Below, piece after piece: positions 1 to 17,492 of a stretch of DNA of 17,492 bases (position 1 is its first letter; the number at the start of each line of letters is the position of its first letter). The DNA comes from Pedosphaera sp. (GTDB lineage Bacteria > Verrucomicrobiota > Verrucomicrobiia > Limisphaerales > SIBH01). The stretch is from positions 1 through 17,492 of the forward strand of contig JANOQV010000191.1 of assembly GCA_031414955.1 (NCBI GenBank), given 5' to 3'. The notes under the pieces are model-generated. The model made no database searches, was not told where the DNA came from, and worked only from the letters and a program-made list of their open reading frames with translations. Made by a program: the position numbers and the translations under genes.

Positions 1-1
1 G

Positions 2-2977
2 TCGGGCAAGTCGTCGCTGGCCTTTGACACGCTCTACGCCGAGGGGCAGCGCAAATACGTGGAGTCGCTCTCGGCTTACGCGCGGCAGTTCCTCGACCAG
101 CTCCAGAAGCCGGACGTGGATTTCATCGAGGGGCTGTCGCCGTCCATCGCCATCGAGCAGCGCAGCTCCGGCTCGAACCCGCGCTCCATCATCGCCACCA
201 CCACGGAGATTTACGATTACCTGCGCCTGCTCTTCGCCAACGTCGGCCAGCCGCATTGCCCGGACTCGGGCGTGCCCATCTCCGCCCAAACCACGACCGA
301 CATCGTGGATAAGATTCTCGCGCTGCCGCCCAAGTCGCGCGTGATGGTGCTGGCCCCGGTGGTGCGCGCGCAGAAGGGGGAGTTCCGCGACGTGATCGAA
401 CGGCTGGGCCGGGAGGGCTTCGTGCGCGCGCGCATTGATGGCGCGCTGGTGGAGCTGTCCGCGAACACGCGCGTGAAGCTGGAGCCGAAGGAGAAGCACA
501 ACATTGATGTGGTGGTGGACCGGCTGGTCATTGATGACAAAATTCTCACGCGCCTGAGCGACTCGGTGGAGACGGCGTTGAAGTGGGGCGAAGGATCGTT
601 GATCACGCTCCATCAACTCCCTGACGACGGCCGCGCTTCGGCCTCCCCACCCACGAACCGGAGCGCCGGCGTCTCGCCGGCTTTGGGCGTCCGCACGCGC
701 CAAGCCGGCGTGGACGCCGCCGCTCCACAATGGACGGAGACGCTGCACTCGAATCGCGCGTTCAGTCCCGCCACGGGCAAGAGCTTCGAGCGCGTGTCGC
801 CGAAACATTTCTCCTTCAACTCGCCCCACGGCGCGTGTCCCGTCTGCCACGGCCTGGGACAGAAGATGGTTTTCGACGAGGCACTGGTCGTGCCCGATGC
901 GGACAAGTCGCTTGATGGCGGCGCGGTCTTGCCGTGGCGGCGCGGCGGGAAGCGGATGATCACCTACTACAAGGCGATGCTGCGCGCGGTGACTTCGCAT
1001 TGCGGTGCGAGCTTGGAAGCGCCTTACAAAAATCTGCCCGACGCTTTCAAAGCGAAGCTCATGCGCGGCATCGGCGAGACGGAGATTGATTTTAACTTCT
1101 GGCGCGCGGGCAAGATGAGCAAGGTGACGCGCGCGTTTGAGGGCGTGATTCCCAATCTCGAACGCCTCTACGCCGAGAGCGAGAGCGAGTTCACGCGCAA
1201 CCGGCTCAAGGGATTCATGAACCCGCAGCCGTGCGATGCGTGCGGCGGGCGGCGGCTGAAGGCGGAGATTCTGGCGGTGACACTCGGCGAACGTGCCCCC
1301 GGCGTCCCGCCGGGAGGTGATGCTGAAAAATCCGAAACCTGCCCGACAAATCAAGTGACGCAAGAAAATCGGAAGGCCCGACCCGGCGGGACGCCGGGGG
1401 CACGTTGCATTCCCGGTTCGTCCATCATGGACGTGTGCGAGATGTCCGTGGATCGCGCCGATCAGTTCTTTGCCCAACTCAGCGGCCAGCTCACCGGGTT
1501 CCAGCACAAGATTGCCGACGAGGTGATTAAGGAAATTCGTGCGCGACTCGGCTTCTTGAAGAACGTCGGCCTCGGCTACCTCACGTTGAATCGCGAAAGC
1601 GGCACGCTGTCCGGTGGCGAAGCGCAGCGCATCCGGCTGGCCACGCAGATTGGCGCGGGGTTGGTCGGTGTGCTCTACATCCTCGACGAGCCGAGCATCG
1701 GTTTGCACCAGCGCGATAATGAGCGACTGCTCGTCACACTCGAAGGACTGCGCGAACTCGGCAACACCGTGATCGTCGTCGAGCATGACGAGGACACGAT
1801 TCGCCGCGCGGATTACATCCTCGACCTCGGTCCCGGCGCGGGCGTGCGCGGCGGCGAGATTGTTGGCGCGGGGACTTTGGAGCAATTGCTGCAATCGCCT
1901 CGCTCCACGACGGCGAAGTATCTAAACGGCGAGTTAAGCATCGCCGTGCCCAAGCAGCGCGTGAAGCCGAGCAAGGAACGGGGCTGGCTCGAAGTGCTCG
2001 GCGCGACCGAGAACAACCTGAAGAACGTGGATGCGCGCATTCCCGTCGGCACGTTGACCTGCGTGACCGGCGTGAGCGGCAGCGGTAAGAGCACCCTGGT
2101 TGTGGACATTCTTCAGCGTGCGCTCTTCCGCCACATGCACGGATCGAAAGAGACGCCCGGCAAACACCGCGCCATCGAGGGCAAGGACTTGTTCGACAAG
2201 GTCATCGTCATCGACCAGACGCCGATTGGTCGCACGCCGCGGAGCAACCCGGCGACTTACACCGGGATGTTCAATCACATCCGCGACCTCTTTTCGAAGC
2301 TGCCGGCGGCGCGCATCCGCGGCTACACCACGGGCCGGTTCAGTTTCAACGTGAAGGGCGGTCGCTGCGAGAAGTGCCAGGGCGACGGCCTGATCAAGAT
2401 CGAGATGCACTTCCTACCGCCAGTCTATGTGACGTGCGAGGCGTGCGCCGGCAAACGCTACAACCGCGAGACGTTGGAGATTTCCTACAAGGGCATGAAC
2501 ATCGCCGACGTGCTGCGCATGAGCGTTGATGAGGCGGTGACTTTCTTCCGCGCCGTGCCGCAGATTTACGAGCAATGCCTGACGCTCGCCGAAGTTGGTC
2601 TCGGTTATCTCGGTCTCGGCCAGAGCGCGACCACGCTTTCCGGCGGCGAAGCCCAGCGCCTCAAGCTCGCCGCCGAGTTAAGCCGCAAGCAGACGGGCCG
2701 AACGCTCTACATCCTCGACGAGCCCACGACCGGCCTGCACTTCGCCGACGTGGCCAAGCTGCTCGAAGTGATTTTCAAACTGCGCGCCCCCGGCAACACT
2801 CTGATTGTGATCGAGCACAATCTCGACGTGATCAAAGTCGCCGACTGGGTGATCGATCTCGGTCCCGAAGGCGGGGAAGGCGGGGGAGCCATCGTGGCCC
2901 AGGGCACCCCCGAGCAAGTCGCAGCCTGCGCCGAAAGTCACACCGGACAGTACTTGAAACGGTCGCTGAAGAGGTGA
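2..2977 (+). CDS. uvrA: Excinuclease ABC subunit A (UvrA), 5'-truncated by the window edge
   Basis: Frame is open from position 2: SGKSSLAFDTLYAEGQRKYVESLSAYARQFL (end of Walker A1). Two ABC signatures LSGGEAQR, Walker B motifs YILDEPSIGLH and YILDEPTTGLH, second Walker A GVSGSGKS, Zn ligands CPVC/CDAC and CEKC/CEAC. The GTG at 59 in the ORF track is internal. Confidence 0.98.
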   Translation, partial: SGKSSLAFDTLYAEGQRKYVESLSAYARQFLDQLQKPDVDFIEGLSPSIAIEQRSSGSNPRSIIATTTEIYDYLRLLFANVGQPHCPDSGVPISAQTTTDIVDKILALPPKSRVMVLAPVVRAQKGEFRDVIERLGREGFVRARIDGALVELSANTRVKLEPKEKHNIDVVVDRLVIDDKILTRLSDSVETALKWGEGSLITLHQLPDDGRASASPPTNRSAGVSPALGVRTRQAGVDAAAPQWTETLHSNRAFSPATGKSFERVSPKHFSFNSPHGACPVCHGLGQKMVFDEALVVPDADKSLDGGAVLPWRRGGKRMITYYKAMLRAVTSHCGASLEAPYKNLPDAFKAKLMRGIGETEIDFNFWRAGKMSKVTRAFEGVIPNLERLYAESESEFTRNRLKGFMNPQPCDACGGRRLKAEILAVTLGERAPGVPPGGDAEKSETCPTNQVTQENRKARPGGTPGARCIPGSSIMDVCEMSVDRADQFFAQLSGQLTGFQHKIADEVIKEIRARLGFLKNVGLGYLTLNRESGTLSGGEAQRIRLATQIGAGLVGVLYILDEPSIGLHQRDNERLLVTLEGLRELGNTVIVVEHDEDTIRRADYILDLGPGAGVRGGEIVGAGTLEQLLQSPRSTTAKYLNGELSIAVPKQRVKPSKERGWLEVLGATENNLKNVDARIPVGTLTCVTGVSGSGKSTLVVDILQRALFRHMHGSKETPGKHRAIEGKDLFDKVIVIDQTPIGRTPRSNPATYTGMFNHIRDLFSKLPAARIRGYTTGRFSFNVKGGRCEKCQGDGLIKIEMHFLPPVYVTCEACAGKRYNRETLEISYKGMNIADVLRMSVDEAVTFFRAVPQIYEQCLTLAEVGLGYLGLGQSATTLSGGEAQRLKLAAELSRKQTGRTLYILDEPTTGLHFADVAKLLEVIFKLRAPGNTLIVIEHNLDVIKVADWVIDLGPEGGEGGGAIVAQGTPEQVAACAESHTGQYLKRSLKR
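660..726. repeat. REP/REPIN-like imperfect inverted repeat inside uvrA (element 1)
   Basis: Left arm GGAGCGCCGGCGTCTCGCCGGCTT (660-683); right arm AAGCCGGCGTGGACGCCGCCGCTCC (702-726) is its reverse complement apart from two mismatches and a 1-nt bulge. The left arm is itself a palindrome, GCCGGCG-TCT-CGCCGGC. Confidence 0.8.
1290..1406. repeat. REP-doublet (REPIN-like) element with perfect 25-bp inverted arms inside uvrA (element 2)
   Basis: AACGTGCCCCCGGCGTCCCGCCGGG (1290-1314) and CCCGGCGGGACGCCGGGGGCACGTT (1382-1406) are exact reverse complements around a 67-nt A-rich spacer. Total length 117 bp = 39 codons. Confidence 0.9.
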
Positions 2978-3017
2978 TCGCCTTATGCAGGCGCGTCTTG
3001 GAATTGCTTCCGAAGTA

Positions 3018-3473
3018 TCAGGACACGTTGGTAGGGCGCCGCCGATAGATCACCCAAAGAAACAGCAAGCCCATCGCACTGCCGAAGGTGTCGATTCCCA
3101 CATCCACGGGCGAGCCCGTCCGCCCGCGAACGAAACTCTGGTGGAATTCATCCGTGGCCGCATAGAGGACGGCCGCGGCCAGAGCGACGGCGGCGGTGCG
3201 CCATGACCACGGCCGAGGATCCCGCCGGATGGGTTTGCGCAGGACACGCCAGGCCAGCCAGGCCAGCACCGCGTACTCCGTCATGTGCGCACCCTTGCGC
3301 ACCACCCAGCGCACGGCGTCGATGGTCTCCTGGCTTACGTCCGGATCGAACCAGCGCAGGATGGGCACGAGGAAGCGCGAGGTGTGGGCGATGGACTGCG
3401 GATCGGCACTCGCGCCAAAGATGACGAGCATCCAGAGCAGCAGCGGCAACCAGTAGCGCAGGAACGAAATCAT
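3018..3473 (-). CDS. VanZ-like family membrane protein
   Basis: Hydrophobic N-terminus YWLPLLLWMLVIFGAS; motifs RKGAHMTEYAVL and YAATDEFHQSFVRGRTGSPVDVGID typical of the VanZ family. Start placed at ATG 3473; the ORF track start at 3494 is the alternative. Confidence 0.88.
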   Translation of the reverse strand: MISFLRYWLPLLLWMLVIFGASADPQSIAHTSRFLVPILRWFDPDVSQETIDAVRWVVRKGAHMTEYAVLAWLAWRVLRKPIRRDPRPWSWRTAAVALAAAVLYAATDEFHQSFVRGRTGSPVDVGIDTFGSAMGLLFLWVIYRRRPTNVS

Positions 3474-3562
3474 TCGGCGCGGCGATGAGAACAATCCGGC
3501 GGGCCGGGCCGCAATGACAAACAGGGGATTGGCACCTGGCTCGTTTCCTCCGCCACCAGAGC

Positions 3563-3646
3563 ACCACGGATGGTGCGAAGGGCGCGGATGGGAAGAAAGA
3601 ATTACACCCGGCCTACTTGATCCGTGTCCTCCGCGTGATCCGCGGT
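3563..3646. repeat. Intergenic inverted repeat built from three 9-nt (xxCRCGGAT-like) units per arm
   Basis: Arms 3563-3589 (ACCACGGATGGTGCGAAGGGCGCGGAT) and 3620-3646 (ATCCGTGTCCTCCGCGTGATCCGCGGT) pair at 20/27 Watson-Crick positions plus 4 G-U positions, around a 30-nt spacer. Confidence 0.7.
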
Positions 3647-3687
3647 TGAGAATCGGTACCCACGAAGCATTGAGGACAGCGGCGGTG

Positions 3688-4710
3688 TCACGCCGCCAAC
3701 TTCTCGTCTTTCGGGATCGTCTCGAGGATGCGGCGGGTGATGTCGTCGCTGGTCACGCCTTCGCTTTGGGCGGCGAAATTCGCCACGATGCGGTGCCGGA
3801 AGACGGGCGGCGCGACGGCGGCGATGTCGTCGCAGCTCACGTAGGTCTGGCCGCGGAGGATGGCGCGGGCCTTCGCGGCGAGGATCAGGTTCAGGCCGGC
3901 GCGCGGGCCGGCACCCCACGAGAGCCATTTCTTGCAGAAATCGAGCGCCTCGTCCGTCTTCGGTCGCGTGCAGCGCACGAGCCGTTCGGCGTAGGCATAG
4001 ACGTGATCGGCCACGGGCATGCGGCGGACGATTTGTTGGAGGTGGAGGATTTCATCCACCGAGAGCACGGCCTGCGGCTTCTGCATCGGTGCGCCGGTCG
4101 CCATCTTCATGATCTGCAATTCCTCCGCCGCCGTCGGGTAGTCCACATGGATCATGAACATGAAGCGGTCGAGCTGCGCCTCGGGGAGCGGATAAGTGCC
4201 TTCCTGCTCGATGGGATTTTGCGTGGCGAGCACGAAGAACGGATCGGGCAGCGCGAAATCATTTCCGCCCACGGTGACTTTGCGTTCCTGCATGGCTTCG
4301 AGCATGGCGGCCTGCGTCTTGGGCGGCATGCGGTTGATTTCGTCGGCCAGAATCATGTTGGCGAAGATTGGTCCCTTGAGGAACCGGAACTCGCGCACGT
4401 TGGTCTGCGGGTCTTGGAAAATCACCTCGGTGCCGGTGATGTCGCTGGGCATGAGGTCGGGCGTGAACTGGATGCGCTTGAACGACATGTGCAGCGTTTG
4501 CGCCAGGGTGGAGACGAGCAGCGTTTTGGCGAGCCCGGGCACGCCGACGAGCAACGCGTGGCTGCGCGTGAAGATGGCGATAAGCGCCTGCTCCACGACT
4601 TCCTCCTGACCGACGATGACTTTGCCGAGCTCGGATTTGATGCGGGCGGCAGATTCCTTGAGATGCGCGACGGCCTGCAGGTCGTGGTCGGCTTTTGCTT
4701 CTTTGGTCAT
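3688..4710 (-). CDS. moxR: MoxR-family AAA+ ATPase
   Basis: Walker A GVPGLAKT, RIQFTPDLMPSDITG, Walker B ILADEINR, PPKTQAAMLEAMQE, ATQNPIEQEGTYPLPEAQLDRF, C-terminal FRHRI; 340 aa. Confidence 0.96.
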   Translation of the reverse strand: MTKEAKADHDLQAVAHLKESAARIKSELGKVIVGQEEVVEQALIAIFTRSHALLVGVPGLAKTLLVSTLAQTLHMSFKRIQFTPDLMPSDITGTEVIFQDPQTNVREFRFLKGPIFANMILADEINRMPPKTQAAMLEAMQERKVTVGGNDFALPDPFFVLATQNPIEQEGTYPLPEAQLDRFMFMIHVDYPTAAEELQIMKMATGAPMQKPQAVLSVDEILHLQQIVRRMPVADHVYAYAERLVRCTRPKTDEALDFCKKWLSWGAGPRAGLNLILAAKARAILRGQTYVSCDDIAAVAPPVFRHRIVANFAAQSEGVTSDDITRRILETIPKDEKLAA

Positions 4711-4808
4711 GATTCTTAACGGATGTTGCGGCTGGTGATAGCGGAGCGCGGCGCGGGTTCACAAGGAACTTTGCCGTGACGACAGCGGGACGCCGGCGGG
4801 ACGCTGGA

Positions 4809-5354
4809 TTAACATCCATCCACGCCCGCCTTGGTCTCCATCCAGCGGGCGAGCAGCCAGAGCACGTCGGACAGGCGATTGAGGAAAATCACGATCTCGC
4901 CATTGACCGGTTCACCGAACTCGCGCACGGCGCAGACGCGGCGCTCGGCACGGCGGCAGGCGGTGCGGGCCAGGTCGAGCGCGGCGGCGACCGGGGTCGC
5001 GCCGGGCGTGGCCCAGCCTTTGAAGGAAATCTTCTGCGCTTCGAGCTGCTTCACCAGTTCATCCAGCCGTGCCGTCATCGCCGGGGAAATGATCGTAAAG
5101 CCATCGCGTCCATAACGTCCCAGGTCATCCGGCGCGGTGGCCAGTTCTCCCATCACGTCCACGAGTTGTTTCTGCGTGATGAAAAGTTCGCCGCGCAACC
5201 ATGCATCGGAGGCGGTGGCGCGAGCCACGCCCAGCGCGGCATTGAGCTCGTCGATGGCCCCGTTGGCTTCAATGCGGGGATGAGTCTTCGGGACGCGGCG
5301 CTTATACATCAGGCCGGTGGTGCCGTCGTCGCCGGTGCGGGTTGCGATGCTCAT
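4809..5354 (-). CDS. pduO: ATP:cob(I)alamin adenosyltransferase, PduO type
   Basis: N-terminal ATRTGDDGTTGL, RVPKTHPRIEANGAIDELNA, ARTACRRAERR and FLNRLSDVLWLLAR are PduO/MMAB signature motifs; 181 aa. Confidence 0.94.
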   Translation of the reverse strand: MSIATRTGDDGTTGLMYKRRVPKTHPRIEANGAIDELNAALGVARATASDAWLRGELFITQKQLVDVMGELATAPDDLGRYGRDGFTIISPAMTARLDELVKQLEAQKISFKGWATPGATPVAAALDLARTACRRAERRVCAVREFGEPVNGEIVIFLNRLSDVLWLLARWMETKAGVDGC

Positions 5355-5478
5355 TTAGTTTCAGAATCAATTGCGCTGCGGGGAGATTAAGCGGGGCGCG
5401 GATCGCACCCGCAAGGTCATTCGCGTCCGTGGCCGCTTGGAGATTGAAGCGCTTTCAAAGCAGGGTCAGAATCTGGCC

Positions 5479-6279
5479 GTGTCACGTCGCAAGCAAAAAA
5501 GTTCCGCCCGATGGCCGGCCACGAACCTCGTGCTGGTGGCAGGCGGGCTGGGCCTGCTCGGAGCCATCGGGACTGGTGTCTGGTTCAAGAAACTCGGATC
5601 GAAAGCGGTTCCGGTGCTCGCCCCTCCGCCTGGTGCGGCCACTAATCCCGGGCCCCTCGCAACCAACAGCATCACCCCCGACCCGGCCGCCTTTCTGGCC
5701 TGGCTGACCAACCAGACCGAAAGCGCGGAACTGATCAACATGGGTACTTCGTTGCTGGAACAGAACTGGGCCGGACAAGCCGTGCTGTGCTATCGCCGCG
5801 CGCTCGAATTGAAGCCGACGGACGAGGAGGCGCACTTTAATCTCGGCGTGGCCCTGGCCCGGCTCGGGCAAATCGCGGAGGCGGAGCAGGCGTATCGCGA
5901 GGCCTTGAGTCTTTTCCCGGAATACGTCGAGGCCCATAACAATCTTGGCAACCTGCTCACGCGACAACGTCGCTACGCGGACGCGGTGACTGAATTCAAC
6001 GCCGCGCTCAAGCTCGCGCCAGAGGACGCCTCGGCGCACAATAACCTGGGCCGGGCCTTCGCCGAGCAAGGCGTAATGGCCGAGGCCATGCAGCACTTCA
6101 GCGAGGCGGCCCGGCTCGACACGAACTATGTGGAAGCCCGCTTCAACCTGGGCGCGGCCTGCCTGAGCCTGGGCCGCACCAACGAGGCCATCACCGCTTT
6201 CCGGGAGACGTTGCGCCTCCGGCCTGATTTCGCGCCCGCCGCGCAAGCCCTTGAAAAATTGCGACGCGGCTTTCGCTGA
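5479..6279 (+). CDS. Membrane-anchored tetratricopeptide-repeat protein
   Basis: Basic N-terminus, one hydrophobic segment (LVLVAGGLGLLGAIGTGVWF), Pro-rich linker, then about 5 TPRs at 34-aa spacing (AHFNLG, AHNNLG, AHNNLG, ARFNLG). Start placed at GTG 5479; the ORF track TTG 5371 leaves almost no room for divergent promoters. Confidence 0.88.
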   Translation: MSRRKQKSSARWPATNLVLVAGGLGLLGAIGTGVWFKKLGSKAVPVLAPPPGAATNPGPLATNSITPDPAAFLAWLTNQTESAELINMGTSLLEQNWAGQAVLCYRRALELKPTDEEAHFNLGVALARLGQIAEAEQAYREALSLFPEYVEAHNNLGNLLTRQRRYADAVTEFNAALKLAPEDASAHNNLGRAFAEQGVMAEAMQHFSEAARLDTNYVEARFNLGAACLSLGRTNEAITAFRETLRLRPDFAPAAQALEKLRRGFR

Positions 6280-6527
6280 TAGTCTCGCCGCCTTGCTTCC
6301 CGCACCGCGCCCGAAAATCTTCCTCGTTCCGGGAATAACCCGCCTCCTCCGCGCATCTCATCAGTGGCAGGCAGGCGGATGGACCGCAATCGACGCCGCT
6401 CGAGATTTGTTGGGTTTAACGAGTCTTAACAAAGGTGTCGGTGGCGTGGACCTGGTGGCCGCGTTCGCAATGGACGCAATTGTCGCCCCCGGGAGAATCC
6501 ATGAGTCCGGCCCATCCGCCGCCGGCC

Positions 6528-6553
6528 GGAATATCCGGGCTGGAGAGCCAGTT
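6528..6553 (+). promoter_or_regulatory. Candidate ECF promoter GGAAT-N18-GTT upstream of the ECF sigma gene
   Basis: GGAAT at 6528-6532 and GTT at 6551-6553, spaced as in the SigR/SigH-type consensus, 25 nt before ATG 6579. Short motif, could be chance. Confidence 0.35.
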
Positions 6554-6578
6554 TGACGATGAGCAAGCAGCCGTTACG

Positions 6579-7160
6579 ATGGAGAGAGCGCCGCGAACCG
6601 AGAGTGCGCCGCGCTTCCGTATGCCGCCCGAGCAACAAACATTCGAGAACGCCGTGACCTCTTGTTACGAACCTTTGTACCGGTTCGCGCTCGGCCTGAG
6701 CCGGAGCGAGGCCGACGCCGCTGATCTCACCCAGCGCGCCTTCGAGCGCTTCAGCGAAAAGGCCGGCGCGCTGCGCGATCCCTCGAAGGCGAAAACCTGG
6801 CTCTTCACCACGCTCTATCGTGACTTTCTCCAGCAACGCCGCCACGCCACGCGCTTCCCGGAGTCAGAACTCGACGAGAGCATTGAGTCCACGGTGGTGG
6901 AGTTGCCGCAGGCGGACATGCGGGCGGATGCCAATGCCGCCGTGGCCGCCCTGCAAAGGCTGGAGGAGCCGTTCCGTTCGGCGCTGATTTTGTTTTATTT
7001 GCAGGAGCATTCGTATCGCGAGATCGCGGGCATCCTGGACGTGCCCATCGGCACCGTGATGTCCCGCATTTCGCGCGGCAAGGAAATGCTCCGGGAGCAA
7101 TTGGTGGCAAGCGACAGAAAGGTGGCGCCCGTGGCCGCCGGAAGAGGAGCGGTGAAATGA
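6579..7160 (+). CDS. ECF-subfamily RNA polymerase sigma-70 factor
   Basis: Region 2 (LYRFALGLSRSEADAADLTQRAF...WLFTTLYR) and region 4 (LILFYLQEHSYREIAGILDVPIGTVMSRISRGKEMLR). Start uncertain: ATG 6579 or 6621, with ATG 6501 and GTG 6435 also in frame. Confidence 0.93.
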   Translation: MERAPRTESAPRFRMPPEQQTFENAVTSCYEPLYRFALGLSRSEADAADLTQRAFERFSEKAGALRDPSKAKTWLFTTLYRDFLQQRRHATRFPESELDESIESTVVELPQADMRADANAAVAALQRLEEPFRSALILFYLQEHSYREIAGILDVPIGTVMSRISRGKEMLREQLVASDRKVAPVAAGRGAVK

Positions 7161-7921
7161 ACAAGCAACAAGCGCGGGAAATTTTGTCCGTGTACCGGCC
7201 CGGCACGGAGGATGAACATGACCCGATCTTCGCCGAGGCCCTGGCGCTCGCGCGCACGGATCGAGAACTCAAGCCGTGGTTTGCAGAGTCCACGGCCTTT
7301 GATGGCAACGTCCGGGCCGCACTCGCACAGGTGGATGCGCCCATCGACTTGCGCGACCTCATTCTGGCCGGGCATCAGATCATCCGCCCCACACCGTGGT
7401 GGAACTACCGGCTTTCCGGCGGGCAACTCGCCGCAGCGGCGGCCGTCATCCTGATGGCGGCGCTCGCGGGGCTTTGGTTCAACCACCGGCCGCCGGGCTT
7501 CGCCGAGTTTCGCCGGGAGATTGCCGATTCGTCCTGGGGGCCTTCGCCGCACGTCGAAATGCCGGCGGCGAGCCTGGGCGAAGTAAAGCGATTGCTGGCG
7601 GCGCAGCAGGTGTCCACCAACTTCAACATCCCGCCGGCCCTGGCGGCTTCCGAGATCGGCGGGTGCAGTGTGCTGCGGTGGCGCGGTCATGAAGTGCCAG
7701 TGATATGTTTTCACTCCGACAAACTGCATCTGCACCTCGTAGTGGTGGATCGTAAACTTTTTCCTGACGCGCCGGCCGTCATGCCCCAGACCGATCATTG
7801 GGCCTCGTGGCGCACCGCGAGTTGGACCCAGGACGAACACGCTTACGTGCTGACGGGACTGAAGACGATTTCCTTCGTGAAGAAGTTCCGCAAGGCGGGA
7901 CGCTGGGATTGGGAAGGGTGA
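7157..7921 (+). CDS. Putative single-pass membrane anti-sigma factor
   Basis: ATGA overlap with the sigma stop codon; ~90-aa cytoplasmic N-domain, one TM segment (LAAAAAVILMAALAGLWF), and a C-terminal domain ending ASWTQDEHAYVLTG. Function inferred from topology and position. Confidence 0.75.
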   Translation: MNKQQAREILSVYRPGTEDEHDPIFAEALALARTDRELKPWFAESTAFDGNVRAALAQVDAPIDLRDLILAGHQIIRPTPWWNYRLSGGQLAAAAAVILMAALAGLWFNHRPPGFAEFRREIADSSWGPSPHVEMPAASLGEVKRLLAAQQVSTNFNIPPALAASEIGGCSVLRWRGHEVPVICFHSDKLHLHLVVVDRKLFPDAPAVMPQTDHWASWRTASWTQDEHAYVLTGLKTISFVKKFRKAGRWDWEG

Positions 7922-7924
7922 AGG

Positions 7925-7948
7925 GCGGCGCGCGGGACCCGGCGCCGC
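7925..7948 (+). terminator. GC-rich hairpin just after the anti-sigma stop codon (possible terminator or pause site)
   Basis: GCGGCGC (7925-7931) pairs with GCGCCGC (7942-7948); no good U-tract follows. Confidence 0.25.
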
Positions 7949-8020
7949 AGTTCAAATGACGGCCCTGAGGGCCCTGTCCGCAAAATCTTGAAGCCCCACT
8001 CGCCGCCCAAAAAAATTGCT

Positions 8021-8049
8021 TTGCCACTGGCGCGCGAGTTCTGCACTTT
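8021..8049 (+). promoter_or_regulatory. Weak sigma70-like promoter candidate for hppA
   Basis: TTGCCA (8021-8026), 17-nt spacer, CACTTT (8044-8049), with an A-tract just upstream. Confidence 0.25.
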
Positions 8050-8061
8050 CCCTCCATTCCT

Positions 8062-10632
<2,571 letters not shown>

Positions 10633-10670
10633 CCTTCGGGGTGAAGTATCGGGCTAGGAGGCCGCCGCGC

Positions 10671-11960
10671 TCAAACCCGGATGAAGCGCCGCGTTTTCCC
10701 TTCCGGTCTCGGCAACGTGCCCGCCGGCAGCACTCCCACCGGGATGCGCAGGCGGAATGCGCGCTCAAACTCAGTCTGCAGTTGTTGAACCACTGCCTCT
10801 GGATCAGCCGTCGGCGACGTCTCCACATCCACTTCGATTTCAGGCAGCGTCAGGGTCGTCACCAGCCGGACCCGGAACTCCGTCACCATCCCGCAGCCGC
10901 CGATGATTTGCTCCAGCGCGCTGGGATAAATGTTCACGCCGCGCACGATGATCATGTCGTCGGTGCGGCCGAGGATGCCGCCGTCCAGGCCGAGATCGTG
11001 CCGGCCGCACTCGCAACTGCCGCTCGGGGACGGCTGCACCAGATCGCCCGTGCGGTAGCGGATGAGCGGCGAGCCCACGCGCCCGAGCGTGGTGAGGACC
11101 AGTTCGCCGAGGGCGTCGTGCCCGGCCGGTTGGCCGGTCTCGGGATTGATGATCTCGGCGATGTAGCTGGTTTCGATGACGTGGAGGCGTCCCGGGTGGG
11201 CGGGACACTCGAAGGTGACCGGGCCAACTTCCGTCATGCCGTGATGATCAGAGATTCGCGCACCAGGCCAGAGCTGTTCCAGCCGCGCCCGCGTCGCGGG
11301 GATGCTGCCGCCTGGCTCACCCGCGACAATGATCAGCTTCACCGGCGACTGCGCCATGTCGATTCCTTCCGCTGCGGCTACCTCCGCCAATCGCACCGCG
11401 TAGGTCGGCGTGCAACAAAGCACGTTGGCCTGATGATCGAAGATGGCGCGCAGCCGGGCCGCGCTGCTCAGTCCGCCGCCGGGCAGGCAGAGCACGCCGA
11501 CGCGGGCCGCCGATTCGAAGGCCGTCCAGAAGCCCAGGAATGGCCCAAAAGAAAACGGGAAGAAAACACGGTCGCCGCGCTTCACGCCCGCGGCTTGATG
11601 AACCAGTTCCCAGTTGCGCAACATCCACTCCCAGCTCTCCGGTGTGTCGAGCCAGCGGATCGGAGTGCCCGTGGTGCCGCTGGTCTGGCTCAGGCGCGTG
11701 TAGCGATCCAGTGGGAAGGTCAGGTTTGTGCCGTAGGGCGGATGGCTTTCCTGGTCCGCGATGATCTCGGCCTTGGTCGTAAAGGGAATCGAGTCGGTGA
11801 GATCGCCCAGATGCCGGACGTTGGAACTGGCGTGGGCGGCGTTGAACTTGGCGGTATAAAATGGATTGCGCCCCACCACGGTCGAGAGCAGCACGCGCAA
11901 CTGATCGAACTGGCTGGAGCCGATGGCCAGCCGTTTGGGGAACGTCGCGTTGGGTGGCAT
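10671..11960 (-). CDS. Phenylacetate--CoA ligase family (PaaK-like) AMP-dependent ligase
   Basis: PFTTKAE, QTSGTTGTP P-loop, AGEPG, HHGMTE, RYRTGD, GRTDDMIIVRGVNIYPS and a C-terminal GKTRR. Start MPPNATF at 11960 overlaps the upstream stop (TGATG); the longer ORF track extension overlaps the upstream gene. Confidence 0.9.
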   Translation of the reverse strand: MPPNATFPKRLAIGSSQFDQLRVLLSTVVGRNPFYTAKFNAAHASSNVRHLGDLTDSIPFTTKAEIIADQESHPPYGTNLTFPLDRYTRLSQTSGTTGTPIRWLDTPESWEWMLRNWELVHQAAGVKRGDRVFFPFSFGPFLGFWTAFESAARVGVLCLPGGGLSSAARLRAIFDHQANVLCCTPTYAVRLAEVAAAEGIDMAQSPVKLIIVAGEPGGSIPATRARLEQLWPGARISDHHGMTEVGPVTFECPAHPGRLHVIETSYIAEIINPETGQPAGHDALGELVLTTLGRVGSPLIRYRTGDLVQPSPSGSCECGRHDLGLDGGILGRTDDMIIVRGVNIYPSALEQIIGGCGMVTEFRVRLVTTLTLPEIEVDVETSPTADPEAVVQQLQTEFERAFRLRIPVGVLPAGTLPRPEGKTRRFIRV

Positions 11961-12496
11961 CAGCGCGCGGGCGAGTTCGTCCCCGGTGCTGCGACCGCGC
12001 CCTGGGGTTTCGCCGGGACCGGCGCGGGTTTGTAAAACGTAACCATGCAGCCGCCCACGGCCGCGAGCAGAATGCCGAGATAGAACTGCGGCTTGATCGA
12101 TCCCCACCCACCGGACGGCGGATGTTCAATCAACCCGTAAAAGGCATTCACCACCGGGGCTCCGGCGAAGACAATCGACATGACCACGGCGGGTGAGCCT
12201 TTGGCGCCGAAGGCCAGCAGCACGCCAAACGCGCCCACCGCTCCGACCACGCCGGCGATGAGCGACCACCACAGCCCCTTCTGCGGATAGTTCCAGAAGT
12301 CGAGCCGGCCACCCTGCATCTTGAGCAGCACGATGGGGCCGAGAATGGCCACCAAAAAGTAGGCCACGCCGACGTAGAGGAACGCCATGTAGCGGCCGTT
12401 GTCCTTGTCCGCCATGCCCATCTGCCCCTTGTGCAACATCACGCCATACACGCCCCACGAGACGACCGTGAGCAACGCAAACCAGAGCCAGTTCAT
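11960..12496 (-). CDS. Small polytopic membrane protein, EamA/DMT-like
   Basis: About 5 hydrophobic helices (WLWFALLTVVSWGVYG; SLIAGVVGAVGAFGVLLAF; VMSIVFAGAPVVNA; FYLGILLAAVGGCMV). Purine-rich GAAGGAAAAG precedes ATG 12496. Confidence 0.75.
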   Translation of the reverse strand: MNWLWFALLTVVSWGVYGVMLHKGQMGMADKDNGRYMAFLYVGVAYFLVAILGPIVLLKMQGGRLDFWNYPQKGLWWSLIAGVVGAVGAFGVLLAFGAKGSPAVVMSIVFAGAPVVNAFYGLIEHPPSGGWGSIKPQFYLGILLAAVGGCMVTFYKPAPVPAKPQGAVAAPGTNSPAR

Positions 12497-12525
12497 ATTC
12501 TTTTCCTTCACCACAATGGGGCACG

Positions 12526-12554
12526 ACGCTACCGGCCACTCTTTTTTACTTCAA
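12526..12554 (-). promoter_or_regulatory. Sigma70-like promoter candidate for the EamA-like/PaaK-like pair
   Basis: Minus strand reads TTGAAG-N17-TAGCGT, about 30 nt upstream of ATG 12496. Confidence 0.4.
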
Positions 12555-12598
12555 TGGGTTTGTCGCATCTCCTGTTCGAGAACCGGAGGCCAAATGGC

Positions 12599-12626
12599 TT
12601 GTCACGAAGTCCGATTGGGCTAGCTT
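12599..12626 (+). promoter_or_regulatory. Sigma70-like promoter candidate for the SDR gene
   Basis: TTGTCA (12599-12604), N16, TAGCTT (12621-12626), 16 nt before ATG 12643. Confidence 0.4.
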
Positions 12627-12642
12627 CGCCCCTCAACAAAAC

Positions 12643-13425
12643 ATGAGCACAAATCTCTCGAACCAATGGGTTCTGATCACCGGCGCCTCCAGCGGATTCG
12701 GCGAAGCGGCGGCGCTCGCTTTTGCCCGCGCGGGCGCGAAGCTGCTGCTCGGCGCGCGGCGCGTGGACCGGCTCGAAAAAGTGGCCGAAGCCGCCCGCAG
12801 GGCTGGCTCCCCGGCGGCGCACGTTCATGCGCTCGACGTCGCCTCGACGCCCAGCGTGAATGCCTTCGCGGATTTCACGCGCCAGCACACCGACAAACTG
12901 GACGTGCTGATCAACAATGCCGGCGGCGCGAAAGGCGCGGACAAGCTGGCCGACGCCAAGGACGAGGACTGGGAGTTCATGGTGCAGACCAACGTGCTCG
13001 GCGTGCTGCGGGTTACGCGCGCCATGCTGCCGCTGATGGTCAACAACCCGGGCAGTTCGATCATCAACATCGGATCGATTGCCGGGCGCACGGCCTATGA
13101 AGGCGGCACGGCTTATTGCGCGGCCAAGGCGGGCGAGTTGCAAATCACCCGCGCCCTGCGCCTGGAACTCTGCGGCACCGGCGTGCGCGTCTCGACCGTG
13201 GATCCCGGATTCGCCGAGACAGAATTTGCCCTGGTGCGGTTCAAGGGTGACGCCGCCAAGGCCAAGAAAGTTTACGAAGGCATGTATCCGCTCACGGCCG
13301 AGGACATCGGCGAGACGCTTCTCTGGGTGGCCAGCCGTCCGTCCCATGTGTGCATCGACGAGATGGTGATCAAGCCCACCGATCAAGCGCAGGTTTACAA
13401 GGTTTACCGCCGTCCGGCGACGTAA
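12643..13425 (+). CDS. Short-chain dehydrogenase/reductase, YdfG-like (probably NADP-dependent)
   Basis: TGASSGFG, ARR basic motif, INNAG, catalytic S...YCAAK, VDPGFAETEFALVRFKGD and PLTAEDI...SRPSHVCI match the YdfG subgroup. Confidence 0.92.
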   Translation: MSTNLSNQWVLITGASSGFGEAAALAFARAGAKLLLGARRVDRLEKVAEAARRAGSPAAHVHALDVASTPSVNAFADFTRQHTDKLDVLINNAGGAKGADKLADAKDEDWEFMVQTNVLGVLRVTRAMLPLMVNNPGSSIINIGSIAGRTAYEGGTAYCAAKAGELQITRALRLELCGTGVRVSTVDPGFAETEFALVRFKGDAAKAKKVYEGMYPLTAEDIGETLLWVASRPSHVCIDEMVIKPTDQAQVYKVYRRPAT

Positions 13426-13562
13426 CGGCGCGACCGTGAATCCGCGGATCAGGTCGAAGGGCCGCCACCGGCGCCCCGGGCCGGTCCCAAGTCGATTGCT
13501 CCCGTCAGCCGGCTGTTTATTTACTTCCCAAGCGCCAAGCGGGTGCGGCATTTTTCCCCATC

Positions 13563-14444
13563 ATGAACAGGAAACTTAGAACCTTGATGGTGTTATCCGT
13601 CGCCTTCTTCGCTCTCGGAGGGGCGAGCCGTCTCGCCGCGCAACTGGAGGGTGAGTATCAGGTGCAGCCTCTCTTCAGCCGCTACGCGCAAACCCAGCGG
13701 AACTGGGTGACCGTCAACACCACGGCCCGCGTCTTCAACAATGTCGATCTCCAGGAAGCGAACAGCTTCGACGGATGGGGCATAGACGCGGACGTCACCA
13801 TCCGCGTGCCCTACGTTGATCATCTCCAACTCCGGGTGTTCTGGCCCTTCTACACCGAGGGCAAGGCCGAGATCAGCGACCCGGCCCGCAAGGATTACGG
13901 CCAGAACATTCGCATCGACGGCCACGGCGGGGCGCTCGACTTCCCCAATGTCGAACTGGATTACCAGTTCCTCAGCGAATCGAACCACGGCTTCAATGCC
14001 TCCTTTCATGGCGGCCTGGGCGAAGCCCAGCGGGTCTTGGATACGACGGCGGCCGACCCGGACGTTTACAACCACGCCGGGCAGTACGCGCTGTTCGGTC
14101 TGCGCGGCGACTGGCATGTGAGTGAGGAACTACGCGTCGTGGCCAACCTGGGCGGGCGTTACTATTGGAAGTCGGATGACATCAACCCCGGCGGCAACTT
14201 CGACGAGTTCGGACTGGCCGACATTTCCGGCGCGGTGATTTACCACCCCTGGAAGGCACCGGTTTTCCCCGTGGCCGAGCTGGTCTATCAGGGTGACTTC
14301 AGCGCCTACAACTCGCTTCTCTTCGTCCCGGAGATCATCTGGGCCTCCTGCAAGAACTTCGAGTGCAAGGTCGGTGGAGTCTTCGGCCTGACGGGCGACG
14401 GCGAGAGCGTCGGCGGACGGATCCAGGGCACGCTGAGATTCTAA
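13563..14444 (+). CDS. Exported protein, putative outer-membrane beta-barrel of unknown function
   Basis: Signal-peptide-like N-terminus (MNRKLRTLMVLSVAFFALGGASRLAA), alternating aromatic/hydrophobic beta-strand pattern, C-terminal GRIQGTLRF ending in Phe. Confidence 0.7.
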   Translation: MNRKLRTLMVLSVAFFALGGASRLAAQLEGEYQVQPLFSRYAQTQRNWVTVNTTARVFNNVDLQEANSFDGWGIDADVTIRVPYVDHLQLRVFWPFYTEGKAEISDPARKDYGQNIRIDGHGGALDFPNVELDYQFLSESNHGFNASFHGGLGEAQRVLDTTAADPDVYNHAGQYALFGLRGDWHVSEELRVVANLGGRYYWKSDDINPGGNFDEFGLADISGAVIYHPWKAPVFPVAELVYQGDFSAYNSLLFVPEIIWASCKNFECKVGGVFGLTGDGESVGGRIQGTLRF

Positions 14445-15250
14445 TCCCCTGGCGCGGTCTGCCGGTAAACCGCCGCGTCGGCGGGATGCTTCTCGAAATG
14501 GCGGCGCTCAATGCGGTGCCATTTCTGTTTGGCCTCGGGCGTGAGCCGGTCGAGGCCGAGGTATTCCCGGAAGAACCGCACGCGATCCGCGCGCGTCCAC
14601 GGCAGGCCCGGTGAATTCAGCCGGCGCATGTCGCGGAAATTCCGATCCAGCCCAAAGGGCTGCCACTTGGTCTTCTCCAGGTCAATCACCCGGGCCTCGA
14701 CCTGGTCGGGCGCGTGGACCCGCAGGAAAACGTGCTTGGGATAAAAGCAGTTGTGCGACAACTGGTGCGAGTGAATCAGCCGGAGCATTTGCGCAGTGGC
14801 CCGGCCGATGGCGAGCCGGGTCGCGCGCGGCAGCGCCTTCCACTCCTGGGCGATTTCCTCCAGCGAACGGAAACCGGTCAACTCCTCGGTCAACAGGATG
14901 GCGCGCAAGTTTCCCTCGACGCGATGACAGGCGAAATAGAGCGGCGTGAGCGAAGGAATGTTCCGCTCGCGATAGCGCATGATGCTCTCGAACTCGCGCA
15001 CGAAAGTGGAAAGTCCGCGAATCGGATGCATGAAGGTGCGGGTGATGTGATTCTCCTGGCGCTTGAGAAAAACCGCCGTCTTGCCACCTCCAGGCAGATT
15101 TAATTCGCAGCGAGCCACGCCGCTCCAACCCCCGCGCCGCTGGTTCGGCTCCTCGAACCACTTGGCCTCGAGCTTCCAAAAATCATCGAACGTGCGCAGC
15201 CCGTTGAAAGCGAAGATGCCTTTCCATTCAGCGGCGGTGTAGTCGTTCAT
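14441..15250 (-). CDS. inaA: InaA-family lipopolysaccharide kinase (Kdo/WaaP superfamily)
   Basis: WFEEPNQRRGGWSGV, FLKRQENH, HPIRGLSTFVREF, AILLTEEL, HNCFYPKHVF and IDLEK are InaA-type motifs. The stop overlaps the convergent upstream gene by 4 bp. Confidence 0.88.
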   Translation of the reverse strand: MNDYTAAEWKGIFAFNGLRTFDDFWKLEAKWFEEPNQRRGGWSGVARCELNLPGGGKTAVFLKRQENHITRTFMHPIRGLSTFVREFESIMRYRERNIPSLTPLYFACHRVEGNLRAILLTEELTGFRSLEEIAQEWKALPRATRLAIGRATAQMLRLIHSHQLSHNCFYPKHVFLRVHAPDQVEARVIDLEKTKWQPFGLDRNFRDMRRLNSPGLPWTRADRVRFFREYLGLDRLTPEAKQKWHRIERRHFEKHPADAAVYRQTAPGD

Positions 15251-15275
15251 GATCGCGCGCCCGGTCCCGCTCCGG

Positions 15276-15932
15276 TTACTTCTGCAACACGTAGGCCGCC
15301 CACATGGAATAGAACTTCAGGAAATCGACGCGGCCCAGCACCTTCAGCCCGCACTGGGCGAATTCCCCTTCGATGACGCTCCGTGGAATCACGTATCGAT
15401 CCCCGCTCGGGCCTGGGACTCGCGGGCGACTCAGGCGCCGCAGGGCGCGGTAGTTTCCGTCGATCCACAGCGAAAGGACGATCGTCGAGGAACTCACCCG
15501 CTTGAACTCGCGCAGGATGGCAAGACGATCCTCGGACTTGGCTACGTGGTGCATCAGCCGGATGGAGAAGACGCACTCGACAAAATTGTCCGGCTTGGGG
15601 ATGGAAAACGCCGAGGCTTTGAACGCCTCGACCCGGCGGGTCAGTTCTGGCGGACGCGATTTCAAGCCGGTCTGGAACATCGCCTCGTTCAAATCGGCCG
15701 CGTAAATCTTTCGCCCCGGCTGCTCGGCCAGCATGGGCCAGAAACGTCCCGTGCCGGAAGGCAGATCCAACACCGTGGCCGGGTTCCCCGCGACCTCCAG
15801 CGCCCGGCGCGCCATGCCCAACTCGCGCCAAGTGTTCAGGCGACGCCAGAATCCGCTGCGGTGCTTGTCAAAATACCGCTGCGCATGCTTCTGGTCGTAC
15901 TTCTTTGAAAACTCGAGTTCCGAATCGGTCAT
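15276..15932 (-). CDS. Class I SAM-dependent methyltransferase (WarA/PA4379-like)
   Basis: Motif I VLDLPSGTGRF, AADLN, DNFVECVFSIRLMHH and LREFKRVS. Start MTDSELEFSKKYD at ATG 15932; the gene ends 25 bp before the InaA-type kinase start. Confidence 0.9.
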   Translation of the reverse strand: MTDSELEFSKKYDQKHAQRYFDKHRSGFWRRLNTWRELGMARRALEVAGNPATVLDLPSGTGRFWPMLAEQPGRKIYAADLNEAMFQTGLKSRPPELTRRVEAFKASAFSIPKPDNFVECVFSIRLMHHVAKSEDRLAILREFKRVSSSTIVLSLWIDGNYRALRRLSRPRVPGPSGDRYVIPRSVIEGEFAQCGLKVLGRVDFLKFYSMWAAYVLQK

Positions 15933-16263
15933 AGGTGAGCGCCTGGCGTTCGTGCAGGTCGCGGGGCGGAGCTTAATCAGGCGCCGCGCCGCCAGACGAG
16001 CGGAATTCTTGGGGCGGGCCGCGCTGTGATGCATCAGGCAGTTTCCACCTTGGGGAGTCGGGACGAGCCGTCCCCGATCCGACTGGTACCGACTCTATCG
16101 GGCTGTGGTGAAACCGTCCCCACTGCTCACGTTGGCACTTCCAGACGTGCCTTGATTCATACGTGTAGGTATAATTCGATTGCATTGCCCTGGATCGTCG
16201 TCGAATACTGCCGCGCGCTTTTCACCGACACCCGTCGCGGGTCGGTTCGCGCCGAACCGTCAT

Positions 16264-17492
16264 ATGAAATTGAAAACTTTGTTCGTGTTGGGGCTGGCTG
16301 CCGTTTCTTTTCACGCTCACGCTGCCGTCACCGGCTGGCTCACCTGGCGCGGGCCGTTGCAGAACTCCGTCTCGCTGGAGAAGGGGCTGCCGCAGAAGAT
16401 CGACGGCAAGGCCGCGCTCTGGACGGCGGATTTTCCCGGCCAGTCCACGCCGGTCATTGCGAACGGGCGGCTCTACATCAATGGCTTTCAGGGTGAAGGC
16501 CAGGACTTGCAGGAGTTCGTGCGCTGCTATGACGCCGAGACGGGCAAGCTGCTCTGGCAGCACAGCGAAAGTGATTTTCTCTCGGACACGATTTACCTGC
16601 GCTACGCCACGTCGTCGCCAACCATCGATCCGGAGACAGGGAATGTTTATGTGCAAGGCACGCAAGGTTTGCTCAGTTGCTTCACGGCGGATGGAAAACT
16701 GCTCTGGCAGCACTCGATGATGGAAGAGTTCGGGCGGCTTACTTTCCCGAATTCACGCACGGCCACGCCGGTCGTGGACAATGACCTCGTCATCACGCGC
16801 GGCATCACCAGCGCGTGGGGCGCGCACGGGGCGGCGGGGGATCGCTTCTATGCGTTCGACAAAAAGACGGGCGAACTCATCTGGTCGAGCGCGCCCGGCG
16901 GACGCCCGCAGGACAACACCTTCTCCAATCCGTATCTCGACTGGTGGAACGGCAAGCGCGTGCTTTACAGCGCGGGCGGCGACTCGACGATTCTTGCGAT
17001 CAATGCGCGCACGGGCGAGCCGCTCTGGCGGTTTTCGTTTGCCAAGGCGGGCGCAAAGGGCGGCATCAACGCGGCAGTGATCAAGCACGGCAACAACCTC
17101 ATCGCACTGCACGAGTCGGAGAACATTGACTCGTCGGAAATCGGGCGCATGGCGGCGTTCAAGATTCCGGCCAGCGTCACGCCGAGCAACGCTTTCACGC
17201 CGCAGGTGCTCGAGGCGAAGGATTTGGAAATCTGGCGCAACGGCGTCGGCTCGCTCGCGTCGTCGCCGGTGATGGTCGGCGACATTATTTATGAAATGAC
17301 GGGTACGGGCGACCTTGCGGCGGTGGATGCGAAGGATGGAAAAGTTCTCTGGAAGAAAAAGCTCGGCATCGAGCAGCGGCAGAGCACGCCGTTCTTCGCG
17401 GATGGTCTGCTCTATGTGGCGATGTTCACCTCGGCGGGCGACGCGGCCAAGGGTGGAGATGCGGAAGCCGGGAACACCTGCGATCTCTTCGT
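16264..17492 (+). CDS. Secreted PQQ-like (BamB-type) beta-propeller repeat protein, 3'-truncated
   Basis: My translation from ATG 16264 stays open to the window end: MKLKTLFVLGLAAVSFHAHA signal peptide, WLTWRGP, STPVIANGRLY, and repeated blades YDAETGKLLW, FDKKTGELIW, NARTGEPLW, DAKDGKVLW. Absent from the ORF track because no stop is in the window. Confidence 0.9.
   Translation, partial: MKLKTLFVLGLAAVSFHAHAAVTGWLTWRGPLQNSVSLEKGLPQKIDGKAALWTADFPGQSTPVIANGRLYINGFQGEGQDLQEFVRCYDAETGKLLWQHSESDFLSDTIYLRYATSSPTIDPETGNVYVQGTQGLLSCFTADGKLLWQHSMMEEFGRLTFPNSRTATPVVDNDLVITRGITSAWGAHGAAGDRFYAFDKKTGELIWSSAPGGRPQDNTFSNPYLDWWNGKRVLYSAGGDSTILAINARTGEPLWRFSFAKAGAKGGINAAVIKHGNNLIALHESENIDSSEIGRMAAFKIPASVTPSNAFTPQVLEAKDLEIWRNGVGSLASSPVMVGDIIYEMTGTGDLAAVDAKDGKVLWKKKLGIEQRQSTPFFADGLLYVAMFTSAGDAAKGGDAEAGNTCDLF

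What the first reader, a model, noticed from the sequence alone, without database searches (positions are those of the whole stretch)
1290..1406. Perfect 117-bp palindromic element inserted in frame in uvrA and translated as a protein loop
Seen: perfect 25-bp inverted arms (1290-1314 / 1382-1406) around a 67-nt A-rich spacer; 117 bp is a whole number of codons with no stop. It encodes most of ERAPGVPPGG...RPGGTPGARC, between ILAVTLG and SIMDVCEM just after the CDAC Zn ligands, where typical UvrA has only a few residues. Each arm contains its own palindrome, CCCGGCG-TCC-CGCCGGG. Known: REP doublets (REPINs) have this arm-spacer-arm layout and are usually extragenic; Rickettsia palindromic elements are the precedent for such repeats being tolerated inside proteins. 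Inference: a recent selfish-repeat insertion into a core DNA-repair gene (the arms have not decayed).
Basis: partly seen in the sequence, partly recalled or inferred. Interest (0 to 1): 0.78.

Follow-up and report, generated by a model that had tools for sequence, protein, structure and literature searches.

The report
REP doublet fills UvrA surface loop
A small mobile DNA hairpin repeat sits in frame in the repair gene uvrA, where it encodes a loop predicted to be floppy; the same loop was already reported to carry such repeats in Opitutus, and close relatives fill it with different repeats, so this is an old passenger in a likely tolerant loop, not a fresh insertion.

Summary
Observation confirmed: perfect 25-nt arms, 117 bp, in frame in uvrA. 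The arm is a dispersed REP with 12 exact copies, mostly as inverted doublets; 4 of 12 doublets lie inside gene bodies (two uvrA, priA, a BNR protein). 'Recent' fails: congener G009 shares this insertion, with 13 of 67 spacer differences (dN/dS about 1) but identical 22-nt arm cores, while fourfold sites differ by 34%. The site, a Gly-Gly turn in solved UvrA, is an expanded loop (predicted disordered) in all 42 same-order genomes examined; all 9 genus members examined hold an inverted repeat there, from four unrelated families. Di Nocera 2013 listed two REP dimers in Opitutus terrae uvrA, and a genome carrying those peptides has them in the same two loops. The likely cognate RAYT, flanked by this REP, is read in frame inside priA of three congeners, those with the most REP copies; none was found in this assembly. 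The scan had already noted PriA::RAYT in other genomes and this repeat in the other uvrA. Verdict: new member of a known kind.

The parts
2..2977 (+). uvrA (5' end cut by the contig edge), host gene
   Evidence: NCBIfam uvrA above cut-off; Pfam UvrA domains; PDB 2R6F match
1290..1314 (+). Left REP arm: 22-nt core 1293-1314 starting GTGC (aligns with the GTAG/GTGG tag position), with an inner 7-bp hairpin; no stop codon in any frame
1315..1381 (+). 67-nt spacer, unique in this genome, homologous to the G009 spacer (13 of 67 differences, dN/dS 1.06 over 22 codons); its last 5 nt continue the right arm's family consensus
1382..1406 (-). Right REP arm, exact reverse complement of the left
1286..1414 (+). 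Loop 2 of UvrA (residues 429-471), in place of the Gly-Gly turn of solved UvrA; pLDDT <50 for 432-466; varies in length and content across the order
659..728 (+). Second, partly decayed in-frame REP doublet of a different family in loop 1 (residues 206-243); same family as the REPs flanking the RAYT at G000:C184:134.0-134.9 kb

Best explanation
The 117 bp is a doublet of a dispersed REP hairpin repeat lying in frame in uvrA, in a loop predicted to be disordered; it was likely placed there by a REP-associated tyrosine transposase (RAYT) before this species split from G009, and is likely tolerated rather than used. SHOWN: (1) The arm is a multicopy repeat that mostly occurs as inverted doublets with variable spacers, a modal length of 97 nt and no target-site duplication. 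(2) The arm has no stop codon in any frame, and its GTGC start lacks the TAG of the canonical GTAG tag. (3) A RAYT with HUH and Tyr motifs, under purifying selection, is flanked on both sides by doublets of this REP in three congeners, and is itself read in frame inside priA. (4) The spacer drifts neutrally while the arm cores stay unchanged. (5) Congeners hold other repeat families in the same loop. INFERRED: the RAYT nicks single-stranded REP hairpins and copies doublets to new sites. Most insertions in genes are purged, and those that keep the frame in tolerant loops survive. A loop that is already long and unconstrained is a safe target, so it is re-occupied by whichever repeat family is amplifying in the lineage. 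The arms are kept perfect at the DNA level (conversion between arms or copies, or renewed RAYT action), not for their peptide.
For: Copies and doublets in own genome. Found in 11 of 11 congeners (2-166 matches) and 0 of 2 genomes of the other genus in the family. No TSD of 5 nt or more in 85 doublets; 28 of 85 are 97 nt; the arm is stop-free. REP-RAYT-REP in frame in priA of G003, G008 and G009, RAYT dN/dS 0.08-0.13; these three genomes have the highest arm counts (166, 158, 52, against 34 or fewer). G000 vs G009: arm cores differ at 0 of 44 sites, spacer at 13 of 67, Fisher p = 0.0015; spacer dN/dS 1.06 against 0.035 for the uvrA core; fourfold sites differ by 34%. Inverted-repeat score >=13 in loop 2 in 18 of 50 UvrA, including 9 of 9 genus members, against a maximum of 9 in 87 control windows. 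The occupant family is more abundant in the genome that carries it. pLDDT <50 at 432-466 with flanks near 90. Same two loops hold the published REP-dimer peptides.
Against: No RAYT flanked by this REP was found in this genome: 0 of 12 Y1_Tnp loci. The priA contig C223 begins just downstream of the site where congeners carry the RAYT, and a second priA (C56) lacks it, so the local mobiliser is not shown. Mobility and nicking are untested. The embedded RAYTs score 65-70.5 bits against a cut-off of 80 for NF047646. Two of the four loop occupants are inverted tandem short-unit repeats with no transposase tested. Spacer dS (0.22, 22 codons) is below core dS (0.50), so the loop may have been shared more recently than the gene. 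The abundance patterns were taken from the occupant genomes, which biases them. G008 and G009 are close kin, so the link between RAYT and copy number is not three independent cases.
Confidence: 0.8

Rival explanations
1. Recent selfish insertion into a previously empty site.
For: Arms are perfectly complementary and equal the commonest arm variant of this genome. The closest congeners G005, G007 and G008 lack this element.
Against: G009 has the same element with a homologous, 19%-diverged spacer, and G003 and G006 have the same REP family at the site. No empty site in 42 same-order genomes.
Confidence: 0.04
2. A few old loop alleles are swapped between congeners by homologous recombination, so the patchy occupancy reflects gene exchange rather than repeated new insertion.
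For: The same occupant recurs on separate branches (G005 with G011, G007 with G010), with some spacer likeness. Spacer dS is below core dS for G000-G009.
Against: No clear fall in synonymous divergence within 20 codons of the loop for the 8 same-occupant pairs (0.31-0.48 near, 0.29-0.42 far). Occupants are families amplified in their own genomes, and arm variants at the site match variants common in each genome.
Confidence: 0.1
3. The insert is kept because it does something: the mRNA or DNA hairpin, or the disordered loop, tunes UvrA expression or activity (Di Nocera et al. speculated that such inserts alter repair proteins).
For: Arm cores are conserved beyond the spacer. The loop is never shorter than 12 residues in 42 same-order genomes. 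Three of four gene-internal doublets of this REP are in uvrA, uvrA2 and priA.
Against: The peptide is not conserved between congeners and the spacer has dN/dS of about 1. 25 of 31 more distant same-order genomes have no detectable inverted repeat in the loop. In-frame repeats also sit in many non-repair genes such as nuoL, leuS, valS, murC and transporters; no enrichment test against a proper background was run.
Confidence: 0.12
4. A MITE moved by a DDE transposase, or an assembly artefact.
For: Terminal inverted repeats around a non-coding-like core; the assembly has 5.8% contamination.
Against: No target-site duplication; spacers are not shared family-wide; RAYT linkage; present in a separate genome and in run contigs.
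Confidence: 0.02

Closest known systems
Intragenic GTAG-family REP dimers of Opitutus terrae, including both uvrA genes (Di Nocera et al. 2013, PMC3733652; read: passages, sections 5 and 15, part of supplement 3)
   Same: REP dimer read in frame in a verrucomicrobial uvrA, two inserts per gene. The two peptides listed for Oter_3168 fall in the same two loops in genome G259, and that REP shares the central GGCGTCCCGCC with this one.
   Different: Different stem sequence and GTGC in place of GTGG/GTAG; longer spacer (39 codons against 23 residues); different order. The paper's consensus figure is not held, so identity with a numbered family could not be checked. Turnover of occupants at one site was not described in the parts I read.
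REPIN-RAYT systems / REPtrons (Bertels and Rainey, bioRxiv 10.1101/2021.07.10.451892, passages; Quentin et al. 2018, PMC6006769, passages; Nunvar 2010, PMC2817692, search listing only)
   Same: Two inverted REPs about 100 bp apart with a variable spacer and conserved arms; a Y1 HUH transposase flanked by the same repeats; no TSD.
   Different: REPINs are said to lie almost only in extragenic space, whereas 4 of 12 doublets here are gene-internal. The RAYT is embedded in frame in priA rather than free-standing; Quentin et al. discarded over-long proteins as fusions or annotation errors.
Rickettsia palindromic elements (RPE; known to me from recall and as cited in PMC3733652)
   Same: Palindromic repeat tolerated in frame inside housekeeping proteins.
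   Different: As recalled, RPE-1 is a longer element with a family-wide peptide; here only the arms are shared, the spacer differs at each site, and a candidate transposase is linked.

Membership tests
REP doublet / REPIN | Short palindromic unit, dispersed in many copies | tested here: met
   12 exact, 31 at <=4 mismatches against 0-1 for shuffled arms; up to 166 matches in a congener
REP doublet / REPIN | Two units in inverted orientation with a variable spacer, about 100 bp | tested here: met
   12 doublets and 7 single arms in own genome; modal length 97 nt in 85 doublets
REP doublet / REPIN | Cognate RAYT (Y1 HUH) flanked by the same REP | tested here: met
   Met in 3 of 5 congeners searched; not found in own assembly (0 of 12 loci), where priA contig C223 is cut at that site
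REP doublet / REPIN | No target-site duplication | tested here: met
   No flanking repeat over 4 nt in 85 doublets; none at all in 76-80 of 85
REP doublet / REPIN | Mostly extragenic | tested here: inconclusive
   Of 12 doublets, 6 lie between or at the 3' ends of genes, 2 at 5' ends (uncertain), 4 inside gene bodies
REP doublet / REPIN | RAYT-dependent nicking or mobility | not testable with these tools
   Needs biochemistry; no precise-excision joint among the 15 of 24 joints shown
GTAG-tagged REP superfamily | GTAG (or listed variant) tetranucleotide at the foot of the stem | tested here: not met
   GTGC sits where the G259 REP has GTGG; GTAG occurs just upstream in 3 of 98 arms; related, but not a strict member
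RAYT (NCBIfam NF047646) | HUH and Tyr motifs, family score above cut-off | tested here: inconclusive
   NHVH and YI motifs present, Pfam Y1_Tnp above cut-off; NF047646 65-70.5 bits, cut-off 80
MITE | Target-site duplication and family-wide internal sequence | tested here: not met

The most novel reading that the evidence does not exclude
UvrA loop 2 (like the PriA linker) is a standing landing pad that unrelated palindromic repeat families overwrite one after another on the timescale of speciation. The enzyme that writes this family is not a free gene but a translated domain of the replication-restart helicase PriA, which would carry the HUH nuclease to stalled forks and repair intermediates and so bias insertions toward DNA-repair genes. 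The uvrA insert is then a footprint of a host-embedded REP-RAYT lifestyle.
Probability: 0.2. Interest if true: 0.72.

Novelty: new member of a known kind. Interest (0 to 1): 0.33.

Why it matters
As reported, the finding repeats a 2013 observation (REP dimers in frame in verrucomicrobial uvrA, same loops) with a new REP variant, so its own novelty is low. It adds three useful points. Perfect arms do not date a REP insertion. One protein loop is re-occupied by at least four repeat families within a genus, a natural series for asking how REPINs choose and replace targets. And this REP's likely transposase lives in frame inside priA, which I did not find in print and which gives a defined enzyme-substrate pair for the open question of how RAYTs copy REPINs and why hosts keep them.

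Tried and rejected
Own-genome RAYT: 12 Y1_Tnp loci, none with this arm nearer than 7 mismatches; a tblastn with six of them added only short fragments. Empty-site search: none among 42 same-order UvrA; a 1-residue loop only in 3 of 8 other-order genomes. uvrA of congeners G001, G002 and G004 was not fetched. TSD/MITE reading rejected. Recombination-tract test gave no clear signal. GTAG tag not found (that pattern fixed the first two arm bases, so it says nothing about them). No RNA holder was listed, so expression is unexamined, and proteomics cannot be searched here. Joints 1313>1381 most likely come from other doublets with different spacers, not excision. Whether a RAYT lies upstream of contig C223 remains open. 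The de novo classifier called 51 of 540 inverted repeats gene-internal; it missed the C12 uvrA2 case, and about 14 of the 51 look like chance pairings in ordinary coding sequence and were not followed (34 sent; 3 were annotated). No DNA-repair enrichment is claimed. The family-level motif search around G061 found 0 of 5. One search stopped with an error after 26 rows and was redone. Literature searches gave no paper on RAYT-in-PriA or on loop turnover; subscription papers, bioRxiv supplements, figures and one .doc supplement of PMC3733652 were not visible.

Full report
Observation. The inverted repeat is as described: 25-nt arms at 1290-1314 and 1382-1406, fully complementary, 67 nt apart, folding far better than 200 shuffles (z = -6.8). 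It lies in the open frame of uvrA (2..2977) and encodes E430-C469. Solved UvrA has a Gly-Gly turn here (2R6F). An AlphaFold2 model from 39 sequences has pLDDT <50 and no secondary structure at 432-466 and 210-241, with flanks of the first near 90, and it matches UvrA structures (TM 0.72-0.73). The N-terminal 60 residues are also low, since the gene is cut by the contig edge. Contigs of one run reproduce the element and both junctions without differences (possibly the source sample).

The repeat family. The window is contig C191 of a 6.5-Mb, 62% GC genome. The arm has 12 exact copies and 31 at <=4 mismatches, against 0-1 for shuffled arms; these form 12 inverted doublets and 7 singles. By Pfam and NCBIfam scans of the overlapping ORFs, 4 doublets are inside gene bodies (this uvrA, a second uvrA on C12, the C-terminal domain of priA, a BNR/LamG protein), 2 are at 5' ends and uncertain, and 6 lie between genes or over a 3' end, 5 of them between convergent genes. 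The pattern occurs in 11 of 11 congeners (2-166 matches) and 0 of 2 genomes of the family's other genus. The 80 GTDB loci listed were mostly Verrucomicrobiota MAGs, some titled Pedosphaera or Akkermansia, with a few from two MAGs titled Ca. Acidoferrum and Ca. Limnocylindria; the order name Pedosphaerales is my inference. Across 85 doublets there is no target-site duplication over 4 nt, the modal length is 97 nt, and the arm has no stop in any frame.

Age. G009 carries the same insertion: its 67-nt spacer aligns without gaps at 13 differences, while both 22-nt arm cores are identical (0 of 44; Fisher p = 0.0015). Fourfold-degenerate sites of uvrA differ by 34%. The spacer has dN/dS 1.06 over 22 codons, the uvrA core 0.035. 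So the insertion is old, its peptide is unconstrained, and the arms are conserved at the DNA level. Spacer dS (0.22) is lower than core dS (0.50), which may be noise or later sharing. G003 and G006 carry the same REP family at the site with arm variants common in their own genomes.

The site. In 50 UvrA sequences (own, 8 of 11 congeners, 2 same-family, 31 same-order, 8 same-class), the loop is 12-71 residues in all 42 same-order cases. It holds an inverted repeat scoring >=13 in 18: 9 of 9 genus, 2 of 2 family, 6 of 31 order, 1 of 8 class. None of 87 control windows scored above 9. Within the genus four unrelated occupants occur: this REP (G000, G003, G006, G009), a second REP (G008), and two inverted short-unit tandem repeats (G005 and G011; G007 and G010). 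On the uvrA tree, a five-genome clade (support 88) holds all four, and sisters G003 and G010 (support 100) differ (inner supports are only 41-81). Each alternative occupant is more abundant in the genomes that carry it (patterns taken from those genomes). Synonymous divergence near the loop does not clearly fall for same-occupant pairs, so repeated occupation is favoured over allele exchange, though not proved. Loop 1 behaves similarly (5 of 47 score >=13); here it holds a decayed doublet of the family flanking the RAYT on C184.

The transposase. None of 12 Y1_Tnp loci in this genome is flanked by the arm. In five congeners searched (47 matches), the only Y1_Tnp genes bracketed by this REP are in G003, G008 and G009. 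In each a doublet-RAYT-doublet cassette is read without a stop inside priA, between the N-terminal part and the helicase domain. HUH and Tyr motifs are present and dN/dS is 0.08-0.13, although NF047646 scores are below cut-off. These three genomes have the three highest arm counts; other congeners' priA has a short linker there, often with a different repeat. This assembly has two priA copies: C56 without the cassette, and C223, which starts inside a sister-family doublet just downstream of the site, so its state is unknown. Doublets around priA share related spacers, suggesting that whole doublets are copied locally.

What is known. Di Nocera et al. 2013 (PMC3733652; passages, sections 5 and 15, and rows of supplement 3 read) report that O. 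terrae has the most intragenic GTAG repeats of the species they analysed, that both its uvrA genes carry two REP inserts, and that repair genes are frequent hosts. For Oter_3168 they list dimers at 224-239 and 440-462. Genome G259 encodes both listed peptides, and they align with loop 1 and loop 2 of this UvrA. Its REP shares the central 11 nt with ours, with GTGG where ours has GTGC. Bertels and Rainey describe REPINs as conserved arms with a variable spacer, almost all extragenic (passages). Quentin et al. 2018 discarded over-long TnpA-Y1 proteins as fusions or errors (passages). I found no paper on RAYT inside priA or on serial replacement in one loop. The scan's own notes already hold this repeat in the C12 uvrA and several PriA::RAYT cases; I reached both before reading them.

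Mechanism. Shown: a multicopy, stop-free REP doublet; no TSD; a linked, conserved RAYT in congeners; a neutral spacer; conserved arms; changing occupants. Inferred: RAYT-driven copying, survival only in frame-keeping tolerant loops, re-targeting of an already expanded loop, and DNA-level upkeep of the arms. A function for the hairpin or loop is not excluded. In-frame repeats also sit in dnaE, leuS, valS, murC, nuoL, restriction-modification genes and transporters, and I ran no enrichment test.

Verdict. Real, well explained, and a new member of a kind described in 2013 at the same loops. Interest 0.33. The more novel context (turnover at one loop, RAYT in PriA) lies mostly outside the window and is partly known to the scan.

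Noticed in passing
L211:923-4027 (G009), L212:1314-4622 (G008), L215:1140-4370 (G003): REP doublet-RAYT-REP doublet cassette read in frame inside priA; RAYT dN/dS 0.08-0.13; these genomes have the most copies of the REP.
   Followed up: yes
L213:785-5026 (G007), L214:2558-6895 (G009), L216:2362-6456 (G003): A second RAYT, with different flanking repeats, is embedded in frame in a 1365-1446-aa protein with a weak fucokinase/guanylyltransferase-like match.
   Followed up: partly
window 659-728: Second in-frame REP doublet in UvrA loop 1, of the family flanking the RAYT at G000:C184:134.0-134.9 kb.
   Followed up: yes
G000:C223:1-1729 and G000:C56:35840-38194: Two priA copies in this assembly (96% and 89% identical to the G009 helicase part); may reflect the 5.8% contamination. 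C223 starts inside a sister-family REP doublet.
   Followed up: partly
G000:C223:1455-1551 and 1742-1838: Two doublets with near-identical spacers 287 bp apart, one in priA and one at the 5' end of a UbiA-like gene; G008 has the same arrangement.
   Followed up: partly
G000 genome-wide: 540 long inverted repeats, 338 of them in 27 families of 3 or more, including 62 inverted short-unit tandem arrays with no transposase tested; several families sit in frame in dnaE, leuS, valS, murC, nuoL, hemW and restriction-modification genes.
   Followed up: partly
L229-L258 (priA linker before the helicase domain): The priA linker is another variable loop filled with different repeats across the order.
   Followed up: partly
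window 4785-4810: Single decayed REP-like stretch (85% like 1386-1411) at the junction of two minus-strand ORFs (3688-4710 and 4809-5354).
   Followed up: no
window 8062-10632: 856-aa membrane protein that looks like a membrane-bound pyrophosphatase (recalled resemblance, not scanned).
   Followed up: no
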